Of a DNA stretch of 64,000 bases, positions 1-64,000 are shown piece by piece. The stretch is from Promethearchaeota archaeon. GTDB lineage: Archaea > Asgardarchaeota > Lokiarchaeia > Sigyniarchaeales > SOKP01. Under the pieces are notes generated by a model. That model did no database searches. It was not told where the DNA came from and worked only from the letters and a program-made list of their open reading frames with translations. Location of the stretch: assembly GCA_019058245.1 (NCBI GenBank), contig JAHPZJ010000006.1, forward strand, positions 1 to 64,000, written 5' to 3'. The translations under genes were made by a program, and so were the position numbers. Positions within the stretch are counted from its first letter, which is position 1. The number at the start of each line of letters is the position of its first letter.

Positions 1-82
1 AAAAAGCATAATTGAATAATCTAAATATCATCACTAAATTTAATACGATCCCAAAGGATTTAAAATAAAAAATTATTCAGAT

Positions 83-631
83 CTATTGTATTTTTTGAGA
101 TTTTCGAATTAATACTAACTTTATCAATGCAGCAGCTATCCATCCAAATCCAATAAACATTATTATATATTTTATTAGAGCAAAAAAGGAATGGATTATA
201 GCCCAGATATTTGGAAATTCTAATGGATCGCTAAGCAGGAGCAGGATAAAAATATTTTCTATAGCATCGCATGAAGGTGCGATAATTGTAAGGGGTATTA
301 TAATGAGTCCGATTTTCCTCCATATTGTTTCCTCCTTAAATTTACGTACGATAATTAATCCAAGAGAAAAAAAAATGCCACCATAACTGATCATAAAAAA
401 ATAGTCTAAGATATTTGCAATTCTATATAAATTAATATCAGCATTAGCATTATATTCTTTAATAAGTTCTCCACTAAAGGAAAGTTGGCTTTCAAAAGCA
501 CTTACAGGATAAGAGACAGTAAAAAAATATGACATTATAGGATAAATCACTAGTAAAAGAATTACGCTAGAGATTAGTAATTGTTTTATTTTTTTATCGC
601 TTGGCCAATTGGATAATTTATTTAAAAACAT
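83..631 (-). CDS. Hypothetical integral membrane protein (about 4 TM helices)
   Basis: 182-aa ORF with four hydrophobic segments; no recognisable catalytic motif. Confidence 0.7.
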   Translation of the reverse strand: MFLNKLSNWPSDKKIKQLLISSVILLLVIYPIMSYFFTVSYPVSAFESQLSFSGELIKEYNANADINLYRIANILDYFFMISYGGIFFSLGLIIVRKFKEETIWRKIGLIIIPLTIIAPSCDAIENIFILLLLSDPLEFPNIWAIIHSFFALIKYIIMFIGFGWIAAALIKLVLIRKSQKIQ

Positions 632-827
632 AATATATATTCATCATTTTTTTATAATAGTATATTTGATTTGTCATCTATTCTTTTAAATTTTCTATCT
701 TTTTTACAGTATCTTTTTTTTAGGAAACCAAGGAAAGCTTTATTTAATTTTCTCATTTACTCTAAATAATAATAAAATTTTTTTTTTCAGTATTAATGTA
801 AAAATTGGTATTTTTGCATAGTAAAAT

Positions 828-1601
828 ATGATTAATATCTCAAATCTTTCAAAATCTTTTGGAAATTTCAAAGCTGTAGAAAATCTCAATATTAATATTC
901 AAAAAGGTGAAATTTTTGGTCTCATTGGACCTAATGGTTCAGGAAAAACAACGACTATCTTGACATTACTAGATATATTAGATCCAGATCCGGGAGCCAA
1001 AATAACGATTGATGGAAAAGAGATTCCTAAAAAAATAAATGAAGTTTATCCTAAAATAGGTTTTATGCCCCAAGAACTCTCTTTATATTTAGATCTGACA
1101 GTTGAGCAAAACCTAAAATTCTTTGGTGACTTATATAAAATTCCAAAAGCTGTGATCTATTCTCGTATTAAAGAAGTTCTTGAATTGATTGACCTTAAAG
1201 AATATAGAAAAAGATTAATTTCTAAGTGTTCAGGAGGGATGCAAAGGCGATGTTCCCTTGCGGTTGCGCTACTCCACAAACCAGAAATTTTAATTTTAGA
1301 TGAACCTACTGTAGGAGTTGATCCTGAACTTAGAATTGAATTCTGGAATTATTTTAAGAAAATTTCAAAAGAGGATGGAGTAACAATTCTCATTACCACT
1401 CATTATTTAGCAGAATCAATTAATTGTGACCGAATTGGTTTGATGAATAAAGAGATAGTAATCTCTGGAACACCTTTAGATTTAATGGAGAATGTTAAAA
1501 AACTTAAAAATCTTGAAAAACTGCCAGATATGGAGGAAGTTTTTATCTATTACACCCATTCAGAGATGGAGAAGAAAATGTTAGGGGGTTTAAAAGCATG
1601 A
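828..1601 (+). CDS. ABC transporter ATP-binding protein (DrrA/CcmA-like exporter)
   Basis: Walker A GPNGSGKT, signature CSGGM, Walker B LILDEPT, H-loop TTHY. Confidence 0.95.
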   Translation: MINISNLSKSFGNFKAVENLNINIQKGEIFGLIGPNGSGKTTTILTLLDILDPDPGAKITIDGKEIPKKINEVYPKIGFMPQELSLYLDLTVEQNLKFFGDLYKIPKAVIYSRIKEVLELIDLKEYRKRLISKCSGGMQRRCSLAVALLHKPEILILDEPTVGVDPELRIEFWNYFKKISKEDGVTILITTHYLAESINCDRIGLMNKEIVISGTPLDLMENVKKLKNLEKLPDMEEVFIYYTHSEMEKKMLGGLKA

Positions 1602-2755
1602 GTATTAGTTTTAGGAGAATTATAGCAATTACACGGAAGAATCTTCAAGCATTATTACATGATAAACGAACGGTAGGTTTACTCATTATGATGCCTATCT
1701 TCTTGATGTTCCTGTTTGGATATGCCTTTGGACGACCAGTAAGTCATGTACCTATTAAAATTGTTAATTTAGATGAGGGTGGAGAAGGCATACCTTCTTT
1801 GGGTATTAATGATACAAAATTCTCTGAAATTTTCATAGAAAAGCTTGAGGAAGACGATAGAGTAGATATTCATTTGTTGAATTCAACCACTTTTAATCTT
1901 TCAGAAGAGATTCCAAAAATTTATGGAGGGAACGATTATTATGCTCTAATCGTTATTCCTGAAAACTTTACGGAAAATATGCCGAATATTTCAAAAAGTA
2001 TTCAAATATCAACATATTTAGATGGAAGTGATCAACAGACGATAAGTTCCGTAATAGGTGCAATCTCTGAAGTTATTGGAAAAGTGATAAATGTGATTTC
2101 AGGTGAGGAATCTCATTTAAAATTAAATCTTAATTATGTCGCAGGGGATCCAGATCTAAGACCGATTGATTCTCTTGGACCAGGAATTCTCAGTTTTGCT
2201 CTTTTTTTATTCATGATTTTAACAGTTACGGGGGGATTTACTAGGGAGAAATTGACAGGAACATTGTTTAGAGTTAAAGCAACAACAACTTCAAAGACAG
2301 AAATGATGTTGGGGTATTTATTGGGAAATTCATTAATAGCATTAGTCCAAAGTGTTCTGTTGCTATTAATTTCAGTAGTATTTTTTCAACTCCATATTGT
2401 TGGTAATATTCTATTGTTATTTTTTATTCTCTTTATCTATGCATTGTCATGCGTTGGATTAGGAATTTTTGCTTCTGCTTTTGCCAAAAGTGAGCTTCAA
2501 GCATTTCAATTCATCCCATTACTACTAATACCTTCAATGTTTTTTTCAGGATTTATCTTTCCAATAAACTCATTTCCAGTAATATTTCAATATATTTCGT
2601 ATTTTATCCCGATGACGTATTCAATTAGGATTAGTAGAGCAATTATGATTAATGGCTTTGGCTTTGATATGTTTTATATGGATTTTCTAATAATGCTTCT
2701 CTTAACCTTGGTTTTTCTTGTGCTTGCTGTCCTAGTATTTAAAATGAAGAAATAG
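1598..2755 (+). CDS. ABC-2 type exporter permease
   Basis: N-terminal TM, large extracellular loop, 5-6 C-terminal TMs with 'REK..GTL' and 'FSG..FP' motifs; ATGA overlap with the ATPase. Confidence 0.92.
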   Translation: MSISFRRIIAITRKNLQALLHDKRTVGLLIMMPIFLMFLFGYAFGRPVSHVPIKIVNLDEGGEGIPSLGINDTKFSEIFIEKLEEDDRVDIHLLNSTTFNLSEEIPKIYGGNDYYALIVIPENFTENMPNISKSIQISTYLDGSDQQTISSVIGAISEVIGKVINVISGEESHLKLNLNYVAGDPDLRPIDSLGPGILSFALFLFMILTVTGGFTREKLTGTLFRVKATTTSKTEMMLGYLLGNSLIALVQSVLLLLISVVFFQLHIVGNILLLFFILFIYALSCVGLGIFASAFAKSELQAFQFIPLLLIPSMFFSGFIFPINSFPVIFQYISYFIPMTYSIRISRAIMINGFGFDMFYMDFLIMLLLTLVFLVLAVLVFKMKK

Positions 2756-2896
2756 ATACTGAACTCAGAACTAAAGATAAGGATATAGTTACAATTATTT
2801 TTTTATATATTTTTTCAATTTTTTTGTAATTTTTCCTTATTTTTCAACTTTTTCTATGCTTATATGAATAAAATATGATTTATTTAGATATTAATT

Positions 2897-3418
2897 TTAA
2901 ATTGAAAAATTTAATTTCTTTAAATCATCAATATCATCAGGAAGATTATCAATTCCTCCAAATTCCTTAATAACGATTGAAATTAATTTTGATTTCCATT
3001 CTCGATTAAGATTGGGATAAGTCATTTGATTTTCACCACCTATACTCTCACAATCGTCTTCAATTAGTATGTCTGGTTTAGCTTTTTCAATTGGTAAATT
3101 CCAATTTTTTTCTTTTCGGTAAAATATTGGTCCTTTTGGAAAATTATATCTTTTTAAGACTTTTTCATCCATTTTGACATTTTTGGGAGATATGTGAGAA
3201 CTTAGGTATAAGATCTCAGCACCTTGATTTTGCCATGTTTTTAATTTTTTTACAACGTTCCCAATTGGAATATATGAACTAAAATCAGATATAGATTTAT
3301 CTGTATTTTCAATAATCTGTTTTATTATCGCTTCCCTTGAAAGCTCTAATGCATTCCTATGCATGATACTGGTTCCATGTAGAAAAATTAAGATCCTTGT
3401 TTTCTTTTTAGTTTTCAT
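2897..3418 (-). CDS. HAD-like hypothetical protein
   Basis: 'LIFLHGT', 'YLSS' and 'DILIEDD' resemble degenerate HAD motifs I/II/IV; lies 1 nt after the polyferredoxin stop. Confidence 0.55.
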   Translation of the reverse strand: MKTKKKTRILIFLHGTSIMHRNALELSREAIIKQIIENTDKSISDFSSYIPIGNVVKKLKTWQNQGAEILYLSSHISPKNVKMDEKVLKRYNFPKGPIFYRKEKNWNLPIEKAKPDILIEDDCESIGGENQMTYPNLNREWKSKLISIVIKEFGGIDNLPDDIDDLKKLNFSI

Positions 3419-3419
3419 T

Positions 3420-4508
3420 TCATACGTTAGAAAGAAATTTTCTAAGATCCTTTTTTATTTTATCGACTTTTTTATCTTTTATCCAGTATCTTATTTTAGG
3501 AGAGCTAAGGAAAGCTTGAATTTTCTCGTTTAATTCAGATAGTTTTTTTTTATCTTCTTTTGATAACTGAGGGACTGCTTCTTCTATTCTTTCTTTTACT
3601 TTTTGAACTTCTTCTGCAATAATTGGGATTTCTATTTGTTGTTTACCCTGAATTAATCTCTTCCTTATTATCTCTTTTATGCTATTTATCCAACCTTGAA
3701 TCCAGGGATAATTACCCTTTTTTTTTGGATCGTGTATAATAACTTCTTTTCTATTGACTATTATTAAATCATCCGGACAAGAATTTTCACATGCTCCACA
3801 ATAAAAACATTCATCTTCATTACACGCAATTTTACCATATTTTTTGACATCTTCAGCACTCTCTGGAATAAAAAAAGATTCCGTAGGGCAAATATTAACA
3901 CAAGCTTTACATCCTTGAGGATCACATTTATGGAGCATATTTTTTTTGATAATAACTTCTCCCTTTATTGGAGATTTGATTGAAAAGCAGTTTACTGGGC
4001 ATTCTTTTTGAATTTTATAATAATCTCTAACATTGTGTCTATCTCGTACTGATAAGCAGAGTTTGCAGATCTCATTTTTAGAATCCTCTATACATTTATC
4101 CATATCGATTTCGTAAAACTTTCCAATGGAGGGGAATTCTTCAATATCGATTTGATCTTCAGGAGATATATTTTCATGAAATGCATCATTTGGACAGATA
4201 ATAGCACATAGCATGCAATAACAGCATTTATCATGATCTATTAGAATTTTTGGATTATTTTCGTCTAAGATTCCTTGAGCAATCTCAGGAATTGGACCAA
4301 GCTCTATAGCATCAACAGGACAAACAATTTTACATAAAGAACATCCTATGCATCGTTTTATATCATATGTGAGTTTTTTATCTACATTTTGGAAGTTCCA
4401 TTTAAGTATTAATTGATCTGGTGTAATTTCTATATTTTTTGTAATGGACTCTTGTTCTCCAGTAGTGGATTTATCCTCAGATGCTATTTTTGAAATTTTT
4501 TTTTCCAC
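3420..4508 (-). CDS. fwdF: Polyferredoxin, FwdF-like (formylmethanofuran dehydrogenase subunit F family)
   Basis: Several CxxCxxCxxxCP motifs; 'CPVDAIELGPIPEIAQG..P.I.ID..KC..C..C..ICP' is typical of FwdF; GTG start. Confidence 0.7.
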   Translation of the reverse strand: MEKKISKIASEDKSTTGEQESITKNIEITPDQLILKWNFQNVDKKLTYDIKRCIGCSLCKIVCPVDAIELGPIPEIAQGILDENNPKILIDHDKCCYCMLCAIICPNDAFHENISPEDQIDIEEFPSIGKFYEIDMDKCIEDSKNEICKLCLSVRDRHNVRDYYKIQKECPVNCFSIKSPIKGEVIIKKNMLHKCDPQGCKACVNICPTESFFIPESAEDVKKYGKIACNEDECFYCGACENSCPDDLIIVNRKEVIIHDPKKKGNYPWIQGWINSIKEIIRKRLIQGKQQIEIPIIAEEVQKVKERIEEAVPQLSKEDKKKLSELNEKIQAFLSSPKIRYWIKDKKVDKIKKDLRKFLSNV

Positions 4509-4774
4509 CTTTCTTGATTTCTATGAGATGTTTAATATCTTGTAAATTTAAAGTGCAAAAAAAACTATCGATAATAATTTTCAATTATTTTTGCAAAGTT
4601 TTTCAATAGATTGTACAAAATCTTATTTCCTAACTTATAATTTAAAAGTTAAAGCATAAATATTATAGTTACTATATTAGTTTTGTATTATTAGAATATA
4701 AAAATTATTATTTTTAATAAAGCTAATATAGCTAGTATTTTAACGGGGCTGAATAAGTCAATGGTGAGAGAAGA

Positions 4775-5155
4775 ATAACAACAATTTTTATTGCTGAAGA
4801 CGATAGAGACCTTCAAAGATTGTATGGACTTTTATTGGATATGGATGGATTTCAAGTGTTAGGTATTGCTAATAATGGAGAAGAAGCGATAAAAATGTTT
4901 AGTTCTTTTACTGTAAAACCAGATATAATAATATTAGATTATAGAATGCCAATAAAAAATGGTTTAGAAGCATTAAAAGAAATATTACAAATAGATCATA
5001 ATTCGAGAATTATTTTTGCCAGTGCAGATAAAACTATTAAAGATGAGGTCTATTTAAATGGAGCGATGGGATTTTTGGATAAGCCATTTAGTCACGATAA
5101 GTTATTAAGTACATTAAATGAATGTTTAAGATCAGTTCATTTAACTCATTTATGA
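4775..5155 (+). CDS. Single-domain response regulator (CheY-like receiver)
   Basis: IILDYRMP phospho-Asp and DKPF motif. The beta1 strand 'TTIFIAEDD' is encoded upstream of the called TTG (4820), so the start is probably ATA at 4775 behind GGTGA, or there is a 1-nt indel. Confidence 0.88.
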   Translation: MTTIFIAEDDRDLQRLYGLLLDMDGFQVLGIANNGEEAIKMFSSFTVKPDIIILDYRMPIKNGLEALKEILQIDHNSRIIFASADKTIKDEVYLNGAMGFLDKPFSHDKLLSTLNECLRSVHLTHL

Positions 5156-5190
5156 AAATTATGTGTAGGAAATGATTTTTATTGATTTAA

Positions 5191-5691
5191 TTAAGAATAA
5201 TAATCATAACTCTCATTATCAAAATTGTATATATATTCTATTGGAATTCCATCAGGTTTAAGATCTGGTGGCGCATATATTAAATGCAAATTTGGAAAAT
5301 ATGTTCCAATACCATTTTGTGCAAGAATTCTGGCAGGATGGTTTACATCCTTAAAAATTTCCTCACTTATTCTTAGTGTAATAATTCTACATTGTTGTTC
5401 ATCTAGAATACCTAATGAGTGAATATACTCATGTAATAAAATATGATATGTATAAGCCCATATAATTTCATAAGGTTGTTCTTTTAAAATGATTTCTAGG
5501 GGTGTTTTATTCATTAGAATATCAGTACCAGGATGAAAATGCATTCCACCTATAAAACCACCTCTGTAAATACCCATTTTAACTAGTCCAAGGTTTAAAC
5601 CTGCGCGGTGCCGACTATAAATTTTTTTAACATCTTTTTTAACCTGATCGAAAATATTAGGTATTTCTTGTTTTAATTCTTCTAGATTCAT
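5191..5691 (-). CDS. Putative zinc metalloprotease (HEXXH, minigluzincin/SprT-like)
   Basis: 'YHILLHEYIHSLG..DE' zincin motif in a 166-aa protein; last gene of the hsp20-cdc48 cluster. Confidence 0.65.
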   Translation of the reverse strand: MNLEELKQEIPNIFDQVKKDVKKIYSRHRAGLNLGLVKMGIYRGGFIGGMHFHPGTDILMNKTPLEIILKEQPYEIIWAYTYHILLHEYIHSLGILDEQQCRIITLRISEEIFKDVNHPARILAQNGIGTYFPNLHLIYAPPDLKPDGIPIEYIYNFDNESYDYYS

Positions 5692-5734
5692 CTTGTAGTT
5701 TATATCTTATAAATTCTAATTCTTAAAATAAATA

Positions 5735-6529
5735 TTAAATGTCAAAAAACCAATTATCCTCATCTTCTCGTACAAAATCCATCAAGTTAGATAGATCTCT
5801 GAGTAAATGTCTAATAGAAACCTTATGTTGATCTCTTCTAATAGGTCCCATTTCTGAGAAAAACATATCATCCAATAGTTTATCGATATTTATTCGTTTG
5901 AAATATTTTATCGGATCATAAAAAACAGTATAAAAAATTTCTTTCTCTAAATTAGGTTGCTCTTTTTTCTTTAGATCTTCTTCAAATTGATCTCGAATTA
6001 TATTTTTCAGTTCAATTATAAAACATTCTTTATTATGTAGTAATGAATTTCTTTCTTTTTCTAAAGATCTTATATTTTCTTCAATTTCTTTTATCCTTTC
6101 TCCTAAAAATCTAAGTTTTTTATTTGGTGTTTTCATTTTATTATAGTCTATTTGACATCCCGTATCTTTAAGTTTAAAGCTGTTTTTAAATTCGTCATTT
6201 TTAGATACATTATAGTTAATATTATAGTAATCAGGAGTGATATCAATTCTCAAGGATAGATTACTGTTAATACGGTACTTAATATTACGAGGATCATCTC
6301 CAACACTTTCAATTATTCCATTATCAGAAAGCATTTTTAGTTGACTGTGAATAGCTTGCCTTGAAATCCTTTTACCAAATGAAGCTGCTAATTCTGAAGC
6401 ACCTAATGGAACCTTAGATAATTTTGACAAAATTATTCTTCTCGTAGGGTTTCCCATAATTTCTAATAAGTTATCAAGGCTAAAAATGTGTTCTTTTCCT
6501 TCTTGTTCATTCAATTCCATTATTATCAT
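5735..6529 (-). CDS. ArsR-family wHTH regulator with coiled coil (HSR1/Phr-like heat-shock regulator)
   Basis: 'MGNPTRRIIL.KL..P..ASEL......SRQAIHSQLKML...GII' wHTH followed by a coiled coil; adjacent to cdc48 and hsp20. Confidence 0.85.
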   Translation of the reverse strand: MIIMELNEQEGKEHIFSLDNLLEIMGNPTRRIILSKLSKVPLGASELAASFGKRISRQAIHSQLKMLSDNGIIESVGDDPRNIKYRINSNLSLRIDITPDYYNINYNVSKNDEFKNSFKLKDTGCQIDYNKMKTPNKKLRFLGERIKEIEENIRSLEKERNSLLHNKECFIIELKNIIRDQFEEDLKKKEQPNLEKEIFYTVFYDPIKYFKRINIDKLLDDMFFSEMGPIRRDQHKVSIRHLLRDLSNLMDFVREDEDNWFFDI

Positions 6530-6566
6530 TCACTCTTATTATTAACTCTATATTTTTTTATTAATT

Positions 6567-8792
6567 TTATCTATATAACTCTTCTGAAGGCTCTTTTGCA
6601 TACATCTCATGAGATTTCTTGGCTTTATCTGCTGATTTTAATATTTTTTCGATTGATTCATCAAATTCTCTTTTGGAAATTTTCACAATTTTGACTGAAT
6701 CTGCATTTTTTGTATCAATATTTTCATTATTGATGGCATTCCGAATTGTTAAGAGTGTGGCTTCTTCACAGATTGCTTGTATATCTGCTCCAGTATATCC
6801 TTCTAGTTCTTGTGCCATTTGATCAATATTCACATCATTGGCAAGTGGTTTATTCCTAAGATGTATTTTAAATATTTCAATACGAGCCTCTTTATCAGGC
6901 ATCGGAATTTCAACATGTCTCCCAAATCTACCTGATCTTAATAATGCAGGATCAAGCATATCAGCTCTATTTGTAGCAGCAAGTAGAATTACATCCTTTA
7001 ATCCCTCTAAACCATCCATTTCAGTTAATAATTGTGAAACAACTTGTTCAGTTACTTGGGAGCTAGCGAATCTACCTCTCATTCCCGCAATAGCATCAAT
7101 CTCATCAAAAAAGATAATACAAGGTGCTGCGGCTCTTGCTTTTCTAAATGTTTCTCTAACTGCTTTTTCACTTTCGCCTACCCATTTAGATAAAAATTCA
7201 GGACCTTTAACTGAAATAAAATTAACTTCACTCTCATGAGCTAATGCTTTAGCTAATAATGTTTTGCCTGTTCCAGGGGGTCCAAAGAGAAGAATTCCAT
7301 TAGGGGGTTTTGAATTTAAGTGAGTATATATTTCAGGATATTTTAATGGCCATTCAATTATTTCCCTTAATTGCTGTTTGGCTTCTTCTAATCCACCAAT
7401 ATCTTCCCAACATTCGCTAGGTTGGCTAATTAATACCTCTCTTAAAGCTGAAGGTTCAATACTATTTAAAGCAGTCTCAAAATTCTTCATTTTAATCTGG
7501 AGATCACTCAAAATTTCAGGAGGGATGGGTTTATCTAAATTAATCTTTGGCAATATTTCTCTTATTGCTAACATTGCGGCTTCTTTCGCTAATGATTCTA
7601 CATCAGCTCCCACGAATCCATGAGTTTTTTCTGCCATATATCGAAGATCAACATCACTATAGAGAGGCATTCCACGAGTATGAATTAATAAAATTTCGTA
7701 TCTACCATCTGTATCTGGTACACCAATCTCGATTTCTCGGTCAAATCTACCAGGACGTCTTAGAGCGGGATCAATATCATTTACTCTATTAGTTGCTCCT
7801 ATAACAATAATTTCTCCTCTTCCTTCTAAACCATCTAATAATGAAAGTAATTGTGCAACTACCCTTCTCTCTACTTCACCTGTTACTTCACCTCTTTTAG
7901 GTGCTATTGAATCTAACTCATCAATAAATATTATAGATGGTGCCATTTCTTTTGCTTCTTCAAATACTTTACGTAGATTTTCTTCACTTTGACCATAAAA
8001 TTTACTCATGATTTCAGGTCCACTAATAGTTATAAAATGTGCTTCAGTTTCATATGCAACAGCTCTAGCTAATAAAGTTTTTCCCGTTCCTGGTGGTCCA
8101 TGTAATAATACTCCTTTAGGAGGATCGATACCAATTCTTTTAAATAGTTCTGGATGCCTTATTGGCAACTCTATCATTTCTCGAATTTTTTGGATTTCCT
8201 CTTCCAACCCTCCAATATCCTCATAAGTGACTCTTCTTGCCTCCAATTCCTCAAATTCTTTATGGGTTTTCTCTGAAATCGTGATTTTAGTGTCTAAGTG
8301 AATCCTAACTGCGGCTGCTCTGGGTGAATAATCTATAACTATAAAATCAATCCTACGACCCATTGCATTAAAACTTAAAATATCACCTTTAGTAATAACA
8401 CGGTTTTCCAACATTCTAACTAATTGATCCGATCTTCTTAGAATAACAGATTCTTCTATTCCTGCGAAAGTTATTCTCTCAGCCAAACTTGCTTCAATTT
8501 TTTTAATTTCTACAATATCATCTAAGGAGGCACCAATATTCCTTCTTAATGAAGAGTCTATTCTAATCGTGTTAGTACCCTGATCTTCAAGCTTTCCAGG
8601 AAATAATAAGGCGGCAGTCTTCTTTCCCGCTACACTATGGGATATTTCAATTACATCTCCAGTTCTAAGTTTAAGTTCATCAATAACATCTGGATCTATT
8701 CTTATCCTACCTCTACCAGCATCTCCTTTGTATGCATCTTTAATCCTTACCTTTCTTCCATCTCCCTTATATTCTCGAGTAATCCCACTCAT
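6567..8792 (-). CDS. cdc48: CDC48/VAT family AAA+ ATPase
   Basis: N-domain plus two AAA modules (GPPGTGKT twice, [22 protein letters not shown]); C-terminal LYR fits HbYX. Confidence 0.98.
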
Positions 8793-8869
8793 TTCTTTTT
8801 TTCACTTTTATTTTACCAAATTCAATAATTCTATTATTCGATTAACTTAATTATAATTAATTTTTATTT

Positions 8870-9490
8870 TTATTTATCTAATTTCTTAACTAGTATAATT
8901 GCTAAGCCATTTTTAACTTCAGTGTCACATTCTTTTAGTGAAGAAATGAAAGGTAATTGAATGGTTTTCATATATTTTCGATTTTTATTCTCAGCTTTAA
9001 TTGTTAGTTGATCTCCTCCATCATTAATATCAATTTTAATATCTTCTTCACTCATTCCTGGAATTTCAAAAATAATTTCAGAGCAATCTTTATAATCATT
9101 TATTTCTACCAGTGGTTCTAAATACTCAAAATTTTCTTTATGTTCTTGAGTTTCTAAAGAAAGCATATTAGCATCATATTCATTTACTGATTTAGCATTA
9201 AACATATTTTTTAATTTAGGATATTTTGATATATCCATACCCTTCAATAATTCTCGAATTCTATTTTCATCAATATTTCCCTCTACTTTTATTTCAGGTT
9301 TATCCATTCCTGATTCAAAATGATATGATACTTTAAATCCCTTCATATTCTCTTTTTCAGGTTTTATTCCTAAATTATTTTTAGATTCTGGAATAAATAA
9401 AAAATCAATATCAAAAATGTCTGAATCTATTTTAAAATTTTTTTTAATTTTATCAATAAAATCATCAAAATCATCCGACACTTTTCTCAC
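8870..9490 (-). CDS. hsp20: Small heat-shock protein (Hsp20/alpha-crystallin domain)
   Basis: C-terminal 'EPLVEI....IIFEIPGM..EDI.I......L.I.A....Y...I.LP.....KNGL..I' alpha-crystallin pattern; archaeal Hsp20-type N-terminus. Confidence 0.85.
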   Translation of the reverse strand: MRKVSDDFDDFIDKIKKNFKIDSDIFDIDFLFIPESKNNLGIKPEKENMKGFKVSYHFESGMDKPEIKVEGNIDENRIRELLKGMDISKYPKLKNMFNAKSVNEYDANMLSLETQEHKENFEYLEPLVEINDYKDCSEIIFEIPGMSEEDIKIDINDGGDQLTIKAENKNRKYMKTIQLPFISSLKECDTEVKNGLAIILVKKLDK

Positions 9491-9513
9491 CTAAGATTTT
9501 TAATACGTCAATT

Positions 9514-9536
9514 TATGTCAACCTATAGTTTACATA
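9514..9536. promoter_or_regulatory. Imperfect palindrome TATGTCAAC-N5-GTTTACATA, candidate heat-shock repressor operator
   Basis: 8 of 9 positions pair; lies between a minus-strand TATA-like TTTTTATTTA (about 9547-9556) and the hsp20 start; AAC-N5-GTT core as in the Archaeoglobus HSR1 box CTAAC-N5-GTTAG. Confidence 0.6.
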
Positions 9537-9671
9537 TCTTCATTTGTAAATAAAAATTTATCGTTTTTAATTAATAATCCCATTCGTATAATTGTTGAAA
9601 TTAATAAAGGTCTCTTCCGTTGAGTGTTAAAAAAAAGTGTAAAAAAAAGAAAAGAAAAAAAGTAAGAATAA

Positions 9672-9885
9672 TTATTTAATAGCTTGTTTAAATTGTTGGT
9701 TTTTAAGGTTTCTTAACCATTGTAGCAAGAATTCGTTTAATCGCTTTTTTGCTCGGAGATCAACAGTTCCATTCTCCAAATAGACTCTCTCATAGCCGAA
9801 TTTATCTTGATAAGTTAACGCCTCAACAGTAGGATTGTCCCAAGCATAATCAATGAAGGAAATTTGAGAGAAGAATTTCTCATCT
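9672..9885 (-). pseudogene. C-terminal fragment of a DUF1249-like protein (no start codon)
   Basis: Manual translation '...DNPTVEALTYQDKFGYERVYLENGTVDLRAKKRLNEFLLQWLRNLKNQQFKQAIK*' matches the DUF1249 C-terminal pattern (EALTYQ...LN.FL..WL.NL..Q); in-frame stop just upstream. Confidence 0.6.
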
Positions 9886-11448
9886 TATCTTCCATTCCAT
9901 TGTTAATCAAAAGATTCAAGACAATACTATAGAATTTACTCAACTCGAGGATTCCCAAAGAGGAGAAATTCCTGTTGAAGTAATAGAAAATACCCATGCA
10001 ATGAAGCAATACTACAAAGAATTAGAGAGTTTTCAACGTTTACTTTCTCTGTCCGCTCAAGGTCTTGCATATCTGGATCCTTCAGGAGAGCCTAATTTGC
10101 AAAGAGCACAAGAAAAGAGGTACAAAGTAATGAGCCTTCTAGGAAAGTATTCCAAAAAATTACGAATTTTATTGGTCAGACGACTCTTGATTCTGATTGG
10201 GATTCTAGGATTTATGAATTCTACTATCCTGAGCATCGAGGGATTACTTTTGAAGAATATGATCAAGTTTTCCTCAAGAAAATTTGGAAAATTGGCATGT
10301 ACAAGAAGAATTATGTTTTTGGCATGATATATAAATGGACGAATACTAAATCTGGGGAATTTGGATATGAGGTTGATATGAGTAAAGTTGGTCGGACTGA
10401 GCAAAAATTGGGGACTAATAGATACCCTCCCGTATCAGGTATTTCACGGAGATTTGAATCGTATCTACGCAAGGCCATCAGACCTCAAAGTATTTATGAC
10501 ATAAATGAAGGGACAATAGAATATGATATGAGGTCGGTTTATGACGATGCAGGAGGGTCATTAGCTGGTGAGAAAGCCATTATTAATACTTTTAAGCTCG
10601 AAATAGTAGAGATTATGTTTATCTCAGAATCTTATAGTCAAGATAAGAGGGTTATTGAACAACTTGAAGACTTTTATATTAATAGGTTTGGTACGCATGT
10701 TCCAACGGGTTATAATATAGCGTCTGGTGCCTCGGGGGCGCATGTTGCGGAAGAAAAAGGAGGACATGGCACGAAAGAGTTTGTGAGAGTCCTTGATCAT
10801 TTAATATCTCACGGATTTGAATTTATTAAACTTGCTGATTATTTTGGTATGAGTGAAACTAGTCTTAGAGAATGGATTAAGGCTACTCATAGTGGTGAAG
10901 GATTTTCTGAGCTTCAAACTAAGTTTATTGAGGAAAAAATTAGGGAATTGGTATATGAAAGATTGATTCTACCAAAAGACCTAGAACCATATTTTAAAGA
11001 CCTTGATTGCGACGAAGTATTTCTTTATATGAAGAAGGTAGATAATGGTGAATTATTAAGGGGTATTATTGCGACATTAATTAGCATGGGTATTGCTCAT
11101 ATTGATTCTGGATATAGACATAAATATGTAAGTTATGAACCTTTAGCGGAATATATGGGACTAAGTAAGGCTTCAGCTTTAAGTTATTTTATCCAAAAAG
11201 AAATAGATGAGACTCTTTTTGATTTAGATTTGGACTTATATCTAAGACCTCTTGCATGGTATATGATTGAGAGTAGCACTGACGCCCTTGATTTATTGGA
11301 GAGTATTGGTTGGGGCTTGAGTGCGACTACGAAATCGTCGAGGCGGTGGCAGTTTGAAGACAATCAGAGAATTCAGAAGTTATTTGGCATGACATATGAA
11401 CGAGCCAAAATTCTATCTACGATTAGTTTCATTGGTGATTTTATTTAA
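9857..11448 (+). pseudogene. Frameshifted/truncated GIY-YIG nuclease-domain protein with C-terminal HTH-like repeats (ORFs 10001-10327 and 10297-11448)
   Basis: 'GMIYKWTN...KVGRT...RRF..Y...FKLEIVE...EQLEDFYINRFGT..P.GYNI' is a GIY-YIG signature; 'LADYFGMSETSLREWI' is an HTH. The 10297 frame is open back to about 10096 without a start; the upstream frame is open from about 9857. Confidence 0.65.
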
Positions 11449-11533
11449 GGAATTAATAAGACTCTAAAGACTTTTATTTGAAAATTTTTTTTTTATATTA
11501 GAAGTTAAATAATAATTCTTTTTTTAAGATACA

Positions 11534-12418
11534 ATGGCAAGAAGTAGCGCTCGAATATTGGATGATGATGAGGAGTTAGACCTTTTAGATTTCATGTTAG
11601 AAGCGTGTGGTATTGATTCTACAGATTTTTCTTATGATGAGAGAGTTCTAACAAAAGAAAATATTGAAAAAAATTTTGATGTTCTTCTAAAGATGGTGGA
11701 AAACCGTTCTTTTCAAAGAGCTTCTTATTTCGTCATTGGTTATTTGATTCTAATCACCGGTATTAGAATATCAGATACTTTACGAAAGAATATATTACAT
11801 AACACACTCTTCTCGGCTGAGGAAGGTTGTTGGTTTGATAAGAAGCATAAAAACGAGCGGAAAATTTACCTCAAGGACTTTCAAGACAAGATTCAAACTC
11901 ATGGGGTCAAGCAAAGATTGCATCCTATAAGGTTAATATATTTTGGTGGGCAGCAAAATCTCTATACAGATAAAAGATCAGAAGTTATTATCGGTCTAAA
12001 GGAATTAAATGAGCGAAGCAGTTCAAAAGATACTTATGGCATTCGTCATATACTTCTACAAGGTGAAGGGTTGAGTGACTTCCCAGATTCACTTTTTAGC
12101 TTTATGAATTTGGAATCTTTGAGTTTAGAATATAATCTGATTAGATATATTCCCGAAGAAATCTCCAAGCTAACATCACTAAAGACACTATATTTAGATT
12201 ATAATGAATTTACAGCCTTTCCTGAATCTTTAATTAATCTCCCTTCTCTGGAGTTCCTAGCTTTAGATAACAATTTTATAAATAAATTACCAGAATCTAT
12301 TAAAGATTTCAAATTATTAAGAGAATTATTCATTAGAATGAATAAAATAAATGAAATTCCTTCCATCCTAAACAATGTTAATTTTAAAATTGAGAACAAA
12401 TTTTATAAGTATCCATAA
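11534..12418 (+). CDS. Leucine-rich-repeat protein with N-terminal helical domain
   Basis: C-terminal LxxLxLxxNxL/IxxLP repeats (about 5); acidic N-terminal domain of unknown function. Confidence 0.88.
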   Translation: MARSSARILDDDEELDLLDFMLEACGIDSTDFSYDERVLTKENIEKNFDVLLKMVENRSFQRASYFVIGYLILITGIRISDTLRKNILHNTLFSAEEGCWFDKKHKNERKIYLKDFQDKIQTHGVKQRLHPIRLIYFGGQQNLYTDKRSEVIIGLKELNERSSSKDTYGIRHILLQGEGLSDFPDSLFSFMNLESLSLEYNLIRYIPEEISKLTSLKTLYLDYNEFTAFPESLINLPSLEFLALDNNFINKLPESIKDFKLLRELFIRMNKINEIPSILNNVNFKIENKFYKYP

Positions 12419-12480
12419 GACTCCCCTAAAAATCTATCTATTCTTAAAAATAAGGAAAAGAATATGTAATATTGTTTAAT

Positions 12481-14424
12481 TTAACAATCATAATATTTTT
12501 TCAATAAATTATTTATGAGATATTCATCCAAATCAAATAACTGAAATAATAGCTTATCTATTGATGACTGAATACCATTAATATCATTCTCTCTTATTGC
12601 TGAAATAACCATTTCTTTTAATTCTTTATATTTAATAGAAGAATAATAATCCGATTTGACTATTTTCCTAATATTGTTTTCTATATTTTTATCAAATTTT
12701 TTAACTAGGGAGGAAGTAAGTGTCTTTATTAGTTCTATAATAGGCCCCTTTTTTTCATTTTTGAAATTATTTAGATTGGGTATTGGTAACCCATATTCAA
12801 GCTTAGTCTTACTTCTTTTTATAGAAATATTTTTTGCTTTAAATAAGAAACGTACAACTTTAGAATTTAAATAAGCAAGAGTGAATAGAATATCAATACC
12901 TTTGTGTAGGAATTTTGGCCACAAGAAATATGTATCAGATGTAGCATAATATGGACTAGTCGAATATCCAAAAATATTATCTTTTGAGATAAATTTAAAG
13001 AAGATTTTTTTGCCTTTATCATAATAAGGTTCAAGATCGATCAAATTATCTTTTTTTCTGGCTCCAAATTGACGAATAAAAGAACCTCTTCTTGGAAAAA
13101 ATATATAATTAGGATTTTCTTTAGCGTTTATTAAGATATTTCTTAATTCTTTTTCATATTGTAATATAAATTTTGATAAATTGGGATATTTTGATTTTAG
13201 TAAAAGATTTATTTTATCAGTATTTTGTGTCTTAAATTCAGCTTTATTAAAATAAATAACATAACCTACATAATCTTCATGATTGTACCCAAATGGCTCA
13301 ATAGATTTACTTTTATATATTTTTTTAAGTCGATTTTTTTCAAATTCATTAAGTTTTAATAATTCACCATTAATATGGATAAAAAAATCGTTATTTTGAA
13401 CAGATAACTCTTTTCCTTCAATTAAAATAAATATTGAATCTTTAATAAGAATCAGACCATTACGTATTATGAAATAATCGTTTAAAGTCGCAATTTCTCC
13501 ATTAATTCTACAAAAGTTTTCAATTTTATCTACAATAATTCGTACTTCATTTGGAAAAATTAAGTTCCAACTTTCATCTTTCTTTAAATCTTTATTTGTT
13601 AATGCTGATATATACCTTTCTGCATACCCTATTTTATTTTCTTTCGTAATTTCTTTGAAAACTTTTTCATTCAACGATTTTTCTTTATGGTTTATTCTAT
13701 TATTTCCAAATATTTGAATTATTTCGATCTTTTTGTTTACTTTTTGAAATTTTTCTTGTTCAGTCTTCTTTTGTAAAACAAAAATGCAATTATGTTGTCC
13801 TTTTGCTTCGTCAAATACTTTCAAGTGTGATAGATCTAAATATTGAAGTAAATAACACTCTTCTATGACATGTGGTTTAAGTAATTTTATACCTGTTTTT
13901 TGAGATTTTGTAATCCAATAGTTTGTGGTAATAAATGTCAAAATACCTCCCGGATTTAACTTTTCTATTCCTAAATGAATAAAGTAATAAAATAAATCCA
14001 TATTTCCTACAAAATATTCATCACATACAGAAAATTTTTTAGTATATTCTTGGAATATTGATGCATTATAATTTTGTCCTAAATAAGGTGGATTTCCTAT
14101 TATAATATCGAATTTTTCAGTTCTATCTGAGCCTAAAAAATTTTCAAATTTGAAATTTATATCAGGATAAGATTCCAAAAGACTCTCTTTTAAATTAACA
14201 TCCATTTCATATGCAGTTATATTGCAGAAGTTATTATCTATTAGGTATTTCAAGAAAATTCCTTCTCCTGCTGCTGGCTCTAACACTTTTAAAGTGCGAG
14301 GTTTTTTTCCAAAAACCTTGATAAAATCTAAAATATTGTTTACCATAAATTTAGCAATATAATTAGGAGTGAAGATTTGTCCAATCCTATTATTTTTTTT
14401 ATAATTAATGTTTTTTACTACCAT
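12481..14424 (-). CDS. N6-adenine DNA methyltransferase (gamma class, TaqI/Eco57I-like)
   Basis: 'GQIFTP', motif I 'LEPAAGEGIF', motif IV 'IIGNPPY', 'DLFYYFI', TaqI-C-like 'AYLNSKV'; no PD-(D/E)xK domain evident. Confidence 0.9.
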   Translation of the reverse strand: MVVKNINYKKNNRIGQIFTPNYIAKFMVNNILDFIKVFGKKPRTLKVLEPAAGEGIFLKYLIDNNFCNITAYEMDVNLKESLLESYPDINFKFENFLGSDRTEKFDIIIGNPPYLGQNYNASIFQEYTKKFSVCDEYFVGNMDLFYYFIHLGIEKLNPGGILTFITTNYWITKSQKTGIKLLKPHVIEECYLLQYLDLSHLKVFDEAKGQHNCIFVLQKKTEQEKFQKVNKKIEIIQIFGNNRINHKEKSLNEKVFKEITKENKIGYAERYISALTNKDLKKDESWNLIFPNEVRIIVDKIENFCRINGEIATLNDYFIIRNGLILIKDSIFILIEGKELSVQNNDFFIHINGELLKLNEFEKNRLKKIYKSKSIEPFGYNHEDYVGYVIYFNKAEFKTQNTDKINLLLKSKYPNLSKFILQYEKELRNILINAKENPNYIFFPRRGSFIRQFGARKKDNLIDLEPYYDKGKKIFFKFISKDNIFGYSTSPYYATSDTYFLWPKFLHKGIDILFTLAYLNSKVVRFLFKAKNISIKRSKTKLEYGLPIPNLNNFKNEKKGPIIELIKTLTSSLVKKFDKNIENNIRKIVKSDYYSSIKYKELKEMVISAIRENDINGIQSSIDKLLFQLFDLDEYLINNLLKKYYDC

Positions 14425-14528
14425 CTGATCATAATATTAGTTTAAAAATCTAAATACTTGATGGTAGTTTATATTAAGGATAGTAGAAAGAAGAAAAATT
14501 TAGGAATTAGTTTTATTGGGAGATATGA

Positions 14529-16049
14529 TTAATGATGATGTTCATGTTGTTTCATTTTAATGTTAATTGGTTTCAAATTTCCGATTGCCCAACCTGTAAC
14601 TTCATTAAGAGAAGGGTGTATAACCATTGAATGATAGATAGGCATGAATGAACCCGCTTCTGGACATGTTCTTTGAATTTTAAGAAGGTCTCCATCATCC
14701 TTAGATTCAGGTAAACTACAAGTAAATCCTGCGTTCATCAAATATACAAATGGTTGGACTAATAGGGCTGCATGAGGACCAATAACATGTGCACCTAATA
14801 TTCTATAAGATTTATCAACAATTAATTTTACAAACCCATCATCTTCTTGACCAGGTTCATAACCCATTGCGAACCCTTTTGCTACTGTAGAATAATTTTT
14901 CATAGCTATGAAAATTTCATGCCCTTTTTCAATGGCTTCTTCTTGAGTCATTCCAACATGACCTATTTGTGGGTATGTAAATATTGCCCATGGAACTGCA
15001 GAATATTCTACTGATCTTTTTTGATTTTCAGGTCCAAAAATATTATTTGTACAAATTTCTGCTTCATAATTTGCTTTATGGCGAAATTGATAAAGTCCAT
15101 TAGCATCACCAATACACCATATATTCTTTTTGCTAGTTTCGAGATAAGAATTAGTTTTTATCCAACCTTTTTCATCAGTTTCAACACCAGTATTTTCAAC
15201 TTTTAAAAGATCTGCATTTGATTTTCGACCTGCTGCAATAAGAATTTCTTCTGCTTTTATTTCCTTTTCTTCACTTGTTTGTGTATTTTTTAATAAAACG
15301 ATTTTTTGTCCTTTCTTCTCATATACTTGTACTGCCTTTTCATTTAATAAAATATTCATATGCTTTCTAAAGTTTTTTTCTAAATGTCTACTGATTTCTG
15401 GTTCTTCCGTTACAACCAAACGCGGAAGCATTTCTACAATTGTTACACCAGTACCCATTGCCGAGAAGATATGAGCAAATTCTGCAGCTATAACACCACC
15501 ACCAATAATTATAAGACTCTTCCATGGTTTTTTAGGAAATTTTTTTCCAAAGAAGTTTTCATTTGTGATATATTCAATATTTTCAATTCCTTGAATTGGT
15601 GGTATGAAAGACCTTGCTCCTGAAGCTATTATAAACTTTTTACCTTTAAAATGAGCGAATTCTCTGTCAGATTCAGTATCCTTAACTATCATTTCGTAAT
15701 CTCCAGTAAATTCTCCGATACCCTTATAGACTTTTAAATTTGGGATTGTTGATAGCCCTTGTTCCATCATATTACTCTCATCGATTTGAGACCACATTCT
15801 TTCAGCAATTAAATCCCAATTGATATTTTCTACATTGAATTTAATTCCAACTTTTTGAGCATGCTGAGATTCTCGAATTAAATCAGCTGGATGGACCAGT
15901 ACTTTTGAGGGAATGCATCCTCTTGTTAAACATGTACCTCCCATTTTAGTATTTTCTATAAGAGCACATTTCATTCCCATTTGAATACCAACGTTTAAAA
16001 CACTTAATCCCACTCCACTACCAATTACCACAATGTCATATTTTTCCAT
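14529..16049 (-). CDS. Class-I pyridine nucleotide-disulfide oxidoreductase (dihydrolipoamide dehydrogenase/mycothione reductase-like)
   Basis: GSG FAD motif, 'GGTCLTRGCIPSK' redox disulfide, GGGVIA NAD(P) motif, C-terminal HPSLNE. Confidence 0.92.
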   Translation of the reverse strand: MEKYDIVVIGSGVGLSVLNVGIQMGMKCALIENTKMGGTCLTRGCIPSKVLVHPADLIRESQHAQKVGIKFNVENINWDLIAERMWSQIDESNMMEQGLSTIPNLKVYKGIGEFTGDYEMIVKDTESDREFAHFKGKKFIIASGARSFIPPIQGIENIEYITNENFFGKKFPKKPWKSLIIIGGGVIAAEFAHIFSAMGTGVTIVEMLPRLVVTEEPEISRHLEKNFRKHMNILLNEKAVQVYEKKGQKIVLLKNTQTSEEKEIKAEEILIAAGRKSNADLLKVENTGVETDEKGWIKTNSYLETSKKNIWCIGDANGLYQFRHKANYEAEICTNNIFGPENQKRSVEYSAVPWAIFTYPQIGHVGMTQEEAIEKGHEIFIAMKNYSTVAKGFAMGYEPGQEDDGFVKLIVDKSYRILGAHVIGPHAALLVQPFVYLMNAGFTCSLPESKDDGDLLKIQRTCPEAGSFMPIYHSMVIHPSLNEVTGWAIGNLKPINIKMKQHEHHH

Positions 16050-16135
16050 ATTTTCATTTTTATCTATATCATTTTTAAAGTTTATAGTAATAAAATAAAG
16101 AATATTTCCGCAGCAATTTATAAGGCTATAGATAA

Positions 16136-18010
16136 TTAGTGGTTAGATGGAATTAAAACTATAAAATTACTTCCTTGTTCATGATCACCTTTAATTCGAT
16201 CCTCAACCCAGATATCACCTTTATAAGTATCCATTATTTTTCTTACTAGTGATAATCCAAGCCCCATTCCCTTAGTTTTATAACGTTTTCGTAACCCTCT
16301 CTCGAATATTGAATTCTTCCGAAAGTCGGATATACCTTCTCCATTATCTTTAAATTGTATTTTGAGATAATTTTTATCTTCCTTGTTTTCTATACTAATA
16401 TCAATATTAATCTCAATATTGGGTTTATTATTGTATCTAACCGCATTAATTAAAATATTTTCAAACACGTCTAATAAAAAATTATTAGCAATTACGTGAG
16501 TTTTTTTAATAGGAGTATTCATTTGAATATCAATATTTCTGGTTTGAAAACTGGTTTTTATAAATTCAATTGCTTTAATTAATAAACCTATAGCATCAAC
16601 TTTTTCTAAAATTATCTCCGATTCATCAATTTCAGTTAGTTTTCTCATATTGGTTATTAACTTTTTCGCTCTATTTACTTGTTCATCTATTATTTCATAT
16701 AATTCTTTGATTTTGTTTAGTTTTTCAGGATTATTCAGATAAAGAGAACTAAGCTCAACTGAGGAGCTAATGTTCTGTAATATATTATTAATATCATGAG
16801 CAAAAATGTCTTTATAAAGATTTGCTTGATAATATGCTTTTTTATATTTTTCTTCTGAATTTTTTACTTTTTTTTCAGCAGTTTTTTCCTCTGTAATATT
16901 TAGAGTACTTTCAACCACAGAAATGATGTTATTATCATCATCTTTAACAGGATACCCTGAAACCGACCACATTCTCCCATCTGGTGTAGTCATTTCAGAT
17001 GTTTCTGGTTTTTTACTGGCAATACACATTTTTATAGGGCATCCTTCACAAGGTTCGTCTAAAACATTCCAAATTTGGTAACATTTACGTCCAATCAAGT
17101 CTTTTGGTTTCATATTTACTGAATCAGCAGCAGCTTTATTTGCCCATAGGATAGTATTATCTGTTGTTTGATAAACTATATGTTCTAAAAGACTTTCTAA
17201 AATAACTGATTTTTCATATTCAGATTTTTGTAGAGCATCCTCCATCTGTTTTTTTTCGGTGATATCAAGAAATGTTGCAAAAATAGCAGGCTTATCTTCA
17301 TAAGGAATTGTTCTTGAATAAACTTCAATCCATACCAATTCTCCTGATGGTTTAAGATAACGAAATTGAAACTGATCCATTGAATCCTTCTTTCCTTTTT
17401 GTTTTTTAATAATTTGTTTTTTAACGAATTCTTTATCATCTGGATGTACATGAGTTAATTGGCCTTCCAAATTCATATTCATTAGTTCCTTATAATCAAA
17501 TCCCGTTATCTCTGCAAGCTTTTGATTAGCAAAAATCATTTTATTTTCTTGAAGAATATATATTCCCATTAATGATTGATCTGCTAATGTACTAAATTTT
17601 AATTTAGATTCTTTTAATTCTTGTTCTTTTTCAACAATTTTTGTTATTGGTTCAAAAATAGCAACCACTTTTTCTGAGGGTAATTTATAGATATACATTT
17701 CAGTCCAACCAGAAATTCTCTCGTCTTTATAAAGAGATATTGGAAAGTGCTCTGATTTACCTGTTTTCCATACCCTTCTTAAAGCATCTATTAAACCAAA
17801 TTCTTCCAAACCGGGAAATACATCAATAATATTTTTATCAATAATATTTTTCCTAGTGCGTTTAAATAGATCTAAAGCTGCTCTATTCATCTGTTTGTAT
17901 ATAAAATCTTTCCCATTATTTATTGATTCATAAATTGTAACCGCAGAATTTATGTTTTCAAAGAGCTCCTTAAATACTTCCTCAGTTTGATAAAGTTCTG
18001 ATTCATTCAA
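16136..18010 (-). CDS. Cytoplasmic PAS-domain sensor histidine kinase
   Basis: Three PAS-like domains; H-box FAHDINN, N-box ENILINAVRY, G boxes DNGEGI and GMGLGL. Confidence 0.93.
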   Translation of the reverse strand: MNESELYQTEEVFKELFENINSAVTIYESINNGKDFIYKQMNRAALDLFKRTRKNIIDKNIIDVFPGLEEFGLIDALRRVWKTGKSEHFPISLYKDERISGWTEMYIYKLPSEKVVAIFEPITKIVEKEQELKESKLKFSTLADQSLMGIYILQENKMIFANQKLAEITGFDYKELMNMNLEGQLTHVHPDDKEFVKKQIIKKQKGKKDSMDQFQFRYLKPSGELVWIEVYSRTIPYEDKPAIFATFLDITEKKQMEDALQKSEYEKSVILESLLEHIVYQTTDNTILWANKAAADSVNMKPKDLIGRKCYQIWNVLDEPCEGCPIKMCIASKKPETSEMTTPDGRMWSVSGYPVKDDDNNIISVVESTLNITEEKTAEKKVKNSEEKYKKAYYQANLYKDIFAHDINNILQNISSSVELSSLYLNNPEKLNKIKELYEIIDEQVNRAKKLITNMRKLTEIDESEIILEKVDAIGLLIKAIEFIKTSFQTRNIDIQMNTPIKKTHVIANNFLLDVFENILINAVRYNNKPNIEINIDISIENKEDKNYLKIQFKDNGEGISDFRKNSIFERGLRKRYKTKGMGLGLSLVRKIMDTYKGDIWVEDRIKGDHEQGSNFIVLIPSNH

Positions 18011-18233
18011 TAAGATTTACCCTGTAGATTTAATAAATTCCTATGGCCCTCCATAGATAGATCAATCGAATTTCTTTTTGGATAATTGATAATTTACTTT
18101 TATTAAAACAAATAAATAGTCTACTAATTATATTTAAATTTATGTGATAAGTATTGATTTTGAACATTTTCATATAGATTTTATAAAATTTGAGTATAAA
18201 ATTAAAAAAATTAAAAAAAATTAAGCTTAATAT

Positions 18234-19727
18234 CTACAATAATGAGGGTAAGATTTTTGCTAGAGGTACTGCAAGACCACCAAGTAATGAGCCTATGGAG
18301 CTTAATTTTTTAAGATAATCCTTTATATTTTTAGATACTTTTACAACTCGTGTTTTTCCCTCAATTATAGTTCCATCTTCAGAAAGAAGGAAAATTTGGA
18401 CTGTTTGTTCTCCAGTTTCTCGAGGTTCTAAAGTTAACCAGGTAGTATCTCCGTTTTCTAACATTGTGGAGAGTATACCAGCGATATCTTTCCCTTCAGA
18501 AGATATTAACGGAATGGGTTTATTTGGTATTTCAAACGTGCCTCTTCCCTCTACTTCAATATCAAGTTTCAGTTTATTAGGTTCAAATCCAGGTGCATTT
18601 ACTTTAATGATATATTTTTTAGCTTCTGGAGAATTATTATACAAGAAACAGAAAATATTCAATTCTGAATTTAGATATACAACTTCTTGAGCTGTTGAGT
18701 CCATATAAATCGGATCTTTTGATAATCGTTCAATATTATCAGCTAATTCTAATTGTAATCTATCAATTATATTGAAAAATCCAGGATTATATTTATATAT
18801 GTAGTTGAAAAGTTTTTCGATATCATTCATAGAAAAATACCATCGTTCTTCCATAAATATTCCTTTTTCGACGTTAAAATTATCTGAATCCACATTAATA
18901 ATTTCCTTTAATTCTTGAATGAGCTGATCTTCAGAAAGAACTTCTTGAAACTTTAAATAATAAAGAAATAACAATCTTTCAATAGCAAAAGTAATAGCTA
19001 ATTCATCTGGTTCGGTCTCTTTGATTTTTTGAATGAACTCAGGATTCAAAATTTTATTTATTTCTGCTAAATATTCGTCCCATTTAAGGAAGGTTACTGG
19101 ATCTAAATGATTTGAAAGTATCTCAGCGAAAAAATTATCTAAGAATATCTGATGCGTAGTTGGTTTATAATAATCTTGAAGACCATTAACATCATGGATA
19201 TTTAAGTTTAAACTTCGAATTAAAATCGCTAGTCCAAATCCTACTAATGCAAAACCAGCTGCTGCGAATCCTAAATTAAGATCAGCGAAAAATATCATTA
19301 CCATAAACAAGACTAAAGCAACAAAACAAATAAGAGATATCAATTTTAATAAATTTGTAACTCGTTTTACGTTATTTGCTAATAGATCAAAACCATCAAG
19401 ACTATCAATCGGTCTCCCTCGCATCCTTTCGAATTTTAAACGCATTTTGAGAGAAGATTCAGTTGAAGTGGCTCCTAACAATAACATTACTGAATTGAAA
19501 AAATATATCGCTAAAATAATATAGAAAATTATAGTCAATGTAAAATCAGTAATATCTAGCTTTGCTATTAATGTGAAAATTGTAATTACAACGAGAGCCA
19601 CAGGAAGTAAAAAAAGTAAAAATTTCCCGACCTTGGACATGTAGCTTATCATGCTTCCTTGGAACTTCTCTTTTTTGAGAATTTTAGCTAATTCTTCTTC
19701 TAAGTTTCTTACCATTTTATGGGTCAT
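18234..19727 (-). CDS. Hypothetical membrane protein (4 N-terminal TMs, soluble domain, Ig-like C-terminal domain)
   Basis: 497-aa ORF; hydropathy pattern only. Confidence 0.7.
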   Translation of the reverse strand: MTHKMVRNLEEELAKILKKEKFQGSMISYMSKVGKFLLFLLPVALVVITIFTLIAKLDITDFTLTIIFYIILAIYFFNSVMLLLGATSTESSLKMRLKFERMRGRPIDSLDGFDLLANNVKRVTNLLKLISLICFVALVLFMVMIFFADLNLGFAAAGFALVGFGLAILIRSLNLNIHDVNGLQDYYKPTTHQIFLDNFFAEILSNHLDPVTFLKWDEYLAEINKILNPEFIQKIKETEPDELAITFAIERLLFLYYLKFQEVLSEDQLIQELKEIINVDSDNFNVEKGIFMEERWYFSMNDIEKLFNYIYKYNPGFFNIIDRLQLELADNIERLSKDPIYMDSTAQEVVYLNSELNIFCFLYNNSPEAKKYIIKVNAPGFEPNKLKLDIEVEGRGTFEIPNKPIPLISSEGKDIAGILSTMLENGDTTWLTLEPRETGEQTVQIFLLSEDGTIIEGKTRVVKVSKNIKDYLKKLSSIGSLLGGLAVPLAKILPSLL

Positions 19728-20095
19728 CTTTTTATTTGTTATTATTTTTCAAAATTAAGTAATTAGAATAATAGAACTATTTATTTTTAATATTATTGTA
19801 TAGTATTTCTGAAAAGAAAACGCTTACAAATTATCATTATTGTTTAACTAGGACAAATTGTTTTTTCTAAATATTAGGTTTTTTTATCAAGAATCCAATG
19901 AAAAATCATTACTAAAGCATTTTTCAATTAATATTCATATTTTAAGGATAACATAAATTAATTTAGAAAAATCTTAATCAGATCTCTGAAAAAGATCAAA
20001 AACTGGTCTCCTTTTATTTTAATATATATATTTATGTCAATAAAGTAGTTATATAAATATTAAAATATAAAGAAAAAAATTGTGATTTTTAAAGA

Positions 20096-21067
20096 ATGAG
20101 CATAAATGCACTACCTATTGCGATTGAAATTAAAGATCTCAAAAAACATTTTAAAGAAATTAAGGCAGTTGATGGTATATCCTTAAAGATTAAGAAAGGT
20201 GAATTGTTTAGCATTCTTGGACCGAATGGAGCTGGAAAAACCACATTAGTGCGTATGTTAACCACTGTTTTAACTCCTACTGTTGGAGATGCGAATATTA
20301 ATGGATATAGTATTCTGACTGGAAAAAAGGATATTGTTAAGAAAATTGGTGTATGTCCTCAAGAAATAACCATATATGATGTTTTAAGAGCTGAAGAAAA
20401 TGTTGAATTCGTAGCAGCTATGCATGGAATTCCTCGTAGAGAAGCAAAAGAAAAAGCTATTAAGCTTCTAGAGGAATTTGGTATTGCAGGAAGGAAAGAT
20501 TGGTCAAAAAACTTCTCAGGGGGTATGAAAAGACGGTTAAATCTTGCAATGTCATTGATCTTCGAACCAGAGATTCTTTTTCTTGATGAGCCTACTGCGG
20601 GTCTTGATCCTCAAGCAAGGCGACTTGTCTGGGATTTTATTAGAGATTTAAAAAGTAGAGATATTACAATTATACTTATGACACATGATATGGTTGAGGC
20701 GGATTCTTTAAGTGATCGTGTCGCAATTATAGATAATGGTAAGATCATAGCTATGGGAACTCCAACCGAATTGAAAGAGAAATATGGGAGTGATAATGTA
20801 TTAGAAGTCTCTTTCATTGAAAAAAACGATCTTGAAGTAGTAAAAAGCAACATAAAAAATCTTCCATTTGTTGCTAATTCAAGTGAAATCCACAGGAAGG
20901 ATAGGGACACATTACTTATTTCTTTTCAGGGTGGTTTAAAAAACCTTGTAAAACTTTTACAACAAGGACTTATTGAAAACATTGATGAGGTTGAAAATAT
21001 GAAGTTTAGACAAAATTCACTAGAAGATGTATTTTTAAATTTAACAGGAAGGAGGTTGAGAGATTAG
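20096..21067 (+). CDS. ABC exporter ATP-binding protein (DrrA-like)
   Basis: GPNGAGKT, FSGGM, LFLDEPT, C-terminal 'SLEDVFLNLTG'. Confidence 0.95.
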   Translation: MSINALPIAIEIKDLKKHFKEIKAVDGISLKIKKGELFSILGPNGAGKTTLVRMLTTVLTPTVGDANINGYSILTGKKDIVKKIGVCPQEITIYDVLRAEENVEFVAAMHGIPRREAKEKAIKLLEEFGIAGRKDWSKNFSGGMKRRLNLAMSLIFEPEILFLDEPTAGLDPQARRLVWDFIRDLKSRDITIILMTHDMVEADSLSDRVAIIDNGKIIAMGTPTELKEKYGSDNVLEVSFIEKNDLEVVKSNIKNLPFVANSSEIHRKDRDTLLISFQGGLKNLVKLLQQGLIENIDEVENMKFRQNSLEDVFLNLTGRRLRD

Positions 21068-21068
21068 A

Positions 21069-21869
21069 TTGTCCATTTTAGATAATAAAATACTCCAAAT
21101 TTCTGTTAAGAATGTGAAAGAGAAGTTAAGGCATTGGCAATTTTTATTTTTTTCTCTTGGATTACCAATTATGTTTACTCTTATGTTTTACTTCATACTT
21201 GGAACTGAAGAAGACCCTTCGGGTCGTACTGGTTTTGATTATGGCTTTTCTGGGATGGTGATATATGCAGTCGGTATTGGTACTATGAATGCTGCGATAA
21301 TGTTTGCAGGAGAAAAAGGTTCCGGAATGCTTACTCGTTTAGATACTATGCCTACTGGAAGGAAAAATATCTTTCTTGGGACTTTAATTTCTGAGACATT
21401 TTTTTTAATGCTTCAGATTATAATAATGTTTATCATCGGTTATGGTTTTCTGGGTTTATATTTTGTAAACCCTTTAGTATTATTTATAGCATTCTTGGTA
21501 ACTATTCTATTCGGGATCTCCTCTGTTGGAATGGGGATAATGATTGCTAGTGTTTCTAAAAATGTAGAAATAGCGAATGCCTTTTCACTTATGGTCTATA
21601 TGATCCTTATATTTATCTCGGGGAGTTTAATGCCGTTTGAAAGCGTTATTGTATATTTTACACCACCTTATTGGGCAAAACAATTATATTTACAACTTAC
21701 TGTCATGGGAGATGGATTTAATGATAATTTATATAGTAGTTCATTAATAGGCGCGGGAGCAAAAGCTATACCAATTACTCTCTTAGGTGGATTATTAATA
21801 ATTGTAGCATATACAGTAATTTTTGTAATATTAGGCATTCTACTTTTCCAGAAAAAAACTAAATTCTAA
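21069..21869 (+). CDS. ABC-2 permease
   Basis: About 6 TMs, 'EKGSGML.RL..MP'; directly follows the ATPase. Confidence 0.9.
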   Translation: MSILDNKILQISVKNVKEKLRHWQFLFFSLGLPIMFTLMFYFILGTEEDPSGRTGFDYGFSGMVIYAVGIGTMNAAIMFAGEKGSGMLTRLDTMPTGRKNIFLGTLISETFFLMLQIIIMFIIGYGFLGLYFVNPLVLFIAFLVTILFGISSVGMGIMIASVSKNVEIANAFSLMVYMILIFISGSLMPFESVIVYFTPPYWAKQLYLQLTVMGDGFNDNLYSSSLIGAGAKAIPITLLGGLLIIVAYTVIFVILGILLFQKKTKF

Positions 21870-21876
21870 TCCTAAA

Positions 21877-21888
21877 CCTTTTTTTTTA
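21877..21888 (+). terminator. Oligo-T tract, probable archaeal intrinsic terminator
   Basis: T run just after the permease stop. Confidence 0.4.
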
Positions 21889-21999
21889 ATATTCAAAATT
21901 TTTAATTTTTTACTAAAATAATCTATAGTATTAAATTCAGAAAGTACAAAAATTCTCAAAACTTTTTCTATTAAATTACGAATAATCGTTTCAATAATT

Positions 22000-23022
22000 T
22001 TGTCTAGTTCTAAATTTGAATTAAAAGAAATTGATGGGATCCATCAGATAAAAATAAACGTTCCTTTTCCTGTTAAATATGTTTGCGTTTATCTCTTTGA
22101 GTTAAATGGAAAAAAGATATTAATTGATTCTGGTTTAAACATGGGTAATTGGAAGAATAACTTATTCGCAGCTTTCGAAGAATTAAATACATCTATACAA
22201 GATATTGATTACTGTATTATCACTCATTTACATACTGACCATATAGGACTAATTCACATTCTTAAAAAAAAGAATCCTGACCTTAAAATCTTAATGCACG
22301 ACATAACTCATGAACTATTGAAATGGGAAACTTCCAAGAATAATTTAAAAATTATTGAAAACAAAGCAAAAGAAGAAGTAAAACAACTAATAAAATATGG
22401 AATGAGTGAAAAACAGGGGGATAGAATAGTATATTTTTTTACTTTTTGGCCTAGATTATTAGAATATCAAAAACCGGATATTATTGTACATGATGGAGAT
22501 GTAACATTCGATAGATTAGAAATTATTTGGACCCCTGGACATAGTTTTGGTCATATTTGTATCTATGATAAACAAAAACAAATTCTTTTCTCGGGGGATC
22601 ATATTCTTAGCAGAATTACACCTCATATTGGAAATTATTTAATACCTGATTATTTAGCAGAGCAATATAAAGAATATGACTTTGAAAATATATTAAAATA
22701 CTACTTAGAATCATTAGATAAGATAGATAAGTTAAATCCTAAGATTATTTTGCCTGCCCATCAAGATATCATTTTTAATCCTCATGAACGAATATTACAG
22801 ATAAAAGATCATCATAAAAGGAGATTGAGTGAAATTTCAAGTGTAATTAAAGATAAACCACTGACAGCATATAAAATATCTCAAATCCACTTTGGAGAAG
22901 ATCTAGATGAAATGAATTCGTTTATGGCATTAAGCGAAGTTTTAGGTCATCTTTTTTATCTACAAGCTCAGGAGAAAGTTAAGATAATTGAGAAAAATGG
23001 AAAAATATTATATTATAGTTAG
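22000..23022 (+). CDS. MBL-fold metallo-hydrolase
   Basis: THLHTDHIG, TPGHS.GH, SGDH and PAH motifs. Confidence 0.93.
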   Translation: MSSSKFELKEIDGIHQIKINVPFPVKYVCVYLFELNGKKILIDSGLNMGNWKNNLFAAFEELNTSIQDIDYCIITHLHTDHIGLIHILKKKNPDLKILMHDITHELLKWETSKNNLKIIENKAKEEVKQLIKYGMSEKQGDRIVYFFTFWPRLLEYQKPDIIVHDGDVTFDRLEIIWTPGHSFGHICIYDKQKQILFSGDHILSRITPHIGNYLIPDYLAEQYKEYDFENILKYYLESLDKIDKLNPKIILPAHQDIIFNPHERILQIKDHHKRRLSEISSVIKDKPLTAYKISQIHFGEDLDEMNSFMALSEVLGHLFYLQAQEKVKIIEKNGKILYYS

Positions 23023-23037
23023 TTTTTAGAAGATGTT

Positions 23038-23625
23038 ATGATAGAATGGATTAATTTCTTAATATTAATTATTTCAACGCTGTTAATGGCTTTCTTTTAT
23101 ATCAAAAGTGTAGCACCTGCAAAATTAGAAGAAAAATTAGGGGATGTTGCCTATAAAAAATGTGGAATTTATCGAGTTATTGCGAGTTTTTTTGAATTAA
23201 TAGCAATATTAAATTATATTCTTTATTTCTTTTTCCCTTTACCAATTCTTATAGCTCAATTCTTTATATGGGATTATTCGATTTCTGTTATTCTAAGTTT
23301 ATTGATTCTTTTTCCTTGTTTATATATTATGCTTAAAGGAGTCAAAGATGCAGGAAAAGAAGCATTGTTTCCAGATAAAGAACATACTCTTTATAAGGGA
23401 ATATATGAAAAAATTCGTCATCCTCAAGCTCTAGGAGAGGTCTTTCTTTGGTGGGCAGCTGCTTTACTGTTAAATTCTCCATTTCTGTTTCTATATTCTA
23501 TAGTCTGGTTTCCCATATTTTATTGGTTTTGTAAAGCTGAAGAAAAAGATTTGATTTTAAGATATGGAGAATCTTATATAGAGTATAGAAATCGAACAGG
23601 AATGTTTTTTCCAAAAAAAAAATAA
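23038..23625 (+). CDS. ICMT/PEMT-family membrane methyltransferase
   Basis: TM protein with 'GIY..IRHPQ' and 'EEKDL..RYG..Y..Y......FFP'. Confidence 0.85.
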   Translation: MIEWINFLILIISTLLMAFFYIKSVAPAKLEEKLGDVAYKKCGIYRVIASFFELIAILNYILYFFFPLPILIAQFFIWDYSISVILSLLILFPCLYIMLKGVKDAGKEALFPDKEHTLYKGIYEKIRHPQALGEVFLWWAAALLLNSPFLFLYSIVWFPIFYWFCKAEEKDLILRYGESYIEYRNRTGMFFPKKK

Positions 23626-23763
23626 TTTCAAATGAAATCCTAAAATTATTAAGTTTCTATTTAACATTGAATTTTTTTATAAAATAAGAAAAAAGATAAA
23701 ATAAAATAATACTAATTCCTAAATCATTAGAATAATATTTATGGAATATTTGAAGAAAATAAA

Positions 23764-24330
23764 ATGTCAATAGTCATTCAAAATTTAAAAGAAGCTATTA
23801 ATGGAGAGAGTAATGCTAAAAGAAAATATGAATTGTATGCAGAAAAAGCAAAAGAAGAAAATCTTCCTGAAGTTGCTGATTTGTTTGAAGCGATTTCATC
23901 TGCAGAAGCAATCCATATTAAAAACCATATAAGAGCTTTAAAAGTTCTAACTAATAAAGATGTTAAAATAGAACAATTCGTAGAAGTGAATGAACATGAT
24001 TTGAAACAAAATCTAAAAGACACAAAAGCGAATTTAATTGATGCTATTAATGGGGAAACTTATGAAACTAAGAAAATGTATAAAAATTTTGTAAAAAGTT
24101 CTAAGAAAGAGGGAAGTGAAGTTGCTGAGTTGTCATTTTCATTAGCAAGAAAAGCTGAGAAAGTTCATGCCAAATTATTTTCAATCTACTTAAAATTATT
24201 AGAAAATAACAAACCAATTGAAAAAAGGAAAATTTTTGTATGTCAGATTTGTGGAAATGTGGAATTTGAAGCACCGCCCTCAGTTTGCCCAATTTGTGAA
24301 CATAGTCAAAAGTTCTTTAAACAATACTAG
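23764..24330 (+). CDS. rbr: Rubrerythrin
   Basis: GES.A..KY, E..H, GE.YE and EKVH di-iron ligands; C-terminal CQICG...CPIC rubredoxin domain. Confidence 0.95.
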   Translation: MSIVIQNLKEAINGESNAKRKYELYAEKAKEENLPEVADLFEAISSAEAIHIKNHIRALKVLTNKDVKIEQFVEVNEHDLKQNLKDTKANLIDAINGETYETKKMYKNFVKSSKKEGSEVAELSFSLARKAEKVHAKLFSIYLKLLENNKPIEKRKIFVCQICGNVEFEAPPSVCPICEHSQKFFKQY

Positions 24331-24345
24331 TTTCCTTTTTTCTAT

Positions 24346-25056
24346 TTAAACAACTGTGATCAAATGTTCAAGTACTGTACCAATTCCGTATGAGGCTATA
24401 AAAGCTACAATTCCAATAATTACCATCTCTATTCCACTTCTGATCTTATTTTCTCCAGTAATTTTAGTCTTTAAAACTCCTACTATAAATAGCAAGGTAA
24501 AAGATATTATTGAGGATTGAATCAATGAAATTAAACCTAAATTAAAAAAATAGGCAAATAATGTTAGAAATGACCCAAAAACAAATGAAATAAATGTGAG
24601 TATTGCTCCTATAAGGGGTTTTTCCGGTTCTTCTAATCCTAACTCACTTTTAGTTAAAAAATCTAACCAAACTTGTTTATCTGAAGTAATAGTGTCTACA
24701 CAAGCATTAAGAGTTTCTCCTTTAAGCCCCATGTTTTCAAAAATCTCAAAAACTTCTGTTCGCTCCTCTTCTGGAAATAATTCTATCTCAGCTTTCTCTT
24801 TTTTTAATTCATTTTTTATATAATTATATTCTGATTTACTTGATATATATTCACCAAGTCCCATACTTATAGCTCCTGAAACCATCGCGGCAAAACCTGT
24901 TAATATTACAATTGAATTATTGCCTGTTGCAGCTAGAGTAGCTGCTGCCACTCCTACTAAGAGAGTAAATGTGGATATTAACCCATCATTCATCCCTAAA
25001 ATAACACTGCGGATCTTTCCTCCGCCTACTATATGTTCTTCTTGCCTAGGACTCAA
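24346..25056 (-). CDS. VIT1/CCC1 family Fe2+/Mn2+ transporter
   Basis: 'ILGMNDGL', 'GAISMGLGEYISSKSE', 'ELGL'. Confidence 0.93.
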   Translation of the reverse strand: MSPRQEEHIVGGGKIRSVILGMNDGLISTFTLLVGVAAATLAATGNNSIVILTGFAAMVSGAISMGLGEYISSKSEYNYIKNELKKEKAEIELFPEEERTEVFEIFENMGLKGETLNACVDTITSDKQVWLDFLTKSELGLEEPEKPLIGAILTFISFVFGSFLTLFAYFFNLGLISLIQSSIISFTLLFIVGVLKTKITGENKIRSGIEMVIIGIVAFIASYGIGTVLEHLITVV

Positions 25057-25264
25057 TTTTTACCACAATCCAATTTTTTTTTCTAAATTTTGAAAGGGAA
25101 ATAGAGTAGAAATTATTAAATAAAATATAAAAATGGATATTTGAAAAAAATTTCTTAAATTAAAACTAGAGTTTAACTAATAAATAAAAAAACATAAAAA
25201 AAATCGAAAAATATTAAACTCAAATAAAAAATTTAATCTGGTTTTAGAACTGAGTTTTATAGGA

Positions 25265-26344
25265 TTGGATGAAATTAAAAAATTACTAAAGGATTATCCT
25301 TTAATAAAGGATCGTGAGATAATATCTAAGATTTTAAAGGGGGAAAAGCTTTCTGAAAGGGAATTAACACGAGCTTTCCAAATGTCGCTCCCACTTTTCA
25401 CTTTAATAGTATTAAATAAAAGATATGAAAAGAATAGGCAAATTATTGAAACAAATTGGGTTAATAGTGAGTTCCCTAAATTAAATGATATGGGTACAGT
25501 AAAAAATTTGGAAATTATTCCTTTAATTGATTATCATGCTGAAAACAATTTATTTACCGAAAAAGGTGTTTCTTACTGCATTAAAGCAGATGACATTTGT
25601 ATTTTATATGATACGGGTTTAAATCCTAATAGAAAACATCCATCATCCCTTCTAAAAAATATGGAGGCTTTAGGTATTGAAGTAGAAGACTTTAATTACA
25701 TATTTATTTCACATTTACATGGTGATCATGTAGGAGGATTAAAATGGGCTCAACAGAATACATTCTCACTCTCAGATACTCAACTCAACTTAAGCCATAT
25801 AACAGCATTTACTCCTGTTCCTATGTCTCATCCTACAGCCACTTTACGGCATGTTAAAAAACCAGAAGTCATAGGAGATGGTATAGCGTCTACTGGTCCT
25901 ATTCAAAATCCATTGTTCTTTTTTAAAGATATTTATGAACAAGCCATGGTTATAAATGTTGAAGAAAAAGGTCTTGTGGTTATTGTTGGTTGTGGACATC
26001 AAGGAGTTAAAAAAATAATAGATCGTGTTGAATCCTTATTTGATATACCTATTTATGGTTTTATTGGAGGATTGCATTTACCCATTCCAGAATTCCCAGG
26101 GGAAGAAAATGATTGGTCTGGATTACCATTACTTAAATTTATCATGACAAAAAGACCCCCATGGGAACCGTGGGATGAAAATGATCGGGATTTCGCATTG
26201 AATTATTTAAAAGATAGAAATCCTAAGCTAGTGGCCCTTTCACCTCATGATAGCAGCATTGAAAGCATTAATACTTTTAAAGATACATTTAAGGAATCTT
26301 ATACTGATTTAAAGGTTGGAAAAGCTATTAAAATAGTCAAATAA
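25265..26344 (+). CDS. MBL-fold metallo-hydrolase (MJ0448/COG1237-like)
   Basis: 'SHLHGDHVGG', 'GCGH.G', 'GGLHL'. Confidence 0.85.
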   Translation: MDEIKKLLKDYPLIKDREIISKILKGEKLSERELTRAFQMSLPLFTLIVLNKRYEKNRQIIETNWVNSEFPKLNDMGTVKNLEIIPLIDYHAENNLFTEKGVSYCIKADDICILYDTGLNPNRKHPSSLLKNMEALGIEVEDFNYIFISHLHGDHVGGLKWAQQNTFSLSDTQLNLSHITAFTPVPMSHPTATLRHVKKPEVIGDGIASTGPIQNPLFFFKDIYEQAMVINVEEKGLVVIVGCGHQGVKKIIDRVESLFDIPIYGFIGGLHLPIPEFPGEENDWSGLPLLKFIMTKRPPWEPWDENDRDFALNYLKDRNPKLVALSPHDSSIESINTFKDTFKESYTDLKVGKAIKIVK

Positions 26345-26365
26345 AAAAATTTAAAGATTAATTGA

Positions 26366-26791
26366 TTAAATATCTTTACGATCTACTACTTTAATTTCCA
26401 TAACAATATTACCCCAACCACCACACTCTAAACCGGGATCAGGACACCCTACTGTATTTAAAAGTATTTCATTTGGATCTTGGCCTGATATCATAAGCAT
26501 GGAAGTAGCATATACTAAATTCTGTACTGCACCCAAGGCAGACATGCAAATTCTTTTTGGACAAAGTTGTGTCAGTAAAGTTCCAAAACCATCAAAAAAA
26601 AACTTATCTCCAACTTTATGTTGAACATTACAGCCATGTGACTTGATAACTTCTATTACAATTGTCTTATTAATTAAGTTAGGTGCCTTCTTAAGAATTT
26701 CAATATTAATTGGATTTTCCATAAACATTTTCATTTCTTCATCATTATATCCTAAACGACTTTTCATATAGTCCTGAATTTCTTTAGACAT
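26366..26791 (-). CDS. TIGR04076-family Cys-rich protein
   Basis: 'VI...GC...HKVGD.F', 'C..A', 'CPDPG....G.IV.EI'. Confidence 0.7.
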   Translation of the reverse strand: MSKEIQDYMKSRLGYNDEEMKMFMENPINIEILKKAPNLINKTIVIEVIKSHGCNVQHKVGDKFFFDGFGTLLTQLCPKRICMSALGAVQNLVYATSMLMISGQDPNEILLNTVGCPDPGLECGGWGNIVMEIKVVDRKDI

Positions 26792-26931
26792 GATTACTTT
26801 TTCACTCTAAATGTTTTTTTTACTATTTTAATTTATAGATTATTAATTTATCTAAAACTTTTATTATTTACTTTTAAAGTAATGAATAATAAGTAGAAAG
26901 ATAAAAAAAAAGTGTTTTTCAATATGTTTTT

Positions 26932-27864
26932 TTAAGCTTGAATTACTTCCATTAATTTAGGGAATATTCGGGGATAATGCACTGCCATACAATGCACACC
27001 TGCTAACAATCCTTTTCGCTTTAGCTCAGAAATAAAGGGCTTGAAAAACTCATAGTTTGCTTGATCATATACTCTTTTTTGTTCCTTTTTATCATCCTTA
27101 AACTCAGTTTTGATATTTTTCCATTTCGCCAAAATATCTTTTGGAACATCAACTCCAGGAACAAATGTATCAAAACCCTTAGCAATACCATAACTTTTCA
27201 TTGGAAAAATTCCAAGTAAAACAGGTACATTATATTTTTTGATCTCACTTAAAAATTCAATAGTTCGATCCAAATCATATACAACTTGAGTTTGTATAAA
27301 TTCACAACCTGCTTGAGCCTTTCTTCCAATTTTTAAAATCTCAGCTTCCATAGGGTCTGCATTTGGATTCGCAGCAGCTCCTACATGTAGAGTAGGAGGG
27401 TGCTCAATTTCATGACCATTTATTGTTCCCTTATCAACCATTTCTTTTACTAATCTAACTAAAGTTGCTGAATCAAGATCAAATACTGGTTTTGATTCAG
27501 GCATATCTCCGAGTGCAGGATGATCACCAGTAAGAGATAACACATTCCTTAGCCCTAATGCATGACCACCCATAATCATTCCAGCAATTCCCAGTTTGTT
27601 CACGTCTCTTACTGTTAATTGCCAAATTACTTCTAATCCAGCTTCTTTTTGAATAATATGAGAAGCGGCCATACTATTAATTGTCACTATCCCAAGTGGG
27701 CTATCGGTTACATTAGCAGCAACTACGTATGGGGCCATTTCTTTAGCTTCTTGGATTGTATGTGAAAGATCACACGTTTTTTCAGGCTCAAGTTCACCTG
27801 TTAGTATGAAATCCCCATTCGCTAATTTTTCGCCCAATTTAGAATATATTTTTTTTTCTACCAT
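26932..27864 (-). CDS. metF: Methylenetetrahydrofolate reductase catalytic subunit (copy 1)
   Basis: 'TGELEP', 'ANVTD', 'QLTVRD.N', 'L.LTGDH...GD....PVFDLDS', 'G.EFIQTQ', 'GVHCMA'. Confidence 0.92.
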   Translation of the reverse strand: MVEKKIYSKLGEKLANGDFILTGELEPEKTCDLSHTIQEAKEMAPYVVAANVTDSPLGIVTINSMAASHIIQKEAGLEVIWQLTVRDVNKLGIAGMIMGGHALGLRNVLSLTGDHPALGDMPESKPVFDLDSATLVRLVKEMVDKGTINGHEIEHPPTLHVGAAANPNADPMEAEILKIGRKAQAGCEFIQTQVVYDLDRTIEFLSEIKKYNVPVLLGIFPMKSYGIAKGFDTFVPGVDVPKDILAKWKNIKTEFKDDKKEQKRVYDQANYEFFKPFISELKRKGLLAGVHCMAVHYPRIFPKLMEVIQA

Positions 27865-27871
27865 TTTAACT

Positions 27872-28552
27872 CTACCTCCATATCACTTCTCGTTGATGGC
27901 CAGATTCACTCCAATCAACTGGATCTCTCAATTTAGAAAATAGATCTAATCTACCAATTTCTTTCAATCGATTATAAATTAAGACCCAGCCACAATCTTT
28001 CTCGTAATTCCCAACTTCACATTTACCATTAACCATTCCTCCACATGGTCCATTCATAAGCGATTTAGCACATGTAGTTATGGGACAAATACCACCTGTT
28101 TCATTCAATAGACAATCACCACATCCTCGACATCGCATATAAAATCTGCCAATTCTCTCCGTCATACCCATAAATTCGGTATTATTGGTAACAAACACTT
28201 TCTTTTGTGGATGTTTCTTAGAAAGCACCTCAATTGTAGATTGAACACCAAGTCCACAACTCAGTGTGACAATGGCATCAGCGTTTTGTATATCAGCATC
28301 ATTTTTACGCACAACTTTAGCCATCTCCCTATTATCACAAACATCATCTACTACGAGTCCATTCACTATTTCATATCCTTCTTTTTCTAAAATTTCTTTC
28401 CATTCTTCTAAACCTTGTTCGCCACCTGTTTGACATAAAGCTGAACAAACCCCACAACTTACAAGAAACAATTTTTTAGCATTATTATCCTTCAGAACAT
28501 TAAGAACTTCTTCTACCGGCTTTTTAGTAGTTATAACAACCATTTTCTTCAC
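27872..28552 (-). CDS. metV: MTHFR small Fe-S/Zn subunit MetV (copy 1b)
   Basis: 'C..C...CQTGG', 'CGLG', 'C.GCG.C.L..TGGICP.T.CAKSL.NGPCGG...GKCEV.....C.W..IY.RL'. Confidence 0.9.
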   Translation of the reverse strand: MKKMVVITTKKPVEEVLNVLKDNNAKKLFLVSCGVCSALCQTGGEQGLEEWKEILEKEGYEIVNGLVVDDVCDNREMAKVVRKNDADIQNADAIVTLSCGLGVQSTIEVLSKKHPQKKVFVTNNTEFMGMTERIGRFYMRCRGCGDCLLNETGGICPITTCAKSLMNGPCGGMVNGKCEVGNYEKDCGWVLIYNRLKEIGRLDLFSKLRDPVDWSESGHQREVIWR

Positions 28553-28697
28553 GTCTTTTTATAAGAAATAATTATTAAAACTTTAGATATTTTAAGTATT
28601 GAAATTAATCATGATATTTATTGTTTTGAATTATATAATGTAATGATTTCGAAAAATAAATTTTAAAAATAATAAATAGGGTTGAATAATTAAATGC

Positions 28698-28790
28698 TTA
28701 TTTAGACCCATATTCTCCTGCTAGTACAAACTTGCCATTAGCAGGTTTTTCATTGAATCAAAAGTAATTCTTTTTTTAGTTATATTGACT
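28698..28790 (-). pseudogene. Decayed 5' end of metF
   Basis: Reads 'NEKPANGKFVLAGEYGSK*' versus MetF 'GEKLANGDFILTGELEP'; the DNA after the metV stop (TAG AGTCAATATA..) parallels the intact copy (TAG AGTTAAAATG..). Confidence 0.75.
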
Positions 28791-29456
28791 CTATCGCCAC
28801 ACTACTTCACGTTGATGACCAGATTCACTCCAATTTACCGGATCTCTTAATTTCGAAAATAGATCTAATCTCCCTAACGCTTTCAACCGATTATATATTA
28901 AAACCCATCCGCAATCTTTCTCGTAATTCCCAACTTCACATTTACCATTAACCATCCCTCCACATGGTCCATTCATAAGAGATTTAGCACATGTTGTTAT
29001 AGGACAAATACCGCCAGTTTCGTTTAGTAAACAGTCCCCGCAACCACGACAATGCATATAGAAGCGACCAATTCTCTCTGTCATACCCATAAATTCTGTA
29101 TTAGTACCAATAAAAACTGGAATTAGAGGATATTTTCGTTCTAATGCTTTAACTATACTTGCAACTCCCAATCCACAACTTAATGTTAAAATAGCGTCTA
29201 TATTCTTTAGATCTTCATCTATTTGCCGAAAATCTTTCATCATAAGTCTGTTATCACATACTTCTTCAGGAACAATTGTAACTATTACTTCGAACCCCTC
29301 CTTCTCCAATTTTTCTGCCATTTCTTTTGCACCCTCGGTACCACCAGTTTGACACATTGCGGCACAACTTCCGCAAGATACGAGTCCAATCTTTTTTACA
29401 TCTTTTAAAACGCTTAAAATTTCTTCAAAGGGTTTTTTTGTGGTTATTACTGTCAT
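28791..29456 (-). CDS. metV: MTHFR small subunit MetV (copy 1a)
   Basis: Same Cys motifs; C-terminal half nearly identical to 27872-28552. Confidence 0.9.
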   Translation of the reverse strand: MTVITTKKPFEEILSVLKDVKKIGLVSCGSCAAMCQTGGTEGAKEMAEKLEKEGFEVIVTIVPEEVCDNRLMMKDFRQIDEDLKNIDAILTLSCGLGVASIVKALERKYPLIPVFIGTNTEFMGMTERIGRFYMHCRGCGDCLLNETGGICPITTCAKSLMNGPCGGMVNGKCEVGNYEKDCGWVLIYNRLKALGRLDLFSKLRDPVNWSESGHQREVVWR

Positions 29457-29759
29457 TTTCTAATTTTTCCTCTGCTTACTAATTTTGAATATCTTCAATA
29501 ATTATTGAAATTAATTATATTATTTTATAATTTGAATTTTATTATTAGCTAAGAAAAATCTTGTTGTATTTTATATAATTTTCTTAATTCTGTTATTTTA
29601 TAATTAAAAGTTAGGGAACTCATTTTAAATTCTAAAGTTAAATTGATAATTAAGGCATAATTTTTATTGTTAATTTCACAATGAATTCTTAAAATAAAAT
29701 TTCAGAGACGATTTAATATTAAAGATACTCGTTTTTCTCAAGAAGAAGGTAGTGTATTA

Positions 29760-31658
29760 ATGCTTGGAAATGAGGCCCTCGTAAGAGGGTGTCTCGAAGC
29801 TGGTGTATCTTATGTCTCTCAGTATCCTGGCACTCCAACAAGTGATATAGGAGAATACTTTCATCAAGTACTAATAGATAGTCCAGAAACGAGGGAATTT
29901 CTAATCCATCATTGGGCTGTTAATGAAGCTGTTGCCACATCCTCATGTGCGGGAGCAGCTTGGACGGGATGTAGAAGTTTAAATCCCATGAAACACGTAG
30001 GATTAAATGTTGCAAGTGATGCTTTGAGCGTGATTGCATTAAATGGACCAAATCCAGGAGCAATGGTAGTTTCAATTGGTTCTGATCCAGGCTCATTAGG
30101 ATCACATCAAGAACAAAATGAGCGTTTTTATGCATGGATGTTGCATCTCCCTACTTTTGAACCTCATACACCACAGGAATGTAAGGATTGGATTAAACTC
30201 GCATTTGAACTCTCAGAAAAATATGATTTAGTCATGAATTTTCGAATGAGTACTAGAAGTGCTCACTCAAGAGGTTTTGTAAAGCTCGAACCATTAGTAA
30301 AAGGAAAAGCTAAAGGTGAATTCATTAGAAATATTCCTAAATTTAACTCTCTCCCCCCTCATGCGATCAATAATCATATTCGGCTATACGAGCGAATTGA
30401 AAAACTTCGAGAAGCGATCCCAAGCTTAGGAGTAAATAAAATAATTCCTGGAGAGAATAAAATTGGAATTATTACTAGTGGAATGCCATTTGGATATACA
30501 ATGGAAGCCCTAAATCAGTTGAATTTAAATGATGTTCCAGTATTAAAGCTTGGAATGATATATCCTTTAAATTATGAAGAAATCGTAGATTTTATAGAAA
30601 AACTTGAAAAAGTAATTATAATTGAAGAACTAGAACCATTCTTGGAAATGAAAATAGCAGAGATCGCCCATGATCATAAGATTAATGTTGAGATCATAGG
30701 AGAACAATATTTTCCAAAATATAATGAATTTTCTACTGGATTAGTAGCAACATGTCTAGCGAATATTTTTAATAAACCTCCTAATGAGCAGATGAAAAAA
30801 GCCATTGACTATTTTAATTCTTATAAAGAAATTATCCCTAGCAGATTTCCTACTTTCTGCTCTGGATGTCCTGAGAGAGCTACTCTTTATGCAATATTGA
30901 AAGCTACTAACCATTTAGAAAATACTATCATCAGTGGAGATATAGGGTGTTATGTAATGTCATTTTTTCCACCGCAACAATGCAGTGATTTGGTGATTTG
31001 TATGTCCGGTGGAATTAGCGCTGCTATAGGAATGTCTACTAAAACCGACCAAAAAGTGATTGCTATGATAGGAGATTCTACCTTTTTTCATACTGGTATG
31101 GCTCCTTTAGCAGAAGCCGTGGGTTATAATTCGAATGTATTGTTAATCATTTTTGAAAACTCATGGACAGCGATGACTGGACATCAAAATGATGTTCTTA
31201 GATATTTATTAAATAAAGGATTTTCTATAGAAGATATCTGTAAAGCCATTGGAGTTTCTTGGTTAAGAGTGGAAGATTCATATAAGCCTAAAAAACTTGT
31301 AAAATCGATTGAAGAAGCATTAGAAACAGATGGCTTCAAGGTGATTATCATTAAAAGAGAATGTGGACTTCAAGCGCATAGATGGCGAATGGACCAAATT
31401 AGAGGGCTAGAAAGAGAAGGAAAAAAGGTGCAAGATGTTTCTTATTTCATTGGAGGCTGTCAAATGTGTTATGAGTGTGCTAGAGTTTTAAGTTGCCCCG
31501 CCATCCGGAGAGTTGAAACAGATGGTATAGAAGAAATGCAAATCGATCAAGATAGATGCATTCGGTGCGGAGTATGTTATGAAATTTGCCCAAATGGAGC
31601 AATACGTAAATCTATTATAAATTTATTTGCAGAGGAGGTACCTTTTCGTGAGCTTTAA
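29760..31658 (+). CDS. iorA: Indolepyruvate:ferredoxin oxidoreductase alpha subunit
   Basis: 'LGNEA', 'YPGTP', 'MKHVGLNVA.D', 'FC.GCP', 'GDIGCY', TPP motif 'GDSTFFH', 'TAMTGHQ', C-terminal 2[4Fe-4S]. Confidence 0.95.
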   Translation: MLGNEALVRGCLEAGVSYVSQYPGTPTSDIGEYFHQVLIDSPETREFLIHHWAVNEAVATSSCAGAAWTGCRSLNPMKHVGLNVASDALSVIALNGPNPGAMVVSIGSDPGSLGSHQEQNERFYAWMLHLPTFEPHTPQECKDWIKLAFELSEKYDLVMNFRMSTRSAHSRGFVKLEPLVKGKAKGEFIRNIPKFNSLPPHAINNHIRLYERIEKLREAIPSLGVNKIIPGENKIGIITSGMPFGYTMEALNQLNLNDVPVLKLGMIYPLNYEEIVDFIEKLEKVIIIEELEPFLEMKIAEIAHDHKINVEIIGEQYFPKYNEFSTGLVATCLANIFNKPPNEQMKKAIDYFNSYKEIIPSRFPTFCSGCPERATLYAILKATNHLENTIISGDIGCYVMSFFPPQQCSDLVICMSGGISAAIGMSTKTDQKVIAMIGDSTFFHTGMAPLAEAVGYNSNVLLIIFENSWTAMTGHQNDVLRYLLNKGFSIEDICKAIGVSWLRVEDSYKPKKLVKSIEEALETDGFKVIIIKRECGLQAHRWRMDQIRGLEREGKKVQDVSYFIGGCQMCYECARVLSCPAIRRVETDGIEEMQIDQDRCIRCGVCYEICPNGAIRKSIINLFAEEVPFREL

Positions 31659-32301
31659 AGAAACTGATATTATAAACATAGTAATTGCTGGAACCGCAGG
31701 ACAAGGCGTAATTACATTAAAAAGATTAATAGAATTTGCTTCACAAAAAGCTGGTGTGAAAAGAAATTTTGGTTCTGAGATGCATGGCTTAGCCCAAAGA
31801 GAAGGTGCTATCAGTAGTCATACTCGTTATCAGAAAGAATTATTCGAAGATGATCGAAAAAATCTCTACTCTCCTTTAATTTGTTATGGAGATGCAGATT
31901 TGTATATCTGTTTCGAACCTATAGAAGCACTGAGAAGAGGGCTTTTTGCTTCTAATAAAACTAGTTTTGTCCTAAATTCCCGAACAATCCCAGGAATTAT
32001 GATTACGGCTAATCTTGAATCTTATCCTTCTCTTGAAAAAATCAAGGAAATATTAAATGGTTATTCTAACGAAGTATATTTCATGAATGCAACAGAACTG
32101 TCTTTAAATAACTTTAACACCAATCAATATGTTAATTTAATAATGCTTGGATTTGCTATTCCTACGAGTAAAATTCCATTTATCGAGATTGAACATTATG
32201 AAGAAGTAATTAAAGAATGGCTCCGGGATCCAGACTCAAATATAAAAGCCTTACATCTGGGATTAGAAAAAGGGAAAAAGATCATTAATAGTGCCAACTA
32301 A
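31648..32301 (+). CDS. iorB: Indolepyruvate:ferredoxin oxidoreductase beta subunit
   Basis: 'AG.AGQG', 'SEMHGLAQREG', 'EP.EA.R'; start most likely GTG 31648 after GAGGAGG. Confidence 0.93.
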   Translation: MSFKETDIINIVIAGTAGQGVITLKRLIEFASQKAGVKRNFGSEMHGLAQREGAISSHTRYQKELFEDDRKNLYSPLICYGDADLYICFEPIEALRRGLFASNKTSFVLNSRTIPGIMITANLESYPSLEKIKEILNGYSNEVYFMNATELSLNNFNTNQYVNLIMLGFAIPTSKIPFIEIEHYEEVIKEWLRDPDSNIKALHLGLEKGKKIINSAN

Positions 32302-32422
32302 AACAAATACGTCATGGAAGAATAAGATTAAAAAATTTGAATTTGAAAAAAGATGCAAAAATTATTAAAAATCTACAGAGACATACGACATAAAAATAAT
32401 TATTTACAGAATTCATTTAAGA

Positions 32423-32593
32423 ATGAGTTTCGAAAATTATATCATAGAGATAATTAAAGAAACAGGTCTTTCAAGAAAAGAACTACAAAAAATGGTTATA
32501 CAGAAAAATAAAAAACTATCTGGAGCTGTGTCCATTAAAAAAGCTTTGTTTATCATTGCAAAAGAACTATGCGTTGATTTAAGTTCTTCTTGA
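32423..32593 (+). CDS. Small stand-alone DUF2240-like protein (56 aa; absent from the ORF track)
   Basis: MSFENYIIEIIKETGLSRKELQKMVIQKNKKLSGAVSIKKALFIIAKELCVDLSSS resembles the 'TGLSREEI..MI..K..EL.GLIS...ALFIIAKELGVD' helical module of archaeal DUF2240/RPA N-termini. Confidence 0.6.
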   Translation: MSFENYIIEIIKETGLSRKELQKMVIQKNKKLSGAVSIKKALFIIAKELCVDLSSS

Positions 32594-32682
32594 ATTGTTG
32601 ATCAAAAGTTTAAAAAAAGAATATATTTAAACAATTTATACATTGAATTATTTATCTAAATACAATTGGTTTTCTACTAAAT

Positions 32683-33543
32683 TTGAATGTAATAATAATC
32701 TATTTTTCCCAAACTAAGAATACTGAAAAAATAGCCTATAAGATTCAAAACGGTATTTTAGAGAATGGAAATCATTGTAGAATTGAAAAAATTAAAGATG
32801 TCGATATAGAAATATTAAAGAATTTCGATATAATAGGATTAGGAACTCCAACGTTTTTTTATAGAGAACCTCGTAATGTAGAAATATTCATAAAAGAATT
32901 ACCAATTATGAAAGATAAACATTGTTTTCTCTTCTGTACTCATGGTAGCCTAATAGGAAATACGTTTTTCCGTATGAGTGAGGCACTGAAAAACAAAGGT
33001 CTTGTAGTAATTGGTACATTTGATACTTATGCATCATCTTCTATTCAGTTTTATCCCACTCCCATGCATACTGAAGGTCATCCTGATGAAATTGAGTTTA
33101 AACAAGCTTATCAATTTGGTAAAGAGATCTGTGGGATTAGTGAAAGAATCCGACAAGGTGAATTGAATTTAATTCCTGAATTTGAAATTATATCAGATAC
33201 TTGGTGGGCTCGTGAGTCAGAGCGTTTGACTTTAGAGGTTTTAAGAAAAATATCACCTGAATTTAAAATAAATACAGATAAATGCAAAAGATGTTTAATT
33301 TGTCAAGAAAGTTGTCCTGTTGGCGCAATTGATGTTGAAGTTGAACCTCCAGAGATACAAAAAGAAGGATGCATATTTTGTTGGGCTTGTGAAAAATTAT
33401 GTCCAGTTGGAGCAATTGAAACAAACTGGGATTTAATGAAAAATGGTGCGGCGAAAAATTTATTAAGATATATTGAGGTCCTGAAAAATGCCGAAGAAAA
33501 AGGAAAATTTAGACCTTATATTGATTATAAAAAAATATATTAA
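32683..33543 (+). CDS. Flavodoxin-ferredoxin fusion (EFR1-like)
   Basis: 'YFSQT.NT' FMN loop, 'G.PT', 'FCTHG'; two CxxCxxCxxxCP motifs. Confidence 0.9.
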   Translation: MNVIIIYFSQTKNTEKIAYKIQNGILENGNHCRIEKIKDVDIEILKNFDIIGLGTPTFFYREPRNVEIFIKELPIMKDKHCFLFCTHGSLIGNTFFRMSEALKNKGLVVIGTFDTYASSSIQFYPTPMHTEGHPDEIEFKQAYQFGKEICGISERIRQGELNLIPEFEIISDTWWARESERLTLEVLRKISPEFKINTDKCKRCLICQESCPVGAIDVEVEPPEIQKEGCIFCWACEKLCPVGAIETNWDLMKNGAAKNLLRYIEVLKNAEEKGKFRPYIDYKKIY

Positions 33544-33833
33544 TTTTATGGAGAAAGTGCTTTTTTACTTTAACAATCATCAATCAATATTAACTCTTAA
33601 TCATTGTATTTTCTTATAAAACATAGTGAAAAAAGAAAAGAGATCCATTTTTTGAATAAATAGTTTTGGGAGCTCAATTTGAAATTTATACTTATATCTT
33701 TTCACAGATAAATTAATCTACTAAATATTTGGATAATAAAAAGTACCATATTATTTTTAGAAATTTTTTAAATAAAGGAATAGTATATACTTTATTCTAG
33801 AGGACAAAATATTAATTATTCAATAAATCCAAT

Positions 33834-36491
33834 ATGCTCTTTACAGAAGTTTTAAAAAGAAAAAGTGAAAAAAAAAAGAATTTTATCTCAAATAGTAAAC
33901 TTAATTTATTTTCTATAGCAAAGTATATTAATAGAGAGATTTATCTCGAATCTTGGCTTCGATCTAAGGGAATATATCAATTACCAATTCTGGAAAAATA
34001 TTCATTAAACCATAATATTCTCAAAGTAAAAGTATTAATCTATAAGATCATTTATGCCTCAGTTTTTTGCATTCTACCTCTTGTACCAATATTTACCTAT
34101 ATAAGGACGGTTGAAAATCTTTTAATTTTTGATGTTTCTATAGATAAAATAGTATTGATTGGTGGAATAATCTTTTCATTATTCTTTGGCTTACAATTTT
34201 TTAATTTCTTTTTAATGGGTTTATTAGAATCTGGTATAATTTTTTCAGGTAGACATATTAAATGGTTTGAAACTTTTCCAATTCCAAGAGATAAGTTAAG
34301 AAAATTATCTTTTTTAACCCTTTTCCGAACTTTTGATATTCCAATAGTAGTTATAATATTAGCATTACCAATTACAATATTCATTTTAACTCAAAGCATA
34401 CTTGTTTTTTTCGTATCTCTCATAGTTTCAATATTGAATCTTATATTTTGTTTTGATATCGTTATTATATTTGGAGAAAGACTTAATAGAATCTCAAATT
34501 TTAATGAGACTAGTTCTAAACGAGGATTTATTATTCAAGTTATCCATAATCTAAGTCATGTGATAATAATTCTTGGAGGAATTTATATGATCCAGTGGTT
34601 ATTATTTTCACTTGATAATTTTGTCAACAAAATTAAAGAAATTAATGACATTTCAAAATTTGTTACCGTTATTAGTATGATACCATATCCAATTAATCCA
34701 AGTTGTTTAATCTCGTTTTTTATTGTGAATAAACAAATGCCTATGGTTTTCTGTATTACGCTCTTTATTGGATTAATAATATTTATATGTTTAAGTTGCT
34801 TAATTCATTTACGAGCATCAGAATCTCTTGAAAGGACTACCTATTCTAAATTTAAAGAAATCAAAAGAGGAGTTAGAACTAACTCGTTCACAGAAGAGAT
34901 CCAAGTCAATATTAAAACACGATCGCCAACGATAGCTTACCTACGAAAAGATTTATCTTTTGCTCTGAGAGATCTTAAAACATTTTCAGCTATGATAACA
35001 CCAATACTGTTTTCATGTATTTCTATATTCTTTTTTAATCTTAATAGTATCACCGAAAAAGCCATGATAGAGAGAGATTATTCTTTTAATTTGATAGGCC
35101 TGTTAATTTTTCTTCCAGTTATCTCAATAATGATAGTAAATGGCATAGTAAACATAGAAACTTCTGGAGAATCTATTCTTGCTTCATTACCTGTCAATCA
35201 TCGCCAACGAGCTAAAGCGAAGATAATTTTATTAATTTTTCTTCAAACTCTTGCTGTTTTTTGTCCAGTCTTACTATTTATTTCTTCAAACAAATTCTTA
35301 AGTTTACTGTTAGCAGTAATAACTTGCCTACCGTTTAGCTGGATTATTATTCTTCTGACATTTAATCTTAGAATTCTATTTTTCAGTAAATTTAGAAGTT
35401 ATTATGTTATTGAAGAGGTTAATCCAGAAAGACGATATCAAAAATGGGGCTTAATTATAGCAATTCAATATCTTGTATTATACGGAATAATATTTTGCTA
35501 CATTATGGCTTATTTCCGTATAGAATTTCTTAGTTTAATTTATTTGTTAATTTTAGGTTCGATTATATTGCTATTCTTTACTATCCTTCTATTTAATAAA
35601 ATTTTTCCAAATACTCCAAAATTAAAAACTCTCCCTAAATTTAGACCTGAATCTATAAAAGAAGTTAAAATTACATATTTTTCAAATAATCCAAGGATAG
35701 CTCTTCTTGTATTAATAACATTGTATTATGGGACCCTTACCCTATTAAGCTTTTTAATTCAATCATTTTTCCGTTATTTTTATTCTTATCAAGATCTTGA
35801 TTGGTGGTTAGTATTTTTAATATTATCTATATATAATTTAAGTTTTATAGTAGTAATTACTATTATAATTACTAAAATCATTAAATTACAAACTGAAATT
35901 CACCCAATCCACCAATATTTGCCTGGTTTTAAAATTGGTTGGCCTAAAACACGGTTAAAATATTTTTTTTGGATTCTTCTAGTTCTATTTTTTGTATTTT
36001 CAACAATAAATTCATTATATCTTTCTTCGCATAGCCATATGATAGATTTCAATTATTACATCAATATTTTTAATATAAGTTTAATATTCTCCAATATATT
36101 TTGGCAAGAAATAATTTTTCATGGTATTATTTTAACAATTTTTTTAGATATCTATAATGCCAAAAAAGCAATATTATTTGATAATTTATTATTTTCCCTT
36201 TTTTCTAGTATACCGGTATTTTTATTTATTTTTAAAAATCTATCGTATATGTCATTTAGTTCTTTATTTATTGTTATATTTTTTTATGCTAGCTTTTTTG
36301 TACCAATTATTTTTACTATAAGTTCTTTATTTGCATATTTAAGTTTTAAAGCGAATAGTGTTTTACCAGCCATACTACTCCAGTTTATTTTATTCTTAGC
36401 TATTATATCTCATTTTACTTTAATTTCATCTTTTTTCTTATTATTCTTTTTTCCGCAAATATCATTAGGCTCTATAGGTCCTATATATTAA
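33834..36491 (+). CDS. Large polytopic membrane protein: ABC-permease-like region plus degenerate CPBP/CAAX-protease-like C-terminal domain
   Basis: About 20 TMs; 'F.T.PI', 'ILASLPV...AK' permease-like repeats; 'FWQEIIFHGII' and 'SVLPAILLQ' are degenerate CPBP motifs. Confidence 0.6.
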   Translation: MLFTEVLKRKSEKKKNFISNSKLNLFSIAKYINREIYLESWLRSKGIYQLPILEKYSLNHNILKVKVLIYKIIYASVFCILPLVPIFTYIRTVENLLIFDVSIDKIVLIGGIIFSLFFGLQFFNFFLMGLLESGIIFSGRHIKWFETFPIPRDKLRKLSFLTLFRTFDIPIVVIILALPITIFILTQSILVFFVSLIVSILNLIFCFDIVIIFGERLNRISNFNETSSKRGFIIQVIHNLSHVIIILGGIYMIQWLLFSLDNFVNKIKEINDISKFVTVISMIPYPINPSCLISFFIVNKQMPMVFCITLFIGLIIFICLSCLIHLRASESLERTTYSKFKEIKRGVRTNSFTEEIQVNIKTRSPTIAYLRKDLSFALRDLKTFSAMITPILFSCISIFFFNLNSITEKAMIERDYSFNLIGLLIFLPVISIMIVNGIVNIETSGESILASLPVNHRQRAKAKIILLIFLQTLAVFCPVLLFISSNKFLSLLLAVITCLPFSWIIILLTFNLRILFFSKFRSYYVIEEVNPERRYQKWGLIIAIQYLVLYGIIFCYIMAYFRIEFLSLIYLLILGSIILLFFTILLFNKIFPNTPKLKTLPKFRPESIKEVKITYFSNNPRIALLVLITLYYGTLTLLSFLIQSFFRYFYSYQDLDWWLVFLILSIYNLSFIVVITIIITKIIKLQTEIHPIHQYLPGFKIGWPKTRLKYFFWILLVLFFVFSTINSLYLSSHSHMIDFNYYINIFNISLIFSNIFWQEIIFHGIILTIFLDIYNAKKAILFDNLLFSLFSSIPVFLFIFKNLSYMSFSSLFIVIFFYASFFVPIIFTISSLFAYLSFKANSVLPAILLQFILFLAIISHFTLISSFFLLFFFPQISLGSIGPIY

Positions 36492-36751
36492 TGATGAACA
36501 GTTTTTGTATATAATCACTTTGTAGAAAACTATGTTATAATATAACAGACTATAAAATACGAATAATTATATCAGAAACGACAAAATATGTCGTCTACTT
36601 AAAATTTCTATACACCAAAATTTGGTGAAATTAAATAATAAGTTTTTAAAATCAGTAGAATAATGAAAGTGATGAAACAATAAGTAGAATATAGTATTTT
36701 GCTTCTAAATATTAAAAACTAAAAAATATTATAAAAACAAAATTTTTCTAT

Positions 36752-37021
36752 CTATAAAGGAAACACTTTCTCGGCTTCTTCCTCATCGAACTCTAATTCT
36801 CTCAATCGAATCCTTATTTCTCGAGGAGTAAAAGAAGATTTTAAGATTTCTAGAACATTTTTATGCAACGCTTTTAAATTATCAACCGCAGCTGCATGAT
36901 AAAAATTGTTCTCATTAAAATTTATCGTGATAATGTCATTTAACCCTGCCAAGGCTTCTCGAATCTTTTTGTAATTGTTCATTACTCTATCCAACTTTTC
37001 TTCATTTTTGTATAATTCCAT
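36752..37021 (-). CDS. Small hypothetical helical protein (89 aa)
   Basis: ATG preceded by GAGG; protein-like composition. Confidence 0.75.
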   Translation of the reverse strand: MELYKNEEKLDRVMNNYKKIREALAGLNDIITINFNENNFYHAAAVDNLKALHKNVLEILKSSFTPREIRIRLRELEFDEEEAEKVFPL

Positions 37022-37215
37022 CTTATTTCCTCGTTTACTTTTTTGTTTTACAATTTATGAAAATAAAAAACGGTATATAAAATTGACGGTTTTCGATCAT
37101 AATGTTGCGGTATAACGATCAATGCTTTACATAATTCCTCCAGAATTAATGAATATAATAAATAATTTTATCAATTCAAGTCATTTAGAATTCGATAGAA
37201 TGGTTGTTTTTAGTT

Positions 37216-37339
37216 ACTGAAAAGGGCAATTGTGATCGATTCCGCCGGTAGTCAATAGGTTGATGTCTACTTCTGATCATTTTTTGGTCGTCAAATGACT
37301 GAGAAGTTACTATCCAAATTAGAGTTTGCATTTTTCAGT
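37216..37339. other. Candidate structured RNA/cis-element (three-way junction)
   Basis: ACTGAAAAGGGCAA (37216-29) pairs with TTGCATTTTTCAGT (37326-39) and encloses two hairpins; locally less AT-rich. Confidence 0.35.
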
Positions 37340-37605
37340 CAAGTATAATCCGATTTTATTTCTTTAGGTCTAGATTGAAATTAATAAAATTACTATTTTG
37401 TCAAAAAAAATATAAATAAAATCCAGAATAATTTTTTCGTCATTTTGTTGCAATAAATAATATTATAAATTCAATTATGACCTTTTCCGTACTTTTTAGG
37501 AAGAATTATGACTGAAAACATTTAAATATGAGAGTGATAATTAATGGATCAGTAAAAAAATATAAAAAAATAAAAAATAAAAATCAAAAAAATAGGAAGT
37601 GAGTA

Positions 37606-37953
37606 ATGAAAATGGAACAAATTTCGAAAATAGAAGAAAAGGTTGAAAAGCTCACAGATATAAAGCGAACTCAAATTTATGAGTATGCTCGGAAGGTGAG
37701 TCATGAGACACTAGAGGAGATATGCCCAGCACTTTTACGTTTGGCATTGAATTCAGAGAAGGGAAAGCTCAAAAATCAATTGGGAATGGTAATTTTTCAT
37801 TTGCAGAAAAATGAGCGTATAAATACGCTAATAGGGCTTCAAAAGCTCATTGATGCGGCATTAATAGTTGCCCCTGAAGAGATGTTTAAGATTTTTGAGA
37901 GTTCCGAGGCAGATGCTCAGGAATTAGCCAGAAACATAAAAAAGATATTATAG
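37606..37953 (+). CDS. Small hypothetical all-alpha protein (115 aa)
   Basis: SD-like GGAAGTGAG upstream; T-tract after the stop. Confidence 0.78.
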   Translation: MKMEQISKIEEKVEKLTDIKRTQIYEYARKVSHETLEEICPALLRLALNSEKGKLKNQLGMVIFHLQKNERINTLIGLQKLIDAALIVAPEEMFKIFESSEADAQELARNIKKIL

Positions 37954-38321
37954 TTTTTTTATTACTATTTCTTTTATATTGATTTTATCAGGTATTAGAT
38001 ATCAGTATCTTAAGATAAATCCTAGGATAATATCATTATTGATATGAACTTAGATGAATTTCAATCGAGATTATATAAATTCCTTCAATTAGGTGATATT
38101 GATGGAATGGCAATTCATACTGATTAACCTATTAGGAATCCTAATTATAATATTGGTTATATTTTAATAGTTTCTGGATTTTTAATAGCAGGTTATGGAA
38201 ATTATAAATGTAATATTAATTGGAATACAAATTGATTTACTTTTAATATTTTGAAAAATAGGATAACTTTTAAATACTATGTAGAAATAACAAGTAATAG
38301 CAATCTTAGAGGAAAAAAGTC

Positions 38322-40325
38322 ATGGCTTATTTCAAGAATGTTATTTTAGTTAAAGCAGAAGGAGATTTTTTTGACGCTAGCTTTTTTGAAGCGAACATTC
38401 CTATTTGTTATCTTAGTGCAGTCATAAAAGATCACGTGAATTCCATTACAATGCCTATGGATATGCGTATAGATCTTAGACCATTTGAAAAATATGAGAA
38501 TTATTTGATAAAAATGGAAAAAGAAAGTAGAAAATGCGATCTTGTTGGAATTTCAACTATGACAGCGTCATTTCCTAATGCTATAAAACTTGCTAGGATT
38601 GCAAAAAAACATGGTGCCTATGTTGTAGTAGGCGGTTATCACCCTTCTGCTCTTCCTGAAGCAATGTTTGATGTCCCAGAAATTGATGCTGTTATTCGGG
38701 GAGAAGGAGAAATGACTTTCAAGGAATTAGTCCTTAACGGTCCCTCAACTCTTGTTAAAGGTTTGAGCTTCAGAGATGAAAATGGGGTTATTTACCATAA
38801 TCCAGATCGCGAGAAAATAATTGATCTCGACATATTGCCCTTTCCAGATAGAGATTTACGCCCAAATAATCCTATCTTTAATAAACACGAGGTTGTAGTT
38901 ACATCACGTGGTTGTAATGGTGTTTGTACGTTTTGCGCAAATAATACTGTTCATGGTCAATGGCGAGGTCGTTCACCGGAAAATGTTGTCGCAGAATTGA
39001 AAATGTTATATGAAAAAAATCCAGACTTATCCACAGTCCATATATGGGACGCAAATTTTATGCAGGATGGTGAAAGAGTAGCCAATATCATTAATCTCAT
39101 CAAGAAGAATGACATTCACTTTAAATACTTCTGTGAAATGCGCGTAGATCATATAAATAAGTATCCGGATTTAATTGAAGGATTATCAGAAATAGGAATG
39201 GAATGGATCGCAATTGGAATAGAGAGCCCTAATCAAGAGCGATTAAAGAGATTAAAAAAAGGGATTACTGTTTCTGGTGTGGAAAAAGCTATAAAAATTT
39301 TGAAAGATAATAAAATCAAAATTGTTGGGTATTTAATGATAGGCGATTCTGAAGAGACAGTGGAACAAATAAAAGAATATCCTGTATATGCAACGAGAGT
39401 TGGCGTGGACAAGATCATGTTAGCCATACAGACACCACATCCAGGAAGCTTATTATACAAGGAGATGGAGAAAGAAGGATTAATAACTTCATATGAATGG
39501 GAAAAATACGATATAGGTCATTCAGTAGCAAAATTGAAATATCTGACGAACTATGAATGCGAGGTTCTCATGGATTGGTGCTGGGGAAAGTATTATAGCC
39601 CTGATTGGGCATTTTCACGTGATAAATCACTAAAAAAAGCGCTTTTTAGTTATTTAGCTTTTGTTTGGATTGGTTATACTGGCTTTTTCGTTCATGCAAG
39701 ACCTAAAGAAACCGTCGAAGAGAATTTGAAAGCCTATATCTCAGCAATGCGCGGTTATTATGATTTTAGAAAGTATGAATATACAGATGCAGACTATCTT
39801 GATGACCTAAGGGGATGTAATTTTCAATTAACTTTTAGTTTCAGTGATGGAGATGAAATTTCTCTAGTGGTTTCAATAGATAAAAACAGTAAGCTAGTAT
39901 TTGAACTATTTAATGGAAAGAGAAAAGATGTGTTTCTCGATTTTACTATTAAATCAAAAGATTTCATTGATATTATTAGATGTTTACCCCTACAAATTAC
40001 CTCGCTCGTGCATTGGGCGGGTTTCAACTTTAACAACTTGAAAGCAAATATTCAAGTTTTCAAAACCTTCTCATCCATGTTTATTAAAGCAGTTAGGTTG
40101 AATACGATAAATTATAAAAGAGCATTAAAATATTTGGTTGTAGGAACAAAATTTTTCCCTAAGAATTTTTATAAACTAATTAGAGAAGAAATCTCAATTT
40201 TCAACAATAAAAAGAAAATTGGAGCACATAATGGCAGTCTGAGGAAGAATTTGGCATGTTCGGTAAAAAATATTTTATATAAAGTAATAATGTTTCCTTT
40301 CACGGTTCTCGTTCCTGTCGAATAA
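38322..40325 (+). CDS. Cobalamin-dependent (class B-type) radical SAM protein with long C-terminal extension
   Basis: B12 domain 'VVGGYHPS', 'RGEGE'; 'TSRGCNGVCTFC' CxxxCxxC motif; 'IGIES', 'TPHPGS'. Confidence 0.9.
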   Translation: MAYFKNVILVKAEGDFFDASFFEANIPICYLSAVIKDHVNSITMPMDMRIDLRPFEKYENYLIKMEKESRKCDLVGISTMTASFPNAIKLARIAKKHGAYVVVGGYHPSALPEAMFDVPEIDAVIRGEGEMTFKELVLNGPSTLVKGLSFRDENGVIYHNPDREKIIDLDILPFPDRDLRPNNPIFNKHEVVVTSRGCNGVCTFCANNTVHGQWRGRSPENVVAELKMLYEKNPDLSTVHIWDANFMQDGERVANIINLIKKNDIHFKYFCEMRVDHINKYPDLIEGLSEIGMEWIAIGIESPNQERLKRLKKGITVSGVEKAIKILKDNKIKIVGYLMIGDSEETVEQIKEYPVYATRVGVDKIMLAIQTPHPGSLLYKEMEKEGLITSYEWEKYDIGHSVAKLKYLTNYECEVLMDWCWGKYYSPDWAFSRDKSLKKALFSYLAFVWIGYTGFFVHARPKETVEENLKAYISAMRGYYDFRKYEYTDADYLDDLRGCNFQLTFSFSDGDEISLVVSIDKNSKLVFELFNGKRKDVFLDFTIKSKDFIDIIRCLPLQITSLVHWAGFNFNNLKANIQVFKTFSSMFIKAVRLNTINYKRALKYLVVGTKFFPKNFYKLIREEISIFNNKKKIGAHNGSLRKNLACSVKNILYKVIMFPFTVLVPVE

Positions 40326-40529
40326 AATCTGATCAATTTTCACTTATGATATGTTTTTTATAAGCAATTATACAATTATTCTGTAATACACAATCAGTTA
40401 GATCTCTGATAATTAGGATAAATTTCTCTTGAGAATGATTAAAAGGGAATAATTATTTGACTTTTCTACTCTCATTGTTAATTAAAACATTATATATTCT
40501 TAAATAAATCTATATATTTTACATAAAAT

Positions 40530-41690
40530 TTATTTTATATAATTTGAATCATGTTCTTTTAAGGCATCTGTTAGAACTAAGCATATTTTCTTTAAAAGGT
40601 TGGTATCGATTTTTTCAATAGTATCATTAGTAGTATGCATATACTCATGTGGTTCAACACCCCCAATTCCATATCCTTGAAAACCCTTATCCCCTAAAAA
40701 ACCACCATCGGAATGAGTCCCGAAAACTCTTTTCGTAATATAATGATGGATCTTAAGATTTCTTTTATTGTTTAGAATTAAGCGATCAATGTTTTTTGCA
40801 TGATCACCTTCTTTTCCTCCAGGAAAAATAAATGCTCGTTTTGCGATTGATTCAAAATTGAAAATTATCGATTTTTCAGGGACAAAATTTTCCAGTTTAT
40901 TATAAAAATGCCTAATCCCCATTGTTCCGCATTCTTCAGCACCAGTAAAAAGAAACCAAAGATTAAGATTTTCTAATCTGTTTTCTGGATTAGCATAGTG
41001 ATTAACAAGTTCTAAATTACAGGTTATACCTGAAGCGTTGTCAATAGCACCATCAGAACTATTATCTGTAATATTAAGAGCCATCAATGAAGTAGCTAAG
41101 ATATTTAATATCAAAGGTAATAACCCAATTATATAAAAAATTACTTCAAATTCTCTTAACACATAATTCTTAAGGATTATAAAAATAGATGAAAAAATTG
41201 ATGAGAAGATCCAAAGCTTAATTATTCTTATGCGTGTTTTAACTTTGAATCTTTGACCCTTGGAATCCAAATGACTCATAAACAAGGCAATTCTATCATT
41301 ATTCTTAATATTACCTGATAAAGATTTAATCTTTACAAGAAGGTTCTGTGAACGTAATTTGGAAAAAAAATGAATATTTTCCGGATTTCTGGTTAATATT
41401 ATAGATGCAATCAATATACTTAGTAATATTAATATTAAAATTAAGGATATAATTATCAAAATTTTCAAGTAAAGCAGAAAAAGAATTAAAGTAACGGATA
41501 AAAATGCTATTTTAGGATATATCCTCGAATAAAACGAACTGAATGTGAACTTTTGAATTTCATATTCAAGATTTAAATCCTCTACTTCCTTTTTTAGCAT
41601 GTTAAAAGCTTTAAGTTCAAATTCCGTTCCTGATAATCGAGGAAAAGCAAATTTTTTAAGATTCTCTTTAATTCGGGATTCTTTAATCAT
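40530..41690 (-). CDS. M28 family metallopeptidase with TM inserts
   Basis: 'FPRLSGT', 'SHLDS', 'GAIDNASG', 'GAEECG', 'NFES', 'SD', 'HT..D'. Confidence 0.88.
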   Translation of the reverse strand: MIKESRIKENLKKFAFPRLSGTEFELKAFNMLKKEVEDLNLEYEIQKFTFSSFYSRIYPKIAFLSVTLILFLLYLKILIIISLILILILLSILIASIILTRNPENIHFFSKLRSQNLLVKIKSLSGNIKNNDRIALFMSHLDSKGQRFKVKTRIRIIKLWIFSSIFSSIFIILKNYVLREFEVIFYIIGLLPLILNILATSLMALNITDNSSDGAIDNASGITCNLELVNHYANPENRLENLNLWFLFTGAEECGTMGIRHFYNKLENFVPEKSIIFNFESIAKRAFIFPGGKEGDHAKNIDRLILNNKRNLKIHHYITKRVFGTHSDGGFLGDKGFQGYGIGGVEPHEYMHTTNDTIEKIDTNLLKKICLVLTDALKEHDSNYIK

Positions 41691-41933
41691 ACGCCTAATA
41701 GAATTTAAGATGTTTTTGAATCACGTAAAAATATCAAGGTATCTTTTAAATGATTCACAGATGAGAAAAGAAATTTTGTAAAATAATAATACTTTTAGGT
41801 TATATCTAAATTCTTTTTTTCTGAGTATTTTCTAAAGCTGATTCAAAAAAAATATCTATAAAAGTCTTAAGAGTGAAAAAAATAGGTGGGAGAGTGTATT
41901 AAAATTTCATACTTACTTCTAAATTCCTTAAAA

Positions 41934-43280
41934 TTATTCTTTCTTATTCCTCAATTCTTGAGATTGCATAACAGTTCTCCCAAGCATTTCTTTATCGGGG
42001 TTACCACCCATTTTTCTAGCTGTTGCTATATAAATACCAACGGCCATTGTTGATTTTTCCAACTTTGCTCGGGTGATAAAAACTTTCGAAGCAATTTCAC
42101 TGATATGTTCATCATTGGGTGCATCCAACCAAGCCCATTCAGCTAAATGACATGCTAATCTTAATTTGCCCTCTTTCATTAGTTCTAACGCCCTTTCAGC
42201 TAATTTTTTCGCCCCTCCTGCAAGATTTACAATCTCTTTTGCCTGATCGATTTCAGGAGCAGGTTTTAGATGAGAAGGAGTACCATCATACCAACCTCCA
42301 AATAATCTCCATATATTTCTCACGATGAATTCAGGTTCGTCATAGACAGGCTGAAGATAAGGTTTTTTAAGTAAATCTTCAGGAAGTTTTACTGTATGAA
42401 TAATACTATCTAATGATGCCCCCTTATTCATGAGGGATATTGTTTGATCATGAAGTGATTCCAACAACAACGCAGTGTTATCTAAAGCTTCATAAATTCT
42501 TTCTTGTCCAATTATAGGAACTCCATGCCCGGGGCATAATATCTCAGGATTATTTTCTTTCATTTTATTTAATGCTAAAGCCCATTCATGAGCATAACGT
42601 TGAACTTTTTGAGGATTACCGGCATTTGGTATTGCCCAAATGAATAGATCTCCTGTGCATAATATCTTTGAATCGGGAAAATAAACCCATGTATGATCAT
42701 CAGTTTCTCCTCTTGAGTGCTTTAATTGGACTTCCACACCCCCAATTTGAATTGTTAATTCTTTATTATAACTAACATTTGGGTGAAAAAAATCTATACT
42801 ATATGTAGGATCAGTACCTCTAGAATTGATACCGCCAAATTGTCTTGCATTAATAAACCCATTCCATGAAGCAGTTGACTTATATCGGTCAAAACGATGA
42901 CTAACCGCTTCATGACCAATAACTTGAGGTTTCGACCAATTATTCTTTTCACATTCATCGATGTAAGGTTTAATTCCTACATGATCAGTATGCCCATGTG
43001 TATATATTACGGTATTTACTTGTAGCGATGTCACTTCTCGTACAGCTTTAAATTTGGTGTGAACATCAAAAATCGCACCAGGATCAACAATCACTAATCC
43101 TTCACTGGTCTCTCTTATAATTGAATTAGAAAAACCTCGATAAAACCATGTTCGCTGTGAATTATATTCATTTATGAGTTCAAGACCACGAGGTACTCCA
43201 AAGGGATGATTGGAATATGTATTTTTTCTCCCAACCCATAGATCTTCAGCAAAATCTAAAATTTTACCCATTTCTATCAA
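41934..43280 (-). CDS. Alkyl-sulfatase-like MBL hydrolase with dimerisation domain
   Basis: 'YTHGHTDH', 'GETDDH', 'GDL....PNAGNP', 'PGHG', 'GWYDG.P..L.PA'. Confidence 0.88.
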   Translation of the reverse strand: MIEMGKILDFAEDLWVGRKNTYSNHPFGVPRGLELINEYNSQRTWFYRGFSNSIIRETSEGLVIVDPGAIFDVHTKFKAVREVTSLQVNTVIYTHGHTDHVGIKPYIDECEKNNWSKPQVIGHEAVSHRFDRYKSTASWNGFINARQFGGINSRGTDPTYSIDFFHPNVSYNKELTIQIGGVEVQLKHSRGETDDHTWVYFPDSKILCTGDLFIWAIPNAGNPQKVQRYAHEWALALNKMKENNPEILCPGHGVPIIGQERIYEALDNTALLLESLHDQTISLMNKGASLDSIIHTVKLPEDLLKKPYLQPVYDEPEFIVRNIWRLFGGWYDGTPSHLKPAPEIDQAKEIVNLAGGAKKLAERALELMKEGKLRLACHLAEWAWLDAPNDEHISEIASKVFITRAKLEKSTMAVGIYIATARKMGGNPDKEMLGRTVMQSQELRNKKE

Positions 43281-43549
43281 CTTAATTATATTATCAAGCT
43301 TTTTTTTTTAATTTTAAATATTTTAAGACAGAGATAATAAGACTTTTTAATAAAAACATGGATTTAATATATATTTGATTTATATAACAGCTGCAGTTTC
43401 ATTGAACAAAATAAAAATGCTATTTTCGGATGTATTCTCGAGTATAATAAATTATAGATAAATTAATTAATCACATTTAATGAAAAGGAGTATAAAATTT
43501 ATGGTATTCTGTTTTTTTAAGATAATATTTTAATACTTATTTTCCTTAT

Positions 43550-44068
43550 ATGAAAGTTGAGGGCCAGAAAATGGAAAAATTACGTCAAGTAGGAATAGTT
43601 GGGTTTGTATGTAGTTCATTGTTAATATATGGATTTTTTTATTTATTAAATTTTATTTATGAGTACGAGACAATTTTAAGTAGAGTTGGAGTAACATATC
43701 AAAATATTGGTTCAGATCTTTCAACATTTTTCATTTTAAACGCTATTTTACAACTGATCTTTGGAATTCTTACATTAATTTCTTCACTTCTTGTGTTTAA
43801 AGAAAATAAAATAGGTGTTTACATATTGATTTTAATTGGTATTATTACTTCAATTTTTATGTTTATAATTATCCGACCACGTCAAGAATATATAGTATCA
43901 GCAGGTACAACAATTATTATTCCAGCTATTCGATTATTTTCTAATCATACCATTGATATTATTCCTTTTATTATTCTAATTGCTGGATTATACCCATTTA
44001 TACTCAAAATTGATAAAAAGTTATTTATCAAACCAGAAAAAAAATTAGTTATTGATAAGACTTCCTAA
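43550..44068 (+). CDS. Hypothetical membrane protein
   Basis: 4 hydrophobic segments. Confidence 0.65.
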   Translation: MKVEGQKMEKLRQVGIVGFVCSSLLIYGFFYLLNFIYEYETILSRVGVTYQNIGSDLSTFFILNAILQLIFGILTLISSLLVFKENKIGVYILILIGIITSIFMFIIIRPRQEYIVSAGTTIIIPAIRLFSNHTIDIIPFIILIAGLYPFILKIDKKLFIKPEKKLVIDKTS

Positions 44069-44202
44069 TAAGACATATGATCTATTGTTTTTAATGAATT
44101 TATATGAAAGTTAGAAGAAAATTGACAATTTTCCAGCTATTAACTACTATGTCATTTATTTCAGCAAAATAAGATTTTAAATAGATATATAGATTGTTTT
44201 AA

Positions 44203-45255
44203 TCATATATTTTCTAAAAGCACTTGGTTAACTTTTATCATATTATAAGCGTTTTTTAAACATTCCTCAGCATCATCTACAATTGTATTAATAATATTTG
44301 AGACACTTTCAACATTATTTACAAGTCCGCAGCTTTGTCCTAAGAGTACGATTCCATCGTCAACATTTCCCCTATATGCTTTTTCTAGCTTTTTCACTCC
44401 TTGTACAATAACATCCATTGATGTCTCTTCGGCACGTTTTTCAGCTTTATTTACAACTGTTGTATGATTATCAGCATATTTATTTCTCCATACTCTGGCA
44501 GGACCAAAAACTCCTGTTACTAATTTAGTATCAGCTATAGTAGAACTTTTAACTAAATTCTTATAATTGTCATGAAATTCACACTCGTTTGAAGCTATCA
44601 GCCTAGTTCCCATTGAAATTGCTCCAGCACCCATAGCTAAAGCGGATGCTAGACCTTCACCTGTGGCATAGCCTCCACTAGCAATTACAGGTACTTCTGG
44701 CAATTCTTTTCTAATTTGTTGCAATAATATTAACGTACTTGTATTATCATATGATTTATGTCCTCCACCTTCATGCCCAGTGGCTACAATGCCATCAACA
44801 CCATCTTTTACTACTTTTTTGGCTAGATCTAAAGATGGAATAACATGAAAATGTTTTAGATTTGTACTATTTTTCAACGTTTCATAGTATTTGTTAAATA
44901 ACATTTTTGGTGAACCTGCGCTGGTAATGATATAATTACATTGTTCCTTTATTCTTGGATTATTCAATATAAACCTTGGAACTTGTCTACATAACTTTAT
45001 TGCATCAGGTTGTAGTGATGCTGTTCTTATATTTAATCCAAATGGTTTATCCGTATGTTCGACTACATACTTCATACTTTCTATCACTTCAGTTGTAGAG
45101 ACTGTGTTATCCAAATTAATGTGACTTAATACACCCAAACCACCAGCTTCTGAAACTGCAACAGTTAGTTTTGTAGTATAAAAAGGCCCCATAGGCGCTG
45201 CGACAATAGGATGCTTAATATCAAGCATCTCAGTTATTTCAGTTGTTAATACCAT
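44203..45255 (-). CDS. Nitronate monooxygenase/FabK-like FMN oxidoreductase
   Basis: 'HPIV.APM', 'AVSEAGGLG', 'G.EGGGH', 'VIASGG', 'MGTR'. Confidence 0.9.
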   Translation of the reverse strand: MVLTTEITEMLDIKHPIVAAPMGPFYTTKLTVAVSEAGGLGVLSHINLDNTVSTTEVIESMKYVVEHTDKPFGLNIRTASLQPDAIKLCRQVPRFILNNPRIKEQCNYIITSAGSPKMLFNKYYETLKNSTNLKHFHVIPSLDLAKKVVKDGVDGIVATGHEGGGHKSYDNTSTLILLQQIRKELPEVPVIASGGYATGEGLASALAMGAGAISMGTRLIASNECEFHDNYKNLVKSSTIADTKLVTGVFGPARVWRNKYADNHTTVVNKAEKRAEETSMDVIVQGVKKLEKAYRGNVDDGIVLLGQSCGLVNNVESVSNIINTIVDDAEECLKNAYNMIKVNQVLLENI

Positions 45256-45302
45256 TTTTTTTTAACCTTTGATTATTAATTAATAAATTTCTTGTTTCAA
45301 AA

Positions 45303-45352
45303 TCAATGAATTTCTATTCAATGAACCTCTATTCAATTCAATAAAGCTCTAT
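45303..45352. repeat. Three imperfect 15-bp direct repeats TCAAT(G/A)AAnnTCTAT upstream of the NMO/FabK gene
   Basis: tcaatgaatttctat (45303), tcaatgaacctctat (45318), tcaataaagctctat (45338). Confidence 0.8.
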
Positions 45353-45684
45353 TTAAATAGTTATTAAGTTAAATTATTTCTATTATTTATAAGTTTAACC
45401 ATCACAAAAATAATTAACCTAAATGTCTTTATTAAAAAAAGTGTGAAATTTTAATAAATATTAAAAGATTAGAATAAAAGATTAACATTTCTAATTAATT
45501 AGTGAAAAGTATATAATATATTTGGAAGATAATTTAAGTATAAATTCTTGATGAGAAAAATAATTAACTTGTTTATGTTATAATTGCATCTCTTTAGGAA
45601 TATTTCAATAAATTAATATAATTTCCTATTGGAAATTCATTGTATTGAATTATTGATTTCTTGTGTAGTATTAAAATGTGAGAT

Positions 45685-46011
45685 TTATTTAATACTCTTA
45701 TGCTTTATTTCACATCTAATATTCCATCGTTTTTGTAGCTGGATATTTATTATATTATTAAGAACAACTATAAAGCAAAATATATTCAATCCTACTAAGA
45801 ACCAAATCAATATAATATTTCCAAAAAGTAAAAGAAAACAAAGAAAAAATGATAATGTTATTTTAAGAATTATTAATTTTATAGGAATACCCTTATTAAA
45901 CGACTTTCTTAATAATGGATTAACCTCCTCACAACCTAATTTAATTCCTATATTAGTTGTTAAAATATCTAAAATTTGAAGTATTATCAGAAGTATTCCT
46001 AAAATTATCAT
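45685..46011 (-). CDS. Small membrane protein (DUF5658-like)
   Basis: 'LQILDILTT.IG...G..E.NPL.......LK.....VV.NN'. Confidence 0.7.
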   Translation of the reverse strand: MIILGILLIILQILDILTTNIGIKLGCEEVNPLLRKSFNKGIPIKLIILKITLSFFLCFLLLFGNIILIWFLVGLNIFCFIVVLNNIINIQLQKRWNIRCEIKHKSIK

Positions 46012-46290
46012 ATTGTTTAATCCCCTAAATCCTTGTCAATTGGGAAGGACCTTAACGTATTAATTAAAAAAGAATTTGAATTTAAAATAATAATGTTTTT
46101 TTCGATTATGTTGCGAAAGTACAAACTTAACTTAAAAACAAAATTATATATTTCAATAAGAAATATTATTTGGATGAACAGACTCACTTTAAGCCGTATT
46201 TTGAAGAATTACTTTTTTGGATTTTATTGAAGTCTTTCAGATTTAAGTTATATTTCAGCATTAACTCAAATATATTTGTAGAGTTTTTAG

Positions 46291-47244
46291 TTAAATAAGA
46301 ATTAATATAACACCAGAAACCGTGGTAATCACTCCGAAGAATTCGTTCTTGGAAATTTTTTCTTTATTTATTAGAAATGAAAAGGGAATAGTAAACAACG
46401 GTAAAGCTGTAGAAATTAGAGACATGAATGAAGCACCAGCAATATGAACAGCCTCACCAAACAAGATGCTTCCGATTGAATAACTAAGTATGGCAGAAAT
46501 AATAAGTATTTTCCAAGTATTTTGAGATTTTGGAATTGGTTGTGATCTTCCCTCAATTATCGCCATCATACCTAAAACAGAAGCAGCGAATAGGAATCTT
46601 ATCATCATGGCAACAATAGTACTTAATATTCCTAAATTCAATACTATATTTACTTGGTAAATAGAAAAATCTGATAAAGCCATACCAATAGCCCAAGAAA
46701 TAGCTGCTACAGTAGCCCATATTATGCCATTGAGAGTATTTACAGAGATCTTTTCTTCAAATTTATTATCTGAATTTTGAACATTAATAGATTGCATAGG
46801 ATCATTGTCTTTTTTTTTGGTTTTTTCTTTAGTAATAATTATTACTCCGATTCCAATTAAAATTCCTGAAAAAATCATTAAGATTGAGAAAGGACGATCT
46901 AGAAACAGAGTGGCAAAAATTATTGTAAAAAATGGAGAAGTAGTAGTAATAGCAAGAGCTTTAGCTGGTCCTAATGTCTTCTGTGATTGAAGATATGCTG
47001 TATCTCCTATTATGACAGTACATAAAACACTCATCATCAACATTAGAATGAGAAATGATGAAAGTGAAAATATCATTAATATAACACCAAATGACAAACA
47101 AATAATAAAAAATGTTAGAAGACCAACTGCTGCTCTTATTGCATTTTGAAAGATTGGTGTAGCTTCATTTTGTATCTTCCTAGCTAAGACAAGTGAAAGA
47201 GCAAAACAAACATTTGTAAGAATTGCTGTAATTTCTCCATACAT
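46291..47244 (-). CDS. DMT/EamA family transporter
   Basis: 10 TMs in two repeats; 'P.FT...A.LFL', 'KEKI'. Confidence 0.9.
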   Translation of the reverse strand: MYGEITAILTNVCFALSLVLARKIQNEATPIFQNAIRAAVGLLTFFIICLSFGVILMIFSLSSFLILMLMMSVLCTVIIGDTAYLQSQKTLGPAKALAITTTSPFFTIIFATLFLDRPFSILMIFSGILIGIGVIIITKEKTKKKDNDPMQSINVQNSDNKFEEKISVNTLNGIIWATVAAISWAIGMALSDFSIYQVNIVLNLGILSTIVAMMIRFLFAASVLGMMAIIEGRSQPIPKSQNTWKILIISAILSYSIGSILFGEAVHIAGASFMSLISTALPLFTIPFSFLINKEKISKNEFFGVITTVSGVILILI

Positions 47245-47408
47245 AAATCTATTTATTTTGATAATTAAAATTAAAATCTTTTAATCTCAAGATTTGGGGC
47301 TTTAATATAATTAATCTAAAAATATTACTAAACATATTAATCTTCATCTATCCAAATTAATACCATTAAAAAATAGGTTTTTATAAACTTACTTTTAGAT
47401 TTATATTC

Positions 47409-48002
47409 ATGATTGTAGATCATTGTGACAAAACGATCAGTATAAAAATAGTATACTTTGGACCTGCTTTCTCTGGAAAAACTACTTCGATTAAAGCCTT
47501 ATTCTCACATTTTGGTAAAGGTGAAGCGCTCCATAGTATTGAAAGTACAGTAAATCGAACTTTATTTTTTGATTATGGTACAGTTACATTTCAAAATCAG
47601 GATTGGAGACTAAAACTCCATATTTATACCACCACAGGTCAAGATTTCTATTTTGTTACGAGAGCAGTTACTTTACGAGCCGTTGATGGGATTATTTTTG
47701 TATTGGATTCTCAAAAAGATGTTTATGAACGAAATTTAGCATCATGGAAGGAACTTCTCTCTTATTTTCGTGAAACCCTTAAAGATATCCCAATTATCAT
47801 CGCTTTTAATAAGCAAGATTTACCTGAGAAATTTAGTTCTACTGAATTCTTGAAGGAAATAAAATATAATGAGTATAAAAACATCGATCGCCAATATACC
47901 ATAGCAATTAGCGGAGAAGGTGTTCTAGGTTGTTTTGAAGATCTTTTAAGGTTAGTTTTGAGGAAGTATTACAAACATAAATTAGTTTCAGTTGTAAATT
48001 GA
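47409..48002 (+). CDS. Small GTPase, MglA/Arf-like
   Basis: 'KIVYFGPAFSGKTT', 'RTLFFD', 'TTGQ', 'DGIIFVLDS', NKQD. Confidence 0.92.
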   Translation: MIVDHCDKTISIKIVYFGPAFSGKTTSIKALFSHFGKGEALHSIESTVNRTLFFDYGTVTFQNQDWRLKLHIYTTTGQDFYFVTRAVTLRAVDGIIFVLDSQKDVYERNLASWKELLSYFRETLKDIPIIIAFNKQDLPEKFSSTEFLKEIKYNEYKNIDRQYTIAISGEGVLGCFEDLLRLVLRKYYKHKLVSVVN

Positions 48003-48035
48003 GAAATGAATATTTTATTGAGTAAACTCTTTAGA

Positions 48036-48506
48036 TTAAAAAACTTGCCCTTCAGATTGATTGATTGTTTTTATAGGTCTTAAGACAACACAAACTCTTT
48101 CAACACTTCTTACATCTGCTCTACCGCGAAAAGACTCTATTAGTGCATCTAATTCAACAATTTCTGGCACATTAACTTTTACTAGAACCCCACATTCCCC
48201 AGCGAGGAAATATACTTCTTCACATTGAGGAAGGATCTGGGCTTCCCTTAATAGTTCTTTGGTTTCCGCAAGGCTTTTTGGAATTAGAGTAATGAATGCA
48301 ATAATACATCTTTCATCTTCTCGACAGACCTTTATAGTAAATTTTTCAATCACGCCTTCTTCTTGAAGCTTGATAACCCGTTTTCTAACCGTCGATTCAG
48401 ACAAATTTACCTTAGAATCTCCTGCTATTTCATGATATGGCCTTCTAGAATCCTCAAGAAGCATTTCAAGAATTCTTTTATCCTTATCATCTAGATTCTT
48501 CATCAA
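48036..48506 (-). CDS. Lrp/AsnC family regulator
   Basis: 'LDDKD..IL..L..DSR.....IA......LSESTV.KRV.KL...GVI..F'; RAM domain. Confidence 0.93.
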   Translation of the reverse strand: MMKNLDDKDKRILEMLLEDSRRPYHEIAGDSKVNLSESTVRKRVIKLQEEGVIEKFTIKVCREDERCIIAFITLIPKSLAETKELLREAQILPQCEEVYFLAGECGVLVKVNVPEIVELDALIESFRGRADVRSVERVCVVLRPIKTINQSEGQVF

Positions 48507-48598
48507 CTATTATCTCTCCTCTTATTTATAAAAAATATAAAAAATTTTTACTTAAAAATTTCAAAATAATATTTATCATTAATTAAATTCACAAATTC

Positions 48599-49537
48599 TC
48601 AGAGGTCTTTTAGGAGCGGTTGGAATAATCTTTCATAATGCACAGCCATGCAATGAATTCCCGCTGCTTTAGTTGTTTTCTTAATTTCTTTAATAAATGG
48701 TACATAAAATTCTAAATTAACTTTATCAATCGCATCATATTTGGCTTGTTTGTTTCCTTTATTATCTTTTTCTGCTTTCTTTAAAGCAGTAAGAAATTCC
48801 TTAGGAACTGATACACCAGGAATGTTCTCATTAAAATACCAGGCAATTCCATAATTTTTGATTGGAAAGAGTCCAAGTAAAACAGGGGTGTTAAATCTTT
48901 CTAATTCTTTTAAAAACTCTTTAGCATCATCTACATCAAATGAAGTTTGGGTTTGAATAAAATCGGCACCAACTTCTACCTTTCTACCAACTTTTAAGAT
49001 TTCTGGTTCTCTTGGATTGGAATTCGGATTTGCAGCACATCCCACATTTAGCTGAGGTCTTCCACCTCTTATTTCATTTCCTTCTAAATCAGTTCCATCA
49101 TCCACCATTTTTGAAACCAGGTCAATTAATTGTGTAGAATCTAAATCATATACTGGTCTAGCTCTTTGATGATCTCCGAGAGCAGTATGATCTCCAGTTA
49201 ACGCAAGCAAATTTTTAAGACCTAAGATTGCTCCACCTAATATATCTCCAAATAATGCAATTCGATTTCTATCTCGTACTGTCATCTGCCAAATTGCTTC
49301 TAACCCAACTTTTTCTTGGACTAAGTAGCAAGGAACCATGGAACACGTATAAGCATCTCCTTGAGGTCCATCTGTAACATTAGCAGCAATAATTTTTCCA
49401 GTTTTTTTCATTTCCTCTGCTGAATGCAAGACATGACCAATATCATAATCTTTTTCTGGTTCAAGTTCGCCCGTTATGACGAATTTTCCATCTCTAATCA
49501 CCTTTACTAAATTACTATAGGCAGGTCTTTTTGGCAA
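48599..49537 (-). CDS. metF: Methylenetetrahydrofolate reductase catalytic subunit (copy 2)
   Basis: 'TGELEP', 'ANVTDG', 'QMTVRDRNRIAL', 'LTGDH..LGD...ARPVYDLDS', 'GADFIQTQ'. Confidence 0.92.
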   Translation of the reverse strand: MPKRPAYSNLVKVIRDGKFVITGELEPEKDYDIGHVLHSAEEMKKTGKIIAANVTDGPQGDAYTCSMVPCYLVQEKVGLEAIWQMTVRDRNRIALFGDILGGAILGLKNLLALTGDHTALGDHQRARPVYDLDSTQLIDLVSKMVDDGTDLEGNEIRGGRPQLNVGCAANPNSNPREPEILKVGRKVEVGADFIQTQTSFDVDDAKEFLKELERFNTPVLLGLFPIKNYGIAWYFNENIPGVSVPKEFLTALKKAEKDNKGNKQAKYDAIDKVNLEFYVPFIKEIKKTTKAAGIHCMAVHYERLFQPLLKDL

Positions 49538-49538
49538 T

Positions 49539-50237
49539 TTATACGTTCTCCTCCTTCTTTTTTTCTTCTATATTAGAACTGGATTCATAAATATGTATGA
49601 ATCTTGGACTTGACCATATCCTATAATTTCTTGGAGGTCTATAATTTGTAAATAAATCCAGTCTATTAAATTTCTTAAGACGTTCCCATATTTTTACCCA
49701 TGCACAATCATGTATATAGCCACCTACTTCACATTTACCTTCAACTTGTCCTCCACAGGGACCATTGCTCAAATTTTTAGCACATCCAGCCATAGGACAG
49801 ATACCACCAGTCACTCCCAGTAAACATTCTCCACAGGTTTCACAATATTCTGCAAAATAATTCTCACTATTATTCTCTACTCCACCAAACATGCTGTTTT
49901 GTGCTGGAAAAGTGAGAATTGTAGGAATAATTCTGTTTAACATTCCTACCCCTAAACCACATGCTAATGATACAATTGCATCATATTCTTCAATAAATGG
50001 TCTTAATGTTGTTGCAGCAATTCTATCATCGCACTGTCGTAAAACCGTAATGGCTTTCCATTTTAATTCTTTTCCTTCGCTTCTTGCTTTTAATTCGAGC
50101 ATTTGTGCCAGGACTTTTGCTTCATTTATTGAACGTGGAGGTTGACAACATCCATCACACCCTGCAACTAGTATTTTCGAATATGGTTTTATCATATCAT
50201 ATATTTCTTCAATATCCTTTTGTTTTGTTATAATCAT
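49539..50237 (-). CDS. metV: MTHFR small subunit MetV (copy 2)
   Basis: 'GCDGC', 'RQCD', 'ACG.G', 'C..CG.C.L..TGGICP...CAK.L.NGPCGG...GKCEV....C.W'. Confidence 0.9.
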   Translation of the reverse strand: MIITKQKDIEEIYDMIKPYSKILVAGCDGCCQPPRSINEAKVLAQMLELKARSEGKELKWKAITVLRQCDDRIAATTLRPFIEEYDAIVSLACGLGVGMLNRIIPTILTFPAQNSMFGGVENNSENYFAEYCETCGECLLGVTGGICPMAGCAKNLSNGPCGGQVEGKCEVGGYIHDCAWVKIWERLKKFNRLDLFTNYRPPRNYRIWSSPRFIHIYESSSNIEEKKKEENV

Positions 50238-50277
50238 TTTATAAAAATCTCCTAATTTTATGAACTTGATAAATTTC

Positions 50278-53200
50278 TTATTCAGTTAATATAATTTCTT
50301 TTTTTTCTTCTTTTTTTATTTCTTTCTTCTCTTTTTTATAATCATTTTCAATAGGACCTAATTTTTGTAATTTTTCTGTGAATTCCTTGATCGTTTCAGC
50401 AAAGATTTTTCCTTCACTGGCAGAAACCCATTTTCGCATGAATCTTGCTGGATTAATCCCTAGAGACTCTATAATTTGCTCAATCTCTTCCGTTCTTCTT
50501 AATGTATCTTGATTTCCCGCGATGTAATGACAATCACCAAGATGACAACCTCCAATAAAAACACCATCAGCACCTTCTAAAAAGGCTTGCAATATGAAAC
50601 TCTTTGGGATACCACCTGAACACATAACTCTTATAGTCCTTACATTTGGGGGATATTGATATCGGCTAACTCCAGCAAGATCCGCACCTGCGTAGCTACA
50701 CCAATTACAGAGAAAAGCAACTATTCTTGGTCGTCCATCTGCTACTGTTACCTTAGCAGCTTCAGCTATCATTGGTTCAATTTGAATACGTCCAAAATGA
50801 CTCATTGTTATAGCTTCTGCTGGACATTCAGCAGCACAATCTCCGCATCCTTTACAAAGTAAAGGATTAACTTCTGAAATCATTAAACCTTCTTCATATT
50901 TGACACCAACGGCGCCGTAATTACACACTTCAGCACATCTATTACAACCAATACATAAAGCAGGGTCAACCTTGGAAATAATACCTTCAGTTTTTAGAAT
51001 ATCTTTAGATAAAATCGTAGTGGCTCTGGAAGCAGCTGACATTGCTTGTGCTATACTTTCTCTAATTGTTGCTGTTCCACGGGAAGTACCACATAAAAAA
51101 ATACCATCTGTAGCAAAATCTGAGGGCCGGAGTTTTACATGAGCCTCTAAGAAAAATTCATCATCATTTACAGGGACTTTTAACATTTTTGCTAGATTTT
51201 CATTTGCTTCACCATCAGCAACTATTCCTGCACTTAGAGCAACTAAATCAGCATTTATCTTAATATCCCCAATATCTCGTTTTTTTATATAAATACTTAA
51301 ATTTCCATTTTCTAATTTAATTTCAGGAGGTTGCTCATCTTTAAATCTTATAAAAATTACTCCTTTTTCTCTTGCTAAATTGTAGTATTTCTCTTTAAAC
51401 CCATAGGTTCTAATATCTCTATAAAGAACAGTAATATTAAGATTTGGATTTATTTCTTTTACTTTTAAAGCATTTTTAATAGCTTCACTACAACACATTC
51501 TACTACAATAAGGATGTTCCTCGTTTCTTGAGCCTACACACTGTAGCATCACTATAGAATTTAATTGTTTAATTTTTTCTTCTTCAGTAAATAGAATTTT
51601 CTCTAGATCGGATTGTAAAATTACTCTCTCATCTTTACCAAAAAGAAATTCACCATCCTTTGGTTGATATTCATGAGCTCCAGTAGCAACTATAATAATA
51701 CCGTGTTGAAATTCTTTCTTTTGTTTATCTCCACCAAAAGTAATATTTGTTGTAAAGTTACAAACATATCCTCCTATTGAGTTGATTCTAGCATTAAGAA
51801 ATATATTAATAAGTTTATGATTTTTGACTTTATTTATTAAATCTTTAAGAAGTTCCTGAACATCATGTTTTTCTAAAGTATGATAAATATTATTAGAAAA
51901 TCCTCCTAATCTCTTACTTTTCTCAATAAGAAATACTTCAAATCCTTGATTTGCGAGATTTAACGCAGCAGTCATACCTGCTACACCTCCACCAATTACC
52001 ATCCCCTTATGGATAACCTCCACTTGTTGTTCTTGTAGTGGAACTAATTTTCGAGCTCTAGCAACAGCCATTCTTACAAGATCCTTTGCTTTTTCTGTCG
52101 CTTCTTCTGGTTCATGCATATGCACCCATGAACATTGATCTCTGATATTTGCTAGATCAAACAGATATTTATTTAAACCTGCCTCTCTAATAGTCGCTTG
52201 AAATAATGGTTCATGAGTTCTTGGAGTACATGAAGCAACTATTACCCTATTTAAGTTATGTTCCTTTATTTGTTCTTTAATATTAGTTTGCGTATCAGCG
52301 GAACATGTGTACAAGTTTCGTTCGGCATGAATTACATCAGGTAATTTATTTGCGTATTCAACAACTTCAGGAACATCTACAACCCCCCCAATATTAATAC
52401 CACAGTGACATATGAAAACTCCGATCCTGGGGGGTTCTCCAATTGTATCCCTTTCTTTTGGCAATTCTTTTTCAGTGACTAAAGTATTCCTCACATCAGA
52501 TAAAAGAATATTAACAGCCCCAGCGGCAGCACTTGCCTCTACAACTGTTTCTGGAATATCTTTTGGTTCTGAAATCATGCCACATACATAAATTCCTTCT
52601 CTGGAGGATTCTACTGGTGAAAAGGGTTTTGTTTTACAAAAATTATAACTATTTAATTCGATGTTTAATTTTTTTGCTAAAGCTTTAGTGCTATGATTTG
52701 GTAAAGCACCAACTGCTAAAACAACAAGATTAAATGTCTCACTAATTACTTTTCCTTCTTCATTTTCATAATGAAGAATTAAATCCTTAGTCTCTGATAT
52801 TTCTTTAATATCTGATATTCTACTTCTGATATATCTTACACCATATTCATTTTGCGCACGTTCAATATACTTATCGAAGTCCTTTCCAACAGCTCTCACA
52901 TCCATTGAAAATATCGTTGGTTCAATAATTTCCATATGTTCTTTTGCAATTACTGCCTCTTTAGCCGTATACATACAACAAACTGATGAGCAATACTCTG
53001 CACCATGCTTTTTATCTCTTGAGCCAACACATTGTAAAAATGCTACTTTTTTTGGAATAATTCCATCAGAAGGTCTGAGAATAAGCCCAGAATGTGGACC
53101 GCTAGCACTTAATATGCGTTCAAATTGAATACTTGTAATCACATTTAGATATTTCCCATATCCATATTGCTGTGTAGGACCAGGATCATATTCATCAAAT

Positions 53201-53769
53201 CCTAATGCTAAAACAATAGCTCCAACATTTAGAGTAGTGGATTTATCTTCTAAAGTATAATCTATTGCTTTTGCTTTACATACACCCTTACAAAATCCGC
53301 ATCCAATACATAATTCTTGATCAATTGAAAAAACCAATGGAACTGCTTGTGGAAATTTTACTGATATTGCTGATCTATTTGAAAGTCCCTCATTAAAAAA
53401 ATCAATAGCCTCTACTGGACATTCTTGAGCGCACACACCGCACCCAGTACATTTTTCTTGATCTAATAATAGAGATCTCTGTTTTAACTCAACAGTAAAA
53501 TTACCAGGATTTCCATCTATTTTTTCCAAATTTGTATTAATCAAAAGTGTGATATTTTCATGGCGTCCTGCTGCAACCAGTTTGGGAGCCAAAATACAGA
53601 TTGAACAATCATTAGTAGGAAAGGTCTTGTCTAATTGAGACATAACTCCTCCAATGCTCATCGATGATTCTACTAAATAAACTTTAAAACCTGAATCTGC
53701 TAAATCCATTGAAGCTTGAATTCCTGCAATTCCTCCACCTACAACTAATACTGATCCTATTTTTTCCAT
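50278..53769 (-). CDS. hdrA: Tandem-duplicated HdrA fused to C-terminal MvhD
   Basis: Two FAD modules (GGGIAG; GGGVAG), 'LDKTFPTNDC', internal 'RIGVFICHCG', two 'QCVGSR..CS..CC', ferredoxins, then 'AFLCNWCSYAGAD..RVMCSG..GCH.GDCHY'. Confidence 0.93.
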   Translation of the reverse strand: MEKIGSVLVVGGGIAGIQASMDLADSGFKVYLVESSMSIGGVMSQLDKTFPTNDCSICILAPKLVAAGRHENITLLINTNLEKIDGNPGNFTVELKQRSLLLDQEKCTGCGVCAQECPVEAIDFFNEGLSNRSAISVKFPQAVPLVFSIDQELCIGCGFCKGVCKAKAIDYTLEDKSTTLNVGAIVLALGFDEYDPGPTQQYGYGKYLNVITSIQFERILSASGPHSGLILRPSDGIIPKKVAFLQCVGSRDKKHGAEYCSSVCCMYTAKEAVIAKEHMEIIEPTIFSMDVRAVGKDFDKYIERAQNEYGVRYIRSRISDIKEISETKDLILHYENEEGKVISETFNLVVLAVGALPNHSTKALAKKLNIELNSYNFCKTKPFSPVESSREGIYVCGMISEPKDIPETVVEASAAAGAVNILLSDVRNTLVTEKELPKERDTIGEPPRIGVFICHCGINIGGVVDVPEVVEYANKLPDVIHAERNLYTCSADTQTNIKEQIKEHNLNRVIVASCTPRTHEPLFQATIREAGLNKYLFDLANIRDQCSWVHMHEPEEATEKAKDLVRMAVARARKLVPLQEQQVEVIHKGMVIGGGVAGMTAALNLANQGFEVFLIEKSKRLGGFSNNIYHTLEKHDVQELLKDLINKVKNHKLINIFLNARINSIGGYVCNFTTNITFGGDKQKKEFQHGIIIVATGAHEYQPKDGEFLFGKDERVILQSDLEKILFTEEEKIKQLNSIVMLQCVGSRNEEHPYCSRMCCSEAIKNALKVKEINPNLNITVLYRDIRTYGFKEKYYNLAREKGVIFIRFKDEQPPEIKLENGNLSIYIKKRDIGDIKINADLVALSAGIVADGEANENLAKMLKVPVNDDEFFLEAHVKLRPSDFATDGIFLCGTSRGTATIRESIAQAMSAASRATTILSKDILKTEGIISKVDPALCIGCNRCAEVCNYGAVGVKYEEGLMISEVNPLLCKGCGDCAAECPAEAITMSHFGRIQIEPMIAEAAKVTVADGRPRIVAFLCNWCSYAGADLAGVSRYQYPPNVRTIRVMCSGGIPKSFILQAFLEGADGVFIGGCHLGDCHYIAGNQDTLRRTEEIEQIIESLGINPARFMRKWVSASEGKIFAETIKEFTEKLQKLGPIENDYKKEKKEIKKEEKKEIILTE

Positions 53770-53771
53770 GT

Positions 53772-54542
53772 CTAAACCTCTTTAATCGAAATAAAAGTGG
53801 GAATTTCTTCATTTATTTGATCAACATCAACAAGACCTCGAGCACGAAGAGTTACAATATGCTGTAATACCTTATGAGGTTCTATTTTAATTTCCTTCGC
53901 GATTTCTGGAACAGATTTTCCTTCATTCTTAATTTTTTCCAGAATTTTATGACGAATAAACTCATTTTCAATAGCATTATCAAGGATTTCCTCAAATTCT
54001 TCTATAGGTATTATGTTCCCATACACATTTCCCTCAGTTGTTAATTCCCTTTGACGAGCAACTAAAGCTCTTAACCGTGAATCACATAAAGCAAATTTAG
54101 TAGCACTTAAATTATCGAGAATTTGTTTTTTTAATTTATCATTTTTGATAGGAGATGGCCCAAGTTTACGGATATGTTCAGTAAATTCTGTGACTATTTC
54201 AGCGAATCTGTTTCCTTCTGCAGCTGAAACCCAATCAAGCCGTACTCGATCTGCGAAATTGATCATTGATAATACTTTTCCTAACATTTTCATTTTTAAT
54301 TCTGCTTCATAATTTCCACTTATATAATGACAGTCTCCTAAATGACATCCTAAAACAAGGACTCCATCAATGCCATTCATAAAAGCTTCAGCAATAAATA
54401 CAGGATCGACTCTTCCAGAACACATAACTCGTATAACTCTAACATTTGTTGGATATTGGATTCGACTAACACCTGCGAGGTCTGCACCTGCATAGGAACA
54501 CCAATTACATAAAAATCCTAAAATTTTTGGTTCAAATACCAT
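53772..54542 (-). CDS. mvhD: MvhD ([2Fe-2S] delta subunit) with C-terminal winged-helix extension
   Basis: 'FLCNWCSYAGAD', 'RVMCSGRVDP', 'GCHLGDCHY', 'WVSAAEG'; C-terminal 'SVPEIAKEIKIEPHKVLQHIVTLRARGLV'. Confidence 0.9.
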   Translation of the reverse strand: MVFEPKILGFLCNWCSYAGADLAGVSRIQYPTNVRVIRVMCSGRVDPVFIAEAFMNGIDGVLVLGCHLGDCHYISGNYEAELKMKMLGKVLSMINFADRVRLDWVSAAEGNRFAEIVTEFTEHIRKLGPSPIKNDKLKKQILDNLSATKFALCDSRLRALVARQRELTTEGNVYGNIIPIEEFEEILDNAIENEFIRHKILEKIKNEGKSVPEIAKEIKIEPHKVLQHIVTLRARGLVDVDQINEEIPTFISIKEV

Positions 54543-56210
54543 CTAATCTCCACCTCCGTAAGTTACAATTTCAGCTATAATTTGATCTGATGTGAAATGA
54601 TGTATAATAATGGCGTTCTGAGGACAACTAGCACCACAAACTCCACATCCTTTACAAACAACTTTATTAACTACTGCAGTATCAGTTTCTTCATCTTTAG
54701 ATATTGCACTATATGGACAAATCTTTATACATGCTTCACATCCTATGCATAAATCAGGATTAACTTCGGCAGTAGAACCTTCTACTTCTAGCATTTCTTT
54801 GGAAAGAATTGTACTAGCTCTCGAAGCTGCTGCATTTGATTGTGATATACTTTCTGAAATATCTGCTGGCCAATGAGCAGATCCACACACAAATACTCCA
54901 TCTGTAGCAAAATCAACAGGTCTTAATTTCACATGAGCTTCTAAAAAGAAGTTATTTTCTTCTAATGGAACTTTTAACATTTTTGCTAATCGCTCTGAAT
55001 CTTCATTAGCAATAAGAGGCATTGATAATACTACAAGATCATGGGGAATTCCAATAACTTGATTCATAAATTCATTATAAACTTCAAGATGATCCTCCTT
55101 AATAATTGGAGGTTTATCTGGTAAATATTTTATAAATATTATTCCCATTTCTCTTGCTCTTCTATAGTATTCCTCATAAGTAACACCCTGTGCTTGTATA
55201 TCTCTAAAAATTATGGTAATATTAGCATCTGGATTTTGTTCCTTGATTAAAATTGCATTTTTAAGAGCGGTCATACAACATATATTAGAACAGTATCTTC
55301 GTTCTTCATTTCTACACCCTACACATTGAATCATTGCAATATTTTTAGCGTTAACTGAATTTTCTTTTAACAATCCCTCTAATTCTAATTGACTTATTAT
55401 AGTTTTCCCATTATAATTATAATATCCTTCAGGTGATAATACCCTTGCTCCTGTAGCAACGATAATTGCACCTACCTCAATTTCTATCATTTTTTTCTCT
55501 TGTAGAATAACTATTTTATAGTTTCCAACATATCCTTCAATCTTTTCTATCGTTGCAGATTTATATACATCTATTTCTTTATGGCTTTCTGCTAAATTTC
55601 TTGTTTCTAATATATTTGAAGCATCTTCATTAGTAGGATATGTTTTATGGAGATGTCTAATTAGTCCTCCTAATTCAGAATCTTTTTCTATCAAACTTAC
55701 TTTAAAACTTTGATTTGCTAAAGTTAATGCAGCATTCATCCCTGCAATTCCTCCACCTATTACTGCTGCAGAAGGTATTACGCTAACTTGCATTTTTTCT
55801 AGTGGTTCTAATAAAGATGCCTTGTATACACTCATTCTAATGAGATCTTTAGCTTTTTCAGTGCCTTTTTGTGGTTCTTTCATATGTACCCAAGAATCCT
55901 GATCACGAATATTTACCATTTCAAATAAATAGGGATTTAGACCTGCCTCTTGACATGTTGATCGAAATAAAGGTTCATGAGTTCGAGGAGAACACGATGC
56001 TACAATAACACGATTTAAATTATGTTCCTTAATGTTTTCCCTGATATTACTTAACCCAACTTCTGAACATGTATAAAGATTTCCAGCACTATAAGCTACA
56101 TTTGGTAGTGTTTTGGTATATTCTATTAGTTCAGTGATATCTAAAACTCCACCGATATTTGTACCACAGTGACAAATAAAAACTCCAATTCTAATATCTT
56201 CATTTGACAT
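54543..56210 (-). CDS. hdrA: HdrA-like subunit (matches the second half of the tandem HdrA)
   Basis: 'RIGVFICHCG', 'ASCSPRTHE', GGGIAG, 'QCVG.R..CS..CC', C-terminal ferredoxin. Confidence 0.9.
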   Translation of the reverse strand: MSNEDIRIGVFICHCGTNIGGVLDITELIEYTKTLPNVAYSAGNLYTCSEVGLSNIRENIKEHNLNRVIVASCSPRTHEPLFRSTCQEAGLNPYLFEMVNIRDQDSWVHMKEPQKGTEKAKDLIRMSVYKASLLEPLEKMQVSVIPSAAVIGGGIAGMNAALTLANQSFKVSLIEKDSELGGLIRHLHKTYPTNEDASNILETRNLAESHKEIDVYKSATIEKIEGYVGNYKIVILQEKKMIEIEVGAIIVATGARVLSPEGYYNYNGKTIISQLELEGLLKENSVNAKNIAMIQCVGCRNEERRYCSNICCMTALKNAILIKEQNPDANITIIFRDIQAQGVTYEEYYRRAREMGIIFIKYLPDKPPIIKEDHLEVYNEFMNQVIGIPHDLVVLSMPLIANEDSERLAKMLKVPLEENNFFLEAHVKLRPVDFATDGVFVCGSAHWPADISESISQSNAAASRASTILSKEMLEVEGSTAEVNPDLCIGCEACIKICPYSAISKDEETDTAVVNKVVCKGCGVCGASCPQNAIIIHHFTSDQIIAEIVTYGGGD

Positions 56211-56215
56211 TTTTT

Positions 56216-57511
56216 TTACCCCCTCATAATTGCTTCAGCTGCCTTAGCTGCCGCTCCACTTGCATCCACTACTGAACTTGGGATGTCCATTGGTTCTCTA
56301 CAAGCTCCACAGAGAAATATTCCTTCTTTAGAGGATATTTGTGGATAGTAACTATTTGCTTTGAAAAAATTGAAATCATTTGTTTTAATTCCTAATATTT
56401 TAGCTAAAGTTACAGCATCTTTTTTTGGTACCATAGTAGTAGCTAATATTACTAAGTCAAATTTAAATTGTTTAACTTGTGAGGTATTAATATCTTCATA
56501 AACAATGATAGGATTTCTCTGTTCATCTTCTAAAATCTTAGCTACTTTTCCCTTGATGTATGAAATAGCGTATTTATTTTCTCCCCTTTCAATATATTCT
56601 CGAAATCCTTTACCTGCGGCTCGAAGATCGATGTAAAATATCGAAGTTTCTATTTCATTATTATGCTCATAAGCAATCATAGCTTCTTTAGTAGTATACA
56701 TACAACAACAAGATGAACAATATGGATTGTTCTTTATATCCCTTGAACCTACACAATTAATAAAAGCTAATTTTTTTGGCTCATTTTTATCTGATGGTCT
56801 TGTTAAATGTCCACCTAAAGGTCCAGAAGCGGAAATTAATCTTTCAAATTCTAAAGCAGTAACAACGTTGGGATATCGACCATAACCTAATGAATTAAGA
56901 GATTTTGGATTAAATATATCGTAACCCGTTGCCACAATGATTGAACCAACGTTTAATTCAATTTCTTCATCTTCTTGATCGAAATCGATTGCTTCTCTTT
57001 CGCATACTTTTTCACATATTCTACAAGCATTTTTTGTAAAAAATAAACAATTTTCTCGATCTATAGTCATTATTGAGGGAACTCCTTGGACATAATCAAT
57101 ATAAATTGCTCTACGTTTTCTTAATTTCATATCAAATTCATCCTCCACTCTCATTGGACATTTTTCTATACATTGACCACAATTTATACATTCATCTTCC
57201 TTTACATATCGAGCCTTTTTAAAAATTTTCACTTTAAAATCCCCTTGTTGACCTGATAAATTTTTAACCTCTGAAAGAGTATGTAAAGTAATATTGGGAT
57301 GTCTGAAACACTCTGCTAGCTTAGGAGCTAAAATACAGATAGAACAATCATTTGTAGGAAAAGTTTTATCAAGTTGAGCCATCCGACCTCCAATACAGGC
57401 ATTTTTTTCAATTAAATCAACTTTGATACCTCTTTCAGCTAAATCTAAAGATGCTTGAATTCCTGCAATTCCTCCACCAATAACCATTACATTTTTTGAA
57501 ATTTTACTCAA
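56216..57511 (-). CDS. hdrA: HdrA-like subunit (matches the first half of the tandem HdrA)
   Basis: GGGIAG, 'LDKTFPTNDCSICIL', inserted ferredoxin, 'CVGSRD...YCSSCCC'. Confidence 0.9.
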   Translation of the reverse strand: MSKISKNVMVIGGGIAGIQASLDLAERGIKVDLIEKNACIGGRMAQLDKTFPTNDCSICILAPKLAECFRHPNITLHTLSEVKNLSGQQGDFKVKIFKKARYVKEDECINCGQCIEKCPMRVEDEFDMKLRKRRAIYIDYVQGVPSIMTIDRENCLFFTKNACRICEKVCEREAIDFDQEDEEIELNVGSIIVATGYDIFNPKSLNSLGYGRYPNVVTALEFERLISASGPLGGHLTRPSDKNEPKKLAFINCVGSRDIKNNPYCSSCCCMYTTKEAMIAYEHNNEIETSIFYIDLRAAGKGFREYIERGENKYAISYIKGKVAKILEDEQRNPIIVYEDINTSQVKQFKFDLVILATTMVPKKDAVTLAKILGIKTNDFNFFKANSYYPQISSKEGIFLCGACREPMDIPSSVVDASGAAAKAAEAIMRG

Positions 57512-57531
57512 ATTTGAACACCTCTTACCCT

Positions 57532-58401
57532 TTAAGTAATTTTTTGCAGAACATCATTAACTTTAATCCTATGGAAATTCAATCCAAGTTTTTCTGTATT
57601 CATTCCCATAGCTAAAGCAATAAGTTCGGTAATATAAAAAACGGGAAAATTATAATCTGTATTATTTCTTTTATTTATTTCTCTCTGATTGAAATCGAAT
57701 TGTTGAAAACAAGCGGGACATATAACGGCAATACAATCTGTTCCTGCTTCTTTCATACTTTTAAGTTTGTTCTCTAGCATAATTAATGAGATCTCTTTAT
57801 CAGTTTTTTCTACTGGATTTCCACAACAATCATTCTTCAGATTATAATCAACTGGATCTGCTCCAATTATTTCTATTAATTTATCTAATGTTTGGGGATT
57901 AAGTGGATCATCCCAATTCATTATCTCAGATGGGCGTAAATAATGACATCCAGGGTGACCTGCAACTTTTAAATCTTTTAATGGTTTTTTAACCATTTTT
58001 TTAATTTTTTCAATGTTTTCATATAATACTTCAGCAAAATGCTTAATATCAATATTCCCTTTGTAGGACATTCCTATTGCCTTTAATTTGGAATTGATTA
58101 CTTCTTTCTTCTCATTATCATTATCTAAAATATATTTAATTGTTTTAAGAGATTCTGTACATCCAGAACAAAGACTTAATACGTTACTCTTACTTTTTTC
58201 AAAAAGACATAAATTTCTTGCTCCTAAGGCTAAGAATGATTCATGGTCTAGTTGAGCTGCTCCTGTAGGATCTGGACAACATGAACAATTAGCTTGATCT
58301 CCTACTTTCATCCCAATTTTTTCAAATGTTTTTCGCGCTGATGCTTCTAAAAATGGAAGTCTTCCAGGGATAACACACCCTAAAAAATAGTTATACGACA
58401 T
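57532..58401 (-). CDS. hdrB: Heterodisulfide reductase subunit B (CCG domains)
   Basis: 'FLGC', 'SCCP', 'C.GC', 'GCHYLRP', 'CCG', 'CPAC..QFD'. Confidence 0.93.
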   Translation of the reverse strand: MSYNYFLGCVIPGRLPFLEASARKTFEKIGMKVGDQANCSCCPDPTGAAQLDHESFLALGARNLCLFEKSKSNVLSLCSGCTESLKTIKYILDNDNEKKEVINSKLKAIGMSYKGNIDIKHFAEVLYENIEKIKKMVKKPLKDLKVAGHPGCHYLRPSEIMNWDDPLNPQTLDKLIEIIGADPVDYNLKNDCCGNPVEKTDKEISLIMLENKLKSMKEAGTDCIAVICPACFQQFDFNQREINKRNNTDYNFPVFYITELIALAMGMNTEKLGLNFHRIKVNDVLQKIT

Positions 58402-58402
58402 T

Positions 58403-58909
58403 TTATTTACTTACCTCCAATATTTTTATTTTCTTCTTAAAATCAGTAGCTTCTAATAATTTTTTAATCTCATTAATGTCAGCAGACTCTACTTTTGGGA
58501 GTTCTAATTGTTCTCTCCTGCGAATAATTGGTTGAGTTAGCGGGATTGCTAAACCATTTTCGATTACACTTATTGCTTGTGTTTTAAATGTCTCGGGATA
58601 AGGTTCTCCTTCTGACACAATCCTGTTTTTAATCCTTTCAAATATTTCTGTTAAAAAAACATTTTGAGGACATTCTTCTACACACATCTGACACGTACAA
58701 CATAACCATATATTAGGTTTTTGATCTTTTATTAACAAGTCTTTGAGCCCTAAAAGTGATTGTTCAATAATTTTTCGTGGGTTATATTCACCTTCTGTAA
58801 CAAGAGCTACTGGACACGAGCTAGAACAAGTTCCGCATTGATAACAATAATTTAGTGAGAAATCTTCCTTTATGAGTTCATTTCGAAATTCAAATTCAAC
58901 CATTTGCAT
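58403..58909 (-). CDS. hdrC: Heterodisulfide reductase subunit C
   Basis: 'CYQCGTCSSSCP', 'YNPRKII', 'W.C.TC..C.E.CPQ'. Confidence 0.93.
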   Translation of the reverse strand: MQMVEFEFRNELIKEDFSLNYCYQCGTCSSSCPVALVTEGEYNPRKIIEQSLLGLKDLLIKDQKPNIWLCCTCQMCVEECPQNVFLTEIFERIKNRIVSEGEPYPETFKTQAISVIENGLAIPLTQPIIRRREQLELPKVESADINEIKKLLEATDFKKKIKILEVSK

Positions 58910-59497
58910 AATTTTTCAAACCAAAAATTAATTAATTCAATATGTTTTAAATTCTAATTTTCTAAATTTATAAATATTGATGATTTTAATAACTTATTTA
59001 TTGTATTTTTGATTAATTCAGTAATTTTTCCCAATATTATAATTAAGATCGATCTTCGTATTTAAATATTATTTACCAAGTCGGATTTAAATAACTTTTT
59101 TTAAAATCTCCGACATTTTTATGTACCATTTCAAATAAAAAGTAATGAAAAAGTATTAAATTACAAATTTTATTACTTTTAAAATTATCAATTTTAAGTA
59201 TTATTTCAAAATATGATAAAAGAAGGTTGAATTTCTTTAAAAATAGTAATTTAAAAAAAAAAACAAAACTGGAAAAAAAATGAATATTTGTATATTTTTA
59301 TTTGAATAAATAAATGATTAAGGTTATTTTTGCATGTTTTTGTTTATAAAAATTATCATATTTATAAATATTATAGAGTAGATAATCCTCCAGAAATTTG
59401 ATTTTCAACAAATATTAAATTTTAATTCAAAAAATTATATATTTTTATTAATTTTTAGGCAAAATATTCGTTTTACTTTAAAAACAAAAAAGAAAAA

Positions 59498-60586
59498 TTA
59501 AATTTGGTCAAATAGGGTTTGTATAAATTTACCAATTTTATTCAATGCATCTCTAGCTTCAGGTAAAAAATTTAACCCATATCCTTGAAAAACATGTACC
59601 ATACCATCCCACTCTTGTAATGTGGCATTTACTCCAGCAGCTTTAGCTTTCTCTACAAGACGTGTTGAATGATCATATAACATTTCACTTGTACTTACTT
59701 GTACTAAGAGAGGAGGCAACCCTCTTAAATCTCCAAAAAGAGGAGATGCTAACGGATCTTTTGGATCTGCTCCAGCCAAAAAAGCCTGAGTAAACCAAAA
59801 ATGACCTGAATTTGATAGTAAAGGATCTGATTTCGCATTTTCATAAATAGATCTACTTAAAGTGGTATGATCTGTCTGTGGTGACATTGCAACAGCACCT
59901 AAAGGTAATGATGAGCCTTCATCACGTAATTTTAGTAGAGTAGTTAGTGTTAAACTTCCTCCCGCTGAATCTCCAGCAATAATTATATTTTCAGGTTTAT
60001 ATCCCTTAGAAAGAAGCCAATGATACGCTTTAACGCAGTCTTCTAAAGGTGCTGGATGAGGATGTTCAGGTGCAAGGCGATAATCAACGCTCAATACACG
60101 CATTTTAGTTAATTTTGCTATCTCAATTGTTAATAATCTATGGGATTTCGGAGACATTACGATCATGGCTCCACCATGAAAGTATAAGAGAACTCTATCA
60201 TTTTTTGCTTCAGGAATGATTTGCCATTCTGCTGCAACTCCGTCAGCATCGACTTCTTCTACTTTTATACTTACTGGTACTGGATGTCGTTCTAAAGTCA
60301 TATTTGTAGTAAAATCAGAGATGAATCGAAAATATCTTGCCAAAAATAACATATCTTCATAGGATAATATTTTATGGAGTTCTTCCATATTTTCACTCTT
60401 ACTACATGCAATCTGAAGATATAGATCATTCCCTTTTGATACTTTGTTTAAACATGCTTTTAGATTAACTCCATTGTTTTCATCAAGTTTAAGAAATTCT
60501 TGAGTTGCTAATTTCTCAATCTTTCGCCTAGTTTCTACTAATTTAAGAATTTCGGGTCGAATTTTTGATTTTTCTACTTTTGACAT
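59498..60586 (-). CDS. HSL-family alpha/beta hydrolase (esterase/lipase)
   Basis: HGGA oxyanion motif, 'DYRLAPEH', GDSAGG nucleophile, 'E.L.D', 'HVFQ'. Confidence 0.93.
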   Translation of the reverse strand: MSKVEKSKIRPEILKLVETRRKIEKLATQEFLKLDENNGVNLKACLNKVSKGNDLYLQIACSKSENMEELHKILSYEDMLFLARYFRFISDFTTNMTLERHPVPVSIKVEEVDADGVAAEWQIIPEAKNDRVLLYFHGGAMIVMSPKSHRLLTIEIAKLTKMRVLSVDYRLAPEHPHPAPLEDCVKAYHWLLSKGYKPENIIIAGDSAGGSLTLTTLLKLRDEGSSLPLGAVAMSPQTDHTTLSRSIYENAKSDPLLSNSGHFWFTQAFLAGADPKDPLASPLFGDLRGLPPLLVQVSTSEMLYDHSTRLVEKAKAAGVNATLQEWDGMVHVFQGYGLNFLPEARDALNKIGKFIQTLFDQI

Positions 60587-61050
60587 CTTCTTTTAATTCC
60601 ATTTTTGTATTAAATAATATAAAGTTTTTTTTTATTGATGAGTTGGTTAAATTATCAAACAATTTTAATGATTCTGATAATGAAAAAAAGAGATAAAAAG
60701 AAAAAAAGAATTATTAATTTAGAGAAAAATCAAAATTTCTATAATTCTAACATAATTTTCAATCTCCAATTTTTCTAAATATTTGGAGATAAATAGTGAG
60801 AAAAACTTTTTTCAAAAGAATAAGAAAATTAAGTGAAATCTTAGTTAATTTTACAAATTTTTTTTTTAACTATTGCAAAAACTTGAAATGAAAATAATTA
60901 TTTTATTATATTTAAAGCATAAATGAAGTATTATAAATATTAAAAATATTATAATAAATATATTATCCAAATATATGATCCCTTTATATAAGATAAGATT
61001 AAAGTAAAATCTAAGTTAAACTTGCATTAATTAAAATTGGTGAAATTGCT

Positions 61051-61731
61051 ATTAAGATACTGGTGTCTGGTCCATTGCAATCTGGTAAATCAAGTTATAT
61101 AAAAGCATTAGATCCAAATGCTTTGAATGTAGAAGCAAAAGGAAAGGACGAGAAATTTTATACAGTGGGGATGGATCTTGGAAGTGTAAAGTTAAATGGA
61201 TTTGATTGTTATTTATTTGGTACACCAGGGCTTTTAAGATTTTCAATAATGAGAAGTATAGTCACCAATGGTTCTGATGGTATAATTTTTATTTTTGATG
61301 CTGCTGCTCCAGAAAAAGATGATAGTGCAATAGTAATACTGAATTCTATTCGAAAGATACTACCTTCAAATATTCCAGTGGTTTTTTTAGCAAATAAACA
61401 GGATCTTGAAGATGCTCGATCTCCAGAAGTAATCCGTTCCCAAAATTATTTGCCTGAAGATAGTAAAATCTTTCCTACAAGTACTAAAACAGGAGAGAAC
61501 CTAAAAGAATCGATTACTTATTTAGTAAATCATATTTATGAAGAATATTCATCACTACTTCAAACACTTCGTACATATGAAAATGATATTGAAGGTTTAG
61601 CTCAAGAATTAAAAAAAGATAAGGTTCAAATGCGAGATTTATTAAATAATTTAGAGATTAAACGTTTTATCGAAGTAGACAGAATTAAAAAGGTATATAA
61701 AGTTAGACACGGCTTGAAATACCTAGTCTAA
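61051..61731 (+). CDS. Small GTPase (CvnD/ATP_bind_1-like) with C-terminal winged-helix-like domain
   Basis: 'IKILVSGPLQSGKS', 'TVGMDLG', 'LFGTPGLLRF', NKQD; beta1 lies upstream of the called GTG 61063, start probably ATT 61051. Confidence 0.88.
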   Translation: MKILVSGPLQSGKSSYIKALDPNALNVEAKGKDEKFYTVGMDLGSVKLNGFDCYLFGTPGLLRFSIMRSIVTNGSDGIIFIFDAAAPEKDDSAIVILNSIRKILPSNIPVVFLANKQDLEDARSPEVIRSQNYLPEDSKIFPTSTKTGENLKESITYLVNHIYEEYSSLLQTLRTYENDIEGLAQELKKDKVQMRDLLNNLEIKRFIEVDRIKKVYKVRHGLKYLV

Positions 61732-63624
61732 TTTTTCTTGATCAGACAATTTCTTTAACATTATGGGTGATATATTATCTATATAAAACTTTCTTTGCAA
61801 ATCCTTTAGACTTTTTCTCTGATTTTTAAGTATATTCAAGAAAAATTTAGGTACATTCTGTTCTTTTTCATACATTGTTTCAATACGGTCTAATTTTTCT
61901 AAAATTTTTTTAGGGCGTATAGAAAATTGTGCAATATAATCCTTTTCAGAATATTCCTTATCAAGATATTGTTTAAACAATATTTTTAAATCTGCATATT
62001 CTGGAATATAACCAATTGGTGTTTTGATAGCCTTAAAATCACCATTAACCCGCCCATCTGCCCAAATTACCCAACATAACTTATCTAAAATTCCATTTAA
62101 ATATTTTCCCTTCTCATTTTTAAGAAAATAATTTGTGGCAAATACTTTAGGGCAATGATCTAACCTGGCACCAAATTTTTGGTGGTTTTTTATATATTTT
62201 CCAAGTGGAACTACCATAAAATCTAAATTGGCCATAGGTTGTTGGGTTCTGACACCTTCAGCACCAAGAGTGGCAGACGTAGTTTCTGATTCAATTGAAG
62301 CACCTAAAAAAACCCCATGTTCCCAATTGAGACTTTCAATAACAGGGGGCATTGTATCACTATCTCGACCTCCATACAAAATACCATGGACAGGTACTCC
62401 GTTTGGATCATGGAGATTTGGATCTACATTATCTAATTCTTCAATACGAATTGTATACCGAGCATTTGGATGTGCAAGGGGAATTTCTATCCCATTTTCA
62501 TCCTTTTTTCCTTTTTTCCACCTACCTGAAAAATTGAATCCTTCATCTGGAATTGGTCTCCCATCCCCAATCCAATAAGGAGCTCCATCTTTGATAAGAA
62601 CATTTGAAAAAATTGTTTCTCGGGGAGTTGTTAATGCCCTAAAAATAACAGGATCGTCTTTAGCATTAACATCTTTAATAATTCCAAAAATACCGCTCTC
62701 AATGTTTACTGAATGAGCATAGCCATCCTCCCAAACTCGAAGATAAGCTATATCATCACCCACTATAGTTTGTCCTGGTAACATTGCAGTACTGGTTTTA
62801 CCACATGCAGAGGGAAATGCGCCACAGAAAAATGAGGTTCTATTTTTCCCTTTTGGATGAACTCCCATTATAAAATAATGCTCTGTTAGCCAATCCTCAT
62901 TATTAGCTTTATAAATTCCTAATCGTAGGGCGAGTTTTTTTAAGCCTAATGAATTTCCAGCATATTGATTATTTACCGAGAGTACACGTCCTTCTTTTAA
63001 ATCGATATAAATTCTTCTTTTATCAAGATTTTTAGTAACTGGTGGATTACCTGTTAATTCACCGGAAGAATGGATAAAATAGAAAAAATCATCAGAGTCA
63101 TTCAGTCTTTTAAATTCCTCATAACCAGTTCGATATAATAGGTCTTCACTATGTGCTACATAAAAAGAATCAGTTAATTGAAGTGCTAGAATTGAAAATT
63201 TCGAGTTTTTTGGTCCTAAACAGAAAAATCTTATTACACATTCATGACCATTCATACATCCATCCATTATTTCTAAGACTTCTTTCAACCCTTTTTCTCT
63301 TTCCATTGTATTTATCCAGGGATACAACTCCAATTCTTCTTTAGACACAAGTACTTGAGTATGTGCCTTGTCTCTAGCTTGATCATGATTAGTCATTGAA
63401 AAAAATCCATCATAATGAATAGTATGACCTTTTAGGTTTAATTTCTCTTCTTCCCCAAGTTCAATTGCTCTGTTTCTTACATAGTTAATATCTTCTTCTG
63501 AATCTGTTATGATAGTCACTTTAGAAGGTTTACATAATGTAATAAACTCATTTACGATTTTTAGGACATGACTATTATTAAGCGCTGTTAATTTATCAAG
63601 ATTTTTTTTATCGATAAGTTCCAT
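61723..63624 (-). CDS. pckG: Phosphoenolpyruvate carboxykinase (GTP)
   Basis: 'YAGNSLGLKK', 'WL.EH', 'AFPSACGKT', 'VGDDIA', 'HPNARY', 'GGRD'. Confidence 0.97.
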   Translation of the reverse strand: MELIDKKNLDKLTALNNSHVLKIVNEFITLCKPSKVTIITDSEEDINYVRNRAIELGEEEKLNLKGHTIHYDGFFSMTNHDQARDKAHTQVLVSKEELELYPWINTMEREKGLKEVLEIMDGCMNGHECVIRFFCLGPKNSKFSILALQLTDSFYVAHSEDLLYRTGYEEFKRLNDSDDFFYFIHSSGELTGNPPVTKNLDKRRIYIDLKEGRVLSVNNQYAGNSLGLKKLALRLGIYKANNEDWLTEHYFIMGVHPKGKNRTSFFCGAFPSACGKTSTAMLPGQTIVGDDIAYLRVWEDGYAHSVNIESGIFGIIKDVNAKDDPVIFRALTTPRETIFSNVLIKDGAPYWIGDGRPIPDEGFNFSGRWKKGKKDENGIEIPLAHPNARYTIRIEELDNVDPNLHDPNGVPVHGILYGGRDSDTMPPVIESLNWEHGVFLGASIESETTSATLGAEGVRTQQPMANLDFMVVPLGKYIKNHQKFGARLDHCPKVFATNYFLKNEKGKYLNGILDKLCWVIWADGRVNGDFKAIKTPIGYIPEYADLKILFKQYLDKEYSEKDYIAQFSIRPKKILEKLDRIETMYEKEQNVPKFFLNILKNQRKSLKDLQRKFYIDNISPIMLKKLSDQEKLD

Positions 63625-64000
63625 TTTAACTTATTTAGAGTCGTTTATAATAGAATTAATTGATACTGATTAAAGATGTTTATTAGAAAAGTACTAGCCT
63701 TTAATAATTTTACATTTTTTATACTTTCAGATTTCCAAGAAAATAATTTCACTAAAAGAAGAATAAATTAAGGAAATTATGGTATTTCTATATTGACACA
63801 TCAAAAAAAATTAAAAAAAGCTTTGAAATATAGTGTTTTTGAGGGAAAGACTTTGTCAGTTAGTAAATATTAAAAAATTTTTTACGGTAAGAACTCTAAG
63901 ATTTTTTGAGTTTTTAAGTCTTTAAAATAAAGAAAGTAATAATATTGAAAAAAAGAAATAAAAAAAATTTTTATAACTATGGTAATCCTGCAGGTTTTGT

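Follow-up and report, generated by a model that had tools for sequence, protein, structure and literature searches.

The locus and its gene products

The window analysed here is a stretch of 64,000 nucleotides from a Promethearchaeota (Lokiarchaeia) genome. It carries the gene order hdrC-hdrB-hdrA'-hdrA''-mvhD::HTH-hdrAA::mvhD-metV-metF, followed by lrp (Table 1). An earlier note on this DNA had described eight packed same-strand genes from hdrC to metF and an Lrp regulator, and all nine ORFs were confirmed. The gaps from hdrC to metF are 1, 20, 5, 0, 2, 40, and 1 nt, so that metV and metF are adjacent and only 1 nt apart, and lrp follows metF after 92 nt. SD-like purine-rich stretches lie upstream of all the genes except hdrC. 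A promoter and terminator scan of the locus, using a bacterial-type model on an archaeal host, gave counts at chance level. As the earlier note had stated, the window has no recognisable ORF for mvhA, mvhG, or fdh. The rest of the genome does encode two Mvh-type large subunits; according to the genome inventory, MvhAG genes sit next to further hdr genes on contig C13, and none are in the operon.

Table 1. Features of the window and of the related cluster on contig C6.
Feature	Coordinates	Strand	Description
hdrC	58403..58909	-	168 aa, two [4Fe-4S] motifs; TIGR03290 E 1.8e-28, 99 bits vs cut-off 160
hdrB	57532..58401	-	289 aa, two CCG domains (PF02754 x2); TIGR03288 296 bits vs cut-off 345
hdrA' (A module)	56216..57511	-	431 aa
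hdrA'' (B module)	54543..56210	-	555 aa
mvhD::HTH	53772..54542	-	256 aa; PF02662 E 3e-53, residues 7-128; C-terminal winged helix
hdrAA::mvhD	50278..53769	-	1163 aa; adjoins metV
metV	49539..50237	-	232 aa, cysteine-rich FeS subunit; PF12225 E 2.5e-30; conserved cysteines
metF (MetF1, Hdr-linked paralogue)	48599..49537	-	312 aa; PF02219 E 2e-30
lrp (Lrp/AsnC regulator)	48036..48506	-	directly behind metF in most relatives
metV-metV-metF2 (Hdr-free)	26932..29456	-	MetF2 49% identical to MetF1
Own Hdr-Flx cluster (NADH/ferredoxin/disulfide)	C6:142167-156025		core hdrC-hdrB-hdrA'-hdrA''-mvhD::HTH-hdrAA-mvhD
flx genes of the Hdr-Flx cluster (AsrA/AsrB-like NAD module)	C6:151936-154868		downstream of last mvhD

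Alignment to solved MTHFRs places Glu24, Asp116, and Gln197 of MetF1 at the catalytic and pterin-binding positions, and all three are invariant across 104 MetF1 rows. In the AlphaFold model of MetV the N-terminal domain is confident and the FeS half is poor (mean pLDDT 69). Foldseek found no match to this model in the PDB at E <= 0.001, and MetV therefore has no structural template.

The “split hdrA” of the earlier note does consist of two ORFs, but these are not one HdrA cut in two. They form a tandem HdrA that is split at the module junction: the 431-residue part aligns collinearly with residues 1-420, and the 555-residue part with residues 445-997, in the 1163-residue protein, which is laid out as an A module (~1-430), a B module (~445-1000), and MvhD (~1014-1140). 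A frameshift or assembly break was ruled out as the cause, as the same split occurs in 21 related loci and in a paralogous cluster. The A module hdrA' consists of a FAD/TrxR domain with Cys197, E356, K409, and an inserted ferredoxin, and it has neither the N-terminal nor the C-terminal domain. The B module hdrA'' has an N-terminal FeS domain, a FAD/TrxR domain, and a C-terminal ferredoxin; its FAD/TrxR domain lacks Cys197 and the inserted ferredoxin while keeping E356 and K409, which are present in all four HdrA modules of the window. The NADH-oxidising GltD insert was not found, there being no GltD-like segment in any window HdrA.

The count of four HdrA FAD modules and two MvhD domains given previously was correct (each of the four has its FAD-binding GxGxxG motif, and neither MvhD domain lacks a [2Fe-2S] cysteine); the architecture gives two complete bifurcation paths, however, and not four separate ones. 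Since the split hdrA is a tandem HdrA, the four modules make up two asymmetric A/B pairs with one MvhD port each. In mvhD::HTH the cysteines are at positions 12, 15, 41, 66, and 71, and a weak HTH match covers residues 200-240. We infer that each pair would act as a pseudo-dimer with a single complete electron path, in which the A module would give the bifurcating FAD, Cys197, and, in its inserted ferredoxin, the exit, and the B module would give a mobile arm made up of the N-terminal cluster, the C-terminal ferredoxin, and MvhD. An alignment count found Cys197, E356, K409, and the exit through the inserted ferredoxin in every one of the 48 HdrA pairs of the window type. In an older form of the Hdr part (see below) the B-module FAD has lost E356/K409 (S/R in 37 of 39) while the A module kept both (39/39), and a loss in the B module only is what a one-path model predicts (mobile-arm model, PMC12350162).

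HdrB retains the cysteine ligands of both non-cubane clusters when aligned to 5ODC_B. Its substrate loops differ from those of methanogen HdrB, and three paralogues keep methanogen-like loop motifs. The suggestion that HdrBC has a partner other than CoM-S-S-CoB is plausible: HdrB scores below the CoB-CoM cut-off, its active-site loops are changed, and neither McrA nor ComA was found in the host genome (76% complete). The disulfide is probably not CoM-S-S-CoB. Several MetVF-Hdr loci lack hdrBC (five window-type loci, one further locus, G060, and two GltD loci), which indicates that HdrBC is dispensable or supplied in trans.

Conservation and origin of the Hdr part

In all 70 informative loci of the synteny check, metV is immediately preceded by an hdr gene. 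The Hdr-metVF linkage is thus conserved in relatives, which supports the earlier note; the genomes in these counts are kin and hence non-independent samples. The linkage also occurs in another order, in genomes G059 and G060. Three non-orthologous Hdr modules are found at the same spot before metV, each ending in MvhD. The older form, hdrAA::mvhD-hdrCB, occupies 40 loci, and two MAGs carry a GltD-like::ferredoxin::MvhD gene instead of the Hdr part, without an E356/K409 module. Across loci, the constant neighbor of metVF is a MvhD-terminated gene, and these natural variants hint at MvhD as the docking port.

MetF1 groups with Asgard and Bathyarchaeia sequences in an archaeal clade apart from clostridial MetF (100% SH-aLRT, 29 rows), in a tree built without ANME-1, Moorella, or Sporomusa sequences. 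Its identity to representatives outside the archaeal clade is at most about 40%. The window-type Hdr form is nested within the MetF tree (99% SH-aLRT), and the AU test rejects a single clade of window-type and older-form HdrA (p about 1e-54). Further trees show the window hdrB and hdrA'A'' to be sisters of those in the genome's own Hdr-Flx cluster, to whose hdrC the window hdrC is 55% identical. Taken together, the trees indicate that the older hdrAA::mvhD-hdrCB was replaced in place by a copy of the native Hdr-Flx core. The likeness to the Moorella cluster therefore stands for the gene families and their order but not for common inheritance of that order, which is convergent through replacement by a native paralogue.

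It was also ruled out that the operon came as a whole from an acetogen by horizontal transfer, given the archaeal clade of MetF and Hdr genes that are closest to native paralogues.

One-carbon carrier and possible roles of the complex

The ORF at 3420, cited in the earlier note as a sign of H4MPT chemistry, was rejected as proof because it encodes a stand-alone FwdF-like polyferredoxin below the cut-off (131 bits vs 375). True H4MPT genes were found on other contigs. The genome encodes FwdA/B/C, Ftr, Mch, Mtd, RFAP synthase, and MtrH, and its CODH/ACS genes include those for CdhA/B/C. Mtd occurs in 36 of the 37 genomes of the genus and Fhs in none of them (0/37). Mer over the cut-off was found in 0/37 genomes of the genus and 0/56 of the order, versus 5/5 genomes from other orders of the class. 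Three Mer-like F420 oxidoreductases (luciferase-like) reach no more than 155 bits, where the cut-off is 349, and may be divergent Mer. The C1 carrier, previously left unresolved, now leans to H4MPT, since Mer and Fhs were not found and Mtd is present; H4F may still be used (FolD, GcvT, second MetF). FolD is found in 61/61 relatives, and the host genome has the glycine cleavage system (GcvT/GcvP) and DHPS. In Bathyarchaeia, metVF lie near fwdA and mch.

MetVF, a methylene reductase of bacterial style wired to a large flavin and iron-sulfur Hdr module, probably stands in for the Mer that is missing from this archaeal one-carbon pathway, and the operon would supply the step lacking in the acetogenic pathway that has been assigned to Lokiarchaeia. 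To the more specific reading, that MetVF replaces Mer on methylene-H4MPT, docks at MvhD, and couples the step to ferredoxin and a thiol/disulfide pair, we assign a probability of about 0.5. H4MPT specificity has been proposed for an archaeal MetF group of matching composition (PMC9012536). [quoted passage not shown] Complex prediction for MetV and the fused MvhD (60-row alignment each, without controls) gave ipSAE values of 0.27 and 0.24, with the mark at 0.32. The methylene/methyl-H4MPT couple lies at about -320 mV and would take the middle potential. Methylene-H4MPT would be reduced jointly by ferredoxin in its reduced form and by a pool of thiols that HdrBC oxidises, a confurcation serving as an acetogenic electron sink, and methyl oxidation would run the same reaction in reverse. 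The second HdrA pair and its MvhD would be served by a different donor, for which an FrhB-like F420H2 module encoded in trans or divergently is the likeliest candidate.

We advance only tentatively the larger model in which an Hdr supercomplex with four flavins and two ports would join the methyl step, F420H2 (through the FrhB-like module), ferredoxin, and a non-CoM/CoB disulfide, with a methanopterin-specific MetVF1 as its mid-potential arm. If true, this assembly would be a new kind of bifurcating Mer replacement, and its natural variants (two-flavin, HdrBC-free, GltD-fed) would map the wiring of type IV MTHFRs. No demonstration of bifurcation exists so far, not even with the enzymes of Moorella and Sporomusa (PMC8760232, PMC9430772).

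Some observations run counter to MetF1 as a substitute for Mer. The second MetVF, with MetF2, could fill the role instead, and H4F chemistry is present. The pairing of MetF1 with Mtd is broken by G089 (100% complete; Mtd present, no MetF1 found) and G049 (80% complete; MetF1 present, no Mtd found), and G059 and G060 hold a true Mer together with an Hdr-linked MetF.

This co-occurrence with Mer also speaks for a Moorella/Sporomusa-like role on H4F, which we consider unlikely. F420H2 or ferredoxin would then feed an Hdr complex whose high-potential sink is methylene-H4F (about -200 mV) from glycine/serine breakdown, methyl-H4F would pass to CODH/ACS, and MetF2 or a divergent F420 enzyme would serve H4MPT. 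Every biochemically studied MetVF does use H4F (PMC8760232), the folate-binding positions are conserved in MetF1, and GcvT/GcvP, FolD, and DHPS are encoded; the genus, however, has no full H4F branch, as Fhs is lacking. The nearest relatives of MetF2, and not of MetF1, are in a Fhs-positive, Mtd-negative family (f2), and in g18, a genus without MetF1, Mtd is also absent in 3/4 genomes.

Rather improbable is a non-bifurcating path in which MetVF on MvhD would receive electrons for methylene-pterin from F420H2, NAD(P)H, or ferredoxin, with HdrBC optional. Such a path would suit the two MAGs with the GltD-like::MvhD fusion, the five window-type loci that lack hdrBC and keep a divergent FrhB-like gene, and the reading of the Sporomusa enzyme as a membrane-linked acceptor, with bifurcation not demonstrated (PMC9430772). 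It fits poorly with retention of Cys197, E356, K409, and the ferredoxin exit in 48/48 window-type pairs and every older-form A module, a costly machinery for a simple transfer that Mer does alone.

Least credible is mere co-regulation, in which the Hdr core would serve MvhAG or Flx encoded elsewhere and metVF would be a separate ferredoxin-dependent (type II) enzyme sharing the transcript: Hdr paralogues are indeed numerous in the genome, which also has two sets of MvhAG, no hdr gene adjoins MetF2 or most other Asgard MetVF, and Sporomusa HdrABC-MvhD did not co-purify with MetVF, but pull-downs in Sporomusa showed a MetVF interaction (PMC9430772), and the Hdr neighbor was swapped twice, each time for another MvhD-terminated module.

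Comparison with known systems

The operon is an archaeal variant of a known, mechanistically unsolved acetogen enzyme, the type IV (Hdr-type) MTHFR. We found no report of MetV/Hdr in Lokiarchaeia/Promethearchaeota in the open literature, subscription journals lying outside the search. The components and the general idea were already known, as MetFV-HdrA-MvhD clusters have been noted in Ca. Syntrophoarchaeum and MetVF has been proposed to replace Mer there and in ANME-1 (PMC9012536). The locus bears on the electron route in Hdr-type MTHFRs, for which the literature consulted offers no proof of the donor, the second partner, or bifurcation in either Moorella or Sporomusa, and on archaeal MetF as a Mer replacement on H4MPT, so far a proposal for ANME-1. 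A lineage in which no Mer was found, and in which one MetF is linked to Hdr while its paralogue stands free, is suited to side-by-side comparison of the two enzymes.

With MetFV-HdrCBA-MvhD of Moorella thermoacetica and Sporomusa ovata (PMC9430772, PMC8760232; for Moorella also PMC6085437), the operon shares six gene families in the order hdrC-hdrB-hdrA-mvhD-metV-metF, a tandem HdrA with E356/K409, and the lack of a hydrogenase in the cluster. The NADH-binding GltD insert in HdrA is present in Moorella and absent from both Sporomusa and the window. The window differs in having two tandem HdrA units and two MvhD rather than one, with the inserted ferredoxin kept; in a MetF from the archaeal clade; in a host with the H4MPT branch and no Fhs; and in a gene order derived locally, according to trees without Moorella or Sporomusa sequences.

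ANME-1 and Syntrophoarchaeum share with the window the archaeal MetF group that includes Bathyarchaeia and Asgard, a genome without Mer and with Fwd, Ftr, Mch, and Mtd, and a tandem HdrA whose modules complement each other in Cys197 and the N-terminal domain. In the window host and its relatives, in contrast, no Mcr was found, hdrBC usually belong to the cluster, and a second MetVF paralogue is present. ANME-1-type hosts are nearly free of H4F enzymes, whereas the window host lacks only Fhs beside FolD, GcvT, and DHPS, and ANME-1 metF is not clustered with hdrA.

Compared to the methanogen MvhAGD-, FdhAB-MvhD-, and ElpABC-HdrABC complexes (PDB 5ODC, 7BKB, 8RVU; PMC12350162), the HdrA FAD-site residues, FeS ligands, MvhD port, and HdrB non-cubane cysteines are conserved. 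Where the methanogen complexes have a homodimer, the window has asymmetric A/B modules. Its operon lacks mvhAG and fdhAB, and its HdrB has diverged loops and a score under the CoB-CoM cut-off, in a genome where McrA and ComA were not found.

A further close counterpart is the host's own Hdr-Flx cluster, which has the same core (55-61% identical), with hdrB and the split hdrA pair as sister paralogues. Its frhB-like genes are not in the window operon, and the place of its AsrA/AsrB-like Flx genes, also absent there, is occupied by metV-metF.

Layout of the operon and its HdrA modules

Domain and profile searches recovered the eight genes from hdrC to metF, followed by lrp, where the earlier note had placed them and with the families it had named (see the table). 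The gaps from hdrC to metF are 1, 20, 5, 0, 2, 40 and 1 nt, and 92 nt separate metF from lrp. The free MvhD is extended by 125 aa with a winged-helix domain at the end; this extension is kept in relatives and in a sister cluster of this genome (G000).

Coordinates of the operon and of other loci discussed in the text
Feature	Location (strand)	Composition
hdr-metVF operon	window 58909-48036 (-)	hdrC-hdrB-hdrA'-hdrA''-mvhD::HTH-hdrAA::mvhD-metV-metF, then lrp
C-terminal extension of free MvhD	window 53772-54180 (-)	C-terminal half of mvhD, with a terminal winged-helix domain
MetF2 locus (Hdr-free paralogue)	window 26932-29456 (-)	metF2 and two metV; no hdr nearby
FwdF-like polyferredoxin	window 3420-4508 (-)	stand-alone gene
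sister cluster (L170)	G000 C6:142167-156025	hdrC-hdrB-frhB-hdrA'-hdrA''-mvhD::HTH-hdrAA-mvhD, then Flx-like (AsrA/AsrB-like) genes and a second frhB-like gene
GltD-like fusion	L089:6545-9277	910-aa protein

A split hdrA had also been described. Its two open reading frames are real, but their reading changes: the 431-aa and 555-aa proteins are collinear with residues 1-420 and 445-997 of the 1163-aa HdrAA::MvhD protein, and the pair is therefore a tandem HdrA parted at the module junction. Numbered on the solved structure 5ODC, Cys194/197, E356, K409, the inserted ferredoxin and the cluster ligands of the TrxR domain are all kept in the A modules (first halves), which lack the N-terminal domain. 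The B modules (second halves) possess that domain and a C-terminal ferredoxin; they too keep E356/K409, and they have neither Cys197 nor an inserted ferredoxin. In the tandem HdrAs of ANME and Moorella, such complementarity has been called a built-in heterodimer (PMC9012536). In methanogen structures, a mobile arm (donor, MvhD and the HdrA N- and C-terminal domains) feeds the FAD of the partner HdrA copy (PMC12350162). Each A+B pair would provide a single complete electron path, from MvhD on B to FAD on A, so that the operon would encode two units of this kind, each with its own MvhD port (docking site for the electron partner). No GltD-type NAD(P)H insert was found in the window HdrAs, which differ in this from Moorella and resemble Sporomusa (PMC9430772).

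In HdrB, the cysteines of the two non-cubane clusters are conserved, and its score falls below the CoB-CoM cut-off. The loops beside these cysteines differ from those of methanogen HdrB; three other G000 paralogues keep methanogen-like loops. McrA and ComA were not found in this 76% complete genome. Together these observations make it plausible, as had been suggested, that HdrBC would act on a disulfide other than CoM-S-S-CoB. G000 encodes at least eight HdrB, seven HdrC and more than 12 HdrA-family proteins, including five intact tandem HdrAs besides that of the window, and about ten FrhB-like proteins.

Linkage to metVF and replacement of the Hdr neighbor

The gene preceding metV was visible in 70 of the 72 loci of the orthologue of MetF1, the Hdr-linked MetF of the operon, and it was an hdr gene in 70/70. 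The close relatives are mostly labeled Promethearchaeota (Lokiarchaeia). The linkage on which the earlier note had staked its reading is thus conserved. The older, six-gene form (hdrAA::mvhD-hdrC-hdrB-metV-metF) accounts for 40/70 loci and is found in another order too. An MvhD-terminated hdrA lies immediately 5' of metV in 30/70 loci. Of these, 16 show the complete window layout, 5 lack hdrBC, 2 are reduced, 5 run off the contig end and 2 are GltD-like.

In the GltD-like loci (L089 and L091, from two MAGs) the gene before metV encodes a GltD-like::ferredoxin::MvhD protein with a degenerate HdrA start, a GltD/NfnB-like NAD(P)H module, a C-terminal ferredoxin and MvhD; hdrBC is absent, and MetVF looks to be fed directly by NAD(P)H. 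In five window-type loci without hdrC and hdrB (L087, L092-L095), a divergent frhB-like gene precedes hdrA'-hdrA''-mvhD-hdrAA::mvhD-metV-metF. This FrhB-like gene occurs in many window-type relatives and is 58% identical to the gene that ends the sister (Hdr-Flx) cluster; an esterase takes its position in G000. Among the reduced operons, L041 has an hdrC fragment joined to hdrAA::mvhD, and L084 and L090 have hdrCB-hdrA' with a single B::MvhD; recombination between repeated hdrA modules, or assembly collapse, may explain them.

The MetF tree unites all Hdr-linked MetF1 types in a single clade (99%), where the window type branches from within the six-gene type (99%). Grouping the window HdrAs with those of the six-gene type was rejected (AU p about 1e-54 and 1e-57), and the split hdrA pair and hdrB are sisters of genes in the sister cluster. 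These results indicate that a native paralogue took over the position of the Hdr neighbor next to metVF, with the sister cluster as its likely source. The neighbor was swapped once more, for the GltD fusion, with the C-terminal MvhD retained every time.

The C1 carrier

G000 has genes for FwdA/B/C, Ftr, Mch, Mtd, RFAP synthase, CdhA/B/C and MtrH-like proteins. No full-length match to CdhD/E was found in this incomplete (76%) genome; 11 of 12 congeners have such matches. Mer above the family cut-off was found in 0/56 genomes of the order, compared to 5/5 from other orders, and in 0/17 further genomes of the family. The H4MPT branch is therefore short of exactly the step that MetVF can perform. 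Within the genus, Fhs occurs in 0/37 genomes and Mtd in 36/37. MetF1 groups with Asgard and Bathyarchaeia proteins in a clade that is well set apart (100%), and H4MPT use has been proposed for the archaeal MetF group that contains them (PMC9012536). Bathyarchaeia metVF lies close to fwdA and mch.

On the other hand, several findings argue against a clean H4MPT assignment: FolD is universal among the relatives searched, genes for glycine cleavage and for DHPS occur in G000, the genome also encodes another MetF (MetF2) accompanied by two MetV, and Mer-like F420 enzymes occur with scores below half of the Mer cut-off. We consider an H4F-based, Moorella-like role of MetVF-Hdr unlikely. The closest relatives of MetF2 belong to an Fhs-positive, Mtd-negative family, and in a genus without MetF1, Mtd is missing too in 3/4 genomes; both observations favor MetF1 on H4MPT and MetF2 on H4F. 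Counter-examples to this division are G089 (Mtd present, MetF1 not found) and G049 (MetF1 present, Mtd not found).

The two MetV beside MetF2 have near-identical C-terminal FeS halves and differing N-terminal halves, and in several relatives metF2 has a gene for a luciferase-like F420 oxidoreductase nearby. Other Asgard lineages (L151, L154, L155, L066) carry a true mer beside metV-metF, so that both enzymes coexist. In family f12 (L158-L162) a more distant metF, whose product falls outside the main archaeal clade, is followed by two mtrH-like genes with a 231-aa ORF between them. The FwdF-like polyferredoxin is encoded at a distance from the fwd operon of contig C13, and an Hdr complex could use it as a low-potential acceptor.

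Proposed coupling and known systems

The methylene/methyl-H4MPT couple has a potential near -320 mV, and that of NAD is -320 mV. Methylene-H4F, in contrast, lies at -200 mV (PMC9430772), and MetVF working on H4MPT would thus fit thermodynamically in place of the sister cluster's Flx/NAD module. At its MvhD port, Hdr accepts a mid-potential couple (H2, formate or F420H2; PMC12350162, PMC9012536). At about even odds (roughly 0.5), we favor a reading in which MetVF and Hdr act on H4MPT, MetVF has an Flx-like role at the MvhD port and the reaction is coupled to ferredoxin and thiols, with substrate, docking and bifurcation all putative. In the acetogenic direction, which has been proposed for Lokiarchaeia (cited in PMC10667645), reduced ferredoxin and thiols would reduce methylene-H4MPT; the reverse would be methyl oxidation.

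Alignment counts give E356/K409 in both modules of the window-type HdrA pairs (48/48); in the older form the A module kept this signature (39/39) and the B module lost it, with S/R in 37/39. That the Hdr module is a non-bifurcating wire to MetVF is improbable. The constancy of MvhD through the swaps is the strongest argument for functional coupling of MetVF via MvhD, a comparative argument in which kin genomes are non-independent; set beside it, mere co-regulation of hdr and metVF with no complex is very unlikely.

Judged from its genes, the operon would work like a type IV MTHFR, whose genetic features it has, and H4MPT remains our favored substrate. Identity with methanogen Mvh-Hdr was rejected, as was identity with Hdr-Flx, whose Flx genes belong to the sister cluster. 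MetFV-HdrA-MvhD clusters have already been noted in the archaeon Ca. Syntrophoarchaeum (PMC9012536), and one in Methanomassiliicoccus (PMC6085437); no paper on the Lokiarchaeia cluster was found in the openly accessible literature. The present analysis adds the anatomy of two units, the exchange of modules in place around a constant MvhD, the pattern of E356/K409 loss and the lack of Mer across the order.
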